Made by a program: the position numbers and the translations under genes
Part shown: one piece after another, positions 1 to 64,000 of the stretch
Layout: the number at the start of each line of letters is the position of its first letter
How positions within the stretch are numbered: the stretch's first letter is position 1
NCBI GenBank assembly: GCA_963677485.1
Contig: OY781964.1
Span: forward strand, 64,001-128,000
Source: Armatimonadota bacterium
GTDB lineage: Bacteria; Armatimonadota; HRBIN16
Direction: 5' to 3'
DNA length: 64,000 nucleotides
Notes under the pieces: model-generated
Seen by the model: the letters and a program-made list of their open reading frames with translations, nothing else
Database searches by the model: none
What the model was told of the DNA's origin: nothing

Positions 1-1833
1 AACCAGCGTGTTGCGCCCCTTCAGCAGCTTCTGTTTGATGATGTGCGCGTTCTCCACCGTCCACCAGTCCACATTGTCCCGCCGGCTAACCTCCACACCG
101 TTCAACCACAACCGGTAAGCATCGGTATGCCCCAGTGTGATGCCCACCTCGCGCTCTTCTGGACAGTCAAACTGCTGCGTCATGATCAGTGCACATGGCC
201 CCTGGTAACTCATCACGTCGCCCACCCGGAATAGGTCTTCGTGGATGTTGACCATCATGGCACGCTTGGCCACATCCATCGTGTCGAAGTTCAACTCAGC
301 AGCGATCTTCAGTGGATCGAGTTCCATCGCATCAAGGTCGACGCGTGCGTTGAGGTGGTAGCATCGCACCTGGTCAATGATGTCCTGCTCCCCCTCGCCC
401 TTGATGTGGGCGTAGTAGCTCTCGCCTGGCTTCAACTGGCTCATATCGGCATTGTTCACCCAGAACGGGCCATAGGCTGCCCATATGGCCGCTCCATTCA
501 TTCCAAACTGGTGCTTGAATTCGGCTCCATCTTCTGTCCGGATGGCGAGTTTGATGATGTTGGTCTGCACCATTTTTGGGAGGCTGGCGGGCACGCTGAG
601 GTCAATGCTGACATAGGCGGCTTGATTGGGCACCAGGATGAGTTCCTGCTGCTGCCAGTCGCTGCTCCATCCCTCCGGCACGTTGAGGCTCAACTGGGCT
701 GAACTGCGTGTTGACAGCCTGTTTGTGATCTTGATCTGCACGCGGCGAGTTTCACCCAATCCGATGCTGGGCAGTGTCTCATACTGTGTCTCGCATTCGA
801 CCATGGCAGGTTCTGTCAGCTTGATCTGCGGTGCAGGGGGTGCATTGGTGATTTTGACCTGCTTGTTGGTGTGCTCCGCGAAGTGAAGCCCGACCATACA
901 GGTATCCTCGCTGAGGTGCAGCAGCCGGTCAGACCGCCGTGTGACATTCACCCCAAGAACATAGCCGGGGTCCTGCAGGTTGTATTGCGCCTGCAGAGAG
1001 GCTGCTCCCTGGATGATGCCCAGGATCGATCCCGCGGTCGCACAGGTGCAGTCCGTGTCGTAGCCCGCATTCAAGGCGATCATCGTGGTATCCATGAAGT
1101 CCATATTGCCGAACTTCAAGCTCATCAACGCAAATCCGAAGTTCTGAATGGAGTTGGTACAGTCTGGGTGACCATAGTGCCGGATGATATAGCCGCGAAC
1201 CTGCTGCCAGCAGCTCTCGCTTTCGCACCAGCCGAGTGTGTCGGTCACCACGCGGCGCAGCTTGCAGTCCTGAGGCACCACTGACAGCCCAATCTCGAAT
1301 AGCTTATCGAGATCGTGTTCGAAGAACGCAGCCGCCTCAACCGCCGCCAGGAACCGCTCGCCGTAGACGCTGTTGCCAGCATGGTCCATGATGCCATCTT
1401 TACTGGCCAGTTCGGCGGCCAGCATGGGGTTTCCGGGTGCCACACAGGCCCAGATCTCGCTGCGGATGGGGCAGCCGTTCCCCTCGCGGTAGTAGTAGTT
1501 GTTGAACAGGCCGCTCATGGGCGGCATGATGCCCAGGCGATAGTTGCGCCGGAAGGTGGCATACTCACCAGGAGCGTATGGGCAGAGCTCCGCAAAGGAC
1601 TTGGCCAGGTCAAGGGTGGTGAAATTCACACCTTTTTGCTCCAGCACATCCAGCCACAGCACTTGCAGGTCAAGGTCGTCATTTGGCAGCATACTGGCGA
1701 TCATCGCGGGGTCATAAGCGAAATCGAACAGCTCTTTGGCTCCCTCATATGGGGCTCCGATGGTGCCGCTGATGCATTTGCCCAGCCAGCATCCGTAGAC
1801 TCGGTCCAAGTATTCGGTATATGTAATCTGCAT
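1..1833 (-). CDS. ADP-ribosylglycohydrolase-family protein with C-terminal beta-sandwich extension (partial, runs off window start)
   Basis: Not in the ORF track. Manual translation from ATG 1833 (RBS AGGAG at 1841-1845) gives MQITYTEYLDRVYGCWLGKCISGTIGAPYEG...PNDDLDLQ...GCPIRSEIWA, typical ARH motifs. The same frame reads ...QKLLKGRNTLV at position 1. Confidence 0.8.
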   Translation of the reverse strand, partial: MQITYTEYLDRVYGCWLGKCISGTIGAPYEGAKELFDFAYDPAMIASMLPNDDLDLQVLWLDVLEQKGVNFTTLDLAKSFAELCPYAPGEYATFRRNYRLGIMPPMSGLFNNYYYREGNGCPIRSEIWACVAPGNPMLAAELASKDGIMDHAGNSVYGERFLAAVEAAAFFEHDLDKLFEIGLSVVPQDCKLRRVVTDTLGWCESESCWQQVRGYIIRHYGHPDCTNSIQNFGFALMSLKFGNMDFMDTTMIALNAGYDTDCTCATAGSILGIIQGAASLQAQYNLQDPGYVLGVNVTRRSDRLLHLSEDTCMVGLHFAEHTNKQVKITNAPPAPQIKLTEPAMVECETQYETLPSIGLGETRRVQIKITNRLSTRSSAQLSLNVPEGWSSDWQQQELILVPNQAAYVSIDLSVPASLPKMVQTNIIKLAIRTEDGAEFKHQFGMNGAAIWAAYGPFWVNNADMSQLKPGESYYAHIKGEGEQDIIDQVRCYHLNARVDLDAMELDPLKIAAELNFDTMDVAKRAMMVNIHEDLFRVGDVMSYQGPCALIMTQQFDCPEEREVGITLGHTDAYRLWLNGVEVSRRDNVDWWTVENAHIIKQKLLKGRNTLV

Positions 1834-2018
1834 GAAGATTCTCCTGAGTGTTTTTATTAGATTCGTTGACGACAGGCGAATTTCCTGTTCCATGATGGTT
1901 CATTTTAAGGATCATTGCTGATTCTGGCCGTAACTGGTAGGAATTTCGAGTTACTCCAATGAATAATAGAGGTAGAGTTCAGCACGATAACACACGATCG
2001 AATTAGGAGAATGGACCC

Positions 2019-4112
2019 ATGAAGTCGCTTCAGAAGTTTCTGCAGTCACAACAATCGGGATTGATTCTTGTCATATTCGCCGTCATCACAATACTCAGCC
2101 TGTTTGCAGGCTGGCATATGGATGGCAGCGGGAACAACATCAATAACTTTATGAACCCGAACACCTTAATGCAAACCGCCACCGACACCAGCTTCTTCGC
2201 CATTATGGCGATTGGTGTCACGATGGTCATTTTAACCGGAGGCATCGACCTCTCGGTAGGCTCAATTTACGCGCTATCCGGTGTCGCCATGGCGATGACA
2301 CTCCGAGGCTGCGGGCTCGAGAACGGGCCAGTCGGCCTGCTGACCGGGTTGGCGCTCTGTATCGTCATCGGGCTTGGTGCCGGTATTATCAACGGCCTGA
2401 TGGTGGTCAAACTGAAAGTTCACCCATTCATCATCACCCTGGGCACGATGTGGATATACAGGGGCATCGCCTTTGTCATCAGCAAGGCCGAGAGCATTCT
2501 TGTTCCCAACGCAGTCACCGCAATCATCAAAAGCAACTTTGGTTTGTCAGGGGCCATCTACCCTGTACCACTTTTAATCGTATTAGTATTTGCCATCATA
2601 GGCGAAGTGTTTTTGATGAAGTCTGTTATGGGCCGCAACATTTATGCAGTCGGAGGCAACGAGCAGGCCGCGCGCTACGCGGGTATTCGTGTGGACAAAA
2701 CCCTTGCCACAGTGTATGCCATATCGGGCCTGATGGCTGGTCTGGCCGCGTTCCTCGGCAGCGTGTATTACGGCTCCTCATCATCCAATGACGCCAACGG
2801 ATACGAGCTGTTTGTCATCGCATCTGCAGTCGTTGGTGGTGCCAGCCTGCTGGGTGGTAAAGGTACCGCGGTAGGTGCCGTTCTCGGTGCCTTCTTGATC
2901 GTGTTGATCAGGCAGTCTATCCGCACATTGCACTTTGACCAGAACTACGAAATGATCATCATTGGCCTCGCCATTGTGATCGCCGTGGTCATTGATCAAG
3001 CAAGCCAGGCCTTCCAGAAGCGTCAGTTGGCGATGGCCGTTGACGAAAAGCAGATCGCCAAGTCTAAAAAGCAAGCCATTCTGACAGGTGTGGGTTTGGT
3101 GGTGTTAGTCATCATGATGGTTGGCAACGAGATGGCTCACAAGATGAACTCCGCTGCCAGACCAGAAAGCCTCAAAATCGCCATGATCGCCAAATCAAGC
3201 AGCAACCCGGTATTCCTGAGTGCCCGTGTAGGTGCCGAAGCAGCCGCAGCGGACCTCAGCAAGAAGACCGGTGTGAAAATCACCATAGACTGGCGAACCC
3301 CTAACGTGGAAGACGGTCAGGTCCAGGCAGTGCGTCTGGCACAAGCCGTCAATGAAGGGGCCAATGCAGCCCTGATTAGCTGCTCCGATGCCAGTAAAAT
3401 TACTGGTGCCATCGACGACGCCGTCGCACGTGGCGTGGCCGTGATGACCTTCGACAGTGATGCGCCTAACTCAAAGCGGTTTGCATTCTACGGCACCAAT
3501 GACGCCGATTGCGGTGCCCAAACCATGCGCGAACTTGTTAAGCAGATGAACGGTAAAGGCACCGTAGCGATACTCGGCGGTAACCAGAACGCGCCGAACC
3601 TGCAAGCCCGCGTAAAAGGTGCCCTTGCAGAGGCCAAGAAGTATCCTGGCATCAAGATCGCAGGCGAGTTCTACCACCCCGAGACCCCTCAGGACGCCGC
3701 TGCTGAAGTGGTGCGCGACATGAACGCCTATCCTGACATCACCGGCTGGGCCATGATCGGTGGATGGCCGCTATTCACTAAGACACTGCTCACCGACCTC
3801 GACCCCACGAAGGTCAAAGTGGTTTCAGTCGATGCACTTCCGGCAGAGCTGCCGTACATCATCAAGGACATCGCACCGGTGCTGCTGGCACAACCCACCT
3901 ACCTTTGGGGGTATACCTCGGTCAGCAAGATCGTCGACAAGATGGTCTACAAAAAAGCAGTTCCTGAAATCAACAAAATGGAACTCGTGAAAGTCGATAT
4001 CAGCAATATCGGCACCTGGGCTCGTCAGTTGGAAAAATGGGGATTCACCGACGTACCTCCGGAAATGCTGAAAATGACACCTAATGGCATCATCGACCTA
4101 CCGAAAGAATAA
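2019..4112 (+). CDS. Sugar ABC transporter permease (RbsC-like) fused to periplasmic sugar-binding domain (RbsB-like)
   Basis: N-half has GGIDLSVG, PFIITLGT, GRNIYAVGGNEQAA and GYEL..IASAVVGGASL. C-half has IAMIAK..NPVF and VMTFDSD motifs of Peripla_BP_4 type. RBS AGGAG. Confidence 0.9.
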   Translation: MKSLQKFLQSQQSGLILVIFAVITILSLFAGWHMDGSGNNINNFMNPNTLMQTATDTSFFAIMAIGVTMVILTGGIDLSVGSIYALSGVAMAMTLRGCGLENGPVGLLTGLALCIVIGLGAGIINGLMVVKLKVHPFIITLGTMWIYRGIAFVISKAESILVPNAVTAIIKSNFGLSGAIYPVPLLIVLVFAIIGEVFLMKSVMGRNIYAVGGNEQAARYAGIRVDKTLATVYAISGLMAGLAAFLGSVYYGSSSSNDANGYELFVIASAVVGGASLLGGKGTAVGAVLGAFLIVLIRQSIRTLHFDQNYEMIIIGLAIVIAVVIDQASQAFQKRQLAMAVDEKQIAKSKKQAILTGVGLVVLVIMMVGNEMAHKMNSAARPESLKIAMIAKSSSNPVFLSARVGAEAAAADLSKKTGVKITIDWRTPNVEDGQVQAVRLAQAVNEGANAALISCSDASKITGAIDDAVARGVAVMTFDSDAPNSKRFAFYGTNDADCGAQTMRELVKQMNGKGTVAILGGNQNAPNLQARVKGALAEAKKYPGIKIAGEFYHPETPQDAAAEVVRDMNAYPDITGWAMIGGWPLFTKTLLTDLDPTKVKVVSVDALPAELPYIIKDIAPVLLAQPTYLWGYTSVSKIVDKMVYKKAVPEINKMELVKVDISNIGTWARQLEKWGFTDVPPEMLKMTPNGIIDLPKE

Positions 4113-4123
4113 GGGGGTTCGGA

Positions 4124-5626
4124 ATGAAAAACAACACGAAATCCCCTATTGTGGAGTTCGTCAAGGTCAACAAGCGGTTCCCTGGTGTTCACGCCTTGAA
4201 GGATGTTTGCCTAAGCATTAAAACAGGCAGCATCCATGGCTTGATGGGTGAAAATGGGGCAGGAAAAAGCACGCTGGGAAAGGCACTAGCTGGTATCCAC
4301 GCCATAGATGATGGTCAGATACTCATCGATGGCAAACCGGCCAGTATCGTGGATCCCAACAGCGCGATGGAATATGGCATCGCGATGGTGCATCAGGAGC
4401 TGGCCTTCTGCGAGAACTTGAGTGTGGCCGAGAATCTATGCCTGGGACAGTTGCCGCTCAAAGGCCACTTCGTCGACAGCGACAAGATGCGGGCGACCGC
4501 TCAGACCATGCTGGACAGCATCGGCTTCAAAGTCGATCTGGATCGGCAAATGGGCGCACTCACTGTAGGGCAGCAGCAAATGGTGCAGATCGCCTCGGCG
4601 GTCAGCCGAGGTGCCAGGGTGCTGGTGTTTGATGAGCCGACCAGCTCACTGTCCGAGCCTGATGCCGAACGGCTGTTTGCGCTAATCAAGCAGCTACAGA
4701 CCAAAGGCGTCACCAGCATCTACGTATCGCATCGCATGGCTGAGGTATTCAAGCTGTGCGATGACATCTCCGTTCTGCGCGATGGCGAACACGTCGCTAC
4801 CAAGGCTGCCAGTGAACTCGATGAACACAGTCTGGTCGGTTTGATGATCGGCCGCGAGTTGAACGTCTACGAATCCCAATCGGCTATTCAGCCACTTGGT
4901 GAAGAGGCCCTCCGAGTGGAAGGGCTCTGCCTGCCTGGCAAGTTTCAGGATGTCAGCTTCAGCTTGAAGCGTGGCGAAATACTGGGGTTCGCCGGTCTGG
5001 TGGGCTCGGGCCGCACAGAAATCGCAGAGGTGCTGTTCGGGCTGCATCCTGAGGCCACAGGCAAGTTATGGCTCAATGGGAAGCCCCATTCGCTGCCAGA
5101 GTCCGTTCAGCAGGCACGTGAATTAGGCCTGGGCCTCGCCCCTGAGGACCGTAAGCGTCACGGTCTGATACTGGGGATGAGCTGCAGGTCTAATATCACC
5201 CTACCGATCCTTGCCTCCCTGTCCAACAACGGTTGGGTAGATGACGAGAAGGAAAAGAAGGTATCCGGGAGTTACTTCGAAAAGATGCAGGTGAAGGCCC
5301 CCAACATGGAGGTTCTGGCCGGCAGCCTTTCTGGCGGCAACCAGCAGAAGCTGGTGATTGCCCGCTGGCTGGCAGCCAACTGCGGTCTGTTGATCGTGGA
5401 TGAGCCCACCCGTGGGGTGGATGTGGGAGCCAAGGCTGAAATCCACGGCCTGCTTGATCAGTTGGCGTGCTCAGGATCGGGGATTATGCTCATCTCCAGC
5501 GAACTGCCGGAGCTGCTCATGCTCTCTCACCGCGTGGTCGTGATGCGCGAAGGTAAGATGATGGGCATCTTGACACGGGAGCAGGCGACTCAGGACGCCA
5601 TCCTGCGCCTGATGACCGGCGTGTAA
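4124..5626 (+). CDS. Sugar ABC transporter ATP-binding protein (RbsA/MglA-like, two NBDs)
   Basis: GENGAGKST, DEPTSSL, LSGGNQQK and DEPTRGVDVGAK motifs. Confidence 0.95.
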   Translation: MKNNTKSPIVEFVKVNKRFPGVHALKDVCLSIKTGSIHGLMGENGAGKSTLGKALAGIHAIDDGQILIDGKPASIVDPNSAMEYGIAMVHQELAFCENLSVAENLCLGQLPLKGHFVDSDKMRATAQTMLDSIGFKVDLDRQMGALTVGQQQMVQIASAVSRGARVLVFDEPTSSLSEPDAERLFALIKQLQTKGVTSIYVSHRMAEVFKLCDDISVLRDGEHVATKAASELDEHSLVGLMIGRELNVYESQSAIQPLGEEALRVEGLCLPGKFQDVSFSLKRGEILGFAGLVGSGRTEIAEVLFGLHPEATGKLWLNGKPHSLPESVQQARELGLGLAPEDRKRHGLILGMSCRSNITLPILASLSNNGWVDDEKEKKVSGSYFEKMQVKAPNMEVLAGSLSGGNQQKLVIARWLAANCGLLIVDEPTRGVDVGAKAEIHGLLDQLACSGSGIMLISSELPELLMLSHRVVVMREGKMMGILTREQATQDAILRLMTGV

Positions 5627-5653
5627 GCAAGAGGCCCTTTCCGCTACGAATCG

Positions 5654-5691
5654 ATAATGCCGGTATGATTTCGCGATCATACCGGCATTAT
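5654..5691. terminator. Bidirectional hairpin terminator between convergent genes
   Basis: Perfect 16-bp inverted repeat ATAATGCCGGTATGAT/ATCATACCGGCATTAT. Confidence 0.7.
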
Positions 5692-5729
5692 ATGTCGAAA
5701 GACGGGCAGTTCACGCAGGATCAAGCGGA

Positions 5730-6896
5730 CTAGGTGTTCATCAGCCGGTGATACAGATGGCAGGTATTATCAGCGATCACATTCCAGTCATACTCATGCA
5801 AATCTGTGTTTACGAGTCCTTGCTGTAACCTGAGGCGTAGCTTTAAATCTGTCACCACCGTCCTTAAGGCATTAGCCAGAGCAGCGACATCACCCGGTGC
5901 GACCAGCAGTGCGTTCTCATTATGCTTCAATATCTCCTTAAACCCATCAAGCTCACTAGCCACAATCGCTTTACGGTGAACAACCCCTGTCAACAGCGCC
6001 CCGCTGTTATCAATCGCACGATACGGATATACTAAGACGTCAGCCGCGCTGTGCAGTTGTGCCGCCTCATCTTCAGACACATATCGATATGTCTCTCGGG
6101 TTTTTCTAAGCGCATCTTCCCTCAGTTGGCAGTGAACCTGTTCCTGCTCTTTACTTGTGGCATACCCTACGAGATACATCACCGCATCGTCTATATCGCT
6201 AACCGCTTGGGACCATGCCTGCGCCAGTATATCAAACCCTTTATAAGGTCTCATGAGCCCTAGTGCCAACAACATCACCGTATCTGGTGATATGCCGAGT
6301 TGGGCTCGTGCCTGGTTGTATTCCACTGGCTTGGCTGTTTGCAGCAACCCATGCCGAATAATGCAGATACGCTCTGAACGGACCTGCATCTCGTCAATAA
6401 GGCGTTGCCTGGCGGTCTCACCATGTGTAATGATCATCTGCGGGAGTTGATACATAGCCCGATACGCCTGTTTATACCGGTCACCGGAGTTATGGGGAAC
6501 TGTATTATGTGCCGTATAAACACACCGTAAACCATGTAGTTGAAGATACTTCAACACCCGGGGCTCGATCTCGCTTTGCCCTAAAAGTGGGAACCATTGA
6601 AAATGGACCAGGTCATACCTTCGTGGGGCGATATAGGCAAGTTTTACTAAGTTGATGATGTAGTTCCCTGCCCGTCCCATCGTTCGGACCGGTGCCGGAA
6701 CCGCCGCTGTATTCAAGCGGCTCACCCTGACCCATGGTGCCCTCAGCGCATCGCGGTGATCATCGAGATACCGAAGCCGATCAAAAGCGAAATCAATGTC
6801 AAATCCGGGTTGATTCCTTAAGTGTTCGGCAAGAGTGAAGTAATAAAATGATCCATAAATCATCAAATCTGCGAGGCATACACGGATTTTGCTCAT
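5730..6896 (-). CDS. Glycosyltransferase family 4
   Basis: YTAHN, GLMRPYKG and PY...SGAL motifs of the GT-B fold. Confidence 0.9.
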   Translation of the reverse strand: MSKIRVCLADLMIYGSFYYFTLAEHLRNQPGFDIDFAFDRLRYLDDHRDALRAPWVRVSRLNTAAVPAPVRTMGRAGNYIINLVKLAYIAPRRYDLVHFQWFPLLGQSEIEPRVLKYLQLHGLRCVYTAHNTVPHNSGDRYKQAYRAMYQLPQMIITHGETARQRLIDEMQVRSERICIIRHGLLQTAKPVEYNQARAQLGISPDTVMLLALGLMRPYKGFDILAQAWSQAVSDIDDAVMYLVGYATSKEQEQVHCQLREDALRKTRETYRYVSEDEAAQLHSAADVLVYPYRAIDNSGALLTGVVHRKAIVASELDGFKEILKHNENALLVAPGDVAALANALRTVVTDLKLRLRLQQGLVNTDLHEYDWNVIADNTCHLYHRLMNT

Positions 6897-8011
6897 CGAT
6901 GTGCTTGCCTTGATATCTGCTCAAACAGGCTCAGATACTTTGCACAAACGGATTCGATGCGAAATTGGTCAGGGCAAGTGGGCGGTATATCACGCATTTT
7001 TGCGTACAATGCTCCGTTGATGGCAGCGGCAAGTTCAGCTGGATTCGCCGCTACTGGCTGATATTCTTGGCCTAATACTCTATATATCTCTGCAGTCCCA
7101 CCTGGGATATCCGTGCTGATAACACGAGCTCCCACGGAAAGAGCTTCTATCAGCACTGTGGGAAGTGCTTCATACTTTGAGCACATCACCATAAGCCTGC
7201 ACCTGGACATCCATTCACCCGGATACGGATGATAACCCAGAAACTTAACTCTCTGGGCGACGCCTAGCTCAGAAGCAAGCCTACCAAGGGCATCACGCTC
7301 AGGTCCGTCGCCTATGATCAGCAGATCATAGGCATCATCTACTGACTGCATGGCACGTATAAGCAGGTCATAGCGCTTCTCATGAGCAAGCCTGCCACAG
7401 GCAAGTATGAACGGTCTTTGCTGCGATGGTATCTCCTGATTCTCACCTTCTGGCGCCTTCACCGGAAGCACAGGGTTGTAGATCACATGCCCATTCGGTA
7501 GAGATGATGACCAATGAACACGCATATCATCAAGAACGGCCTGCGATACGCACACGATGGCATCGGCTTTTTGGAATACTGGTTTGTAGCATCCAACCCG
7601 CAATTTGCCTGCTATCCCAGCGAAGTTTTCAGCCATGCTGATCATACTGTGACATGTCACGACCACCTTCGGTTTGCGACTGCCACATAGCTGGGCAGCC
7701 CATACAGCGCCCACATTGGCGTATGACTTAGCAGACACAAGAACATCGGGACGGTCACATCGCAGCCGATGAACCAATTTCGGGATAGTCATGAGAAACC
7801 GGGTGGCACCTACCGAATGCTGAGTAATTCCCTCAACTAGACGTCCTTCGAATTCGCCTCCCGGTATGGCATGATAAGCCGATACATCAACACCCCGCTG
7901 ATGCAACCCATTCGCAAGAGCGGCCAACACCTGTTCTACACCACCGAGTTTTAGGGAAGGGAATAAAAACGCGACCTTCAACTCATCCGCCCCCGCGTGC
8001 AAAACTGACAT
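6893..8011 (-). CDS. Glycosyltransferase family 4 (start uncertain)
   Basis: GGVEQV, GRLAHEK, S.YEALPTVLIEA motifs. Confidence 0.9.
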   Translation of the reverse strand: MSVLHAGADELKVAFLFPSLKLGGVEQVLAALANGLHQRGVDVSAYHAIPGGEFEGRLVEGITQHSVGATRFLMTIPKLVHRLRCDRPDVLVSAKSYANVGAVWAAQLCGSRKPKVVVTCHSMISMAENFAGIAGKLRVGCYKPVFQKADAIVCVSQAVLDDMRVHWSSSLPNGHVIYNPVLPVKAPEGENQEIPSQQRPFILACGRLAHEKRYDLLIRAMQSVDDAYDLLIIGDGPERDALGRLASELGVAQRVKFLGYHPYPGEWMSRCRLMVMCSKYEALPTVLIEALSVGARVISTDIPGGTAEIYRVLGQEYQPVAANPAELAAAINGALYAKMRDIPPTCPDQFRIESVCAKYLSLFEQISRQAHR

Positions 8012-8726
8012 ACTGCTGAATAGTGCCCTCTGGTGCTCCATCGGCCACTACACGTCCCTCTCGCATCCACACGCAGCGTGTCGCCACCTCACGCACCTGG
8101 TGCATGTCATGTGACACCAGAATGATCGCGCAGTTCTGCTCTTGGAACTGCCGAATCTTCTTGATGCACTTTTGCTGGAACGACTCGTCACCCACCGCCA
8201 GTGCCTCATCTATCAGCAACACGTCCGGCTGAGTATGCACCGCCACAGAGAAGCCCAGCCGAAGCACCATCCCGCTGCTATAACTATGCACTGGCGCATC
8301 AATGAATCGGTCCAGCTCCGAAAAGGCGATAATATCCGCCAGCCGCTCTTGAACCTCAGCACGTGTGAGCCCCAAAATGATGCCGTTAAAGGTGATGTTC
8401 TCTAACCCGGTCAGGTCAGGATGAAATCCCACTCCCAGTTGCAGCAAGGGGGCCACGCGTCCGGAGCAGATCACAGAGCCGCTGGTGGGTATGAGCACCT
8501 TAGCGATGATCCCCAGCAAGGTGCTCTTCCCACTGCCATTGCTGCCCAGCAAAGCCACGGTCTCGCCTGGTGAGACCGTCAGGTTGACGTCGTCCAGCGC
8601 ACGGAACCGCTCTACCCGCGTGCGATACCTGAGTATGCTCAGCAGGATGCCCTTCAGCGAACCGCTGGCGGCGTGCTGAAGGTTGAACTCCTTGGTGAGG
8701 TGGTCAATAATCAGGGGTGTGCTCAT
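7983..8726 (-). CDS. wzt: Polysaccharide ABC exporter ATP-binding subunit (Wzt/TagH-like, no C-terminal CBM)
   Basis: GSNGSGKST, YSSGM..RLGF, DEALAVGD..FQ.KC; ATGA overlap with wzm stop. Confidence 0.9.
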   Translation of the reverse strand: MSTPLIIDHLTKEFNLQHAASGSLKGILLSILRYRTRVERFRALDDVNLTVSPGETVALLGSNGSGKSTLLGIIAKVLIPTSGSVICSGRVAPLLQLGVGFHPDLTGLENITFNGIILGLTRAEVQERLADIIAFSELDRFIDAPVHSYSSGMVLRLGFSVAVHTQPDVLLIDEALAVGDESFQQKCIKKIRQFQEQNCAIILVSHDMHQVREVATRCVWMREGRVVADGAPEGTIQQYVSFARGGG

Positions 8727-9577
8727 AACTTCTCCGCAAACTCCCATTCCCGCGTCTTAAACAGCCGGTAGCCCCAGACCAATGTGGCAAATGAGACCAC
8801 CACAGCTACACAAATCAGCCATACCGGCAGAGGCACACTGGTGATGTGATGCTGTGTGACCGCACCGGCATTGGCATTGATCGGCGGCAGCAGGCACTTC
8901 CGGTAACAACTCATCAACACCGCCATGGGGTTCAGGTGGTAGAGTATATAAACCAGGTTGGGCGGGCCGAACGGAAACAGCTTCGCGGTTAAGACCTGCT
9001 CTGAGAAGTAGACCACGGGCGTGAGGTAAAACAGCAGATTCAGGGCGATGCTCACCACATACTTGGTGTCTTCGTAAAACACATTCAAACACGAGATACC
9101 CAGGCACAACCCGGTGATGAGCGCCAGATGCACCACAAGCAGCAATGGCAGCCACAGCATCGAGGGCAGCAGCGGCGCATGGACATAAATCAGCAGATAC
9201 AAAAAGAACACAATCATCGCCAGAGCAAAATGTACCAGGTTGGCGATCACAAATGAGAGCGGAAGTATCTCACGAGGGAAATAGACTTTCTTCACCAGGT
9301 TGATCTGGCCGATCACCGACTGCGACGAGTCCATCAGTGCCGTTTGGAAGAACATCCAGGGCAGATACGCGGCCAGCACATACGCAGAGTAGTTGGGGAT
9401 CGCCATGCCCATCACCCGCTTGAACACAATGGTCAGCACCGCGACCGTCACCAGAGGCACGATCAACGACCACAGAAACCCCAGCGCGGAGTTCTTGTAG
9501 CGTATCTTCAATTCCCGTATCACCAGCGTGGCAAGCAGCTCACGGTATTTGTATAGTTCCGCCATCCATTTACGCAT
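8723..9577 (-). CDS. wzm: Polysaccharide ABC exporter permease (Wzm/TagG-like)
   Basis: RELKIRYKNSALGFLWSL, LVKKVYFPRE, FYLTPVVY, LNPM. Confidence 0.9.
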   Translation of the reverse strand: MRKWMAELYKYRELLATLVIRELKIRYKNSALGFLWSLIVPLVTVAVLTIVFKRVMGMAIPNYSAYVLAAYLPWMFFQTALMDSSQSVIGQINLVKKVYFPREILPLSFVIANLVHFALAMIVFFLYLLIYVHAPLLPSMLWLPLLLVVHLALITGLCLGISCLNVFYEDTKYVVSIALNLLFYLTPVVYFSEQVLTAKLFPFGPPNLVYILYHLNPMAVLMSCYRKCLLPPINANAGAVTQHHITSVPLPVWLICVAVVVSFATLVWGYRLFKTREWEFAEKL

Positions 9578-9638
9578 AACAGTATAGTGTAACAACCCTT
9601 TGTTGCAGTCGCCCGCCTGAGTTTGCCACAATAGAAAT

Positions 9639-10448
9639 ATGAGAGAGTTTTCGGCCCTGCATGATATCGACATACTAGATATGGACGAAGAGGAGGAATT
9701 ACTGCCCACACCGCGTCGGCGGTGGTTCGACCCTTCGTTCTTTCCGCGCATCAAGACCCACCAAGACCCAAAAGCTCTGCTGGTCATTAACGAATACCAT
9801 CAATCACTACAACTGGACCACCACCGACTGCTTGCCGCAGATAATACCCAACAAAAGAAGAGCAAACCACCACGCACATCCCTCAAGGCACAGCGAATAG
9901 CCAAACTGGCAGAGGAGCTGCGTCAGAGTGGAGATGCCGATCTGGCGCTTGCGCAGTTTCAACAGGCATGTGAGGCCAGCTCTAAGAACGCCTATTATCG
10001 CTACCGTCTGGCGCAACTGCTGGTCGGTAATGGGCAGTTGACCAGTGCCATTGAGCAGATGATTGCCTGCGTCAAGGCGAAACCGGATGACGGCTATTAC
10101 CACTTCTTCCTGGGCACCTGCCTGGAGCGGGCCGGTTTGTTTACATCATGCAGTCTTGAGATGCATCAAGCTGTGTTGTTCGAGCCGCTGAATGACTACT
10201 TCCATATGCGTTTAGCTGTCTGCCACATGAAGCTCAACAACTACGAAAAAGCCAGCGGCCACCTTCGGCAGGCTCTGCGTATACAGCCTAAATCACAGGC
10301 CTATCACTACTTGCTGGGTGACACTTATTGCCGCATCGGGCTGACGGAAGAGGCCCACGAGCACTACCAGCAGGCCAGCAAGCTCTGCGGGTTTGATGCC
10401 GACCTGGTACGCTGGGCACGTGAGTATATCGACAGCGAGACCGAATAG
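9639..10448 (+). CDS. Tetratricopeptide repeat protein
   Basis: Several 34-aa TPR-like units (AYYRYRLA..., GYYHFFLG..., AYHYLLG...). Confidence 0.8.
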   Translation: MREFSALHDIDILDMDEEEELLPTPRRRWFDPSFFPRIKTHQDPKALLVINEYHQSLQLDHHRLLAADNTQQKKSKPPRTSLKAQRIAKLAEELRQSGDADLALAQFQQACEASSKNAYYRYRLAQLLVGNGQLTSAIEQMIACVKAKPDDGYYHFFLGTCLERAGLFTSCSLEMHQAVLFEPLNDYFHMRLAVCHMKLNNYEKASGHLRQALRIQPKSQAYHYLLGDTYCRIGLTEEAHEHYQQASKLCGFDADLVRWAREYIDSETE

Positions 10449-10485
10449 CAACAATCCCACGCTGGCAACCACTTGAGCCAGATGA

Positions 10486-11097
10486 CTAATCCGCTTTCCT
10501 CAGTTTCAATATCAAATTAGCCACAGACTGTGCCTCGGGGATATCGAAGAACCCGACCAACCCCATTGAGTTTTGCGACATGAACTCCATGCCCGTGTCT
10601 AAACCCATTTGGCTGCCTCTATTGCCAAACTGCGCGATAAAGATCAAACTACCGGTAGCAGGCCCCTCGGTACTCACATTGATTGTTGGCAACGCCGACA
10701 GGAAAAGCGAATTCACCCTGGGTTTCATTATCTCCACTAACGACAAAACCCTCTAGTTTGTGACCGCATAATAGGTTCTTTTCCGCATGTATTTCTTGGC
10801 GATGAATCGGCCGAACACCATGTATAACCCTACCAACACGAACGGTATACCGAATAGCGGGAATATCCAGATGAGCGGGGTTGCCTCGCGTGATGAGACT
10901 ATGCCAGTGAGGGCCGTCACCTCCCAGAACACGGCAAATCCACACCAAAACAGGCTGAAGGGAATCATAATCCAGTCTGCAGGTGATACCAGTTTTGTGG
11001 GGTCGGGCTGCCCCACCCATTGAATGCTCTCACCCTCTGCCAGGTATGGCGTCAGCTTCTCGCGGATGGTGTATAGGTCAGTGATGTCGTAGCTCAA
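10486..11097 (-). pseudogene. Membrane protein with bPH-like domain interrupted by in-frame TAG (10753-10755)
   Basis: ORFs 10753-11097 and 10486-10746 share a frame. The read ...YYAVTN*RVLSL... aligns with YAVTDRRVL and YIITNQRVM in the neighbouring paralogue; the FFDIP motif lies after the stop. Confidence 0.75.
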
Positions 11098-11200
11098 TTG
11101 TGACCCCCTGATATGGTTGAGTGTTTTCTTGCGTCATACAGATATTACACTCAACTGAAAGCGAAGATCACCTACAGGCCACATCACCCGTCATACGATC

Positions 11201-12379
11201 TCACGCAGAAGCTTGAATCCCACGTGTATGGTTAATAAACTCCACCACTGACGGGACATCGGGGATATCGAAAAATCCAGCAAGTCCGACCATTGGATTG
11301 CGAACGAGAAATGAAAACTCGTTATCATAGTTCAACCAGCTTGTGTAGCCATTGGGAGGCTCCTTGATAAACTCTACGGAACCTTTACCCCGCTTATTGA
11401 CCGTCACGCGCAGTTTGGGTAGCGCACTTATAAACTGCGATGCAATCCATGGCCGTTTCCCATCTAGAACCATCATCACACGTTGGTTGGTAATTATATA
11501 TTTGGTATGTTTTCGGACTACAAAACGCAACACATATCGGCCGACAATGCTGTATAAGCTTAATGCCGACCAGAGTAATGTAATCACCCCTGCCAGTGCA
11601 CCACCGCTAGCATTAATGACATATAAATAGTACATGAACACGATCGATATAAAACCCCATGCAACTTGAGCGAGATCAGTGAACGCAAACTGGTGATACG
11701 GTCTTGGTCGTCCTGTCCATATCACATGCTCATTTGGCAGCATGAATACTCCGAGCTCATCCTTAGATTGCTGTGGTGCTTCATCAATATCCTGAGTATC
11801 TCTCATGTGAAAACTGATCAACTGACCAATCAAAGGTGCATCGGCTATGTCAAAAAAACCCTCTGCTGGCCAGTATGCGCTATTCCTGAGATGCGAGGCG
11901 TCCATGGTCCTGTTACGAGGTTTAACACTATCGTCATGCCTGGGTGAGAATACTACACTACCGAATTTGTCATGATCGCATGTCACACTCACCATAGGCA
12001 GTGTTTTGTGACCATACGCTGTGAGGTGCTGTTGTCGATACGTGCTCAGCACCAGAACTCGCCGATCCGTCACAGCATACCACGTGTTCAACTTCCATTT
12101 TCGCCGTGACAACAAGGAGATTAGCCGATCTGCCCCGAAAATACCAAATAGGAATAGGGCACCAACCTCAGCGCGCGTATGCACTAATCCTAGAGCTCCT
12201 AGGACAAAGTAAACCGAACAAATCAGTATGATCAAACCAATAGGCACATAAAAATAGTCTTCATGGCAGAAAATCCGCTTTGGGTCGGGTTGTCCCACCC
12301 ACAGCACAATCTCGCCGTCCGTCAGGTGTGGAAGGAACCTTTCACCGATATCAGCATCTATTACAGCTTGTTGGCTCAT
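11201..12379 (-). CDS. Membrane protein with two tandem (2TM + bPH-like) modules
   Basis: Internal duplication: GE.VLW.GQP ... Y.VT.RRV ... G.V.F ... GFFDI, present twice. Confidence 0.75.
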   Translation of the reverse strand: MSQQAVIDADIGERFLPHLTDGEIVLWVGQPDPKRIFCHEDYFYVPIGLIILICSVYFVLGALGLVHTRAEVGALFLFGIFGADRLISLLSRRKWKLNTWYAVTDRRVLVLSTYRQQHLTAYGHKTLPMVSVTCDHDKFGSVVFSPRHDDSVKPRNRTMDASHLRNSAYWPAEGFFDIADAPLIGQLISFHMRDTQDIDEAPQQSKDELGVFMLPNEHVIWTGRPRPYHQFAFTDLAQVAWGFISIVFMYYLYVINASGGALAGVITLLWSALSLYSIVGRYVLRFVVRKHTKYIITNQRVMMVLDGKRPWIASQFISALPKLRVTVNKRGKGSVEFIKEPPNGYTSWLNYDNEFSFLVRNPMVGLAGFFDIPDVPSVVEFINHTRGIQASA

Positions 12380-12404
12380 GGTAATAACTTGTCACTTGCT
12401 CCAT

Positions 12405-12428
12405 ATAACTAGATAACTAGATAACTAG
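12405..12428. repeat. Tandem octamer (ATAACTAG)x3 in divergent promoter region
   Basis: Seen directly in sequence. Confidence 0.8.
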
Positions 12429-12600
12429 ATGCATCATTCATTATATGGATAATACCTGAAAATCGAAGTTTCCACTTAAGCATTCACACTTTCGCGTGAC
12501 ACATTCCCATCCGGGAAGGGTTCAAACGAACATTGTATCAACGTATAATAAATACACAACCCATCCACGAATCGGGTGAGACCATCTGGAGGAAACTATA

Positions 12601-15600
12601 ATGCCTGGATATTACCGTTACCCAACTATAAATGCCGACAAGATCGCCTTCGTGTGTGAAGACGACCTTTGGATCGTGGCCGCTGGTGGAGGGGTCGCCC
12701 GGCGCTTGACCGCCGGAGTAGCGATGGCCACGCACCCCTGCTTCTCGCCAGATGGCAAGTGGATCGCCTTCGCAGGGCGTGAAGAGGGCCCCATCGAGGT
12801 ATATCTCATCCCGTCCGAAGGTGGGCCATCACGCCGCCTGACCTATCTGGCCGCCAGCTCGGTGCCGGTGGCATGGAGTTCCGATGGTCAATCCATCATT
12901 TTTGCCAGCAATACGGCTCAGCCCACGCCTCGCGTGATGAACCTGTGGAGCGTATCCGTTGAGGGTTCTCAGCCCACGCATCTGCCCTACGGCAAGGCGA
13001 GTTCCATCGCAATCGGACCCAAAGGGGAAGTATTGCTTGGCCGCAACACCGCTGATCCCGCACGATGGAAGCGCTACCGCGGCGGCACGGCTGGCCAGCT
13101 TTGGATAGACACTAAGGGTGATGGCGAGTTCCAGAGGTTGAACCACCTCAACACAAACTACGCCTCCCCCATGTGGATGGGCGACCGCATCGCATTTATA
13201 TCTGACCACGAAGGCATCGGCAACATCTACAGCGCACAGCCCGACGGCAGCGACTTGCAGAGAGTCACCAACCAGTCTGAGTTCTACGTGCGTCAGGCCA
13301 GCACTGATGGCAAGCGCATGGTGTTCCAGTGCGGAGGCGACATCTACCTACAGGAAACAGGCAAGCTTGAGAAGAAGGTGGCCGTTCGGTTCAATGGGCC
13401 TCAGACGCAAGCATCCACCAAATACCCACACGCATCAGATCACCTGCACCAGCTCAGCATTCATCCTAAAGGTCACAGCCTGGCGGCGGTCACCCGTGGC
13501 AAGCTTTATGCTTTCGCCAACTGGGAAGGCGCAGTGAAGGGCATCAGCACCGTAGACGGGCAGCGTGTGCGCATGGCCTGCTGGATGCAAGAGGGCAAAC
13601 GTCTGGCATACACCCTGGACGATGGCGAAGAGAATCTGGTGATCAAGGATGTGGACAACAGCTCCGATCCTGTGGTGATCGACACCAGTGCATGGAGCGT
13701 CATCACCTCCATCAGTGCCTCACCCACCGAGCCAAAGCTCGCCATCACCGACGTCGCGGGACACCTGGTGCTGGTTGATGTGACCGAGGATAGCTGCACG
13801 CTGCTTGACCATAGTATATACGGCCGTATCTCCGGTGTGTGTTTCTCACCAGATGGGGCATGGATCGCATACGACTACCAGACCGGCCCAGGCACGCGCG
13901 TTATCAAACTCGCGAATGTGGCAACAGGCGAATGCTCCCCCATCACACGCAGCGAGTTCAACGACTTCAGCCCCTCATGGGATCCTGAAGGCAAGTACCT
14001 CGCGTTTGTCTCCTACCGCGACTACAACCCGGTCTATGACAGCATCTTCTTTGATCTGAACTTCACATATGCAGGCCGGTTGTATCTAGTCACACTGAAG
14101 TCCGATACCCAAAACCCCTTCGTTCCTCAACCGCCGAAGGATGAAAGCGAGAAGGAAAAGAAAGAAGAAGGGAATCCCGCAGAAGCAACGGCAGATGAGC
14201 CAAAAACAGACGAGAAACCGGCCGATGAAAAGAAGAAGCCCACGCCTATAGAGATCGAACTGGAGGGCATCCAAAGCCGCGTGCTCGCCTTCCCAGTGCC
14301 CGAGGCACGCTACCACGGCTGCATCGCTATCAAAGGCAAGCTGCTGGGCATAGAGGCCCCTCCGCGAGGCGCACTCAGCACCGATCCGGCCAAGATGGTG
14401 GTGAGTGTTTTCAGTTTCGAGAACATGAAACACGAGGTGCTGATACGCAACATCGAACGCCTGTTCGCGAGTGAAAACAACGAATGGATGGGCATCATTC
14501 AGGACCACAGGCTGCGTATACTAAAATCCGGTAATAAGCCTGATGATAACGCGCCTCAGACAGCCTGCAAGCAAAGCGGGCTGATAGAGCTGGACCGTAT
14601 CGCGCTTAGCGTGTCGCCCAGATCAGAATGGAAGCAAATATACCGCGAAGCGTGGCGCATGCAAAGGGAGCGGTTCTGGACGAACAACATGTCTGGCGTA
14701 GACTGGGTTAAAATATACCACCGTTACCTTCCGCTTCTTGACCGCATCGCGACCCGTGCGGAGTTAAGCGACCTGATGTGGGAGATGCAGGGCGAACTAG
14801 GCACCTCACACGCTTACGAGTATGGCGGAGATTACCGCACATCACCCTACCAGCGGGTGGGTTGTCTTGGTGCCGACTTTACATGGTACGAAGATCAACA
14901 AGGCTACCGATTGCAGCACATCCTTCAAGGTGATAGCTGGCAGGCTGCTCTCAGGTCACCGCTTGCCACCCCCGGTATCAGCTTGTCCGAAGGCGATATT
15001 CTTCTGTCCGTCAATGGCCAGCCATTGAGCAAAATCATGACGCCACAAAATGCGCTGCTCAACCTGGCCGATACCGAGGTAGAACTTAACTGGAAGCGAG
15101 CATCTGACGGCAGCAGCTACCGCGTGACGGTCACCACCGCATCAAACGACACAACTATGCGTTATCGTGAGTGGGTTGCCACGAACCGCAGCAAGGTTCA
15201 TGTGGCCACCGATGCTCAGGTAGGCTATCTGCATATCCCAGACATGATGGGGCGAGGGTTCAGCGAATTCCACCGTGGCTATCTGACCGAGTTGGACAAG
15301 CCAAGTCTGATCGTGGACCTGCGCTTCAATGGAGGCGGACACGTCAGCCCGCTGCTGCTGGAGAAATTGCTCCGCAAGCCCATTGGCTGGGATGTGCCCC
15401 GATATGGCCAGCCCGAAACCTACCCATACCAGAGCTACCGCGGCCCCATCGTGGCCATCACTAATGAAGAGGCGGGCTCCGACGGCGATATCTTCAGCCA
15501 CAGCTTCAAGCTGCTCAAGATCGGAACGCTGATCGGTGAGCGAACATGGGGCGGGGTGATAGGTATCATGGGCGATCATCCGTTGGTAGATGGCACTACC

Positions 15601-15831
15601 ACCACTCAGCCGGAATACGCCTTCCACTTTAATGACGTGGGCTGGTCGGTGGAGAACTACGGCACAGACCCAGACATCGAGGTGATCTATCGCCCGCAAG
15701 ATTATGCGGCAGGGGTCGACCCGCAGTTGGATAAGGCGATCGAGGTGATTCTGCAACAGATCACGGAGAACCCGCCAGCCAAACCGGAGCTCAACCCGAA
15801 GCCAAACCTTGAGTTGCCTCGGTTGGGGTAG
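12601..15831 (+). CDS. Tricorn protease homologue (S41B; beta-propellers, PDZ)
   Basis: WKRYRGGTAG, GELGTSH, DLRFNGGG, AGSDGD (catalytic Ser), RTWGG, ENYGTDPDI. Confidence 0.95.
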   Translation: MPGYYRYPTINADKIAFVCEDDLWIVAAGGGVARRLTAGVAMATHPCFSPDGKWIAFAGREEGPIEVYLIPSEGGPSRRLTYLAASSVPVAWSSDGQSIIFASNTAQPTPRVMNLWSVSVEGSQPTHLPYGKASSIAIGPKGEVLLGRNTADPARWKRYRGGTAGQLWIDTKGDGEFQRLNHLNTNYASPMWMGDRIAFISDHEGIGNIYSAQPDGSDLQRVTNQSEFYVRQASTDGKRMVFQCGGDIYLQETGKLEKKVAVRFNGPQTQASTKYPHASDHLHQLSIHPKGHSLAAVTRGKLYAFANWEGAVKGISTVDGQRVRMACWMQEGKRLAYTLDDGEENLVIKDVDNSSDPVVIDTSAWSVITSISASPTEPKLAITDVAGHLVLVDVTEDSCTLLDHSIYGRISGVCFSPDGAWIAYDYQTGPGTRVIKLANVATGECSPITRSEFNDFSPSWDPEGKYLAFVSYRDYNPVYDSIFFDLNFTYAGRLYLVTLKSDTQNPFVPQPPKDESEKEKKEEGNPAEATADEPKTDEKPADEKKKPTPIEIELEGIQSRVLAFPVPEARYHGCIAIKGKLLGIEAPPRGALSTDPAKMVVSVFSFENMKHEVLIRNIERLFASENNEWMGIIQDHRLRILKSGNKPDDNAPQTACKQSGLIELDRIALSVSPRSEWKQIYREAWRMQRERFWTNNMSGVDWVKIYHRYLPLLDRIATRAELSDLMWEMQGELGTSHAYEYGGDYRTSPYQRVGCLGADFTWYEDQQGYRLQHILQGDSWQAALRSPLATPGISLSEGDILLSVNGQPLSKIMTPQNALLNLADTEVELNWKRASDGSSYRVTVTTASNDTTMRYREWVATNRSKVHVATDAQVGYLHIPDMMGRGFSEFHRGYLTELDKPSLIVDLRFNGGGHVSPLLLEKLLRKPIGWDVPRYGQPETYPYQSYRGPIVAITNEEAGSDGDIFSHSFKLLKIGTLIGERTWGGVIGIMGDHPLVDGTTTTQPEYAFHFNDVGWSVENYGTDPDIEVIYRPQDYAAGVDPQLDKAIEVILQQITENPPAKPELNPKPNLELPRLG

Positions 15832-15843
15832 CTAACCAACCAG

Positions 15844-15874
15844 AATCGGACGGATCCGACGGATCCGTCCGATT
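15844..15874. terminator. Hairpin between convergent genes
   Basis: Perfect 14-bp inverted repeat AATCGGACGGATCC/GGATCCGTCCGATT. Confidence 0.65.
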
Positions 15875-15888
15875 TCCATGAATCCTGT

Positions 15889-17043
15889 TTACTTGTGGCT
15901 TAATAACTCCAGAATCGACTGCCCGGCAGGCTCGGTCGCGCGGATGGCGCACTGTCGTTCCAGAACTACAGCGGCACCATCGGCTGCTATCTGCGCCTGT
16001 AACTGCTGGGCACTTTCGTCATCGGCGGGGGCAAACCGCATCGCCGCGGCGATGGTGCGGTAGAACGCCACAGGGTGCTTTCCCTCACGCTCCAGCAGGC
16101 GCATAGCGCCCACAAGACGGTCATTAGGTCTTAGTTTACGCAGCGGGTCACGCCCCACACGCGCCACGGAGTCGCCCAACTGCTTGTTGCAGAATCTGCT
16201 TAGCAGGTCATCCAGGTAAGCCTGCTGGTCTTCGGGAGTAAAGCCATGATGGGCCACTAGCACCCGGCCGACCATATCCATGGCATCCCGAACGATGGAG
16301 TTGATCTCTCGATCCTGAACGCACTGCCAGATGAACTCATACCCTTTGGGATACCCCAGGTAGGCGAACATCGCGTGCGAGGCGTTGTGGATATACAGCT
16401 TGCGCTCCTCGTGGCCCTGAAACGCCGTTGACGGCTCCACGCCGACTATCACCGGCAGCTCGCCCTTGATGCGGCTGGCCTTGACCGGCAGTCGCTTATA
16501 AGCTTCCACACGCACCAGCAGCGCGTCTTCGGCACGCTGTTCATCAGTCATCACCGGCACCATCCGGCTCACCACACACAACACAAAGCCCACCATGTCA
16601 AGGGAGTATTGCTGTGCCTCGATACTCAGGTGCTTCATCACCTCGGATCGCAGCACATCGTCTGCGTCCATCTGGTTTTCCAACACGAGTATATTCAGGG
16701 GTTGTTGGAGACGATTCTGAAAGCGCCGCTCAATTCCGGCGGCTAGTGCCGGTGCGATACGGGGTAGGATCATCACACCAACCGAAGTACCGCACACATC
16801 AGCACCGGCGATGGCGGTGGCGATGGCATCCACATCGTGTGCCATGATGGCACTCACTCCGGTCACATTCACACGCTCAGGGTTATCTCCCACAATGTCT
16901 ATCGGATACCCACCGCGAAGGTTCAATGCATCAACCACACCCGGGATGGCATCAACAAAACAGATCTCAAAACCACTTTCATATAGTAACTGACCGATAA
17001 AGCCCCTGCCGATATTCCCAGCACCGAATTGAACCGCACGCAT
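15889..17043 (-). CDS. mtlD: Mannitol-1-phosphate 5-dehydrogenase family
   Basis: AVQFGAGNIGRGFIG, ERKLYIHNASHA, RVGRDPLRKL..NDRLV. Confidence 0.85.
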   Translation of the reverse strand: MRAVQFGAGNIGRGFIGQLLYESGFEICFVDAIPGVVDALNLRGGYPIDIVGDNPERVNVTGVSAIMAHDVDAIATAIAGADVCGTSVGVMILPRIAPALAAGIERRFQNRLQQPLNILVLENQMDADDVLRSEVMKHLSIEAQQYSLDMVGFVLCVVSRMVPVMTDEQRAEDALLVRVEAYKRLPVKASRIKGELPVIVGVEPSTAFQGHEERKLYIHNASHAMFAYLGYPKGYEFIWQCVQDREINSIVRDAMDMVGRVLVAHHGFTPEDQQAYLDDLLSRFCNKQLGDSVARVGRDPLRKLRPNDRLVGAMRLLEREGKHPVAFYRTIAAAMRFAPADDESAQQLQAQIAADGAAVVLERQCAIRATEPAGQSILELLSHK

Positions 17044-17121
17044 ACACTGCCACCTCCGCGAAAAGTGGGCCGCATCATCTGCGGCCCTGTTGTTTCATCC
17101 AATTGTATTGTAACGCGTTGT

Positions 17122-18180
17122 TTACCTGGAGGTAGGCACCTGCTGCAACACGGCTCGGAACCCTCCTCGGTTGGTGTCACCCGTAATATCTATCTTAACG
17201 ACACGTCGGCGAAACGCTGAGAAGGTAACGACCCATCGTCCGTTCTTGATTGGGATGTTGTTGACAAGATACGGGTCTAGCTCCCACATGTTTCCTTTGC
17301 GCAGGCGGACGATACCCCATATAGTCCATCGGTCACCTGTGCTCAGGTTGTTGATCATGATCGACACTCGATCGGTTGTTCTCGCATCCAGGTAATACTC
17401 GTCAATCTGACTGAAGTAGTTCGTCTCGGGGGCTTCGAACCGGCCGTTGCATGCGCCTGTCCAATAGTTGGAAGGTGTGACTACCGTGCCGCCACTCACT
17501 GGTTTGTCGGGAGGGTTTGGTAGTTCAGTGCTGCCATCGCGGTTGTCCTGCCACTTGCCGTTAAGCCAGTATCCGCCTTCTCCAGGTCCCACAGGCATTT
17601 TGACACGATAGAAGTCGTTGCCTACTCTTCCGGTAAAGCCGATAAAACTGGCGGTGAGACCAACAACAACCATCGAGCCCTTGCCATCGACCACCGAGTT
17701 GATATCACCACTGGTGATGGTGATGACTGGCTTCTCTTGAGTTCCTGTCCAACGCCCGTTGAAATTCCTCGAGATGTCGCCCTTGACGGAAATGGTGCAT
17801 AAGCCACCTGCCATCAACCTACCGGATATGCTTCTTAATCGGTAAGTGTTATTACCGATGATAAGATATCCCTCGGAATTCATATGGAAGCTACGGTCCT
17901 GTAGCGGCCGTTTATCATCATTGGAGCTCAGTGCATCTGAGGTTGACTTCTTCAACTTGGACTTTTTCGAGAAATCCGTAAATGGCTTCAACGTCGTGGT
18001 CACACCGGGCGTGGTCACATCGGGAGTGGTGCTCTTAGAATCATCCACCTTCGCCGAACTGCTTGTAGTGCCACTCTCTGTCGACGCAAACGGGTTATCT
18101 TCGGCATAAACACCGCATGTCATCGATAAGGCCAGGGCGGTCACAGCCGCCCCTGCTATTAGGATACGCCATCTATTCAC
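17122..18180 (-). CDS. Secreted hypothetical protein with two beta-rich domains
   Basis: Signal peptide, S/T-rich linker, domains resembling those in 18184-19383. Confidence 0.7.
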   Translation of the reverse strand: MNRWRILIAGAAVTALALSMTCGVYAEDNPFASTESGTTSSSAKVDDSKSTTPDVTTPGVTTTLKPFTDFSKKSKLKKSTSDALSSNDDKRPLQDRSFHMNSEGYLIIGNNTYRLRSISGRLMAGGLCTISVKGDISRNFNGRWTGTQEKPVITITSGDINSVVDGKGSMVVVGLTASFIGFTGRVGNDFYRVKMPVGPGEGGYWLNGKWQDNRDGSTELPNPPDKPVSGGTVVTPSNYWTGACNGRFEAPETNYFSQIDEYYLDARTTDRVSIMINNLSTGDRWTIWGIVRLRKGNMWELDPYLVNNIPIKNGRWVVTFSAFRRRVVKIDITGDTNRGGFRAVLQQVPTSR

Positions 18181-18183
18181 AGA

Positions 18184-19383
18184 TTAGTCACCTCGATAAC
18201 TGACAGTTACAGGACGCTGATCGATACGTCCACGAATCTCCAGGAAGTCGACACGGCGCGCTCTGTCATAACGGACCGATACAGCACCTGAGGTTCGGCC
18301 GTTCATGCTACTGACACGAGTCAAGTCACCTGAAACACGACCTGAAGACTGACTGCTGACATCGACATCGAACTGTACCATTCGCTTTGCAGAACGACCG
18401 TATACCCGGATATTCAGACGGTCACCATTCTCTACGAGAACGATCCTCTCGATCCGCTCATCTATGCCATCAGTGTTCATAATGCCGCTGCCGCGGCTAG
18501 TATCGTCAGAAAGACCATCTTGGCTGTCTATGCGATAGTTCGGACGATCTGGCCGTTGACCGGCTGCGTCACGGTCTTCCCAGCGGTCCAGGCCTCTGGC
18601 AGGCATATTGATCTCCACAACGCCGTCACGATTTGAGGCTGTCACCTCAATATTCCGTAGTTTGTTGCCGGTAACCACATAGCTGGCGGTGCCTGTCATT
18701 TTACCTAGTCGTTTGCTGCTGACGATGCGAATATCACCCTGGTTGCGATCGCGGACATCCCAACTGCCTTTGAGTGTGTCGACAAAGCCGCCTTTGGTAT
18801 CCAATGTCACGTCGCCGTTTTTGCGTAGCTTGAGGGTGACAGATTCCAGCCGTAGACGGCGGTCATCTATGGTCATGGTGCCCGATGCAACTAGCTTAAA
18901 TTCACGGTCAGCAGGTCTGCCCCAACCCGGATCACTTGGCCTATCAGGCCGTCGATCCGATTCTGGGATGATCACGGACACTCGCCATGCGTCCCGACGG
19001 TCGCGGCTAGTCAATGTGATTCTCCGCGGTTGATCATCAGTGAAAATGACCGTGCCTGATCCATCTGTATCGTTACCGAAGCCATCATCGATGGTGACGG
19101 TGGCAGTTCGGCTGTCTTTGTCCCGCCATCGTCCAGCTAACTGCTCACGGCCGCGGTCAGTGCGAACCATCAGAGTGAAATTGCCGCCTCTGTTCAACTC
19201 CACATCAGCATAAACAATTGGCTCGCTGCGTTCGTTGCCAGGCCTCACAAGCATACCCTCTGCGCGGCCGTCATAGCTGCTGTCTGAGTGCGATGACCAA
19301 CTTATGGTCGAAAAAGCTGCCGCTGCTATAGCTGCTAAAGCCATGGATTTTGTGATGACATTCATCATTGCACGTCCTTTCAT
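18184..19383 (-). CDS. Secreted hypothetical protein with three ~100-aa beta-rich repeats
   Basis: Signal peptide; repeated G..T L...G.W...I....G.G pattern separated by RPDRP linkers. Confidence 0.7.
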   Translation of the reverse strand: MKGRAMMNVITKSMALAAIAAAAFSTISWSSHSDSSYDGRAEGMLVRPGNERSEPIVYADVELNRGGNFTLMVRTDRGREQLAGRWRDKDSRTATVTIDDGFGNDTDGSGTVIFTDDQPRRITLTSRDRRDAWRVSVIIPESDRRPDRPSDPGWGRPADREFKLVASGTMTIDDRRLRLESVTLKLRKNGDVTLDTKGGFVDTLKGSWDVRDRNQGDIRIVSSKRLGKMTGTASYVVTGNKLRNIEVTASNRDGVVEINMPARGLDRWEDRDAAGQRPDRPNYRIDSQDGLSDDTSRGSGIMNTDGIDERIERIVLVENGDRLNIRVYGRSAKRMVQFDVDVSSQSSGRVSGDLTRVSSMNGRTSGAVSVRYDRARRVDFLEIRGRIDQRPVTVSYRGD

Positions 19384-19490
19384 GAAACTGTTCTACCAGT
19401 ATGACGGTAACGCCTGCCTGCTGGTTGCAGAATGAGTTACCCCCGGGCGATTAGGCACCGGGGGTAGATAGATGGCCGATCACGGTATAC

Positions 19491-20743
19491 CTACCGTCGG
19501 CTTGGTCGGTCACTACGAGGGTTGTCGTCTCTGGTTTTCTTATCTTTGTCTGTCGCAGCATCGTCCTTCTTCTTGGAGTCGTCGCGGCTTGGACGAGCTT
19601 CCGGAGGACGCTGGGTATCAGGACGCTGCGGCTTTACGTCTGAAGAGTTACGGCCTTGCTGACTGCCAGGACGCAGTTCACGCGGTTCCTTACGGTCAAG
19701 GCTATTACGGTCTGACGAAGGCCTGCTGTCGCTCGGTCGGTCAGGACGTACCGCTGGAGGGTTGTTACCATCGGGACGGCCGGGGCGAACGTCTGGAGGA
19801 CGGTTGCCATCAGGACGGCCGGGGCGAACATCCGGAGGGTTGTTACCATCAGGACGGCCGGGGCGTACGTCTGGAGGGCGGTTGCCATCAGGGCGACCGG
19901 GGCGTACGTCTGGAGGGCGGTCGCCTTCAGGACGGCCGGGGCGAACGTCTGGTGGGCGGTTGCCATCAGGACGGCCGGGGCGAACGTCTGGAGGGCGGTT
20001 GCCATCAGGACGGCCGGGGCGTACGTCTGGAGGGCGGTTGCCTTCAGGACGGCCGGGGCGAACTTCTGGAGGGCGGTTGCCATCGGGACGGCCAGGGCGG
20101 TTGTCTGACGGACGGTAACCATCAGGTCGGTATTGTGGGTGTTCGCGGCGATAATCGCGCTGACCGGATCGGAAGTCAGGACGTCGGCGTAGTTCCAGCG
20201 GATAATCCCGGAACACTGGAATGCTTCGTCGGGTTCTATCGATTCGATATCGCTCATATCGTCCGTAGTCAGGATGATTCCTGCCGATTCGGCCAAGGAT
20301 GATGTCGATATCGATATCCCATCGTATACGGTCACGAGTGTCATGGAAATCGATAAGCACACGCCACTGGTCATCGGGGTCGTCACCCCTCAAGCTGATC
20401 TTCTGCAGCCGGTCGCCCGAAAATACGGCAATACCAGTTCCGCGGTCGCCGGAGTAGATGCCTTCAGTGATGACAATCTGTGCAGTGGTTCTAGTGAGCT
20501 CATCCCACCAGCCGGTCAATACGTCAGGCCTCTGTCTGAATAGACAGTCAGAGTAAACGTGCCATCGTAGTCGAACTCCGCGTCAGCAGATGATATCTCT
20601 TCCGGGCGTTCATAGGACGATACAGTCAACGTGCCATCAACATATTCATCAGTCGAATACTTGGTTGGCACAGCCCAAACGGCATTCGTTGCCGCCATGA
20701 CTAAGAGGGCTGAGCAGAACATGACCAACTTTGAGGTATTCAT
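19491..20743 (-). pseudogene. Secreted beta-rich domain protein with Pro/Arg repeat tail, split by a 1-nt frameshift at ~20518
   Basis: ...FTLTVYSDRGLTY / LTGWWDELTRTTAQIVI... aligns continuously with paralogue FTLMVRTDRGREQLAGRWRDKDSRTATVTI. The junction ACG TAT TG ACC lacks one base. Confidence 0.7.
19749..20099 (-). repeat. Coding tandem repeat, 9 x 39 nt (RPGRPDGNRPPDV)
   Basis: Nine RPGRP units counted; variation mostly synonymous or conservative in this frame. Confidence 0.9.
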
Positions 20744-20870
20744 CTTCTTGAGTCCTTTCTGTGAAAGACTTAACACTAATATGACGAAGGATATGCCGTT
20801 GATGTTACATCAAAATCAGCCTTGCGATTCTGACAGCAAAGTGGATGGTCAGACCGTATCTAGACTTCAC

Positions 20871-21890
20871 CTACCACTCCACAGGGATTCGTGCTTTCCG
20901 TTTCGAACTCTCGATCACTGCGAATACCATCGCTAGACTTTTGATGTTATCATGGCATTCACCAATGGGCTTTTGACCGGTTTCAAGGTAGGTCAGCATC
21001 TCGTTCAATCCGCCGGCGAACCCGTTATACACCATGGGGCTGGGTGCCGTCTGAAGCGGCTCCAGCTCTACATTGAACCCACCTGTCTGTTTCACAACTT
21101 GGCCATTCGGTGCCTGATCCTTCTCCATGATCATGGTTCCCTTGTCGCCGATAAACTGCCAATCACCATTCCAGCTTGTGCTGCATCCTTCGGCGCACCA
21201 ACTGCCGCGGTAAGTGAACACCACACCGTTGCTCATCTCAAAAATGCAACTTGCCGCCACATCGCCTTTATACCAAGACCCAGCCGGGTTATACTCGTGA
21301 GCATACACCGCCACAGGATCGCAGCCCGTGATGCTGCGCATGAGGTCAAAATGATGGATCGACATATCAAGTATCAATGGGCTGTCCATCTCATCACGAA
21401 ACCCGCCGAAATGAGCACCAATATAGAAGTCACAATTGGCTGCGGTGAGCCTGCCCAGGCTGCCCTGAGCGATCGTCAAGCGGGCCGAGTCATGAATCGG
21501 CACGAAACGGCGGCTCTGGCTGACCATATACAGCTTCCCGCTCTTCTCACTGGCCTGCACCATCTGGCGTGCCTGCTCCAGGCTGGAGGCCATCGGCTTC
21601 TCACCGACCACATTGCATCCCAGCTCCAATGCGGTCGTGGTGACATGGCAGTGGGCATCGGGGATGGTCAGGTCAAGCACAAAATCCGGCTGAAACTTCT
21701 TGATCATTGCCACCATATCGTCGCTGCTCTCGGCATGCAGGCCATATTTACTGATCTGCCCTTCCGCGGCCTCTTTGCGGATATCGACAACAGCTTTGAC
21801 CTCGACATCGTGCTTGGCGATGACTTCGAACCATGGGTTGCTGATTCCACCAGCACCCACCACGATCATTTTGTATTTCATACTGCCCAC
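20871..21890 (-). CDS. Gfo/Idh/MocA family oxidoreductase
   Basis: VVGAGGI, EKPMA, DMSIHHFD. Confidence 0.9.
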   Translation of the reverse strand: MGSMKYKMIVVGAGGISNPWFEVIAKHDVEVKAVVDIRKEAAEGQISKYGLHAESSDDMVAMIKKFQPDFVLDLTIPDAHCHVTTTALELGCNVVGEKPMASSLEQARQMVQASEKSGKLYMVSQSRRFVPIHDSARLTIAQGSLGRLTAANCDFYIGAHFGGFRDEMDSPLILDMSIHHFDLMRSITGCDPVAVYAHEYNPAGSWYKGDVAASCIFEMSNGVVFTYRGSWCAEGCSTSWNGDWQFIGDKGTMIMEKDQAPNGQVVKQTGGFNVELEPLQTAPSPMVYNGFAGGLNEMLTYLETGQKPIGECHDNIKSLAMVFAVIESSKRKARIPVEW

Positions 21891-22001
21891 TCCGTTATAT
21901 TATGAATGATAGACTGACAGGCGTATCCACGCTGTGTCGTTTGAAGTGTAACAAGCCAGACCTCGCATTTCAACCCTTCCGAACTGTAAAATACAGATAC
22001 T

Positions 22002-23219
22002 TTGAAGACACTACAGCGAATTTCTATGGATATATGTGTGATAGGCGCAGGGGCTGCCGGCTTGACAGCGGCCATCCACGCCTCACAATGCGGCGGACAG
22101 GTATTGCTGGTAGACCACATGCCCAGGGCCGGCAAGAAAATACTAGCCACAGGCGGCGGCCGGTGCAATATCAGTCACAACACACTGACAACCAGCAGCT
22201 ACAACGCCAGGAGCCGTGAACTGGTAGGGTGCTGCCTGGAGCAGTACGATGCGGATGCCGTCATTTCGTTCCTCCGATCGCTAGGACTCTTCCTCCGCGA
22301 AGAAGAAGGACGCCTCTACCCTGTGACCAACCAGGCGTCGACGGTGCTCACCGCTTTAGAGATGGCATGTGATGCAGAGTATGTCGACAGAGCGTTTAAC
22401 ACGACCATCACGAAAGTCAAGAAAACACAGGATGGCTTTATGCTGACGTCACCCGAGTCAGAGATATGCTGCCAGCAATTAGTGATCGCCACGGGCGGAC
22501 GGACCTATCCAGCACTTGGCTCGGATGGCAGCGGCTATGCACTAGCGGAATCGCTTGGGCACAGCCTGATTACCCCCATCCCCACGTGTGTCCCGTTGAT
22601 GTGCCGGCACCCCCTGCTGCACCCATGCCAGGGACTGAAACTGCAGGCCGATGTCACTGTCATGCATGGAGACACCGCAGTACAGAGCAGCTCTGGCGAT
22701 CTATTGTTTACGAAATACGGGCTGAGCGGCACCGCCATACTGGATGCGTCCGACACAGTGTGTGAAGCGCTGCACCGCAACCATCAAACCGGGGTATGGG
22801 TTGAGGTGGATTTTGCACCATTTATCACTGAAGATGAATTGCAGCATGAGTTAAGCCGTCGCGCGAAGTGGCCTGAGGCTGCTGAGCTGGAAGTAAACGG
22901 CATTATCCCCACTCGGCTGGCTGCGGCATTGGCAGCACTCCCCAACCGTCCAGGATGGATTGAAGCCATCAAACACAGCAGGTTCTGCATCACCGATACC
23001 CGTGGCTGGAATGAGGCAGAGTTCACCAATGGCGGTGTCCGCTGCAGCGAGGTAGACCGCAATCTGGCATCACGCTGCTGTGATGGTCTGTATCTTGCTG
23101 GTGAAGTGCTGGATGTCCATGGTGAACGAGGCGGATTCAACCTGGCCTGGGCCTGGATCAGCGGGTTGATAGCGGGAGAATCATGCGCAAAATCTGGTAA
23201 GAATACTGGTATAATGTAG
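22002..23219 (+). CDS. HI0933/BaiN family flavoprotein
   Basis: GAGAAG, GKKILATGGGRCN, ATGG..YP.LGSDGSG, GEVLDVHG..GGFN. Confidence 0.9.
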   Translation: MKTLQRISMDICVIGAGAAGLTAAIHASQCGGQVLLVDHMPRAGKKILATGGGRCNISHNTLTTSSYNARSRELVGCCLEQYDADAVISFLRSLGLFLREEEGRLYPVTNQASTVLTALEMACDAEYVDRAFNTTITKVKKTQDGFMLTSPESEICCQQLVIATGGRTYPALGSDGSGYALAESLGHSLITPIPTCVPLMCRHPLLHPCQGLKLQADVTVMHGDTAVQSSSGDLLFTKYGLSGTAILDASDTVCEALHRNHQTGVWVEVDFAPFITEDELQHELSRRAKWPEAAELEVNGIIPTRLAAALAALPNRPGWIEAIKHSRFCITDTRGWNEAEFTNGGVRCSEVDRNLASRCCDGLYLAGEVLDVHGERGGFNLAWAWISGLIAGESCAKSGKNTGIM

Positions 23220-23287
23220 ACAGATATTCACTCTTTCTGGGTAAAATAGTATCGTTGGAATATCCTTATCATTGTGGAGAGTTCACT

Positions 23288-23755
23288 ATGGCATTCGATC
23301 CTGAGAAGCACCTGATCAAGATCCAAGGCAACCGATCGTATCTACCTGTCAGTGCTAGACTGGTGTGGTTCCGTGAACAACACCCCAACTGGCGCATCGA
23401 AACCCAACTCCAACAGCTAGACGTCGAGTCCGGCCTTGCGATATTCCGCGCCAGTGTGATTGACGACGCCGACCGTGTGATCGCAACCGGCACCAAGATG
23501 GAGACCCGTGTGGGATTCCCTGACTATGTGGAAAAAGCCGAAACGGGAGCCATCGGCCGTGCGCTGGCCGTGGCCGGATTTGGCACACAGTTTGCGCCTG
23601 AACTTGGTGATGAAGCGGTGAGAACCGGTGAGGGCGGCGCCACCTGCGAAGAGTGTGGAGTACCCATGACCGATGCGCAGATCAAACTCAGTCAAGGCAA
23701 ACTCAACCGCACCATCTGCGGCAACTGCCAAAAACGCCTGCCTGCCGCTAAATAA
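23288..23755 (+). CDS. Rad52/Sak-like ssDNA-annealing protein with C-terminal CxxC...CxxC zinc finger
   Basis: YLPV..RLVWFR, EKAETGAIGRALA..GFG, CEEC and CGNC; RBS GGAG before ATG 23288. Confidence 0.6.
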   Translation: MAFDPEKHLIKIQGNRSYLPVSARLVWFREQHPNWRIETQLQQLDVESGLAIFRASVIDDADRVIATGTKMETRVGFPDYVEKAETGAIGRALAVAGFGTQFAPELGDEAVRTGEGGATCEECGVPMTDAQIKLSQGKLNRTICGNCQKRLPAAK

Positions 23756-23785
23756 GGCACTCACCAGAAACAATACATGATGCGA

Positions 23786-23827
23786 GGTCTCATCGATGTA
23801 TCACCAAGCGATCACATCGATGGGACC
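23786..23827. terminator. Hairpin downstream of Rad52-like gene
   Basis: GGTCTCATCGATGT/ACATCGATGGGACC, near-perfect inverted repeat. Confidence 0.45.
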
Positions 23828-23883
23828 ATCCGATCTACCCCATTGATATGCCGTCGATACACACAATCAAGCGAGGAGCCGCT

Positions 23884-26800
23884 ATGTCTCTCAAACGCAT
23901 GAGCCGTCACTTTGCAGTCATTATTCCCTCTATCATACTTTCAAGCCTATCTATTGTAGCCATGGCGCAGTTCGATCTTACTCCGGTTCCACCATTGAAC
24001 CTGGGTGGGTCTGAGCAGAATGCGGTTCGAAAGGATGCCCTCGCTACGCCGTCCATGCCCGTGAAGTCATGGCTCAAAACACCCGATGGACTTAAGCTTC
24101 AACTGGACGGAGGCGTATTAGGGCTGCAAGTATACTCACCCAAAATCGTGCGTGTGCAATTTGCGGGCGGCACCCAACTTCCTGATCATAAAAGTCTGGC
24201 TGTACTTCCCAACATCAGTAACCGATCGTCCAAGTGGAAGGTGACCGAAGACAAGCACAGTGTCACACTCTCGACGAGTGATATCCGGGCTATAGTCAAC
24301 CGCTTGACAGGAGCTGTCAGCTTCACCGACAGCAAAGGCCGAACCATCCTTCAAGAAAGCCCAAACGGGGGTAAACTATGCAGACCTGGTGAGAACGCAA
24401 CCATACTGCAAAAGTTCCTCACCCCGGAAAACGAGATATTATACGGGCTTGGTGAGCACTTCAGTGCGCCTCTCATGAACTGGAAGCAGACCACATTCAG
24501 ACTGCAGCAGCGCAACACGGTTGATGTCAGCCCAGTACTCACGAGTAACAAGGGCTACTCAATTCTATGGGACAACTACTCTACCACTGACTTCATCGGT
24601 AACGGCGTAATGCAGAAAATTCCGGACGCCCAGTTTGTCAAACCAGATGGCAAGACACAGGGAATTCAGGCAGAGTATTTTCTGGGTGATCAGGTCTCAG
24701 GCTCCCCTATCGCTTCCGAAACAGTCAAGAACATCAACTATGAGTATGCTTCCCAAAAGCCATTACACCCAATGTTGAAAGGTCGAGCGTTCGGGGCGGT
24801 TTGGAGCGCCAAAATACGCACGATCAATGAAGGCTGGTATACCTTCTACATAGATGCTGACCAACGCGTGCGGATGTGGCTTGACGGATACGACATGAAG
24901 CATATGATCATTGAGGACTGGATCAACTACGGTCCCACTTTGGACAGCGCGCGCGTCTATCTGAAGGGCAACCGTCTATATGACTTCAAGATGGAAATCA
25001 CGGGAGACAACGCGCCGATGGTTCAGCTCTACTGGACACCGCCCGCCAAGCATCCTGGGGAGGTCGCCTGGTACTCGCGTTCCGGCAACTGCATCGACTA
25101 CTATTTCATCTATGGTCCAACCATCGACCAGCAGATATCCGGCTATCGTCATATCACAGGTGCTGTGCCCTTGCTGCCAAAAGCCTGTTACGGTTTGTGG
25201 CATAGCCAGGCGAGTGGTGCGCGCATTCCCCTGCAGCAGCACGAACTGCTGGACGTGTTGAATGGCTACCGCAAGCGAGGTTACCCGCTGGATGTGATTG
25301 TGCAGGATTTCCACTGGTGGAGTGCACAGGGAGCCCATACTTTTAACCCGGTGACGCATCCTGACCCGAAAGCGATGTTCGATGAAATTCATCGAAAAAA
25401 CGCCAAGCTGCTCATCTCCATATGGCCCAACTTCCCGGACGCCAGTGCCAACAAAGACGAGTTGATGGCAAAAGGGCTAATGCTGCCTGGTACCGACTGG
25501 TATGACTCATGGAAGCCCGAAGCACGGAAAACCTACTGGGAGCAGGTGAGGCGTGCCTTGTATAACCCAAGTGGTTTGAAAGCCGATGGATTCTGGCTGG
25601 ATTCGTCAGAAGGTCTGGTTGGGGGAAATCCGAAGGAGTTGGATATATCCTACAGTATCGGGCTGTCACAGTCGATCTACGAAGGTATGCGGCAGGCCGA
25701 TCCTAACAAGCGCGCTTTTATACTGTCACGCTCGCCCATGAGCGGTCAGCAGCGTTACGCCACGGTAGCCTGGTCGGGTGATATCGGAGTTGATTTCTGG
25801 ACCTTGGGCCACCAGATACCCGCCGGATTGCAACTGATGATGGCAAGATACCCATACTGGACTACAGATACTGGCGGGTTCATGGGCGGGTTCGCACCCA
25901 GATACACTCGCAGAGACCCTAACGATCCGAGCTACCGTGAGCTGTTCGTGCGATGGTATCAATATGGCGCCCTTTGCCCTACATTCCGTGTGCATAGTGC
26001 CGTCAGCAACACCGCCCCCTGGGATTTCGGTCCAGATGCTGAAAAGATCATCGCAAATTATGATCGGCTTCGCTACCGGCTCATGCCCTACATCTATTCG
26101 CAAGCCTGGCGTGTCACCAATGAAGGCTACACAATGATGCGCGGCCTGGCGATGGACTTCCCGAAGGATACGCAAGCACTTGAGATTCCTGATCAATTTA
26201 TGTTTGGTCCCGCATTTCTGGTCAATCCGGTGACGAGTGGCGTTGTTCAGAGCGAGGAGCTGATTCCTGCTGGGCAGTTCACAACATCCGATGGCCAGCC
26301 TGGCCTGCATACAAGCTGGTTCAGTGACCAAAACCTTACCCAGAAAGTTGGCGAGACGACAAGCAGTAATGTCGACTTCCAATGGTCTGGGGCACCTCGA
26401 GCTGATATGCCTGAAGACCACTTCAGCGTCAGTTGGGATGGTAAGCTCAAGGCACCCAAGACGGGCACATACGATATGGTGACTTACTCAGATGATGGAG
26501 TGCGGTTGTGGCTAGATGACAAGCTCATCATTGACGACTGGACAAATGCGCCTACACGCCGTAATGCCGCCAAGTTTGATATGAAAGCCGGGACAAGTCA
26601 CTCGCTGCGTCTAGAGTTCATGGAGAACATCGGCGGAGCTCATCTCAGCCTGAATTGGATTACGCCTAAGGAAGAGACGAAATTGATACCCTCTCGATCA
26701 GTCTACCTTCCAAAAACTACTGGTGGATGGTATGACTTCTGGACGGGCTCACGGTTTCCTGCCGGAAAGCACGTAAATGCCTATGCACCGCTTGATATTA

Positions 26801-27186
26801 TGCCGTTGTACATCAAAGCTGGGTCTATCGTGCCCATGGGACCTTTCCTGCAGTATGCTACCGAAAAGCCTGCGGATCCCATCGAGTTGCGGATCTACGC
26901 CGGAGCCGATGGCCAGACCATACTATATGAAGATGACGGGGAGACCTATAACTACGAGAAAGGACAGCACGCTGTCATTCCAATCCGTTGGAATGACGTG
27001 GACAAACGGCTAACTATTGGTACTCGGCAAGGCACCTACCCATCGATGCTGCAGAAGCGTAGTTTCAAAGTTGTGCTGGTATCTTCAAATCACGGTGCTG
27101 GCCTACAGCCTGAGGTTCATGCAGACCGCAATATCACATACAACGGTAAAGCTGTCTCTATTTCCTTCGGTAAAACACGGCAGTAA
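23884..27186 (+). CDS. GH31 alpha-xylosidase/glucosidase-like enzyme with two PA14 domains
   Basis: YGLGE, DVIVQD, GFWLDSSE, WSGDI, TDTGGF, YEDDG; two PA14 inserts (SDDGVRLWLD type); signal peptide; RBS GAGGAG. Confidence 0.9.
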   Translation: MSLKRMSRHFAVIIPSIILSSLSIVAMAQFDLTPVPPLNLGGSEQNAVRKDALATPSMPVKSWLKTPDGLKLQLDGGVLGLQVYSPKIVRVQFAGGTQLPDHKSLAVLPNISNRSSKWKVTEDKHSVTLSTSDIRAIVNRLTGAVSFTDSKGRTILQESPNGGKLCRPGENATILQKFLTPENEILYGLGEHFSAPLMNWKQTTFRLQQRNTVDVSPVLTSNKGYSILWDNYSTTDFIGNGVMQKIPDAQFVKPDGKTQGIQAEYFLGDQVSGSPIASETVKNINYEYASQKPLHPMLKGRAFGAVWSAKIRTINEGWYTFYIDADQRVRMWLDGYDMKHMIIEDWINYGPTLDSARVYLKGNRLYDFKMEITGDNAPMVQLYWTPPAKHPGEVAWYSRSGNCIDYYFIYGPTIDQQISGYRHITGAVPLLPKACYGLWHSQASGARIPLQQHELLDVLNGYRKRGYPLDVIVQDFHWWSAQGAHTFNPVTHPDPKAMFDEIHRKNAKLLISIWPNFPDASANKDELMAKGLMLPGTDWYDSWKPEARKTYWEQVRRALYNPSGLKADGFWLDSSEGLVGGNPKELDISYSIGLSQSIYEGMRQADPNKRAFILSRSPMSGQQRYATVAWSGDIGVDFWTLGHQIPAGLQLMMARYPYWTTDTGGFMGGFAPRYTRRDPNDPSYRELFVRWYQYGALCPTFRVHSAVSNTAPWDFGPDAEKIIANYDRLRYRLMPYIYSQAWRVTNEGYTMMRGLAMDFPKDTQALEIPDQFMFGPAFLVNPVTSGVVQSEELIPAGQFTTSDGQPGLHTSWFSDQNLTQKVGETTSSNVDFQWSGAPRADMPEDHFSVSWDGKLKAPKTGTYDMVTYSDDGVRLWLDDKLIIDDWTNAPTRRNAAKFDMKAGTSHSLRLEFMENIGGAHLSLNWITPKEETKLIPSRSVYLPKTTGGWYDFWTGSRFPAGKHVNAYAPLDIMPLYIKAGSIVPMGPFLQYATEKPADPIELRIYAGADGQTILYEDDGETYNYEKGQHAVIPIRWNDVDKRLTIGTRQGTYPSMLQKRSFKVVLVSSNHGAGLQPEVHADRNITYNGKAVSISFGKTRQ

Positions 27187-27212
27187 CATTTCATATATAC
27201 CGGTATCATCAT

Positions 27213-27246
27213 GCAATGAGGGCGATGCGAATCTCGCCCTCATTGC
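27213..27246 (+). terminator. Hairpin terminator after GH31
   Basis: GCAATGAGGGCGA/TCGCCCTCATTGC perfect inverted repeat. Confidence 0.6.
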
Positions 27247-27390
27247 GTGAATAACACTGGCACAGCTCGAATTCTCTCCCAAACTAATAATCTAGTATTT
27301 TTGACAGCCTCCCTCGCAACCAGCGGTCAGTACCATATGGTACATATTATGTACTATATCCTACAATACCACAGCATGGGAGGTATTTTC

Positions 27391-27633
27391 ATGGCTTACG
27401 AAGACACTATGCTCAGGCGTACTATCATGCACGAAATGACGAAACATCAACTCGCCACTGACCGTGTCGATATCCACGTCTCTCGTGGTATTGTCTACCT
27501 GTCAGGGATAGTGGTTCAACAAAAAACGACAAATGCCGTTGATGCCAAAAGCGAAGTGGAACGGATAATGAGGATATTCCGGTCGAAACCAGGCGTCAAA
27601 GATATCGTGAACGAGATTCGGTTCCTTCAATGA
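27391..27633 (+). CDS. Small BON-domain protein
   Basis: D...V.V..GIVYLSG....PGVKDIVNEI pattern; RBS GGAGG. Confidence 0.75.
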   Translation: MAYEDTMLRRTIMHEMTKHQLATDRVDIHVSRGIVYLSGIVVQQKTTNAVDAKSEVERIMRIFRSKPGVKDIVNEIRFLQ

Positions 27634-27677
27634 AAGCGCTGGGGGTTTAGAAGCCTATGACCTAAGCCCCAGCAGCA

Positions 27678-28328
27678 TCACATAAAGCGGAGCCAACCAA
27701 ACCGCTTGGGCTGGTGGAACGCGGCTTCCTTGCCAGGCACCATGCTCCAGGCCTGATACTGATCGCCATTGGCCGTTGCCCGCTTGATGCGATACAGATT
27801 GGCGCGCCATGCGTCACCCGCCACAGGCATGTGGGCCATATCTTCAAACAAGTGCAGCGGGATCTTTACGTCGCAGCTCCAGCCGGGAACCGTATCTCCG
27901 TCGATCAGCACATCGTGCCACTCAACACGGTAGACCATCCCCTTCGCATCCCATCCCCGGTAAGCACGGTATGCTCCGCGATCAGGCCACACAATCAGTA
28001 GATCAACCTTGTAACCCAGCGGGTTCCACTCAAACTCCAGGTAGTCTCGCTGGTCGTTGCCGGCATCCACGAACAGCTCCACCACATCCTCATCCCAAAG
28101 GTCCAGTTCATCTTCTTTCATCTGGCAGATGGTGCGGTCATCCTCACAATCGTAACGGATATACAGCCGCTGGGCGTCATAGGCCATGCGCACCTCGGTA
28201 CGCGGCGACACGGTGCCCTCGCCGTTCCAGTTGCCCAGCATGAAGGGCTGGTATTTGGCCCATTCTGGCCAGTCCGTGACATTCTCTGCGGGGTATACAT
28301 ACTCGGTGGGTATCGGAAGGTTGCTCAT
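27678..28328 (-). CDS. Carbohydrate-binding family 9-like protein
   Basis: T.VRMAYD..LYI, LWDEDVVELF, YLEFE.NPLG, WRANLYR, FHQP.RFG. Confidence 0.85.
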   Translation of the reverse strand: MSNLPIPTEYVYPAENVTDWPEWAKYQPFMLGNWNGEGTVSPRTEVRMAYDAQRLYIRYDCEDDRTICQMKEDELDLWDEDVVELFVDAGNDQRDYLEFEWNPLGYKVDLLIVWPDRGAYRAYRGWDAKGMVYRVEWHDVLIDGDTVPGWSCDVKIPLHLFEDMAHMPVAGDAWRANLYRIKRATANGDQYQAWSMVPGKEAAFHQPKRFGWLRFM

Positions 28329-30055
28329 AATTCATCTCCTGCAGGGCTGACATGATATGTTTTTTCGTAGGTATAGGTAACAAGGCCTGGTGCGCCACCA
28401 CGGGGTCGTCTGACATATTTTCGCAGGGTGCAGTCGATGGCCACCAGTGAGCTGTGTTTGGCGGTGCTGTTTTTCGCCGCCTGTTCGGCCGCAAAAAGTA
28501 TAGTTCCTTTAGGCACCTTCAAAGGTTGATTATTGGTGCGGATGATCACATGTCCGCCATGACCGCCCCGGACGTGCAGCCACATATCGTTGGTGCCTGC
28601 CAGACGCTGCACGAGGTAGTCATTCGCCTCGGCGTTCTGACCGATCAGCACCTCGTAACCCTCCGGAGAGTTCATACGCGATATCCGCTTGCCTTCGAAT
28701 GCGGCCTCTTTCGCGGCTGCCACCTTGCCGGGCAGAGCCTGCAGCCAACCCTTCGTCAACGCGATCTGGCGAAGGCTCTCCAGCTCTTCTCGCTCATCGA
28801 CCGCCTCAACCTTTTGCATCAGAAGCTGCAGTTCATCCATCTCCTGTTGCATGCCCTCGCTCACCTGCTGCATTCGGGCCAGCGCGCGTATCGCCTGGCG
28901 GCTTTTATGGAAGAACCGCTGGGCGTTCTCCTGAGGGCTGAGTTTGGCATCAAGGATGATCTTGCGATCGCCCTGCTCGGGATGATAGAGGTCGGGGAGT
29001 ATCACCTCCGGCGTCTCCGTTGGCACCAGGTGCAGCGATGCCAGCAGCAGGTCGCCCGCTTCGCGGTAGCTGTCGGCCTTCTTCGCCTCCATGGCGGCAT
29101 GATGCAGTTGCGCCATCATGCGTTCGCGGGTCTCGAAGCTGCGCTTGAGCATTCCCAGCAGGGTGCGGCGTGACTGCTCTAGCCGCTCACGGCCGATCAT
29201 CGAGCTGAAACTTGCCTCAGCAGCGCCCTGGAAATCCTCGCGTGGATGCTGCTCAAGCTCACGCAGACTGGCCAGCGGGAATGGGTAGGCACCCATTGAG
29301 GCTCCGCCTACTGCGCGAATCAACACCGGTTCCCATTCACCTTTGACCGCCGCACCGAATATCTCGGTGCAGGCAGTCCACAGGCTGTCAGGGGTAGCTG
29401 GCCCATCGAAGTTCGCACGAGCCGAAAGCTCCTCACGAAGGATTGGACTGATGCCCTGCAGGTTCGCACAGAGCCGCTCGGTCAAGTCTTCAATCTCACC
29501 GATGCCAAGCAGCAGCTCAAAACCGGCCCTATCCATGGTGCGGGGGTCGACACCAGCCGAAAGTGGCGGTGGGCTATATGGGTGCCCTGGCATCATCTCC
29601 CTCACGCGGTTCACCTTGCTAGATACCAGCTTCGCCGCGTGCAGCACCTTCTGCTGGCTATCGACCAGCAGAATATTGCTGTGCTTCCCCATCATCTCAG
29701 TGGTCAGCAGTAGCCGTTCGCCCAGGTGACCGTCCACCTCGATGTCCAGGATGCGGTCAAAGCCCCGCTGGCCGATCTCACGCACAAACCCGCCCTCCAG
29801 GTATTTCCGCAAGGTCATGCAGAACACCGGTGGCTGTTTGGGGTTTGGCGGCTTCCGCGTGATGAGGTATGCGCGCGGATGTGTAGGTGAACTATCGAGC
29901 ATAAGCCGGCAGTCACCCAACTGGGGGTTGTAGATGGTCAGCACAATCTGGCTTTCGTTTGGCTGGGCGATATGCTGGATACGCCCGCCGCGCAGGTGCT
30001 GCAGCCCCTGCGACACGCAGCAGAGGCACAGGGAGTCAAATGTAGGTTTTCGCAT
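28325..30055 (-). CDS. rqcH: Ribosome quality-control factor RqcH/Rqc2 (NFACT, FbpA family)
   Basis: PPVFCMTLRKYL, DRIL, EMMGKHSN, G.NAEANDYL, WLHVRG..GGHV. Confidence 0.9.
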   Translation of the reverse strand: MRKPTFDSLCLCCVSQGLQHLRGGRIQHIAQPNESQIVLTIYNPQLGDCRLMLDSSPTHPRAYLITRKPPNPKQPPVFCMTLRKYLEGGFVREIGQRGFDRILDIEVDGHLGERLLLTTEMMGKHSNILLVDSQQKVLHAAKLVSSKVNRVREMMPGHPYSPPPLSAGVDPRTMDRAGFELLLGIGEIEDLTERLCANLQGISPILREELSARANFDGPATPDSLWTACTEIFGAAVKGEWEPVLIRAVGGASMGAYPFPLASLRELEQHPREDFQGAAEASFSSMIGRERLEQSRRTLLGMLKRSFETRERMMAQLHHAAMEAKKADSYREAGDLLLASLHLVPTETPEVILPDLYHPEQGDRKIILDAKLSPQENAQRFFHKSRQAIRALARMQQVSEGMQQEMDELQLLMQKVEAVDEREELESLRQIALTKGWLQALPGKVAAAKEAAFEGKRISRMNSPEGYEVLIGQNAEANDYLVQRLAGTNDMWLHVRGGHGGHVIIRTNNQPLKVPKGTILFAAEQAAKNSTAKHSSLVAIDCTLRKYVRRPRGGAPGLVTYTYEKTYHVSPAGDEL

Positions 30056-30080
30056 GTATACAGGGTACCAGATGGCACCC

Positions 30081-31391
30081 CTACCCTCCAAACAGCGAGG
30101 CCCGGTCACCGCCCACAAGCACGCTGCGACTCACACCTCCCCCAAACGGAGCCACAGAGCAAGCCAGTGCGAGCGCCATCACCAGGTCGTCGTGCTCAGT
30201 TCCCTCAGCCTACATCCGAGTGTGCCCCAGAGAGGCAGCCTGCAGGTGAAAGGCACGCAGCTCATCTAGCAGATTCGGCAGTGGTAATAACTGCAACTGA
30301 CTCCGCTCTAGCGCCAGTATCAAACCATCCACCAACTGCAGCTTACGCCTTTCGGTGAATGTCTCAGGTATGACCCGTATGCGCAACCGGCGTTCTCTCA
30401 GTGCCCCTTCCAGCAGCTCCACCACCGCCACGCCCACGCCGGTGGCATCGCACGCGATGCACTGCACGCCGCTTTGGTAAGCCATCTCAGCCAGACGATC
30501 CGCTTGAGCACGGTAATGCAGCCGTGGCAGTCGGAGAGCCTCCAGCATCCGCGCTTTGCCCGAGGCGACCTCCAAACAGACCCAGGCGGTGTAGTCACGG
30601 CTGAGCGCGAAATCCACACCAGCGACTCTTTGAATCCCATGCCGCAGATCCAATTCAATCGGCACCAGCGCATCTGAGATCATCTGTTCTGTAAACACAG
30701 CTCCCGCGGCATCCGCAAACTGCGCCTCATACTCCACGAGGTACTGCCGTTCCGGAAGGAACAGCCGCTGCATCGCCAGGAATGAGGCATCGATGGCGGG
30801 GTTACTTGAGGTTGGGAATGAGAAGCTGCTGATGTTGTGCTCACCACGCTGACCAGCTAAATACCACTGGTAAAAGTGGTTTCGTCCGTTGGGCGTACTG
30901 AGCAGCACGAGCTGACCCTGCCGGTCTGCCAGGATCGGCATCAAAGCGCCGGTGATCAGTGCTTCGGAGACATACGCGGCCTCATCCACCACCACCCTGT
31001 CCGCGCTGCGTCCTCGCAGGTTACGCCCGTCCCGATGGGCGCTTCTACTGACAAACCAGCCGCCCTGAGTGGATATCCGCGGGGTTGGTGACTGCCTGAT
31101 CTTGATGCCATGTTCCGCCGCGAGGGGTTCCAGCAACTCCCAGGTGCGCTCGAACATGAGGTTGGCTTGGTCCTGAGTTGGTGCCACCACGATATGGCGG
31201 CTTTGGGGCAGCAGAAGCAAGAGGGCGGCTGTCTCGACTGCTAACGCCTCGGTCTTACCCCATCGCCTACCGCAGGCGGCCAGCTTGATGGGGCTGGTGT
31301 TCAGAAGCCATTCGCGCTGCGCCAGGTGTGGCTGCCATTGCCATTCGGCAGAAGCCAGCTCCAGAACCTTTTTAGGTTCGTATTGCCACAT
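30081..31391 (-). pseudogene. Phage terminase large subunit (orphan) with in-frame TAG at 30210-30212
   Basis: Walker A GRRWGKT, Walker B VVVDEAA, STP motif, GVDFA..DYT, DATGVG. After the TAG the frame continues AEGTEHDDLVMALALA to a stop at 30081. Confidence 0.8.
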
Positions 31392-31547
31392 TTCGCATCA
31401 CCTCCACACAAAAGGCGGAAGTAAATGCTTGTTTTCCGGTCAGGGGGTTTCGTAAACCAGCATTCAGACGCAGTCGATTACCCATATATAGATTGGGGTC
31501 GTGCTAACATAATCAATGCGTTCCACCATGCCACGCGCTAAAGCACA

Positions 31548-32134
31548 GTCTATTACCCACAATTATTGCATGGCCAGTAGGTCACCGATTCCGCGACATA
31601 AATGTCTCGGCACATGGTCGATACTATCCCAATCTGGATTTGTATGTAACTGGGCGTTATAAAGGTTATGCCGCCAAACTGCGACGGGTTCCATCAGCCC
31701 GCTAAAGCAGGCCTCGTCACCCGTCGCTTATCATCTGGCTGTCCGCTGAAGCGGACGCGGGGATACGCCCTGCGCCGGCCGGAGCGAAGCGACGCCGGCC
31801 GCTAATGATCAGCCACGCGGTGAGGAAACCCCGTAGGGACGCCAGTCCCGTGGGGTGACTGAACCCGTGGCCATTTGCCGAAATCATCAGTTACACCATG
31901 GGCTGCCGTGTCTGCACGGGCGGGTGCTTGTGGGTAATAGACTGCGCTAAAGCACATGGCTATTGACCTGCCAAGCCTGCTGAAGCAGGCTGCAGGGCTT
32001 CGCCCTGTATGTATGCGGTTGAAATGTAGTAGCTGCACCCAGACTGCTTCAGCAGGCTTATTGATCAATAGCCGAGACATTTATGTCGCGGAGCCGGAGG
32101 TCATAAGCCTGTTGTTCATTTGTGGGTAATAGAC
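31548..32134. repeat. Mosaic of REP-like palindromes bounded by long inverted repeats
   Basis: 22-bp perfect IR 31590-31611/32071-32092; 15-bp IR 31548-31562/32120-32134 with a third copy at 31928-31942; internal AGCCTGCTGAAGCAGGCT palindromes. Confidence 0.8.
31681..31871. repeat. Structured repeat element, copy A
   Basis: Shares a 47-bp identical core and conserved arms with 42595-42829. Confidence 0.8.
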
Positions 32135-32157
32135 AGGTATTCAGATACGGAGACCGC

Positions 32158-32655
32158 TTACCTTATGTCAATTGGTCCGGAGATGTCGATGTGTTCGCCG
32201 ATACTATCGACCTTCTTGCCTTCAACTGTGATCTGCAGCTTGCTGATCTCAGGAAACTGGGCGATAGTCTTCTTCAGGCTGTTCAGCAACGCGGCTTCCT
32301 CGGAGCTGCCGCCCTGAAAGTTCCGCACCAGCTCTTTGCTGAAATCCAGAGTCACCAGACTACCTTTTTCGGTTGAGCCTAACAGACGGGTTCCAGAGGG
32401 AAATGGGCTGTCACGAGTGACCAGAAGATGCTCTATGGCCACCTGCAGCGCGTCTTTACCCTCTGGCACCTTCACTTCTTTGCTCACAAAAGTTTCCTCG
32501 CCCTTTTCCACTACCGGCGTCACCACAGATACCGTGGGAGCGGTCGGTGGGGTGACTACTGGCTTAGCCGGCGGTCTGGAAACCCAGAAGTAGCTTCCGA
32601 TGAACGCAACGGCCGCGATCGCAATGATGACAATGACGTTTCTGACGGTTTTCAT
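32158..32655 (-). CDS. GerMN domain membrane-anchored protein
   Basis: N-terminal TM; P.GTRLL, TLDFS.E, GGSSEE, TIAQFPEI..LQI.VEG. Confidence 0.85.
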   Translation of the reverse strand: MKTVRNVIVIIAIAAVAFIGSYFWVSRPPAKPVVTPPTAPTVSVVTPVVEKGEETFVSKEVKVPEGKDALQVAIEHLLVTRDSPFPSGTRLLGSTEKGSLVTLDFSKELVRNFQGGSSEEAALLNSLKKTIAQFPEISKLQITVEGKKVDSIGEHIDISGPIDIR

Positions 32656-32657
32656 CT

Positions 32658-34340
32658 CTACTCCCCTATATTTTCTGGATTCTGCAGATCACCATGTGGT
32701 GCAGGTTTGGCAGGCACGATGTCCTTCGGCCGTGACTTTGGCTTAGGGTCGACCTTAGGAACCGGCTTCACTTCGGGCTTGATATCCGGAATAACCTCAG
32801 GTTTTGGTGTGACGGCAGGGACGGTAGTGGTGACCGTATCTGTGCTGACTGGGTCTTGCACAGCCAACTCCTTGGTCGGGATGACCGGGGCGACTTCGGT
32901 GCCTGCCAGATACCCCTCAACAGCCGCAGCGATCGCATTGGCCACACGGTTCTGCCAAGCGGGGTCAACCAGCTTCGATCGATCGGCGGCATTGTTAATA
33001 AACGCCGTCTCCAAAAGCATCGATGGCACCTGACTTCGCCGCAAGACCGCAAAACCCGTGGCATAAACCTGAGTATCCGAGCGCACACCACGGCTGGGCA
33101 TGCCACTAGCGGATGTCACACCGCGCAAAACAGCCTGGGCCAGTGCCCTGCCATCTCCATCCTGTGCGTGGAAATAGCTAGTGGAGCCGGAGGCACTATT
33201 CACCTTTTGGTTACTGTCACAATGGATGCTGATGAACATATTGGCGGCCTGCTCCACAGCAAACGAAGGACGCCTGTCCAGTTCCACAAACTGATCACCT
33301 TCACGTGTCATGACCACATCAGCGCCACGCGCCTTGAGTGCATCGGCCAGTTTACGACCGATCGCCAGGGTCACATCCTTCTCCATCACCGACTCACTGT
33401 TGCCGCGACCCACCGCACCTGCGGAGAATCCGCCATGGCCAGGGTCGATACATATCTTGGTGCCCTTCATCTGTCCCATACCCGGTTTTGGTGTGCGCAT
33501 TACCAACACCACGGTATCGGAAGGCATGGTCACCGGGATGTCCACGGCACAAGGCTTACGGCTGGCAAACACCATACCGATGGTTCGCTTGGCCGGAACC
33601 GGTGCTACCAGATAGCGGTCCACCAATGGATGAGAGATCGGTTTGTTGATCTGCAGTCCAGGTGCCACAAGGCAACTTGTCAACTCCAGCTTAACCCCGT
33701 ATCCGTCATCCAGAGCGCGTAGTTTGGGCGACACAGGGCTGTCGAACTGCATGATGAGTTTAGCTTCGCTACCACTGGTATCCCAATTGAAACTTATCAT
33801 CTGAGCCACACCGGCCATGTTAGCCTTCGGAGGTGACGGTGGATTATTGGAGTCCAAGGTAGTCGTCGCCGGTACAGGGGGAAGCTTCGGTGCAGGCGCG
33901 ACTATCTTCGCAGCCTTCACAGGCGGGATATTGATCTTTGTAGAAGGCAGATCACTACCCAGGTGCAGCGTGGCCGATTGCTTATCGGCACTCACATCCA
34001 TTGAGTATGCGGTGGCACCCTTCAAATCAACCACCACACGTGCAATCTGCTCCGTGAACTGCCCCAGGCGTACACTCTTGACCGTTGCTGGTTGGTCGGT
34101 AGGTAGTTTGATGTTATTCATACTGGCTTGACATGGCTGGATATCTACCATCAACCTGTACGGGCTGCTCAGGGACCGGGCAGTAAACTGGACCTCGCCA
34201 CTACAGGAGATTTGCAGCGCACCATTGACCCACGTAATAGACGTAATCTTTTGTTGAGGCGCCGTGCCGCTCTGCGCAAAAGCCACCGAACAATGAACGA
34301 TCAACACCAATGCGAGCATGAACCTGCCGAATCCCTGCAA
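32658..34340 (-). CDS. N-acetylmuramoyl-L-alanine amidase (Amidase_3) with AMIN domain
   Basis: IDPGHGG, EKDVTL, FISIHCD, LLETAFI; AMIN-like VRLGQF..RVVVDL; TTG start after GGAGGT. Confidence 0.9.
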   Translation of the reverse strand: MQGFGRFMLALVLIVHCSVAFAQSGTAPQQKITSITWVNGALQISCSGEVQFTARSLSSPYRLMVDIQPCQASMNNIKLPTDQPATVKSVRLGQFTEQIARVVVDLKGATAYSMDVSADKQSATLHLGSDLPSTKINIPPVKAAKIVAPAPKLPPVPATTTLDSNNPPSPPKANMAGVAQMISFNWDTSGSEAKLIMQFDSPVSPKLRALDDGYGVKLELTSCLVAPGLQINKPISHPLVDRYLVAPVPAKRTIGMVFASRKPCAVDIPVTMPSDTVVLVMRTPKPGMGQMKGTKICIDPGHGGFSAGAVGRGNSESVMEKDVTLAIGRKLADALKARGADVVMTREGDQFVELDRRPSFAVEQAANMFISIHCDSNQKVNSASGSTSYFHAQDGDGRALAQAVLRGVTSASGMPSRGVRSDTQVYATGFAVLRRSQVPSMLLETAFINNAADRSKLVDPAWQNRVANAIAAAVEGYLAGTEVAPVIPTKELAVQDPVSTDTVTTTVPAVTPKPEVIPDIKPEVKPVPKVDPKPKSRPKDIVPAKPAPHGDLQNPENIGE

Positions 34341-34445
34341 AACGTGATACCTCCAGATAGTGCACCCAAACAGCACGGTTAGTGCTTATCTCCATGATAC
34401 ATCAAGCAGGGGCGAGTGCGTTTAGTTGGGAGCAGAAAAAAGATA

Positions 34446-34467
34446 AAGGGCGGAACAAGCCGCCCTT
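34446..34467 (-). terminator. Rho-independent terminator
   Basis: AAGGGCGG/CCGCCCTT hairpin followed by a T-rich tract on the - strand. Confidence 0.6.
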
Positions 34468-34493
34468 CGATTGGTTTGCCTAGTTACTAACTC

Positions 34494-34835
34494 TCACTCA
34501 AACCAGCTTTCGTCGACATTGACTACAGTCTTCGCGCCACCTGGCAACGCTACCAGTACGCTATTCTGTCCGTCCTCCACTTCGACCTCGCCGATTTTCC
34601 CCCAATATCCGGCTTCACTGCGTAGATATTTACTAATCGATTCGATGTCTTTGTTTTCGGCCTGGATAAACACCAGCTCTTTAGGTTCAGCGATTTCATC
34701 CTCGTCGGCGCTGCTGATTGGCCATTGTGGCCAATGCTTTACCCAGGTAGCCAGTTTCCCGTTGGTCAGACCGTGTTCTATCTCTTCGGTCTTCTCCATC
34801 GAATCCAATAAGAGATACAGCAATTGCATGGACAT
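34494..34835 (-). CDS. Hypothetical acidic protein
   Basis: 113-aa ORF with strong RBS AGGAGG directly after the ATPase gene. Confidence 0.6.
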   Translation of the reverse strand: MSMQLLYLLLDSMEKTEEIEHGLTNGKLATWVKHWPQWPISSADEDEIAEPKELVFIQAENKDIESISKYLRSEAGYWGKIGEVEVEDGQNSVLVALPGGAKTVVNVDESWFE

Positions 34836-34855
34836 GATACGTAACCCTCCTAAGG

Positions 34856-36979
34856 TTATGCGGGTGCGTCTTGTCTAACACTGCCGCTCAATAGACGTAG
34901 CGAGTTGAGGATCACAATGACAGCGACACCGCTGTCCCCCAAAACCGCTGCCCATAATGGAACCTGCCCGATGGCGGCGAATACAAGCAGGACCAGTTTG
35001 GAGCCGATGGCGAAAATGATGTTCTGACGGATGATTTGCCGGGTATCTCGGCTCAAGAGGATTAAACGCGGTAGTAGTTCAATACGATCATTCATTAGTG
35101 CGATATCAGCCACTTCAATGGCAATATCGCTGCCGATCGCTGCCATCGCTACGCCCACGTCCGCCGTCTTCAAAGCCGGTGCGTCGTTGACTCCGTCGCC
35201 CACCATCACCACGCGCCCTACTTCCTCGCGTAGTTTCTTCACTTCGCTCCACTTTTCCTCTGGCAATAGTCCCGATTTACACTCTGAAATCCCGATTTCT
35301 TTCGCGATTTTTTCTGCGCCTTGTCTCTGATCACCCGTTAGCATCAGAAGACGCGAGAATCCAAGTCGTTTGAGCCGACTCACCGCATTTCGGGCTTCAG
35401 GTCGAGGACTATCTCCAATTTCAATGTACCCCATATTGAGGTCATTAAGTAATACGTAAACTGCACTATCTTTTGTTATTTCGTCGCGAATTTTAAGGAA
35501 ACTGGCCCGCCCTACGCGCAGTTCGCCAAACTCCGATTGCGCCGCCACACCAAGCCCGTGAAAAACCTGGTTATCATGGCAGGGCAGCAGGGTTACACCG
35601 CGCTGAACGGCCTCCTGGCGCAGCGCTTCGGCCAACGGATGGTTTGAGCCTTCCTCTGCACTGGCGGCAAGTTGCAGCAGTCGCTGCTCTGTCACACCGT
35701 CACGCGGCACCAGTCTGGTCACGCGCATTTTACCTGTGGTCAGAGTGCCAGTCTTGTCGAAAACCACCGCCTTCACTTCGGCCAGTGTTTCCAACACCAC
35801 ACCACCTTTGATCAGTGCTCCGAACTTGCTGGCCGCCCCCATCGCGGCGACGATCGCCACCGGGGTGCCTATCACCAGCGCGCAAGGGCATGATATCAAC
35901 AACATGCTGAGGGATCGCATGAACCACTCCTGCCATCCACCGCCGGCAAACAGCGGAGGCAACAACATCACCAGCAGAGCCAGCCCAATCACAATCGGGG
36001 TGTAGACAGCCGCAAAGCGGTCCACCATCCGTTCGACCGGTGCCTTGCTCTCCTGTGAGCTTTCCATGAGCTGGATGATGCGCGCAATGGCGGTCTGCTC
36101 ATACCCACGCGTGACCCGTATATCCAACTGCCCACCGATGTTGTGGCTGCCCGCATACACTACCGAGCCCGGCTGCACAGGCATCAACTGGCTCTCGCCG
36201 GTGATGGTGCTTTGGTCCAGCTCACTGCGGCCCGATACCACCTCACCATCCAATGGCAGTCGGTCACCAGCGCGCACACGGAACAGCTGCCCCACGTCCA
36301 TGCCTTCGGCCTGCACCGACACTGTGCTGCCATCAGGCTCCAACCGCAGAGCCGTTTCAGGGGCGGCCTTCAACAATCGGCTGACTTCTCTGCGGGTGCG
36401 CTCGGTGGCCATCAACTGCAGCCAGTTGCCGATGCCGAACAGCACCACCACGCTGGAAGCCTCCGCGTAGTCGCCTATTCCTGCCGCACCCAACGCCGCA
36501 AGACTCATCAGCACATTCATGTCCAGGCGTTTGTCCTTGATGCTCCCCCAGGCCTGCTCAAACACGCGCCAGCCAGCAAGCGGGATCGTGGCCAGGAAGC
36601 AGATCATCGAAGCCACAAGCATGGGCCAGAGATATCGTAAGACGGCTCCCACGCCCGACAACAGCACGGCCACCACCAGCATGATATTCGCCAGCCGATA
36701 TGGGTCGCCCTGCTCTGCGGTATTCCCGCCTACCAGCCGGTAGCCTATCTTCTTGGCCGCCAGGTGCAGAGCAGCTTCATCAGTGCCAGGGAGCAGTTCA
36801 GCACGTAAACGGGCGGAACCAAAGTCCACATTCACCTTCACCACACCAGGCAATTGCCCGATGGTGTGCTGAAGGTGCTGCGCGCATTCATTGCAGTCCA
36901 TGCCCTGCACCTCAAAGCGCAGACGACAGGTGGTTTCAGCTTCTTGTGGCTCTAAGGGGGGTGCCGTGGGGCTACTCAT
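34856..36979 (-). CDS. cadA: Heavy-metal (Zn/Cd/Pb) P1B-type ATPase
   Basis: GMDCNEC, TGES, CPC, DKTGT, HP, GDGVNDAP. Confidence 0.9.
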   Translation of the reverse strand: MSSPTAPPLEPQEAETTCRLRFEVQGMDCNECAQHLQHTIGQLPGVVKVNVDFGSARLRAELLPGTDEAALHLAAKKIGYRLVGGNTAEQGDPYRLANIMLVVAVLLSGVGAVLRYLWPMLVASMICFLATIPLAGWRVFEQAWGSIKDKRLDMNVLMSLAALGAAGIGDYAEASSVVVLFGIGNWLQLMATERTRREVSRLLKAAPETALRLEPDGSTVSVQAEGMDVGQLFRVRAGDRLPLDGEVVSGRSELDQSTITGESQLMPVQPGSVVYAGSHNIGGQLDIRVTRGYEQTAIARIIQLMESSQESKAPVERMVDRFAAVYTPIVIGLALLVMLLPPLFAGGGWQEWFMRSLSMLLISCPCALVIGTPVAIVAAMGAASKFGALIKGGVVLETLAEVKAVVFDKTGTLTTGKMRVTRLVPRDGVTEQRLLQLAASAEEGSNHPLAEALRQEAVQRGVTLLPCHDNQVFHGLGVAAQSEFGELRVGRASFLKIRDEITKDSAVYVLLNDLNMGYIEIGDSPRPEARNAVSRLKRLGFSRLLMLTGDQRQGAEKIAKEIGISECKSGLLPEEKWSEVKKLREEVGRVVMVGDGVNDAPALKTADVGVAMAAIGSDIAIEVADIALMNDRIELLPRLILLSRDTRQIIRQNIIFAIGSKLVLLVFAAIGQVPLWAAVLGDSGVAVIVILNSLRLLSGSVRQDAPA

Positions 36980-37268
36980 GTGATTCCTCCAGAGCGTGGT
37001 CGCGGGCCTGCTCGACGAGGCGGTAAACATGGTCGTCGTTCAACGTGTAGATGATATGCTGCCCCTGCCGCTGGTGGGTCACCAGCCGCAGCAGCCGCAG
37101 CGTGCGGAGCTGGTGCGAGGCGGCGCTCTCGCTGATGCCGGCCAGCTCGCTGAGTTCGTGTACGCATTTTGGGCCGTCCATCAGCGCGCCCACCAGTTTC
37201 AATCGTGTGGGGTCGCTCAGCGCCGCAAACATCTGCGCCATCGCCTCCCACGCCTTTTGGTTCTCCAT
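36972..37268 (-). CDS. ArsR/SmtB family metal-sensing repressor
   Basis: F.ALSDPTRL, CVHEL, SAASHQLRTLR, alpha5 site D.H...H..E. Confidence 0.9.
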   Translation of the reverse strand: MENQKAWEAMAQMFAALSDPTRLKLVGALMDGPKCVHELSELAGISESAASHQLRTLRLLRLVTHQRQGQHIIYTLNDDHVYRLVEQARDHALEESHE

Positions 37269-37282
37269 CGCATCACCTGAAT

Positions 37283-37302
37283 ATATGAGTATGTGTTCAT
37301 AT
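37283..37302. promoter_or_regulatory. SmtB/ArsR-type operator
   Basis: ATATGAGTATGTGTTCATAT imperfect palindrome immediately upstream of the repressor start. Confidence 0.65.
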
Positions 37303-37440
37303 GATACCAGATTATGTGGGATTCGCATCATGCATTTGGAGTTTTTGTGGTGATCGCATCCGACCCGTCCTACTCGTCGGACTCGTCATACAGGTCATAT
37401 GGGGTTGACCTTTTTCATAGGTGGGTATCAACCATACACT

Positions 37441-37464
37441 GGGGCGGCCAGGCGGCCGCCCCAC
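37441..37464. repeat. REP-like palindrome (GTGG-type)
   Basis: GGGGCGGCCAGGCGGCCGCCCCAC right after the purH stop. Confidence 0.6.
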
Positions 37465-37471
37465 GCAACCT

Positions 37472-39049
37472 CTAGTGCCTAAAGTGCCGCTTCCCGGTAA
37501 AGACCATCGCCAGGCCCAGCTTATCGGCGGCGGCGATGACCTCGCCGTCCTTCTTGCTGCCGCCCGGCTGGATCACGGCGGTGATACCCGCCGCAGCCGC
37601 GGTCTCGATGTTGTCCGGGAAGGGGAAGAAGGCGTCGCTGGCCAGCACAGCCCCATTGGAGAGCTCACCGGAGTGCTCCGCAGCCAGTCGCACAGACTGC
37701 ACGCGGTTCATCTGACCCGCACCGGCACCCACCAGCACACGGTCCTTCACAAACGCGATGGCGTTGGACTTCACGTGCTTCACGCATCGCCATGCGAACA
37801 GCAAGGACTCTATCTCTTCGGCGGTGGGCTGACGCTCCGTCACGACTTTCAGCTCTTCGGCGGAGGTCTGCGCCAGGTCGCGCTCCTGAACCAGCGCACC
37901 GCCGGTCAGACCGCGCACCACGAAGCCCTCAGCCGGCTTGCAGATGGGGCCGGTGACCATCAGCCGCAGATTAGCACCCCACTTCTTCTTGGTGGTGAGT
38001 ATCGTTACTGCCTCGTCGGAGAACGACGGCGCGATCACTACCTCCAGGAAGGTGTTTGGCGCGGTGATCTCATTCGCGATGTCCGCATCAATCGGCACAT
38101 TCAACGCCAGGATTCCGCCAAACGCGCTGATAGGGTCAGCATTGCGTGCCGCCTTCACGGCTTCTACGGCAGAGGCGCGCTGGGCGATACCGCATGGGTT
38201 GGTGTGTTTCACGATCACGCAGGTGGGTTCCTCACCCGCCCACTCTTTCACAGCTTCCAGCGCGGCATCGGCGTCCAGGTAGTTGTTGTAGCTGAGTGCC
38301 TTGCCTTCCAGGGTCTGGGCGTTGGCCACGCTGCTCTCCTTGAAGCCAGGATAGCGGTAGAAGGCAGCCTTCTGGTGCGGGTTCTCACCGTAGCGCAACT
38401 CCGCCGCCTTGCGCATCGGCACGGTCAGCTCACCGGGGAACTGCTCATCCGGGCTGTATTTCGACCGCAGGAATGCGGCGATCTGGGCGTCGTAAAAACT
38501 GGTGTGAGCATATGCCTTCACGCACAGCTTCTGGCGGGTTTCCAGCCCCAGCGCACCGTCGTTGGCATCGAGTTCCGCCATGATCGCCGCGTAGTCGGAG
38601 GGGTCCGTCACCACCGCCACGGCGTGATGGTTCTTCGCGGCGCTGCGCACCATGCTGGGTCCGCCGATGTCGATATTCTCCACCGCATCGTCGATGCTCA
38701 CATCGGGCTTCGCCACGGTGCTCTCAAACGGGTAGAGGTTCACGCACACCAGGTCGATGGGCTCGTAACCCATGCCCGCCAGTGCCTCCATATGGGCCGG
38801 CTTGCGGCGGTCGGCCAGCAGTCCGCCATGCACCGCGGGGTGAAGCGTCTTCACGCGGCCGTCCATCATCTCCGGGAAGCCGGTGATCTGGTCGATGGGG
38901 ATCACTTGGATGCCCGCCTCGGTCAGAGCCTTGGCGGTTCCGCCGGTGGAGATCATCACCACGCCACGGTCGGCCAGTGCTTTGGCGAAGGATACGAGTC
39001 CGGTTTTATCACTCACGCTCAGAAGAGCGCGCTTTATGGTCACATTCAT
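37472..39049 (-). CDS. purH: Bifunctional AICAR transformylase/IMP cyclohydrolase
   Basis: RALLSVSDKTG, GRVKTLHP, IDIGGP, LRYGENPHQ, SDAFFPF, RHFRH. Confidence 0.98.
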   Translation of the reverse strand: MNVTIKRALLSVSDKTGLVSFAKALADRGVVMISTGGTAKALTEAGIQVIPIDQITGFPEMMDGRVKTLHPAVHGGLLADRRKPAHMEALAGMGYEPIDLVCVNLYPFESTVAKPDVSIDDAVENIDIGGPSMVRSAAKNHHAVAVVTDPSDYAAIMAELDANDGALGLETRQKLCVKAYAHTSFYDAQIAAFLRSKYSPDEQFPGELTVPMRKAAELRYGENPHQKAAFYRYPGFKESSVANAQTLEGKALSYNNYLDADAALEAVKEWAGEEPTCVIVKHTNPCGIAQRASAVEAVKAARNADPISAFGGILALNVPIDADIANEITAPNTFLEVVIAPSFSDEAVTILTTKKKWGANLRLMVTGPICKPAEGFVVRGLTGGALVQERDLAQTSAEELKVVTERQPTAEEIESLLFAWRCVKHVKSNAIAFVKDRVLVGAGAGQMNRVQSVRLAAEHSGELSNGAVLASDAFFPFPDNIETAAAAGITAVIQPGGSKKDGEVIAAADKLGLAMVFTGKRHFRH

Positions 39050-39111
39050 TTTTGGTTGTCTCCGATTTCTATAGGATATTGGCTGGTATCATGGTTAGTT
39101 TGTTCTGGATG

Positions 39112-39135
39112 AGGGCGGGGTGACCCCGCCCCTAC
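39112..39135. repeat. GTAG-type REP palindrome
   Basis: Reverse complement GTAGGGGCGGGGTCACCCCGCCCT. Confidence 0.7.
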
Positions 39136-39180
39136 GGTTACCTGGGCACGCTAATCTCCCGATTGGCATTTCTCGTCCCT

Positions 39181-39262
39181 ATCCGCGTTCATCCGTGTAA
39201 TCCGCGTCATCCGTGGTTCAGACAATACGGAATCCGAGTCCATCCGTGTCATCCGCGGTTCA
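39181..39262. repeat. Short degenerate tandem repeats (ATCCGYGTY)n in two blocks
   Basis: atccgcgttc atccgtgta atccgcgtc atccgtggttcaga ... atccgtgtc atccgcggttcaga. Confidence 0.7.
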
Positions 39263-39329
39263 GAAGTCACGCCCAGGTTCCAGAAAACCACAAAGGCGAG
39301 GCCAATTGCCTCGCCCTTGCGTAGTTGTG

Positions 39330-41444
39330 TTACAGGGACAGTTTGCTGAACTCCGCAAACTTTCGGAACATGGCATCGGCTGAGGCCAGGATCACCAGAC
39401 GGTTCTTCTTCACCTCGGCATCATCGTCCATCACCTTCACGTCATCAAAGAAGGTATTGACGGGCCCCACTAGATGCTGCAGCGCAGACAGAAGTGCTCC
39501 GGCATCTTCAGCGTGGACGGCCTGATGGATCAACGGACGGGTTTCCTTGATGGCTTGAAGCAACGCCTTCTCGGCATCTTTATCCAGTTTGGATGAATTC
39601 ACCTGATCCCACCAGCATTTTGGGCAGCCGGCTGCGGTTGTGTCCACCAAACTGCTGGCTTCGCCGCTCTTCAGGATGTTCCGCACGCGGGTCGCCGCCT
39701 GAACCAGCGGGATGAGTGTGTCCATCTCTGCCGTTCGCAGAACAGTGCCCTTGGCACGCGTATAACGTGGTTCGAGGTTGTCGACAAGCAGTGCCTGCAT
39801 CTGGTCGTTGTTGCAGCCGTCTTCTTCCAGGATCACTCCCAGACGACCCGCACACAGCTCCAACAGCAGTTGAACCCCTTCTTCGCTGACCTCAATCCCC
39901 TGTGTTTTGTACACATTGACGGCAGAATTGACTAGACTGCACAGCTCAGGCATATGCGGATGAGCGCTCAGAAGGTTCAGCAAGCCCTGTGCAGCGCGTC
40001 GAAGACCAAATGGGTCTCCAGAGCCCTTGGGCACGATCTTCTGCGCGCACACATAACCCACCAGGGTATCGGCGCGGTCCAGTGCCGCCAGGAAACGGCC
40101 CAGATCACTTCCAGGCAATGCTCCACCAGCACCGCGAGGCAGGTAGTGCTCCAGAATCGCCTCGGCGACCTCCGCCTTCTCTCCACTACGCAGGGCGTAT
40201 TCCCGTCCCACATAGCCCTGAAGTGCCGGCAGCTCCATCACCATCTCGGTGGCCTGGTCTGCTTTACATAGCTCCGCAGCGCGCACCGCATCAGCTTCCT
40301 CAACACCCACCAGCTCAGCATACTGCCCTGCCAGTGCCATCAGCCGCTGGGTCTTCGCCAGCAGCGTGCCCAGCTTCTCCTGGAACACCATGCGCTCCAG
40401 TTTCGGAACAAACTCCTCAAACTTGTGGGCCAGGTCGCGTTCGAAGAAGAAACGGGCGTCATTGAACCGGGCACGAAGCACCGTCTCATAGCCTTCTTTC
40501 ACGATCTGAAGGTGGTCAGAGTTTCCATTTCGGATCGCCACAAAGGCGTTGATCAACGCACCCTCGGCGTTGCGCAGCGGAAAATACCGCTGATGCTTCT
40601 TCATGGCGGTAATCAGCACCACATCGGGAAGCTCCAGATACTCTTCCTCGAATTTACCAACCACAGCGGTGGGATACTCCACCAGGTTGGTCACCTCTTC
40701 GAGGAGCTCTTGCAGATGGTCGGCTTCCCAGGCCACACTGGCCCCAGCCGCGGCGGCGACTGCATTCGCCTGCTCGACGATCATCTTCTGACGGGTATCC
40801 TGATCCACAATCACATAAGCCGACTCAAGGCTCTTCGCGTAGTCCGTGATGCACTTGATCTCCACAGGCTGCAGGTGCAGGAAGCGATGTCCCTTGCTGT
40901 TGCGTCCGCTGACCACGCCTTCGATCTCGATGGGCAGCACATCATCGCCGCAGAGCGCCACCATCCAACGGATAGGTCGCACAAAGCGGATGCTGCTCCA
41001 TCCCCAGCGCATCATCTTGGGGAAGGTCAGGCCCTTCAGCACATCGGGCACCATCTCAGCGAAGACATCGCCGGAGGGACGACCCTTCTCGAACACGTCC
41101 ACGGCTACATAGGAGCCCTGCGGAGTCTCCACCAGCTTCAGCGCGCTCACATCCACGCCCTGCTTTTTCGCAAAGCCCATGGCGGCGGGAGTCGGCTTGC
41201 CCTCTTTGAAGGCCACCTGTGCAGACGGTCCCTTGTTTTCACGCGTGACATCGGCCTGGTTCGAGGCCACACCGTTCACCTTGATCACCAGCCGGCGAGG
41301 GGTATGGTAGCCCTCAATCGCCTCAAAACTCACCCGGGCGTCAGCTAGTTTCTGGGCGAAAGCCGTCTTCATCTGTGAGATAGCCAGTGGCTGGCTGTTG
41401 ACTGGCACCTCTTCGGTGCCGATTTCCAGTAGTATATCAGCCAT
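39330..41444 (-). CDS. glyS: Glycine--tRNA ligase beta subunit
   Basis: LLEIGTEEVP, TPRRL, KMMRWG, FVRPIRW, HQRYFP, GSGDPFGLRR, FFDDVKVM; start overlaps glyQ stop. Confidence 0.97.
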   Translation of the reverse strand: MADILLEIGTEEVPVNSQPLAISQMKTAFAQKLADARVSFEAIEGYHTPRRLVIKVNGVASNQADVTRENKGPSAQVAFKEGKPTPAAMGFAKKQGVDVSALKLVETPQGSYVAVDVFEKGRPSGDVFAEMVPDVLKGLTFPKMMRWGWSSIRFVRPIRWMVALCGDDVLPIEIEGVVSGRNSKGHRFLHLQPVEIKCITDYAKSLESAYVIVDQDTRQKMIVEQANAVAAAAGASVAWEADHLQELLEEVTNLVEYPTAVVGKFEEEYLELPDVVLITAMKKHQRYFPLRNAEGALINAFVAIRNGNSDHLQIVKEGYETVLRARFNDARFFFERDLAHKFEEFVPKLERMVFQEKLGTLLAKTQRLMALAGQYAELVGVEEADAVRAAELCKADQATEMVMELPALQGYVGREYALRSGEKAEVAEAILEHYLPRGAGGALPGSDLGRFLAALDRADTLVGYVCAQKIVPKGSGDPFGLRRAAQGLLNLLSAHPHMPELCSLVNSAVNVYKTQGIEVSEEGVQLLLELCAGRLGVILEEDGCNNDQMQALLVDNLEPRYTRAKGTVLRTAEMDTLIPLVQAATRVRNILKSGEASSLVDTTAAGCPKCWWDQVNSSKLDKDAEKALLQAIKETRPLIHQAVHAEDAGALLSALQHLVGPVNTFFDDVKVMDDDAEVKKNRLVILASADAMFRKFAEFSKLSL

Positions 41445-42331
41445 TAGTTGGCTCCCCCCTCTTTGCCTTTCAGCAACGGCCAACCGGCCGCCTCACGGCG
41501 TTCTATCCACTTCATACAGCAGGTGCGGCTCAGCGCGCGGATGCGGTTAATGAAGCTGGCTCGCTCGGTTACCGAGATACTGCCGCGGGCATCGAGAAGG
41601 TTGAAGACGTGGCTGGTCTTCAGCGCGAGGTCGAAAGCCGGGTAAACCCTGCCCTCAGCACACACACGCTTACTCTCCGATTCAAACTGGTCGAACATGC
41701 CAAACAGCACGTCGGTATTGGCGATTTCAAAGTTGTAGAAGTTGTTGTCCACTTCGGCCTCAAACTCCACATCGCCGTAAGTCACGCCATGCGCCCATTC
41801 CAGTTCCCAAATGCTGTTGGCCTTCTGCAGGCACATCGCCAGGCGCTCTGTTCCGTAGGTAATCTCAGAACAGACCGGCTTGCATTCGACGCCGCCCATC
41901 TGCTGGAAGAAGGTAAACTGGGTGATTTCAGTGCCGTCAAGCCACACTTCCCAGCCTACACCAGAGGCGCCAAGCGTCGGAGCCTCCCAGTCGTCCTCGA
42001 CCAGCCGAATATCGTGCTGCAGTGGGTCAATGCCCAGCGCACGCAGGCTGTCCATGTAGAGGTCCACGATGTTATCAGGCGCGGGTTTCATGATGACTTG
42101 ATATTGATAGTAATGCTGCACGCGCATGGGGTTGCGGCCGTAACGGCCATCCGCTGGGCGGCGTGAGGGCTGCACATAAGCCACATTCCACGGCTCGGGT
42201 CCGAGGCTTCGCAGCGTGGTGTATGGTGAGTTGGTTCCAGCACCGACCTCCACATCATACGGTTGCATGATGAGGCAGCCTTGCTTGGACCAATAGTTCT
42301 CTAAAGTGAGTAGCAGGTCCTGGAAGGTCAT
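41444..42331 (-). CDS. glyQ: Glycine--tRNA ligase alpha subunit
   Basis: [44 protein letters not shown]. Confidence 0.98.
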
Positions 42332-42594
42332 TTTTCCACCTTGATGTTTTGATGTGGATTCCCCGGTTTGCCGGAGGCGAATCGGGACGGCAGGAAAACA
42401 CGTTCATCTTCCTGCGCACAGTAATATTGTAACAGCCTTGCCGATTTCTCTGCGGGTTGTGAGTAACGCTGTGGGGGCGTCTATCCAATTGGCTGCATGG
42501 ATAGGCGATGAGGCGAGCCCATGCAGTTGCCCTGCGCCTGCATGCGGGCAGCGAACGGAGGCTAGCAGCCTGCGAGCTACACCTGTGGCCCTTG

Positions 42595-42829
42595 GCGACG
42601 GGTTCGGCGGCCTGTCCGTGACTTCGTCCCGGTACGGGCACTGTCACCCATCGCTGATCAGTATCGGCCCGCGTGCCGGCGAGCGTCGGCGAGGGAGCCC
42701 CTGCGCCGGCCGGAGCGAAGCGACGCCGGCCGCTAATGATCAGCCGCGCGGTGCAGGAACCCGCACTGGACGCAGTTCCCGGAGCGTCAGCTCCCGGAAC
42801 ATAGTCGTGTGGGTGACTAAACCCGCGGC
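42595..42829. repeat. Structured repeat element, copy B
   Basis: 47-bp core 42699-42745 identical to 31768-31814; same arms. Confidence 0.8.
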
Positions 42830-42988
42830 AGCTTGGCGCTTGTGTATAAATGCCTCCACCCGACCGGCGAGTCGCGGCCGTTACCCCTCCGCGCCTTTGT
42901 GCCCTTTGCATCCCTTGCGCCTTTGCGTTGTGATCCCATCCGGCAACAGAACAGCCACCAGTGTGGAAGGACGATCCGCAAACTACCC

Positions 42989-43756
42989 CTACTCCACCTC
43001 GTAGGTAGCATTCACCGTCACGGTGGTGACCATCTCACCTGGCTGAATGGTGATCTGCTCAGATGAATCATCTGGACCGCCACTGCTAGCAGGAGCCGAA
43101 TAAAGAGCGTTAGCACCGAGGGACAAGCCGTAAGGCTCCTCCTCACTACACGACACTAGCCGCCCCACTTTTCCACCCAATGACGATGCCAAATCGGCGG
43201 CCTTCTTGTGAGCGGCCGCTGCGGCCTTCGCACGGCCTTCGGCACGAATCTTGCCCATATCCTCAACCGAGTATTCCAGCTCGTTCACGATGTTAGCACC
43301 GGCACCCACGGCAGCATCAATGATGTCAGCCGCCTTTGGGATGTCACGAATCCGCACATGAAGCATCTCTTTCGCGTGCCAGTTGCCGGTGTTCTTACCT
43401 GTCTTGCCATTCACCTCTGCCGTCATCGAGAACTCAGAGGTCTGAACATCCTTCTCCGCAACCCCTGCCGATTTCAACACCTGTAATACCTTCGCACTGG
43501 TGCTTCTGACAAACCCCTGTACCGCCTTCGCCGATTTATCTGACTGCGAAACACCCAGATTGACCTCCACAAGCTCAGGTTTCGTTCGGACGACACAAGT
43601 GCCCGTAACCGTCACGCCTCTTGGGTTGCCATCACCAAGCCGTGACGCTGCTCCACCGCTTCGGTTCGCCTTCCCAAGGCCCACCAGCGCGACCACGGCC
43701 ATGACCACTAACGACACATACAGAAAGCGAATCAACGACTTCTGAAACTCAGCCAT
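42989..43756 (-). CDS. SIMPL (DUF541/YggE) domain protein
   Basis: VTVTG...PE...V.LGV, DVQTS, AGAN.V, KA..LA..LG..G, I.PGE......V...Y. Confidence 0.85.
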   Translation of the reverse strand: MAEFQKSLIRFLYVSLVVMAVVALVGLGKANRSGGAASRLGDGNPRGVTVTGTCVVRTKPELVEVNLGVSQSDKSAKAVQGFVRSTSAKVLQVLKSAGVAEKDVQTSEFSMTAEVNGKTGKNTGNWHAKEMLHVRIRDIPKAADIIDAAVGAGANIVNELEYSVEDMGKIRAEGRAKAAAAAHKKAADLASSLGGKVGRLVSCSEEEPYGLSLGANALYSAPASSGGPDDSSEQITIQPGEMVTTVTVNATYEVE

Positions 43757-43970
43757 TTCTCTTCTCCTTATCCTTATCGCATTGCAGTTGTGATGTTACA
43801 GGAATCCATTACCACAGATTCCCATTCATATATAGACGTTATTATCATAACTATTTGTTCCCGTCTCCTTTTCTCCTTCTCTCCTCCCCTCCTCCCCCGC
43901 AGTCTTGCGATTTGCTACCAAGAATGACATGCTATTAATAGCATCCAACTATCCAAAGGGGGATCACCCT

Positions 43971-45392
43971 GTGAATCGACGCCGGTTTATCAACGGATCC
44001 GCAATGACGATGGCCGCGCTCTCTGCTGTACCGGCAGCCATGTCTGCGGCAGATCAAAGTCAGGATCAAAAGACCAGCACTTCAATCGATCATACCAATA
44101 AGGTGAAACACGACATGCAAGACCCAATATCGCCAGAACAGCAAAGATACCGTACGATGCTCACCAAGTATGCCACCGCGAACTGCACCAAGATGCTTCG
44201 TGAGCCGATTGGCGTGCTGAAGCATCCGTTCATAGTGCCAGGCAGCGTCTACCAAGATAACCTGTGGGACTGGGACTCCTGGCTAGCCGATGTGGCCATC
44301 AGCCAGCTGGTGGTCGATTCGCCGAAACTTGATAAGGACCTGCTGAGTAAATACGAAAAAGGCAGTATCCTGAACTTCCTGGAGGCCACCGACGACGACG
44401 GCTGGATGCCCATCTGCATCAGTGTCGGCGGATTTGGCGAGATATTTGAGAAGAAAGGTGACGGCTCCCTGGCGAATATGCACAAGCCTGTCATCGCCCA
44501 GCACGCCGCGTTCATCGTCAAAGCACACAACAACGATGCGGAGTGGCTGCGACCTCTGGTCGGCAAACTTGAGGCATTTCTTGGCGCATACGAGCGAAAC
44601 TTTAAACATGCAAAAACTGGACTGTACTACTGGAAGAACGACCTGGCCATCGGCGTGGACAACGACCCAAGCGTCTACTTCCGCCCGCCGAACAGTTGCG
44701 GTTCGATCTACCTGAACTGCCTGATGGTCAAAGAGATGCTGGCGATGGGTTACATTGCTGAAGTTCTAGGAACCGGTACTGCCACCACCTGGCGCCGTAA
44801 AGCCGATGCATTGAAAGCATCAATCAATGAGCACTGCTGGGATGAGCGGGACGGCAGCTACTACAGCGTAGACCTAAACCTGCTGCCCAACGAAAACATC
44901 AAGGGCCTGCATGAAAATCTGCCCCGCGACTGGGACTGCCTGATCATGCGCATCGATGCATGGAGCAACTTCATGGCGTTATGGGCCGGAGTGGCCAGCA
45001 CGGAGCATGCGGCACGTGTGGTGCTTCACGCCCGAAACACCCACACATTCAACGCACCATACGGCATACGGACACTCAGCAAGATGGAAAAGATGTATAA
45101 CCTAAAGGCAAGTGGCAACCCAAGTAACTGGCTGGGGCCGATCTGGGGCATCGCCAACTACATGACCTTCCGCGGTCTGGCTGATTACGGCTACACGGAA
45201 GACGCTGCTGAGATCGCACAGAAGACCATCAACCTGTTTGGCCGCGATTACGAGCAGTTCGGCTCGCTGCATGAGTATTACAACCCCGACACCGGCGAAG
45301 CCATCCTCAACGCCAACTTCCAGAACTGGAACCTGTTGGTGTTGAACATGATCGCCTGGCTGGAAGGCCGACGCATCGTTCGCGAGTTCTAG
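43971..45392 (+). CDS. Tat-exported six-hairpin glycoside hydrolase (trehalase/GH63 MGH1-like)
   Basis: NRRRFI Tat motif; LWDWDSW, GVDNDP, NWLGPIW, LHEYYNPDTG. Confidence 0.85.
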   Translation: MNRRRFINGSAMTMAALSAVPAAMSAADQSQDQKTSTSIDHTNKVKHDMQDPISPEQQRYRTMLTKYATANCTKMLREPIGVLKHPFIVPGSVYQDNLWDWDSWLADVAISQLVVDSPKLDKDLLSKYEKGSILNFLEATDDDGWMPICISVGGFGEIFEKKGDGSLANMHKPVIAQHAAFIVKAHNNDAEWLRPLVGKLEAFLGAYERNFKHAKTGLYYWKNDLAIGVDNDPSVYFRPPNSCGSIYLNCLMVKEMLAMGYIAEVLGTGTATTWRRKADALKASINEHCWDERDGSYYSVDLNLLPNENIKGLHENLPRDWDCLIMRIDAWSNFMALWAGVASTEHAARVVLHARNTHTFNAPYGIRTLSKMEKMYNLKASGNPSNWLGPIWGIANYMTFRGLADYGYTEDAAEIAQKTINLFGRDYEQFGSLHEYYNPDTGEAILNANFQNWNLLVLNMIAWLEGRRIVREF

Positions 45393-45418
45393 CTTCAGCC
45401 AGCACTCGCTGCTAAGAC

Positions 45419-46160
45419 ATAGGGGTAGGGAGAACTTTCGTTCCCCCTCCCTCCGAACCGTGCGTGCGGTTCTCCCGCACACGGCTCTCCAGTTGGTAGT
45501 GTTACCTCATTTGAGGATTGGTGATTCTTTGCACAGGATGTTTGTAGTGTAAACACCTATACTCAGCATTGAAGGCGACAGCCTTCTTTGCCCCCATATG
45601 ATGGGGCACCAACATCCGATTTGTCCAGTCCACCGATGGCTGAGCAGTCGCCTGCTAGTTGTTTCCGCTTGTTTAGCCTTTTTTTAGGCACTTCTCGCGC
45701 GGAGCTATATTCGGTGGCTGAGACTTCACGGATCTACCTTCCTGCGCTCCCTTGGCTCCACATCCATTACAGACGCTTCAACGCTACTATGGGCGCTCTG
45801 ACTTCTGCCTGCAACGAACTTACTATCGCCACTACTGCAGGCAGATCTCCCTGCTTCACTTACGCGACCTCTTGTGACCATTCCATCCCCAAGCACCTCG
45901 CAACCCCCATCACTGCTCTATACGCTCACTCTCAAGCATAACAGGCACTGTTTTCACAGCACAAACTTCACCATTCCTACGCTGGCTCGTTGGTTCTACG
46001 CGGCCGAAACGGGTTCGTTATCCTACGGACTGGTCACTCGCCAACAGTTGCTCTCCACCCCACCTCGCGGTGACGCAGTTACTGCCGACTACAAGGCCAG
46101 AGTTGGCGTGGCCTCGAAGAGGAATTGCACCTCTTTGTTCGCGTACGCTTGCAGGCGCAC
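45419..46160 (-). mobile_element. ORF-less group II intron (742 nt)
   Basis: 5' GTGCGCC; D5 GAGCCGTGTGCGGGAGAACCGCACGCACGGTTC; D6 ending CCCCTAT; D4 reduced to ~220 nt with a decayed IEP C-terminal remnant. Confidence 0.9.
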
Positions 46161-48008
46161 ATAGGGGTAGGGAGAGCTTTCGCTCCCCCTCCCTCCGAAC
46201 CGTGCGTGCGGTTCTCCCGCACACGGCTCTCCAGTTGGTAGTATTACCTTTCTAAGGATTGGCGATACTTCTCACAAGCTGTATGTAGTGAAAACAGCCC
46301 GTGATGCTCAAAGAAGGCGTTCGGCCATATGTTGTGGTCAATTCCACGACCTACACCGCGGCGTCCGTCACGACCACGTAATATACTACGTAACCGCATA
46401 CGTATCCATCCATCCAAGTCCCTAAATATACGACCATCGCAGTATTTGAAGTATCCAAACCAGCCTCTGGTGCTCATGTTTAAGTCATGGATGATGGCCT
46501 GCAGGCTGCGGCCATTTGCGCGTGGGGTCTTTTCGCGGATCGTATCCTTTAGCTTCTTGAGGCTCTTGTCACGAACATTCAGGTATTTACCTTTTTCGAA
46601 ACGAAAGCCCAAGAACTCAAAGGGCTCGATCAGAGCGTCTACGATCCGAGTCTTTACCGGGTGAAGGGTAAGACCAGCTCTTGTCGTCCAGTCTCCCAAC
46701 TTCTGCAAGGCTGCCTCAGCATCTTCCTGGCTTTTGCACAATATCACCAGATCATCGGCGTACCGAACCATCTCTATACCCAGCTCTTCCATCATATGGT
46801 CAAGTGGGTCTAGATAGATATTCGCCAGCAGTGGACTTATCACTGCCCCCTGCGGCGTCCCTTCATCAGGACGCCATTCTGCCACGGTGTCGATAACCCC
46901 CTGGCCTAAGTATGACTTCAGTAAAGACAACACCTTACCATCAGACACCTTGCTCTCCACGAGTGAGAGCAGAGCTGCATGGGGTATCGTGTCAAAGTAG
47001 CTCCTAATGTCAGCATCTACAACGTAGGTGTAACCCTGTTCTAGTAGTGCTGACACACGGCCGATGGCGTGATGGCAACCTAACCCCGGACGGAAACCAT
47101 AACTCCTGTCGGAGAAGTCCCGCTCGAAGATCGGCTCAAGCACGTTCCTCAGTGCCGTTTGAACTACCCTGTCTCTGACTGTAGGTATCCCAAGTGGTCG
47201 CTTTTCTTTGCTTCCGGGCTTGGGTATCCATACTCGCAGTATCGATTGGGGGTAATAGATACCCTCAATCAGCCATGTATGTATCTCTTGAAGATTGGCC
47301 TCAAGATGTTTCCCGAAATGAGCCACACTCTGGTGGTCTACACCGGCACTACCCTTATTTGCTTTCACTCGCGTGAAGGCATCCATCAGGTTTTGCATGG
47401 AGCAGACCTTGTCCATCAGGCTATACCATTTACCTCCATTGACCCCCTCGTCGAGGGCAGCCAACATTCGCCTCGTCCAGACAGCCGGTAGCATAACAGG
47501 GTCAGTGCTTGCTGCTCCCGCGTGGTTAGTCCCTCTAGACACTAGCGCGGGTAACTGTTCCTTTATCTTCACTTGGCGAATCTACCTTCCTGCGCTCCCT
47601 TGGCTCCACATCCATTACAGACGCTTCAACGCTACTATGGGCGCTCTGACTTCTGCCTGCAACGAACTTATTATCGCCACTACTGCAGGCAGATCTCCCT
47701 GCTTCACTTACGCGACCTCTTGTGACCATTCCATCCCCAAGCACCTCGCAACCCCCATCACTGCTCTATACGCTCACTCTCAAGCATGACAGGCACTGTT
47801 TTCACAGCACAAACTTCGCCATTCCTACGCAGGCTCGTTGGTTCTACGCGGCCGAAACGGGTTTGTTATTCTACGGACTGGTCACTCGCCAACAGTTGCT
47901 CTCCACCCCACCTCGCGGTGACGCAGTTACTGCCGACTACAAGGCCAGAGTTGGCGTGGCCTCGAAGAGGAATTGCACCTCTTTGTTCGCGTACGCTTGC
48001 AGGCGCAC
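46161..48008 (-). mobile_element. Full-length group II intron (1848 nt) with RT/maturase
   Basis: 5' GTGCGCC at 48008; identical D5; 3' CCCCTAT at 46161; IEP in D4. Confidence 0.95.
46244..47572 (-). CDS. ltrA: Group II intron reverse transcriptase/maturase (no endonuclease domain)
   Basis: GSAGVD, RPLGIPTVRDR, SYGFRPG, GTPQGAVISPLLANIYL, RYADD, FLGF, X-domain GWFGYF. Confidence 0.95.
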   Translation of the reverse strand: MKIKEQLPALVSRGTNHAGAASTDPVMLPAVWTRRMLAALDEGVNGGKWYSLMDKVCSMQNLMDAFTRVKANKGSAGVDHQSVAHFGKHLEANLQEIHTWLIEGIYYPQSILRVWIPKPGSKEKRPLGIPTVRDRVVQTALRNVLEPIFERDFSDRSYGFRPGLGCHHAIGRVSALLEQGYTYVVDADIRSYFDTIPHAALLSLVESKVSDGKVLSLLKSYLGQGVIDTVAEWRPDEGTPQGAVISPLLANIYLDPLDHMMEELGIEMVRYADDLVILCKSQEDAEAALQKLGDWTTRAGLTLHPVKTRIVDALIEPFEFLGFRFEKGKYLNVRDKSLKKLKDTIREKTPRANGRSLQAIIHDLNMSTRGWFGYFKYCDGRIFRDLDGWIRMRLRSILRGRDGRRGVGRGIDHNIWPNAFFEHHGLFSLHTACEKYRQSLER

Positions 48009-48123
48009 GTAGGGGTGCCCCTTGTGGGCACCCTAATCGTTGCCGGTCATCGATATTGTGTCGGCTATATCGCCCATTCAACGGTTGACATTGTGCTAGG
48101 GTGCCTACAAGAGACGCCCTTAC
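48009..48123. repeat. Inverted pair of GTAG-type REPs (intron insertion site)
   Basis: GTAGGGGTGCCCCTTGTGGGCACCCTA at 48009-48035 and a degenerate inverted copy at 48097-48123. Confidence 0.8.
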
Positions 48124-48156
48124 GGCCAACGAAAATACCGAACATGCCCACTTGCA

Positions 48157-49359
48157 TCACTTCCCCGGCTTCTTCGCTTCCTTCGCCATCACGCCTTTCA
48201 GGGACAGCTCACGTATGGCGATATCACCTCGGAAAGGCGATTTCAGCTCCCAACCGATGTTGAAGTGTGAGATCTTGAAGCCAGACAGATCAGGCTTCAC
48301 GTCAAGAAAGGCCTGTTTCTGCGTTTGCATCGCCAGGAGGGCCTTGCGAGCGACCTCCAAAACATCAATGCTGATCTCAGTTTCTTTCCCAGCCGCAAAG
48401 GCATCCAGCCTGGCTAGATAGTCTTTACCCAGCACCGTCAGGTAACTCAGCCCATAGGCAAAGGACTCACCATCGGACATCACCAAATCCGTACTGTAAT
48501 TGACGGGTAAAGGGTAGGGCAAAAAGTCATCATAAACCTGGCACCCGAGCCAGAAGGTCTTGCCAAAGTTGCTGGGCAGAGCCGTATCTCCTTTGCGGCA
48601 ATCAACCACCTTGAACCAAAGGAAAAAGCCATTCCGGTTGTAAAGCCCCCTCCAGTTCGCAATCTGATCGCCCTTGTATTGGCTGCTCAGGTTCTCAGCA
48701 CAAATCAACCTGAGTTTGACCTTAAGCTTAAGTGACTGGAGGGTATTGAGAGCAGGGAAGGTGCTGGCATACTCCTCGGCAACACCAATCCGCACCTTGC
48801 GGTCGCGGTAAGGGAAGAAGTCGTGATATAGAAGATAGTGCGGTCGTAATGACTCCATGCGTTCATAGGAGATAGGCTCATGGTTGAACATAGCAAGTGA
48901 GTCGATACCCATCTGCAGCTCTGGCTGTCCTTTACTGTCGACAATCACACGCATAGATTCGTATTCGCTTTGCCATAAGGCTTCACGTTTAGTCGATATC
49001 TTACGGTCACTCTCCGAAAGGCTTTTTACACAATACCACTGGGCCACCGACCCGAAAGGCTGCTGGCCAGTGGCCTTTATCGGTTTTAACTGGTTGAAAT
49101 CTGTGAAGGGCATCTCTCGGGCTATCATGGGTGGAGAAACCATAAATCCGCGCAGGAATGCATCAGCTGGGAAGAATTCAACCGCCGTTTCGGCTTTGGC
49201 GGCCGCAGCCAGCTTCGCACGGCCTTTGTCTGGTTGGCTTTGATTGGCCTGCTGGTTCTGCTTAGGCGTGGTGGGTATATCGGCAACAGCACTTGCTACA
49301 TGGCTGAGCCCTAACGCCAAAATCGTCCATGCATACAACTCGTATTTCCCTAAGCGCAC
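48157..49359 (-). CDS. Secreted hypothetical protein
   Basis: 400-aa ORF, signal peptide, RBS GGAGAG. Confidence 0.7.
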   Translation of the reverse strand: MRLGKYELYAWTILALGLSHVASAVADIPTTPKQNQQANQSQPDKGRAKLAAAAKAETAVEFFPADAFLRGFMVSPPMIAREMPFTDFNQLKPIKATGQQPFGSVAQWYCVKSLSESDRKISTKREALWQSEYESMRVIVDSKGQPELQMGIDSLAMFNHEPISYERMESLRPHYLLYHDFFPYRDRKVRIGVAEEYASTFPALNTLQSLKLKVKLRLICAENLSSQYKGDQIANWRGLYNRNGFFLWFKVVDCRKGDTALPSNFGKTFWLGCQVYDDFLPYPLPVNYSTDLVMSDGESFAYGLSYLTVLGKDYLARLDAFAAGKETEISIDVLEVARKALLAMQTQKQAFLDVKPDLSGFKISHFNIGWELKSPFRGDIAIRELSLKGVMAKEAKKPGK

Positions 49360-49947
49360 TGTGAACTCTCCTTATTTCAACGAACACTTCATTTTGATCT
49401 ACACACTCTGAACCATCAGTATCCATAATATCTAGCTTCAGTGACTGGCATCTTCGTACCGCCCAGCTTTATGCCCGACTAACAACCAGCACAGACAGTC
49501 CAAGCTGACATCTATGCTCTTTTGGACAAGAATGGTTGAATCCATGCGATCCCGTAAAAGTCTGCCTATCCTGTGTTGTGCCGATGATACCGGTCTGGCC
49601 AGGGGCGGCTCCATTAAAATAGGATCGTCCGCTGGGAAATCGCCGCTGCGCACCTACTGCCTACCAGCATCACCAGAGAACACAAGCATATCCCAAGTCC
49701 GAGCGTCATTTGTATCATACTTCCCTCGAATCGCAACTATTAGTGATTGGAATTTCATCTCGATGTCATTGCTGGTTGGTTGAACCCGATTTGTGTCAAG
49801 CCGAAGTCGGTGTAGAGCACCATTTCACATCGTGCTGGCGAATTTCAAGCGACGCTTTGAAAAGCCACCTATTCCAAGCTATGTATGGACATATTCGCCC
49901 ATGAGCCTGCATTCACCGTTTCATCGTGCGCCAGCAGGTTAGGCTGA

Positions 49948-51780
49948 TCATTCGGTCGCGCCGTATTTCAGAAGCTCGCTGACGACATTTTTATGTTCAG
50001 AGGTAAGCTGTGCGTAATGTAGAGGTGTGAAGCCTTTCGCATCTCTCGCATTGATATCAGCTCCAGCATCCACCAGTAAACTAATCCACGCCACTGCACT
50101 TCGACGCACCGCACCAAACATCAGCGTTTCACCATTGGTATTGCGCGCATTTATGTGATAACCGACTCGTTTCATGGTATCTAAGAGACTGCTCGATGCA
50201 CCTTCTACTAGGGCATAATACGCCATTGTTTCGCCAGAGGAGTTTTTGGAATATAGATCCGCACCTTTCTTTACGAGGAGTTCTGCTACATCGCTGTTGG
50301 TGCCACGCACCGCCCAGGAAAGCGGCGTTCGACCCTCGTTATCCCGGGCACTGATATCTGCTCCCATGTCGAGCATTCTCTGGATCGTTGGCACATCTGC
50401 CGACATAGCAGCAATGCCAAATGACGTGATACCATTATCATCTTTTGCATTCACATCCGCACCTTTTGATAGCAACTCATCTACAAGTTCTTTCCAGCTA
50501 TATAAAGAGGCCTCATGTAAGGGGGTCGAATTCGCAAGGTAGTCATTTCTACTGTTCACCAACGAAGGATCGATTTTCAAGAGCTGTTGAAACCTGGGTC
50601 GGTTATTCTGCTCAATCGCCCTAAAGAACTCCAGAATCAATGCCTTTTTACGCGGATATAAATTGAGTGTCTTAATCAGCTTTCCAGAAGCGGTGTTGTA
50701 TATGGAGAGCGTTTGAGTGTATCTCACTAGAGCCATGCCCTTCCATATCCGCTGCCCAAATTTTGTGGGAATCACCTTACGTTGCCCTTTAGGCACGGTC
50801 ACCAGGTAATTCTGTCTGATGACCTTGTCTGTTTTGGAATGAGTGTCAATATTGACAAGAAGGGTATTTCCAGTAGCCGGTATTGACACTTGCGATGATT
50901 GGTCGTATTGACTCCAATCCCCCGGAAGGATAGATTCCATCTTGCTGCGAATGTCAAAGACATGGAGACGTTGGGCACCTTCTTTATCGGGATTTCCAAG
51001 TATTATATATTGGCTGTTCAACACACCGAGCGGGTAGAAACCGGGCGAGAGCTTAGCAAAACCTCGGGTAATACTGCCGTCTGCACTAAGCTCCATAAGC
51101 ACCGTTTGGGGTGGCACGCTACCTTGTCGATTCTTTGAATCAATTGTGTAAAGAAGCAGTTTATGACCGAACTGAACAAGACGTGGTATCGAATACCAAT
51201 AAACATATCCAGCATAATTGCCAGGAAAATCCAGCCTCCTGAGTAAGTCAATGGAGGGCTTAGAACCGACACGAATTCGCACCAAATGCTGTGCAGTGAT
51301 CGGCCGTACAGAGGGGCCATTCTCACGCCAGCTTAAAATAGCCAGCGCTGGTTGCCCCTGGGGAATAATGTTGCCAAGAAAAAGCGATAGACCACCAGCA
51401 CTGTGGTGCATGAATCTCATTTGGTTTGCATCTGCATGGTCGCGCCATAACTTGTCGTTATCAAGCCATTGGTCGGCAAACTTATCCAAAGAGAGTGTGG
51501 CTACAGCTTTATTCTTATAGGAAACAATGAGGTCGGACTTCCAATAACCATTAACAATTTCCAGCCCATACCCACCGGATAATCGGACCGGATCAGCGTT
51601 ACCCGATGAATCCGCACTACTAAGCCCATCCTCCAGCAGGATGCGATCTCCCCCGCTCACAAGGTAGACCCTCTTGCCGGCATTCTCAACGCGAACTTGC
51701 TTGAACGCAGAGCCTGCGGTTGCAGACCATGCAATCAGCAACATGCAAGTGATAGATAGCAAAATCTTTACCCTACACAT
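49948..51780 (-). CDS. Secreted protein with C-terminal ankyrin repeats
   Basis: Signal peptide; TPLHEA..LL.KGADVNAKD.G repeats. Confidence 0.85.
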   Translation of the reverse strand: MCRVKILLSITCMLLIAWSATAGSAFKQVRVENAGKRVYLVSGGDRILLEDGLSSADSSGNADPVRLSGGYGLEIVNGYWKSDLIVSYKNKAVATLSLDKFADQWLDNDKLWRDHADANQMRFMHHSAGGLSLFLGNIIPQGQPALAILSWRENGPSVRPITAQHLVRIRVGSKPSIDLLRRLDFPGNYAGYVYWYSIPRLVQFGHKLLLYTIDSKNRQGSVPPQTVLMELSADGSITRGFAKLSPGFYPLGVLNSQYIILGNPDKEGAQRLHVFDIRSKMESILPGDWSQYDQSSQVSIPATGNTLLVNIDTHSKTDKVIRQNYLVTVPKGQRKVIPTKFGQRIWKGMALVRYTQTLSIYNTASGKLIKTLNLYPRKKALILEFFRAIEQNNRPRFQQLLKIDPSLVNSRNDYLANSTPLHEASLYSWKELVDELLSKGADVNAKDDNGITSFGIAAMSADVPTIQRMLDMGADISARDNEGRTPLSWAVRGTNSDVAELLVKKGADLYSKNSSGETMAYYALVEGASSSLLDTMKRVGYHINARNTNGETLMFGAVRRSAVAWISLLVDAGADINARDAKGFTPLHYAQLTSEHKNVVSELLKYGATE

Positions 51781-51815
51781 TTTGAGCCTCCTGGCGTGGT
51801 ATTCATCGGTATTGA

Positions 51816-54410
51816 TTATGCCGATTGTAGACTCACTATACCCCATTGTTGTTTCATATCAACGGAGGCCAAACATCCACACCACCTCGGCTTAAACACA
51901 TCCTCGGTAAAAGTGATCTCCCCCGACGCTGGAAGGGGCTTGTCAATCCGATGGCCGGCCCATTCGACGGTCACGTGCGTCCGATATGACGTGACCTTCA
52001 TTCTCACCCCGCGAAATACCAGGTTCTCTACACCAGCGTACTTCAGCTCCGAAGGCAGGTTTGGGCGTATATGCAGACCGTCTATATCCACCCGTAAACC
52101 CACCACGCCATACAGGAACGCACAGGGAGCCAGACCGCTTTCGGGGAACTCACCCCAAACCCCAACCGACCCAGGTCCGTAGGGACCGTCACCACGGTTG
52201 TCGATCTCCCCACGATACATGGGATTTCCTCCGCACAGCTTGTCAGGCATATCGTAGCGTGCCAGTATCTGCTTGAATCTGCGCCAGGAGTTGTCGGCTC
52301 CCAGATATTTGGCGCGCGACATCAGCTCATAGAAGGCGGTCCACAAAATGGCGCCGCCGTCCTCGCACCACTCATCGTATTTCAACCGATTCGCCTGTTC
52401 AGTGCAGGCGATGGTATTCGACCGTGGTGCGAATACCCAGCGGGTGAATGTGTCGGCCGCGCCAGATGATGTCGGCTGGTTTTCCATCCAGTCATACATA
52501 CGCTTGACCTGCTGCTGATCCGCCAATCCGTAGGTCGCGGCGATGGTGTTCACATAGGTCATACCCCAGTCATGCTTTGCGCCGCTCGAATCCACCCAGC
52601 TAATGTAGCGTCCTTTGGCATCATCCCAGAAAGTCTTGTTGAACTGCTGCTTGGCCACAACAACCAGACGATCCAGCTCATCAGCCCTTGCCGTGTTGCC
52701 TGCAGCCCGTTCGAGTTCCGCCGAAGCGTGCAAAGCAGGGGCGTAGAACGCGTTGATGTAGGCGTCGCGATATCCCGTGGGGATGCAGTCGAAATAACTG
52801 CTGGGGTTCGTGAAGCCTTGCGGAACCGTAATGCCCGTATGCTGCGGACTGTGGATCGTCAGCACGCCAGAACGGCCATCCTGCACGTCCAACAGGTAGT
52901 CGGTCGCCTTGCGCACGGTCGCAATGGTCGCATTCAAGTATGCCTTGTCGCCTGTCCACGAAAAGATGTCCCAGCACGCCAGGATGAATGGGCAGTTGTT
53001 GTCGTAGTGACGGTTATCATTCGTCGGCGAATCACCGTTCCATCCGCGTGAATCGGGCCGGCTCCAGATGTAGCCATCGGGGTCACAGCGGTTGGTGTAG
53101 AACTGCACCACATTCCGAAACCCTGTATGCTCAGGACCTCCGATCCACGATAGCTTGAGCGCATCAAACTCGTATGTGGACGGACACGAGGTATTCCAAA
53201 ACAAGAAGGTCTTCATGAAGCGATCCATAACATCGCTGGTTTTCTTATCCGAGGTAAAAAACCGCGGGTAGGTGTCAGGCAGAACATCGCTGTTTGGCAG
53301 CACCTGAAGGCGCGACTTCGGACCTAAAAGCATATGCATGCGGTCAGGTTCCATGTGCGTTTCCAGCCCTGTACGGCTGTGGCTGATCTTCAAGTCGTAC
53401 CCGCCGGTACCTCTCAGGCGAGCCCACTTGCTCTCCCGAAGCAGGTTCCAGTCGGACTCGTTGCGCTTGAACGCCTCCACAGGAAACCAGAACCCGCTAT
53501 CGGTGGTCAGGTAGCGAAAAGGCGTGGTGGCGAGATTGGTGGTATCATACCCATCCCTCGTCCATGGAAAGCTCAAGGCCAGCGCAGGGGTAAACGTCTT
53601 GATGGTATGCTGTCGGAGATTATACGAACATAGCAGCTCATTACCATGCAGGCGCAGCTCCCAGTCGAGTGTGCCCACATCTGCCAGATCATATCCAAAC
53701 ACCCAGTCTTTACCCGGCTGAGCTTTCCCAGACACATACGCCATGCCACCTTGGTATGTGTCGGTGTTGCATCCCCACCAGTAGGCACCGCCGCTCTTCT
53801 CACCCACTTCCAAATAGTAGGCACCAGGCGGCAGAGGCTTCGACAGGCCGATCCGCACCATCGCCTGTTCAGGCAGCGGCTTCACAAGGCGTGAAGCAAC
53901 GATCTGCCCGGCAGGCCCATCCTTGCGTAAGACCATCCTGACCGACGAATTATCCACCCCGCTGCAGGTAAGCTGCGCCCACACATCGCTTAGCCAGCCG
54001 CCTCCTGCAGGAACCGTAAAGCGCTGACCAAGCGAGCCGCCCACCGGCAGGTCCTCACCGTGATCCCATGGCCCCGGATATCCACCTTTCGCAGCTCCGG
54101 GGATACAGTACCGTGATCCGTTGATACGCACCCCTCCGGGTTTGATCTCTGCACGCCCATTCGATGTCATCCCGTAGGCACCAATCATCGTCTGGCCCGG
54201 CTTATACCGGCCTTTGCCAGACGCATCGAAGCGAACTGATACCCGTTGCTCGCTGTCTACACTCAGCCGGATATACGGGTTCTGCACCACGCGGGCACCG
54301 CCCTGCGTGAGCGCGTTCTTGGTGCCGCGGATCGGGGCAGCCACCAACTGAACTGCCAGCATCACTAGCAGCATGATGATGCCGTAACGCCTTGTTAACG
54401 CCCATTCCAT
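51816..54410 (-). CDS. Secreted glycoside hydrolase, (alpha/alpha)6-barrel type, family uncertain
   Basis: Signal peptide; DNN..FIL, W.GD..YL, SSYFD, DAY.NA, FNKTFWD...GRY. Confidence 0.7.
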   Translation of the reverse strand: MEWALTRRYGIIMLLVMLAVQLVAAPIRGTKNALTQGGARVVQNPYIRLSVDSEQRVSVRFDASGKGRYKPGQTMIGAYGMTSNGRAEIKPGGVRINGSRYCIPGAAKGGYPGPWDHGEDLPVGGSLGQRFTVPAGGGWLSDVWAQLTCSGVDNSSVRMVLRKDGPAGQIVASRLVKPLPEQAMVRIGLSKPLPPGAYYLEVGEKSGGAYWWGCNTDTYQGGMAYVSGKAQPGKDWVFGYDLADVGTLDWELRLHGNELLCSYNLRQHTIKTFTPALALSFPWTRDGYDTTNLATTPFRYLTTDSGFWFPVEAFKRNESDWNLLRESKWARLRGTGGYDLKISHSRTGLETHMEPDRMHMLLGPKSRLQVLPNSDVLPDTYPRFFTSDKKTSDVMDRFMKTFLFWNTSCPSTYEFDALKLSWIGGPEHTGFRNVVQFYTNRCDPDGYIWSRPDSRGWNGDSPTNDNRHYDNNCPFILACWDIFSWTGDKAYLNATIATVRKATDYLLDVQDGRSGVLTIHSPQHTGITVPQGFTNPSSYFDCIPTGYRDAYINAFYAPALHASAELERAAGNTARADELDRLVVVAKQQFNKTFWDDAKGRYISWVDSSGAKHDWGMTYVNTIAATYGLADQQQVKRMYDWMENQPTSSGAADTFTRWVFAPRSNTIACTEQANRLKYDEWCEDGGAILWTAFYELMSRAKYLGADNSWRRFKQILARYDMPDKLCGGNPMYRGEIDNRGDGPYGPGSVGVWGEFPESGLAPCAFLYGVVGLRVDIDGLHIRPNLPSELKYAGVENLVFRGVRMKVTSYRTHVTVEWAGHRIDKPLPASGEITFTEDVFKPRWCGCLASVDMKQQWGIVSLQSA

Positions 54411-54415
54411 GCTGC

Positions 54416-55495
54416 CTATCGGTAATACCCATCACGCATCGCGGTTTCGTACATCGCCACCACATTTTCGGTCGGGGAGTTATCCTGCAAAGCATGGGTC
54501 GGAGCAAAGCAATAGCCGCCTCCTGGCATCATGATCTCCAGCGTGCGGCGGCAGTCCTCTTCCACGCCCTTCACGCTGCCGTTGGCGACTGGTCCTGCGG
54601 TGCTGATACATCCGTGAAACGCCAGCCGTCCGCCGAAGTGCGACTTCAAATACTCAGGCGACATATTCGTCGCCTCCGGCTGCAGCGTGTCGACCACCGT
54701 GACACCCATCTCAATGTAGTCCTCATAGGACCAACTGCTGGAACCGCAGGTATGCATCATCACATGCAGACCATAGCTCTTCGCCATGTCGATGAACGGT
54801 TGATGCCGAGGCCGAATATGCTTGCGGAACAGCTCCAGGCTGATCAACGGATTCTTCTGAGTGCCCAGGTCCTCACCCATCCAGGCGATGTCGATGCCGC
54901 CCTTCGACGCCTCGATGGTGCGGCGGGCCACTTCAAGCTGTATCTCCAACCGACGGTCGATGTACCTCAGCCCCGCTTCATCGTCAGTGATAAGGTCGAC
55001 AAGCGTCTGTTCCATCGTGCGTATCATCCCAGTGGCGTTGATCACATCAGGCATGCAGCCCACTGTGACACCATATTGGGAATAGAATTTGCAGGTTTCT
55101 TCCACCCGTGAATAGTCATAGTCATCAGGTGAGGGCATCGGCCAGGCCTCAATCTCCTCCAGCTCCGCATACTGCAGAGGGAAGTCGCAGTAGTCCCAAT
55201 ATCCGCCGCTCGCGTGCTCAATCCGACGCATCCGGATGCCGAAGGTCGGGTCGACATATCGGTCTGGCAGTTCAGGGTGCAGCCGCGGCCCAACATATGG
55301 AGCCCCCACTCCGCGGAAGTCGACGTTCAGAGCTTGCAGCAGCCCCTCGCCATCGCCCGGTTCCAGACCAAAGTGTTTCTTCAACCTGGTATCGATGCCT
55401 GGGTTAGCGAGGTAGTTGATAGGCACCCTGTCCGCCTCTTGGTTAGCCAGCGTGGTGAGCACCCGTTGCTTCGAATTTGTGATTTTGGTCGGCAT
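54416..55495 (-). CDS. Uroporphyrinogen decarboxylase (URO-D/MtaA) family protein
   Basis: DRVP, GEDLGTQ, HTCGSS, LQPEA, GGYCFAPTH. Confidence 0.85.
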   Translation of the reverse strand: MPTKITNSKQRVLTTLANQEADRVPINYLANPGIDTRLKKHFGLEPGDGEGLLQALNVDFRGVGAPYVGPRLHPELPDRYVDPTFGIRMRRIEHASGGYWDYCDFPLQYAELEEIEAWPMPSPDDYDYSRVEETCKFYSQYGVTVGCMPDVINATGMIRTMEQTLVDLITDDEAGLRYIDRRLEIQLEVARRTIEASKGGIDIAWMGEDLGTQKNPLISLELFRKHIRPRHQPFIDMAKSYGLHVMMHTCGSSSWSYEDYIEMGVTVVDTLQPEATNMSPEYLKSHFGGRLAFHGCISTAGPVANGSVKGVEEDCRRTLEIMMPGGGYCFAPTHALQDNSPTENVVAMYETAMRDGYYR

Positions 55496-55545
55496 TGGTT
55501 ATCTCCATTACTATTTTTGCATTGAGGGTTAAAAAGATGGATGCA

Positions 55546-57054
55546 TCACACCTGTGCTACGAATGTCACCACCGAGCGTGCAGGTAAAATCAGACTTCCT
55601 GACGACACTGAATTATGGCGAAGGTCGTCGGTCGCTGATGTCGTGTAAGTGTTAAACTTACGGCCTCGGACGGTGGTCTTGACATTGAACGGCATGACCT
55701 CTTTGGTGTAGTTGATGGCCACGATCACCAGTTGCCTGCTCCTCCGGTCCATGTACGCTGATGCCATCACAGATGTGGCCTGCTCCAACAATGAACGACC
55801 ATCATCAAGCTCGAGTTCCACGCGAACCATTCCGGGCTTTACGAACCGCGAATAATTGCCCATAGCCCACAGAATCTTCGATGGCATCAGCTTGCCGTTG
55901 AGTTGAAGTTCCGCACGGTTTCCTGAGCGTGTGCCAGTGTAGTTTTCTTCATAGTCTAGATAGATTAGTCCGTCCTTGTAGTCAGATTCAGACAACGCGG
56001 TCCACCATGACCAATGGGTCGCGTTAGCAATCACGAGGTCATGATGGATGACACGGGCAACGTATAGAGCTGTGTCAATACCCAGGTCACGACCGGAGCC
56101 TTGACCGACGTCATCATTCTTCTCCATCACACAGAACTCCGATTGCCAGAATGCCATCTTTGGGTCAATCTCGGCGATGCGTCTGCTCAGTTTCTGCCGT
56201 GCTGATATAAGACTTGCGACTGGCCAACTCGTCCAATAGCTGTGTCCAGAGGTTGCATGCTCCACGTTTGGCAGTTTACCGAGATAATACGGTGAGGACG
56301 GATCCCAAAACGACCTGATCTGGTCACTGCGGCTGGTGCCCGACTTTGTGCCCGTAAGGTATTCGATATCACCCGCTTCACCTAGAATGACCTTACTAGT
56401 CAGTTTTCTATCATGTAAGCCTTCCGCTACCATCTGGGTGATCACATGCATCTCCGCGTTACTGGCAGGTGTGCCCTCCTGCGACCCGGATTCCCATCCC
56501 CACTGTGGTTCATTGACAGGGCTGACATAGTCAATCTGTGTGCCTGTGCGATGGAAATGATCGACCACATCCACCAGATACCTGGCAAAATCCGGCATCT
56601 TATCGGCACAGATGTTCATCGAGTTTCGACCCGGGTCTGAGTAGGCCTTGCCGTTCAAGCTGTATTGGACAGGTGCAGCATTAGGAAACGCCAGTAGATA
56701 CTCCACACCACGGCTCGTGGCTGCATCCAGAAACCAGCGCTGTCCCTTACACTTGCTCCAGTCGTAGGAACCATTGGGGTTCAAAAAGCACTCAGCCCGG
56801 CGCCAGGTGTCACCAATGCCACTCGCATCTCCTTGCTCTTGGCTGCCGGCCCCCAGATAGAACCGCCACATTGACAGGCCGATACCTTTCGGATTGCCAT
56901 CGGCGTCTACCTTCCTGCTGAACAGGAGGTCTGCGATGGCCCTTCGTTTATCCTCAGGCCAATTCATACCGACGAAACCACACCGCCAGGCATCGGACGC
57001 ACCGAAGCTATGAATCGTCTGCCTTGTTTTCTGCAGGTCTACGGCGATATTCAC
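55546..57054 (-). CDS. GH30 glycoside hydrolase (endo-beta-1,6-galactanase-like subfamily)
   Basis: FGASDAW, GIGLSMWRF..GAGS, SPVNEPQW, WQSEFC, WSWWTA. Confidence 0.85.
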   Translation of the reverse strand: MNIAVDLQKTRQTIHSFGASDAWRCGFVGMNWPEDKRRAIADLLFSRKVDADGNPKGIGLSMWRFYLGAGSQEQGDASGIGDTWRRAECFLNPNGSYDWSKCKGQRWFLDAATSRGVEYLLAFPNAAPVQYSLNGKAYSDPGRNSMNICADKMPDFARYLVDVVDHFHRTGTQIDYVSPVNEPQWGWESGSQEGTPASNAEMHVITQMVAEGLHDRKLTSKVILGEAGDIEYLTGTKSGTSRSDQIRSFWDPSSPYYLGKLPNVEHATSGHSYWTSWPVASLISARQKLSRRIAEIDPKMAFWQSEFCVMEKNDDVGQGSGRDLGIDTALYVARVIHHDLVIANATHWSWWTALSESDYKDGLIYLDYEENYTGTRSGNRAELQLNGKLMPSKILWAMGNYSRFVKPGMVRVELELDDGRSLLEQATSVMASAYMDRRSRQLVIVAINYTKEVMPFNVKTTVRGRKFNTYTTSATDDLRHNSVSSGSLILPARSVVTFVAQV

Positions 57055-57081
57055 GAGTGATTAAACCTCGGTATCATGCGT

Positions 57082-58182
57082 CTAGGCAACTGGTGCTCTC
57101 CAGTCGAATGAACACGGCTGGTCGGGAAACGGGTTCTGGTCCAAACCGGCTGGTCGAGGCTTTCCGCAAAGCTTCCATTCCATGAAGTCCAGGAAGCACC
57201 GCCAGTCCTCTTCGCTGTGTTCATGCTCTCCTTCGCGGTAGTGAATCGCCAGGTTGGGTTCAACCTCAAGTAAGCGGTAGACCTCGCGTGTGGCCAGATG
57301 CGTCTGCCAGGTGCCCGAGGGGTTGGCCCAGAGGTCACCCAACGCCTCGGTGGTCAGCAAAGCCCGCGGAGCGACTGCCGACTTCAGGTAGTGCTGGTCA
57401 AACGGCAGCTCCGTCTCACGGCCAAGATAATCACCCAGTTTCGGCCCGTACCAGTAAGGAAACGCACGGAGCGAATCGGACAGGTGCTCCGAGTTCGGCC
57501 CCTGCCAGCGGTAGCACCCGGCACCCCCGGCACCCGATCCATTGGCGGAAGTCAGCACAATCCGTTCGTCGGTGGCACCGGCCAGCAGCGTTGTTTTCCC
57601 ACCGCGCGAGTGACCCACGATCGCGATGCGTTCCGCATCAACGGTGTCCAAGTGCAACAGCGCATCAATGCAGCGGTGATAGCCCCAGGCCCATGCCGAA
57701 AGCGCGCCGTATTTACCCGGGTAGATGGGGTAAATCCCCTGGTCGCGTTCTGAGTTATTCATGTCGGGCGCGATCTCAACCCTGTTGAACTGCGCCAGGA
57801 TCATCCCGCGGTTCACCACTTCCATGGCCAGCTTGTCGGTCACGTAACGCCAGCAGGCATCACCGGTCAACACCACAGGGAAAGGTCCTGCACCGGCTGG
57901 GATATGAAGGGTCATCAAGAACGAGAACCGCTTGTCACCCTCGCACACAACACGGCACGACAAGAACCGCGCACCAGGCATCCAGCGAATCTGTGAGACA
58001 TGCAGTATCTCCAGAGCGGTGGATTCTGGCGTTGTCGGCATATCACCATACTCAATATCGACTACTGTATCAAGCAGCTCTTTCCGCCGTTTCGGCCAGT
58101 CGTCTTTACAGACCACTGGTATACCATCATTAAACACAAAAGGATTTGGCAGCTCTACAGATTTTTTGGCACCCAATGTCAT
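57082..58182 (-). CDS. CE15 glucuronoyl esterase-like alpha/beta hydrolase
   Basis: GALSAWAWG, GHSRGGK, SGAGG, LPFDQH, APRALL, DLWANP.G. Confidence 0.85.
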   Translation of the reverse strand: MTLGAKKSVELPNPFVFNDGIPVVCKDDWPKRRKELLDTVVDIEYGDMPTTPESTALEILHVSQIRWMPGARFLSCRVVCEGDKRFSFLMTLHIPAGAGPFPVVLTGDACWRYVTDKLAMEVVNRGMILAQFNRVEIAPDMNNSERDQGIYPIYPGKYGALSAWAWGYHRCIDALLHLDTVDAERIAIVGHSRGGKTTLLAGATDERIVLTSANGSGAGGAGCYRWQGPNSEHLSDSLRAFPYWYGPKLGDYLGRETELPFDQHYLKSAVAPRALLTTEALGDLWANPSGTWQTHLATREVYRLLEVEPNLAIHYREGEHEHSEEDWRCFLDFMEWKLCGKPRPAGLDQNPFPDQPCSFDWRAPVA

Positions 58183-58207
58183 GAACTCCTTGCGCTCCTT
58201 TGAACGA

Positions 58208-59146
58208 CTATAATCCCCGCTTGAACTTCGCGATCTCTTCCTTCAGAATCTTCAAGTAAAGGTGACCAAACTCTTTGCTTGGCTCCACATCCTTGCTGCC
58301 TTCTGCGCTGGGCTGTTCACCCTTTGTCCACTCGTTGAAGCTCACGACATTGCAGATTCGCGGTCCGATCTTGCGAACCCTGGCCCACTGTTCGCGGAAG
58401 GTCTGGCCGTTGCGACGGCCGGGGCTCTGCACGCTGTCATCATATTCCTTGCGATAGCAGGCCACACAAACCATGGCCTCTGCCGTGCCTTTATAAGGGG
58501 CGATGGTCTGAGGTCCACGGTCCTCCCAGCTCCAGTACCCGTATCTACTGATCGTTTTGGTTTCGTCCATCAGGTAAGGCTGCTGGGTGATGAAACCCGT
58601 CATCCATCGCACGGTAAACTTAGGATGGTTCCACTTCGGTATTCCCGTTTGCCATGGAGTGGGTGTGTTCACATACACCACGAGAAGCGGCTTGCCAAGG
58701 TAATCCTGCATGATCTTGCGATACTTCGGGTCCTTACAGAACCATTCGTAGACCTGGTCTGCTTTAGCCGTGAGCTTGCCGTCATCGACCGCCTTCGGCC
58801 AATCGGGGCAGCCGATGAAGATGCTGATCTTGGGATGTTTCTTCATCTGAGAGTATTCCTCAAACATCACCTTGACGCTGTTCTCGATCATCTCAAAGTC
58901 CGTACGGCCTTTGGTCACCCCCGGCGTGTAGAGGACGTCGTTGCTCCAGTCCACCCACACGTAGTCCACGCCGGCTTCGGCAATCCACTCCGCGTGCTGC
59001 CTGATCACACGCCGGTCGTCGCTGCGGTAGTATCCCAGCTCAGGCGTGCCCCACACATTTTGCCAATTGGCGTCCTGAAACCAGGTGGAATAGGCCAGTC
59101 CTACCAGCCGGTCCTTGGGATTTGATGGTTTTAGAATCACAGACAT
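58208..59146 (-). CDS. GH99/GH71-like glycoside hydrolase (paralogue 1)
   Basis: PELGYYRSDD..VIRQHAEW..EAGVD...DW and VSFNEW. Confidence 0.65.
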   Translation of the reverse strand: MSVILKPSNPKDRLVGLAYSTWFQDANWQNVWGTPELGYYRSDDRRVIRQHAEWIAEAGVDYVWVDWSNDVLYTPGVTKGRTDFEMIENSVKVMFEEYSQMKKHPKISIFIGCPDWPKAVDDGKLTAKADQVYEWFCKDPKYRKIMQDYLGKPLLVVYVNTPTPWQTGIPKWNHPKFTVRWMTGFITQQPYLMDETKTISRYGYWSWEDRGPQTIAPYKGTAEAMVCVACYRKEYDDSVQSPGRRNGQTFREQWARVRKIGPRICNVVSFNEWTKGEQPSAEGSKDVEPSKEFGHLYLKILKEEIAKFKRGL

Positions 59147-59215
59147 TTTATTCCTCCGATAGGCACGTATGTGCGTTATGCTCCGTTGTGGTTGCTATTT
59201 ATGGCAAGACAAGGA

Positions 59216-60154
59216 CTATATCCCTTGTTTAAATCTGGCGATTTCTTCTTTCAGAATCTTCATGTACAGGTGTCCATACTCTTTGCTCGGTTCCAGGTCT
59301 TTGCTTCCTTCGGCACTGGGCTGCTCCCACAGAACCCACTCGTTGAAGCTCACCACATTGCAGATCCGCGGGCCCACCTTTCGGACTCTGGCCCACTGTT
59401 CGCGAAATGTCAGCCCGTTGCGACGACCGGGGCTTAGCACACTATCGTCATTTTCCTTACGATAACAGGCCACACAGACCATTGCTTCTGCCATGCCTTT
59501 GTAGGGGGCTATGGTCTGTGGTCCCCTGTCTTCCCAGCTCCAGTATCGATACTTACTGATGGTTTTGGTCTCGTCCATCAAGTTGGGCTGCTGGGTGATG
59601 AACCCGGTCATCCAGCGCACAGTAAAGGCAGGGTGATTCCACTTCGGCAATCCGGTGGGAAACGGGTTTGGGGTTCCTGTATATACCACTAGCAAGGGCT
59701 TGCTCAGGTAGTGCTGCATAATTCGGCGATATTTTGGTATCTTCAGGAACCAGTTCACAATTTGGTCTGCTTTACGTGTTAACGCGCCATCATCTAGTGA
59801 CTGAGGTGTTCCCGGGCACCCAATAAAGATGCTGATTTTGGGGTGTTTCTTCATCTTCGAGTATTCATCAAAAACCAGTTTGGTGCTATTCTCGATCATC
59901 TCAAAATCCGCACGGTTCTTTGTGATGCCAGGAGTATAAGCGACATCATTACTCCAGTCGATGTACACATAGTCCACACCCGCTTCGGTGATCCATTCCG
60001 CATGCTGTCGTATCACCTTGCGGTCATCGCTTCGGTAGAATCCTAGCTCAGGAGTCCCCCATACATCATGCCAATCGGCATCGAAGTGAGCCGTATTGTA
60101 AGCTAATCCCACCAGTCGATCTTTGGGGTTTGATGGTTTCGGCATGATAGACAT
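59216..60154 (-). CDS. GH99/GH71-like glycoside hydrolase (paralogue 2)
   Basis: Same motifs and same 939-nt length as the adjacent copy. Confidence 0.65.
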   Translation of the reverse strand: MSIMPKPSNPKDRLVGLAYNTAHFDADWHDVWGTPELGFYRSDDRKVIRQHAEWITEAGVDYVYIDWSNDVAYTPGITKNRADFEMIENSTKLVFDEYSKMKKHPKISIFIGCPGTPQSLDDGALTRKADQIVNWFLKIPKYRRIMQHYLSKPLLVVYTGTPNPFPTGLPKWNHPAFTVRWMTGFITQQPNLMDETKTISKYRYWSWEDRGPQTIAPYKGMAEAMVCVACYRKENDDSVLSPGRRNGLTFREQWARVRKVGPRICNVVSFNEWVLWEQPSAEGSKDLEPSKEYGHLYMKILKEEIARFKQGI

Positions 60155-60245
60155 AAAATTCCTCCGGTGTGGCACTTATACACTTAATATTCAGACAGAC
60201 ACGGCGGATATCCTGCATTCATACATCGACAAGTGAACCAAACGA

Positions 60246-60276
60246 AAGTGCCGACCGGAAAATCCGGTCGGCACTT
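60246..60276 (-). terminator. Rho-independent terminator
   Basis: AAGTGCCGACCGGA/TCCGGTCGGCACTT perfect inverted repeat, T-rich on the - strand. Confidence 0.7.
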
Positions 60277-60299
60277 GTAGTATTTCCACTAAAGCTCGG

Positions 60300-60842
60300 T
60301 TAGTCGTCTTCCCACTCGTCGGAATCGCCATCCGAACCCTCTCCGCCTTCCACAAGCCGACGGAACACCTCGTCCACCTTTTCCTTCTGGCTCTCCACCT
60401 TGTCAATGGCCACGGTAGGCGTGCAAGCCCCGTAAATCACATCCATCAAGGCAGGAAAGTAGCGGTCATGTGTGCTCAGGTTCGCCAGGATTGTGTCCTT
60501 AATCATGCGGTCAGTCAACCCGACATCAGGATCGACATCCATGCTGGATTTATACCGAATTTCGCCATCGGAGTAATCCATCTCGAAGTTGCCAATTAAC
60601 AGACCGTAGTTCGCGCGGGTGATCGCCTCTGATACCTCGTGCCGTTTCGCTTCTGGTGCTTTGATAGGGCAGAGTGAGTAAAACACGAAGCGTGCCTGCC
60701 CCTCGACGGCACGAGCAACGCAGTCGAATCTTACCTTATCTGCTCCCATGGGCAACAGGATGGTGTCCTTATCCTGCTTCTCAATGAAAGCAAGGTCGTT
60801 CGTCTCAAAGTGATGTTTCATCGAATCATAGATACGTGCCAT
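60300..60842 (-). CDS. YbjN domain protein
   Basis: AITRANYGL.IGNFEMD..DGEIRYK. Confidence 0.85.
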   Translation of the reverse strand: MARIYDSMKHHFETNDLAFIEKQDKDTILLPMGADKVRFDCVARAVEGQARFVFYSLCPIKAPEAKRHEVSEAITRANYGLLIGNFEMDYSDGEIRYKSSMDVDPDVGLTDRMIKDTILANLSTHDRYFPALMDVIYGACTPTVAIDKVESQKEKVDEVFRRLVEGGEGSDGDSDEWEDD

Positions 60843-60985
60843 AATGGTGCCCCTTTCCCGTTATCACAACGTGTTGTGCTTTGGGCCCCGAAAAATCTAT
60901 CTGTTACATATATATTGTGACTCACAGAGCAGCCAAAAGTATACACCTTTGGAAACAAATTACCACGAAGTTGTGTAATGATTTT

Positions 60986-61678
60986 CTAAGATGCCGATCG
61001 ACAGACATCAGCCAGCACACATTCCGCGCATCTAGGCCGAATTGCCTTGCATACCTCCCGTCCATGCCTTATCACTAGAATGTGATAAGGGTAGGCATCG
61101 GCGGGACTAATAATCGCTTGAAGGGCATCATGTGCCTTCCCTTCCCCGATTTTTGGTTCAATCAGACCCAGTCGCCAGCTCACGCGGAAGATGTGCGTGT
61201 CAACCGGAATCACATGACGGCCCATCGCAAAACATAGCACAATCGCCGCGGTCTTGGGGCCGACGCCCGGCAGTTGCATCAAATAACCGCGTGCGGTCGG
61301 GTCATCCATCGCCTCCAGGAAATCAAGGCTGATCCTGCCTTCCGGGTGGTAATGAGCGATCTGCGCCAGCACGGCTTGGATCCGCGGAGCTTTTTGGTTG
61401 GCAAGACCGCCGCTGCGAATCACGTCCGCAAGCTCGCTGCTGTCAGCATCGATGACCTGCTGCCACTCTGGATACCGCTTCTGAAGCTCCGCAAAGGCTT
61501 GAAGGCTGTTCATATCGCTGGTATGCTGGCTGAGGATACAGGCCACCAGCTCCTCCACTGGATTGAAGCGTGGAGCCCACACGGGCTTCCCCCACAGCTT
61601 CTGCAGGCGCTGTGAGCTGATGTGCGCCAGCTCCGATGGCGGGTGTAAGGGTGAACGAAGCTCGGTAGGGATGCGCAT
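60986..61678 (-). CDS. nth: Endonuclease III family HhH-GPD glycosylase
   Basis: ILSQHTSD, LPGVGPKTA, PVDTH, C-x6-C-x2-C-x5-C Fe-S motif. Confidence 0.9.
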   Translation of the reverse strand: MRIPTELRSPLHPPSELAHISSQRLQKLWGKPVWAPRFNPVEELVACILSQHTSDMNSLQAFAELQKRYPEWQQVIDADSSELADVIRSGGLANQKAPRIQAVLAQIAHYHPEGRISLDFLEAMDDPTARGYLMQLPGVGPKTAAIVLCFAMGRHVIPVDTHIFRVSWRLGLIEPKIGEGKAHDALQAIISPADAYPYHILVIRHGREVCKAIRPRCAECVLADVCRSAS

Positions 61679-61684
61679 TTTCTG

Positions 61685-62326
61685 CTAACCCCACATCGCG
61701 GGATTTGTCAGCATCTGTTGCAGCTTTTCGAAGTACCGGCCCACATGGATGCCGTCGGCTAACGCATGGTGAACCTGCACTGAAAATGGCATCAGCAATC
61801 TGCCGTCATGTTCGAAGTATTTGCCCCAAGAAATCCGTGGGATCGCATCGTCACGCTTTACGCTCATCGTGTGCGACAACATAGTGAATGAGACCCACGG
61901 GATACAGGTGATATACAACAAATCGTCACGCCCAGCGATCTCCTCAAACGGAAAATACCGCGTTTGATTTTCTGACTGTCTGCAGCACTTCGTCACAAAG
62001 GCACGGAAATCATCGTCGAGATCAACAGTCACCACCTTAAAAAGGTCCTCACTGGAGCTGGCGATGTCGGTGAATGATGGATGAACACGATCATGCAAAA
62101 CCACACGCCCGTCACGAATCCGGTAGCGAAATTCGTCAATCTGGTTTGCCACCACGCTGCTCACCCAGACCATGCTGTAGTAAAATGACAGTCCTGCGGT
62201 TTTGGTAAATGACTTAAAGTCAGTCACATCGACATTGGCGCAGATATTGTAGTGGGGTAAATCGGCTTGGGAAAACAGACCGAAATGCTCACGGCGTGGC
62301 CAGTCTGCTAAGTCAATTTCTTTCAT
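61685..62326 (-). CDS. Type A chloramphenicol acetyltransferase-like protein
   Basis: W.RREHF, IPWVSFT, P...WGKY, VHHALADG.H catalytic motif. Confidence 0.85.
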   Translation of the reverse strand: MKEIDLADWPRREHFGLFSQADLPHYNICANVDVTDFKSFTKTAGLSFYYSMVWVSSVVANQIDEFRYRIRDGRVVLHDRVHPSFTDIASSSEDLFKVVTVDLDDDFRAFVTKCCRQSENQTRYFPFEEIAGRDDLLYITCIPWVSFTMLSHTMSVKRDDAIPRISWGKYFEHDGRLLMPFSVQVHHALADGIHVGRYFEKLQQMLTNPAMWG

Positions 62327-62537
62327 ATAACAACCTCCCATAGACCCGATTCATCAACCAGCTATTTATAGAAATTATACTACAACCCTCTTTAGGGGCG
62401 CGATCAGCCCATGCTTGCTATAATGGATTGTGGATAATTGGAGAGCTGAAGGACAGAGCTTGCTGTATATATCTGGCATCTACCAGCATACTTCACCTAG
62501 CTGCCATGCAATGAATACTTATTCGTGAGGAACCAGA

Positions 62538-63380
62538 TTGGACTACACTGATCTACAAGGCTACGTAGGCGTCGATATCGGCGGCCAAAGTATAAAAGTC
62601 GGCACATATGAGGGCGAAGAGCTCGTGGTGATCGATATTCCTATCCCCGACACTTACGAGGCATCAAAAAAAGCGACCGTTGCTGCGGCGCATGAGCTTT
62701 TGGGTGGCACACCACTGGGCGTTGGGATCGGCTCACCTGGGCCGCTGGATTGGCGCACAGGATATGTGAAATTCACCCCAAACATTCCGTGGGCACGGGA
62801 AATCCACTACCTGGAGATGGCTGACGACCTTGGCTGTCCGGTATGGGTAGACAACGATGCTAATGTGGCAGGGCTGGCGGAAGCCTGCATGGGTGCGGGT
62901 GAGGGTCTGGCATATGTCACGGGCTTCACTTTGGGAACTGGCATCGGCTTCTTCTTCGTCAATAACGGCCGGATATACCATGGTCGCTACGACGTCGAAG
63001 GCGGGCATCAGATCATCAATCCTGACGGCCCTCTATGTGGCTGTTCTGGCAAAGGCCATCTGGAAGCGTACATCAGTGCCACAGCCATTGAGCGCGACAC
63101 CGGCATGAAACCAGCCGACATCAATGACCCGGCATTCTGGGATCGCTACGCCAGAATACTGGCCCAGGCCATCATGACCACAAACAGCATTTTATGCCCG
63201 GACATCGTGATTTTAGGCGGTGGAATTATCAAGCGTGGAGATATGTTGATGCAGCCGCTGGAGAAGCATATCAAGTCGATGGAGGACATCCTGCCCTCCC
63301 CGTTGGTGCGTGTCGCCAAATTGGGGCATCGAGCGGGAGTTGTGGGTGCCATCATACTGGGCAAATACGGTCACCAATAG
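62538..63380 (+). CDS. ROK family sugar kinase
   Basis: GVDIGG, GIGSPGP, DNDAN, TLGTGIG, EGGH, CGC..GHLEAY.S. Confidence 0.9.
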   Translation: MDYTDLQGYVGVDIGGQSIKVGTYEGEELVVIDIPIPDTYEASKKATVAAAHELLGGTPLGVGIGSPGPLDWRTGYVKFTPNIPWAREIHYLEMADDLGCPVWVDNDANVAGLAEACMGAGEGLAYVTGFTLGTGIGFFFVNNGRIYHGRYDVEGGHQIINPDGPLCGCSGKGHLEAYISATAIERDTGMKPADINDPAFWDRYARILAQAIMTTNSILCPDIVILGGGIIKRGDMLMQPLEKHIKSMEDILPSPLVRVAKLGHRAGVVGAIILGKYGHQ

Positions 63381-63392
63381 GAGCAGTAACAC

Positions 63393-63536
63393 ATGAAAAA
63401 AATCAAAATGATAAAAAAAGTAGAAACAATGGACGATGGACGAAAACTCAACGTCTATCAGTTTGAGGTAGAGGGCGAACCAGCACCGAAGCCTTTCGTT
63501 CTAGCTAAACCATCTCCGGAACCGAAACAAGAGTAA
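63393..63536 (+). CDS. Small 47-aa protein
   Basis: RBS AGGAG; MKKIKMIKKVETMDDGRKLNVYQFEVEGEPAPKPFVLAKPSPEPKQE; lies between ROK gene and terminator. Confidence 0.65.
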   Translation: MKKIKMIKKVETMDDGRKLNVYQFEVEGEPAPKPFVLAKPSPEPKQE

Positions 63537-63572
63537 GGCCTCTCCATTACACGTAGTGATCAGAATCTAATC

Positions 63573-63615
63573 ACGGGGTTTTAGCTGATGATAAGGCTAA
63601 AACCCCGTACTTTTT
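63573..63615 (+). terminator. Rho-independent terminator
   Basis: ACGGGGTTTTAGC/GCTAAAACCCCGT followed by ACTTTTT. Confidence 0.8.
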
Positions 63616-63934
63616 CTGTCTATTACGCGGTATAACTGTAGTATAGGGATCACATATAGGCAGTCAGCAATGCTGATAGCCATCATTGAATACCAGACTT
63701 AACTATATTTGTAAGCTAAGTTACATTAGTTTGCAGGAATTTGGTATGATGACGTGTAATCTCTTCATAGTGGTAGAAGGCACTACCACAGGCAATCTGG
63801 TTTGTATTTATTTCTACTTACTACTCGTCAGACGATGACATCGTGCCGTGAGTTCCGATCATTACCGTCTGATGTCCCGGTAAAACCCCACGACGGGGCA
63901 CTCCGGCCAATCGTTGCTGTGCAGGAGTAATACC

Positions 63935-64000
63935 ATGACAAATGAAACATCTGTTTGCCCTCATCTAGAGCATTGCAGTCAACGCTTTGCTCAAGCGGAT
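63935..64000 (+). CDS. Start of a CDS running off the window
   Basis: AGGAG RBS followed by ATG, MTNETSVCPHLEHCSQRFAQAD... Confidence 0.45.
   Translation, partial: MTNETSVCPHLEHCSQRFAQAD

Follow-up and report, generated by a model that had tools for sequence, protein, structure and literature searches.

The window, a stretch of 64,000 nucleotides within a 5.22-Mb single-contig genome, contains two group II introns that lie head to tail on the minus strand behind a REP-like hairpin, with no spacer between them. The arrangement is probably best explained as two retrohoming products of one intron family, the second intron having reverse-spliced between the REP and the first base (G1) of the resident intron. 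This family belongs to a widespread endonuclease-less lineage with a IIE/IIF-like core that chooses its DNA targets in the manner of group IIC introns. The features of the locus are listed in Table 1.

Table 1. Features of the tandem intron locus, in window coordinates
Feature	Position	Strand	Basis or detail
Intron A, full-length group II intron, 1848 nt	46161..48008	-	5' GTGCG; RF00029 58.1 bits at 3' end
Intron C, ORF-less group II intron, 742 nt	45419..46160	-	RF00029 58.7 bits; begins directly after intron A
REP-like target hairpin of the 5' exon, GGGTGCCC-ACAAG-GGGCACCC	48013..48033	-	DNA fold; plus strand reads GTAG + palindrome
IBS1 CCTAC, last 5 nt of the 5' exon	48009..48013	-	complementary to EBS1 GUAGG; also precedes copies B, D and E
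EBS1 (GUAGG) of intron A, 11-nt terminal loop	47824..47828	-	intron nt 181-185; covariation
EBS1 (GUAGG) of intron C	45976..45980	-	alignment frame shared with intron A
EBS3 (C, intron nt 268) of intron A	47741	-	covariation with 3' exon +1
EBS3 (C) of intron C	45893	-	alignment column shared with intron A
Intron-encoded protein ORF (RT + maturase X, YADD, no endonuclease)	46244..47572	-	Pfam + TIGR04416
Domain V of intron A	46197..46229	-	RF00029 alignment; AGC triad, 4-bp distal stem, 5-nt loop GAGAA
Domain VI and 3' end of intron A	46161..46196	-	RF00029 alignment; bulged A 46168; end CCCCTAT
IBS3 = G, first base of the 3' exon	45418	-	G after all five copies; pairs with EBS3 = C

The matches to RF00029 (Rfam, domains V and VI; gathering score 40) terminated exactly at 46161 and 45419 on the minus strand, and both introns begin with GTGCGCC, intron A at 48008 and intron C at 46160. 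The junction between them (46161|46160) reads ...CCCTACCCCTAT|GTGCGCC. In both introns, a bulged branch-point A lies 8 nt from the 3' end, which is TAT. Nucleotides 1-438 of the two introns are 97.9% identical and the last 137 nt are 89% identical, while the middle parts are unrelated; intron C is not a simple deletion derivative of intron A. Our analysis reproduced every coordinate and motif of a first-pass annotation of this DNA, including the AGC triad of domain V, the positions of GUAGG, and the zero-spacer junction.

The genome carries five copies of the intron, all with distinct unique flanks and all in the context hairpin-CCTAY|G. The first-pass annotation predicted that every 5' exon would end in REP-CCCCTAC or intron-CCCCTAT; genome-wide, the four non-tandem copies followed a perfect or near-perfect hairpin and (C)CCTAC, the fifth followed the intron A end CCCCTAT, and the 3' exon started with G in 5/5. 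The additional copies included a second intron A, 99.95% identical to the first, and two more ORF-less copies of the intron C type at other REP sites, one of which carries an IS. The 5' exon of the tandem was predicted to fold as DNA into an 8-bp stem with a 5-nt loop followed by CTAC (-10.5 kcal/mol, z = -4.5), which was equalled by 0 of 200 shuffles. The first C of IBS1 doubles as the last base of this hairpin.

Such a hairpin precedes 226 of the 1636 genomic CCTACG sites (13.8%), and the location of four of four copies behind one would therefore have a probability of about 4e-4 if the hairpin were irrelevant. Perfect hairpins of at least 7 bp followed directly by CTAC numbered 215, compared with 15-50 for most control 4-mers, and allowing up to one mismatch extended the family to 464 elements; of 118 close pairs of such elements, 75 were inverted. 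These counts were obtained with stricter scans substituted for a first one, which tolerated G-T pairing and a single mismatch in 7 bp, was too permissive, and showed no enrichment. The elements are short, numerous palindromic hairpins that carry a conserved GTAG on one side, as expected of REPs, and the 4/4 sites together with the enriched hairpin-CTAC family bear out the proposal that the introns target GTAG-type REPs. Identification of the target hairpins as intrinsic terminators was rejected for this genome, since they have no T-run and are members of a GTAG repeat family. Three PF01797 genes (Y1 transposase, RAYT) were found in the genome, one of them flanked by inverted hairpin-CTAC elements of a different REP subfamily; by the criteria used, the other two had no flanking inverted elements.

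The exon-binding sites were assigned by covariation among relatives. EBS1 paired with exon positions -5 to -1 at 4/5 or more positions in 45 of 47 relatives, which used 29 different EBS1 words, and at all five positions in 39 of 47; permutation gave a mean of 11.4 and a maximum of 20 relatives. The stem presenting EBS1 was 98.3% paired, with compensatory changes in five of its six pairs. The GUAGG noted in the first-pass annotation is thus a real EBS1, located in the terminal loop of a D1 stem-loop. The minimum free energy fold of the 5' 449 nt (z = -1.9) likewise placed GUAGG in a hairpin loop, a result that is unreliable alone and is superseded by the covariation. Alignment column 268 and exon position +1 formed a Watson-Crick pair in 43 of 46 introns, with all four bases in use; introns A and C combine C with G, and C at EBS3 occurred in 0 of 48 relatives. 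No consistent EBS2 was detected, the best D1 bin complementary to exon positions -13 to -6 holding 5 of 47 relatives versus 32 of 47 for EBS1. A hairpin of at least 7 bp lay within 6 nt of the insertion site in 35 of 48 relatives, compared with 112 of 2185 control windows (5%), and the hairpin arms differed among sites used by the same intron.

These data indicate a target rule in which a DNA hairpin is followed by five bases read by EBS1 and one base read by EBS3, without EBS2. With EBS1 GUAGG and EBS3 C, the target is therefore REP hairpin-CCTAC|G, represented by about 226 genomic sites. The first base of every group II intron is G, and an occupied REP site therefore still displays the hairpin, IBS1, and a cognate IBS3. 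Reverse splicing by a second RNP would then take place precisely where the REP meets the resident intron, with G1 as IBS3, and the locus combines the zero-spacer junction with an EBS3 (C) able to pair with G. The REP junction thus stays a valid target after insertion and introns can stack there, as the first-pass annotation proposed. Under this mechanism, the ORF-less intron C would have arrived first and the full-length intron A second, and the protein of A or B may have mobilised the ORF-less copies in trans. The order of insertion is not readable from the locus itself, because both copies share the same EBS1 and EBS3 and either route yields an identical final sequence. A further point against this explanation is that one of the five copies landed on an occupied target though about 222 free REP targets exist, which random choice among targets would not predict.

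The tandem junction motif was present in 63 metagenome contigs (65 junctions), which may be chimeric across repeat copies or in some cases derive from intron circles, many being about one intron long. Intron homology was found on both sides in 43 and on neither side in 7 of the 65 (L090, L098, L114, L119, L126, L133, and L140), the latter being treated as chance matches or other elements. Among 12 upstream tandem members, 8 had C or U as EBS3, versus 5 of 48 non-tandem relatives (Fisher p = 1.7e-4). The EBS1 of upstream members matched their own 5' exon, and in contig L127 both members carried the EBS1 UAGCC behind the exon GGCTA. EBS3 was G or A in 4 of the 12 upstream members; EBS3-G1 pairing is therefore not obligatory. 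A search of 400 other genomes of the phylum gave no junction motif, which is weak evidence of rarity since most of these assemblies are fragmented with their repeats unassembled. In two genomes of the same genus (G001 and G002), the flanking genes and the REP family are present and the intron is absent, and neither genome provided an empty or half-filled site; in G001, a 718-aa ORF lies between the locus flanks.

Alternatively, intron A was the resident and intron C inserted after its 3' end, with domain VI serving as the hairpin, CCUAU as IBS1, and the G of the old exon as IBS3; we regard this route as possible but doubtful. The domain VI region of intron A folds as DNA (-10.9 kcal/mol) and its extended hairpin form ends 3 nt before the site, whereas the core hairpin of the centroid fold contains a bulge and is 8 nt from the site, compared with 4 nt for REPs. 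GUAGG can pair with CCUAU at 5/5 positions with one G-T wobble, although CCTAT is in this respect a wobble variant and the REP junction is fully cognate. In the metagenome tandems, EBS1 words pairing with CCUAU at 4/5 or more positions were enriched among downstream members (7/34 versus 1/47, p = 0.008), and two contigs provided individual examples: in L135, the downstream EBS1 GUAGA suits the intron end rather than the upstream exon, and in L020, the domain VI hairpin of an unrelated classical IIC intron is immediately followed by a relative. However, in 27 of the 34 junctions the downstream EBS1 was unable to pair with CCUAU. The 3' end CCCUACCCCUAU was kept in most of 78 relatives and was near-invariant whatever the EBS1; because it is conserved class-wide and not tuned to GUAGG, the fit of CCUAU is a by-product of the EBS1 of this copy rather than an adaptation. 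Insertion at the intron end also leaves the EBS3 = C/U enrichment of upstream members unexplained. [quoted passage not shown] Re-insertion at the occupied 5' junction is the better-supported route.

It is improbable that the tandem arose with no second targeting event, by an RT template switch from the 5' end of one intron RNA to the 3' end of another within one integration or by recombination of a circular copy into a resident intron. End-to-end template switching is a property of group II intron RTs. Circles of introns joined head to tail have been described (PMC4478347, PMC8266578), and the two junctions of contig L118, 1847 nt or one intron length apart, are as expected of a circle or of an array of identical units. 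However, introns A and C are distinct variants, with 98% identity in their 5' and 89% in their 3' parts and with differing domains IV, which excludes rolling-circle copying of one molecule. Template switching would not give the exact 5' junction to the REP, and neither process predicts the enrichment of EBS3 = C/U in upstream members.

An assembly artefact joining two copies from elsewhere in the genome is very unlikely, even though introns A and C have 438 nt in common at 98% identity and the genome carries three further copies, since the single contig resolves 22 copies of a 1.66-kb IS at 99.2% identity, implying reads longer than the 2.6-kb array, the five copies have distinct flanks, and the junction motif recurs in 63 independent metagenome contigs. 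Among public reads, five runs contain about 0.88 of the words of the window and four were examined; the Logan short-read contigs break at repeats and do not clearly bridge 46160/46161, and none of the pieces listed spans this junction by 31 nt, which says nothing either way on it.

The introns have the features of mobile group II introns, namely a 5' GUGYG, domains V and VI, a bulged A, a 3' AY, an RT with maturase encoded in domain IV (intron A), and EBS1-IBS1 and EBS3-IBS3 pairings. As in group IIC, the insertion site lies shortly after a DNA hairpin and EBS2-IBS2 is missing. However, IIC domain V has a CGC triad and a distal stem shorter by 2 bp (Toor 2006, PMC1702495), whereas domain V of intron A (GAGCCGUGUGCGG-GAGAA-CCGCACGCACGGUUC) has an AGC triad, and the AGC triad, 4-bp distal stem, and 5-nt loop were common to introns A and C and the relatives listed, with GAGAA kept as GARAN. 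EBS1-IBS1 comprises five covarying positions, not the 3-4 bp of IIC. The Rfam D1-D4 models gave no match to introns A and C, whereas the bona fide IIC intron in L020 scored 141 bits. The intron-encoded protein (IEP) matched RVT_1 (139 bits) and GIIM (54 bits) of Pfam and TIGR04416 (373.5 bits; cut-off 300). Against the RTs of two solved IIC structures it scored 246 bits (GsI-IIC RT) and 210 bits, compared with 471 and 355 bits for the bona fide IIC IEP of L020, to which it is 38% identical, and with 140 bits against CL and ML proteins. Judged from these sequence features, the lineage is not a classical IIC ribozyme although its targeting is IIC-like, in agreement with the first-pass reading of domain V. 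A 5-nt domain V loop, a small IIB-like ribozyme (742 nt in the ORF-less unit), and an IEP of RT and X only are shared with IIE/IIF, but the EBS2-IBS2 pairing of that group was not found.

The lineage is widespread: species-representative genomes gave at least 580 hits, and its proteins number in the thousands. We tentatively suggest that it could be a large and formally undescribed class joining a IIE/IIF-type core to IIC-type target choice, whose EBS3 = C/U lineages build arrays on REPs; the class members listed by Toro 2013 and Miura 2022 may already include it. If this is true, whether an occupied site can receive a further intron would depend on one base, EBS3; intron arrays would form on REP safe harbours in lineages with EBS3 = C/U, and where EBS1 is a GUAGN-type word, the conserved 3' end would supply an additional target made by the intron itself.

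The stacking mechanism itself is already published, and the locus is probably a natural example of it. For RmInt2 (class D, Sinorhizobium; PMC4615759) and EcKTE56.groEL (IIB1, E. coli; PMC12584367), the newcomer is described as inserting precisely at the boundary of the 5' exon and the resident intron, with EBS3(U) pairing with G1 of the resident shown experimentally, and the same zero-spacer junction of intron end and intron start results. Those tandems are described as products of mobility assays (a few reads for groEL), whereas the one described here is fixed in a natural chromosome. Likewise, EBS3 forms a U-G wobble in those systems and a full Watson-Crick pair through C here; their targets are long sequence-defined homing sites rather than a hairpin and 5 nt; and the present units are different variants, one full-length and one ORF-less.

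The lineage resembles group IIC as described in PMC1702495 and PMC4424553 in the lack of an endonuclease and of EBS2, in the short EBS1-IBS1 and the EBS3-IBS3 pairings, and in extragenic insertion a few nucleotides past a DNA hairpin. It differs in domain V (AGC, an unshortened distal stem with a 5-nt loop), in an EBS1 of 5 rather than 3-4 nt, and in the use of REPs without a T-run in place of terminators. With IIE/IIF as described by Nagy 2013 (PMC3753933), it shares a IIB-like ribozyme of about 550-740 nt without the ORF, an endonuclease-less IEP, and a 5-nt domain V loop instead of the usual tetraloop, whereas that account gives IIE/IIF an apparent EBS2-IBS2 pairing and sequence-defined sites in contrast to the hairpins and missing EBS2 seen here. 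Miura et al. 2022 (PMC8919778) place the non-C IEP types g6, U1, and U2 near class C on their tree and often immediately after predicted terminators. The present lineage may be one of these types; for them, the account reports terminator distances rather than EBS1/EBS3 rules, a REP link, or tandems. REP hairpins also serve as landing sites for REP-targeting insertion sequences and for a group II intron of P. putida KT2440, of which Tobes and Pareja (PMC1525189) describe 2 of 9 copies at REPs. That association is partial and presented with no recognition rule, whereas all 4/4 independent sites are REPs here and the pairing rule is defined as CCTAC|G, the complement of the GTAG end of the REP.

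Reviews regard hairpin-guided insertion as peculiar to class C, with other lineages homing to sequence-defined sites (PMC4424553); the present lineage shows that this strategy also runs on another ribozyme core. Its pairing rules (a 5-nt EBS1, a 1-nt EBS3, and no EBS2) are readable from covariation. The locus probably provides a chromosome-fixed natural case of EBS3-G1 stacking, so far known mainly from over-expression assays, and the metagenome tandems provide a class-wide signal that EBS3 identity predicts stacking. The rule of 6 nt plus a hairpin could help in retargeting compact introns. Because Rfam has no D1-D4 model for the lineage, annotation pipelines will see domains V and VI only. 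As for the IEP, its conserved start is probably Met36 (ATG at 47467), a residue that was invariant across 30 homologues.

The first-pass annotation had described two group II introns stacked without a spacer, and this arrangement was confirmed on the minus strand of the window, where the first exon base after the ORF-less downstream intron C was G. Rfam matches to domains V and VI (D5/D6) ended exactly at 46161 in the full-length intron A (58.1 bits) and at 45419 in C (58.7 bits), both above the gathering score of 40. The 442-codon ORF of A encoded reverse transcriptase (RT) and maturase domains without an endonuclease domain (RVT_1, 139 bits; GIIM, 54 bits; TIGR04416, 373.5 bits), and its YADD motif was intact. 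The true start of this intron-encoded protein (IEP) is probably Met36, which did not vary among 30 homologues. A and C were 97.9% identical over nt 1-438 and 89% identical over the last 137 nt, and their D5-D6 regions differed by a single compensatory pair in D6 (G-C vs A-T). The middle of C was unrelated to A, ruling out C as a plain deletion of A.

Features of the two-intron locus in the window
Feature	Position	Strand	Remarks
REP-like hairpin then CTAC	48040-48009	minus	DNA fold: 8 bp, 5-nt loop, -10.5 kcal/mol
Intron A, group II, 1848 nt	48008-46161	minus	directly after hairpin-CTAC
Intron C, ORF-less, 742 nt	46160-45419	minus	abuts A, no spacer
EBS3 of A (C)	47741	minus	pairs with G
EBS3 of C (C)	45893	minus	pairs with exon G

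The genome of the window (G000; one contig, 5.22 Mb) contained five intron copies: A, C, the full-length copy B (99.95% identical to A), the C-type copy E (99.7% identical to C), and the C-type copy D, which carried a 1.66-kb insertion sequence (IS) in domain IV. The four copies not in second position followed four different hairpins (GGGTGCCC/GGGCACCC, GGGCTGGG/CCCAGCCC, GGATGGGC/GCCCATCC, and GGGCGCCC/GGACGCCC), each with CTAC directly behind it, while C was preceded by D6 of A and CCCCTAT; G followed all five copies. These flanks were as the first-pass annotation had predicted. A same-genus genome (G001) had no copy of the intron anywhere, and the intron therefore seems to have reached G000 recently. 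No empty site at this locus was found in same-genus genomes; in G001, a 718-aa ORF (G001:C1:5187738-5190048) lay between the orthologues of the flanking genes instead of the REP and introns. The IS, with a 518-aa transposase ORF, was present in 22 copies of ~99.2% identity, one within copy D (G000:C1:824514-826175) and 21 in other places. A further copy of the IS split another, unrelated group II intron RT gene in two (G000:C1:2650154-2652832, minus strand), this gene being 34-44% identical to the IEP of the window.

The hairpin-CTAC target belonged to a repetitive family. Perfect hairpins of at least 7 bp directly followed by CTAC numbered 215 in the genome, compared with 15-50 for most control tetramers, though these were as common as CTAC or commoner; CCTA, which overlaps CTAC, and terminator tails rich in T were the exceptions. 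Permitting one mismatch gave 464 elements, of which 226 read hairpin...C-CTAC-G. Read from the opposite strand, the elements were GTAG plus a palindrome, and 75 of the 118 close neighbour pairs were inverted. The family was also present in the same-genus genome without the intron. Four of four insertions at hairpins would not be expected from the 6-mer alone (probability ~4e-4), because only 226 of the 1636 CCTACG sites in the genome lay behind such a hairpin. Three Y1-transposase (PF01797) genes were found (G000:C1:376078-376404, 2992049-2992381, and 4121913-4122239); the second had inverted hairpin-CTAC repeats with a TAAA loop on both sides and resembles a RAYT accompanied by a REP subfamily of its own. 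Since those repeats belong to another subfamily, a RAYT link of the window's REP family is only partly shown.

To derive the exon-binding rules, we mapped intron ends with nhmmer at 80 loci with IEP relatives (50-61% identity), mostly from Acidobacteriota, Planctomycetota, and Verrucomicrobiota, sampled from 580 confirmed matches in species-representative genomes. EBS1 lay in the frame CGAGCC-UGC-NNNNN-AAU-GGCGAAG, where the five N are intron nt 181-185 (GUAGG in the window). Of 47 loci, 45 showed pairing of at least four of these positions with the last five exon bases and 39 showed pairing of all five, using 29 different EBS1 words; permuting exons among loci left 11.4 pairing loci on average and 20 at most. 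The flanking two-helix stem was 98.3% paired, with compensatory change at five of six pairs, a value reached by none of 500 shuffles (slid controls, 6-47%). The covariation thus bore out the earlier assignment of GUAGG as EBS1, which lies in an 11-nt terminal loop. Scanning all D1 columns for complementarity to the first 3' exon base placed EBS3 at column 268, where 43 of 46 introns had a Watson-Crick pair and all four bases were used; the next-best columns were an invariant G at ~72-75%. EBS3 was G in 39, U in 5, A in 4, and C in none of 48 relatives. No EBS2 was detected, the best D1 bin complementary to exon positions -13 to -6 reaching 5 of 47 loci, compared with 32 of 47 for EBS1. At 35 of 48 loci, a hairpin of at least 7 bp ended no more than 6 nt from the site, compared with 112 of 2185 control windows. 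Several relatives (L004, L005, L021, L027, and L035) had a second small GC-rich hairpin in the 3' exon, 5-15 nt beyond the insertion site, and some targets may therefore be hairpin pairs. In a Limisphaerales locus (L062:323-645), D1 homology lay ~2.4 kb upstream of the IEP rather than the usual ~0.45 kb, which suggests an insertion inside that intron.

Next, we considered the class of this lineage. By RNA criteria, a IIC intron shows a CGC triad, a distal D5 stem shortened by 2 bp, and an EBS1 of 3-4 bp (Toor et al., 2006; PMC1702495), whereas the window lineage has an AGC triad, a 4-bp distal D5 stem with a 5-nt loop (GAGAA; GARAN among the relatives listed), and a 5-nt EBS1. The 5-nt loop is a hallmark of IIE/IIF (Nagy et al., 2013; PMC3753933), and the D5 looks IIE/IIF-like, but the lineage is without the EBS2 of those classes. 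A Thermoguttaceae MAG locus (L020:380-2434 and 2435-4333), in which a relative immediately follows domain VI of a classical IIC intron whose D5 is of the CGC type, reads as a stack of two different intron classes and served as an internal control. This IIC intron matched Rfam group-II-D1D4-3 (141 bits), whereas the window introns had no Rfam D1-D4 match with E-values of up to 1 allowed. Its IEP scored 471 and 355 bits against two solved IIC RTs; the window IEP, 38% identical to it, scored 246 and 210 bits against the same RTs, and with CL and ML proteins it scored 140 bits. By the RNA features tested, the lineage thus falls outside class C, though it is a neighbour of that class. Homing is described for all lineages except class C (Zimmerly and Semper, 2015; PMC4424553). 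IEP types g6, U1, and U2 lie near C on the tree and just after predicted terminators (Miura et al., 2022; PMC8919778), and the window lineage may be one of them.

As to why the introns are stacked, we favor, with moderate confidence, the view that C was already resident when A arrived upstream of it. The newcomer would insert between the exon and the resident intron, with the resident's G1 as IBS3, a mechanism already published for RmInt2 (PMC4615759) and EcKTE56.groEL (PMC12584367); because EBS3 is C in the window introns, an occupied REP site is a fully Watson-Crick target. In EcKTE56.groEL, where tandems made up 22.4% (ΔORF) and 4.2% (full-length) of integrants, the EBS3(U)-IBS3(G) contact is a wobble (PMC12584367), whereas C in the window introns gives a Watson-Crick pair with G. 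An 18-nt junction motif (intron end plus intron start) occurred at 65 junctions on 63 metagenome contigs, which were short, are not independent events, and are possibly chimeric across repeat copies. Homology to the window intron ends was present on both sides of 43 junctions, on one side of 15 (mostly from lack of room), and on neither side of 7. EBS3 was C or U, which can pair with the starting G of the next intron, in 8 of the 12 upstream members where it was readable, compared with 5 of 48 non-tandem relatives (p = 1.7e-4), and EBS1 of upstream members matched their own 5' exon. This is the pattern expected from insertion at a resident G1, and together with C-G pairing at the occupied REP it favors the arrival of A upstream of C.

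The first-pass annotation had taken the REP junction and the intron's own end alike to stay targets but had stressed the latter, a route in which C landed behind a resident A whose 3' end regenerates the target; we regard this route as a real but less likely alternative. L020 and a further locus, L135, show that an intron can land behind a D6 hairpin, and an EBS1 pairing with CCUAU at four or more of five positions was found in 7 of the 34 downstream members with readable EBS1, compared with 1 of 47 non-tandem relatives (p = 0.008). However, the other 27 cannot pair with CCUAU, and the 3' end CCCUACCCCUAU was nearly invariant in relatives whatever their EBS1, and so is a class feature rather than a mimic evolved by this intron. 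The earlier interpretation is thus supported in part: of its two targets, the REP junction has better support here than the intron's own end. The window sequence itself is the same under either order of arrival. Some of the tandem contigs could stem from intron circles. Since 22 near-identical IS copies are resolved in the single-contig assembly, an artefact of assembly is unlikely; public short-read contigs, broken at the repeats, gave no clear bridging of the A-C junction.

Hairpin-guided insertion and EBS3-G1 stacking, the core mechanisms, are already known. In the literature covered, REPs and group II introns met only in one table entry, with two of nine copies in P. putida KT2440 at REPs (PMC1525189), and tandem or head-to-tail introns only in the RmInt2 (PMC4615759) and EcKTE56.groEL experiments and intron-circle work. 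Targeting by a hairpin + 5 + 1 rule with a non-IIC core, the systematic use of REPs as targets, an EBS3 = C that makes self-stacking fully cognate, and the class-wide link of EBS3 with natural tandems appear to be new details.

The junction motif was not found in 400 other genomes of the phylum, most of them fragmented assemblies. With ~222 targets still free, a tandem in one of five copies exceeds what random choice would give and hints at local re-insertion. One contig of a short-read run (X1) left the intron 78 nt from the 5' end of C (window position 46083) into unrelated sequence and could mark a copy that is truncated or rearranged in that sample. Two metagenome contigs each carried two intron-end|intron-start junctions, at 166 and 873 in L096 (707 nt apart) and at 38 and 1885 in L118 (1847 nt apart), and would represent arrays of at least three units or else assemblies that are circular or collapsed.
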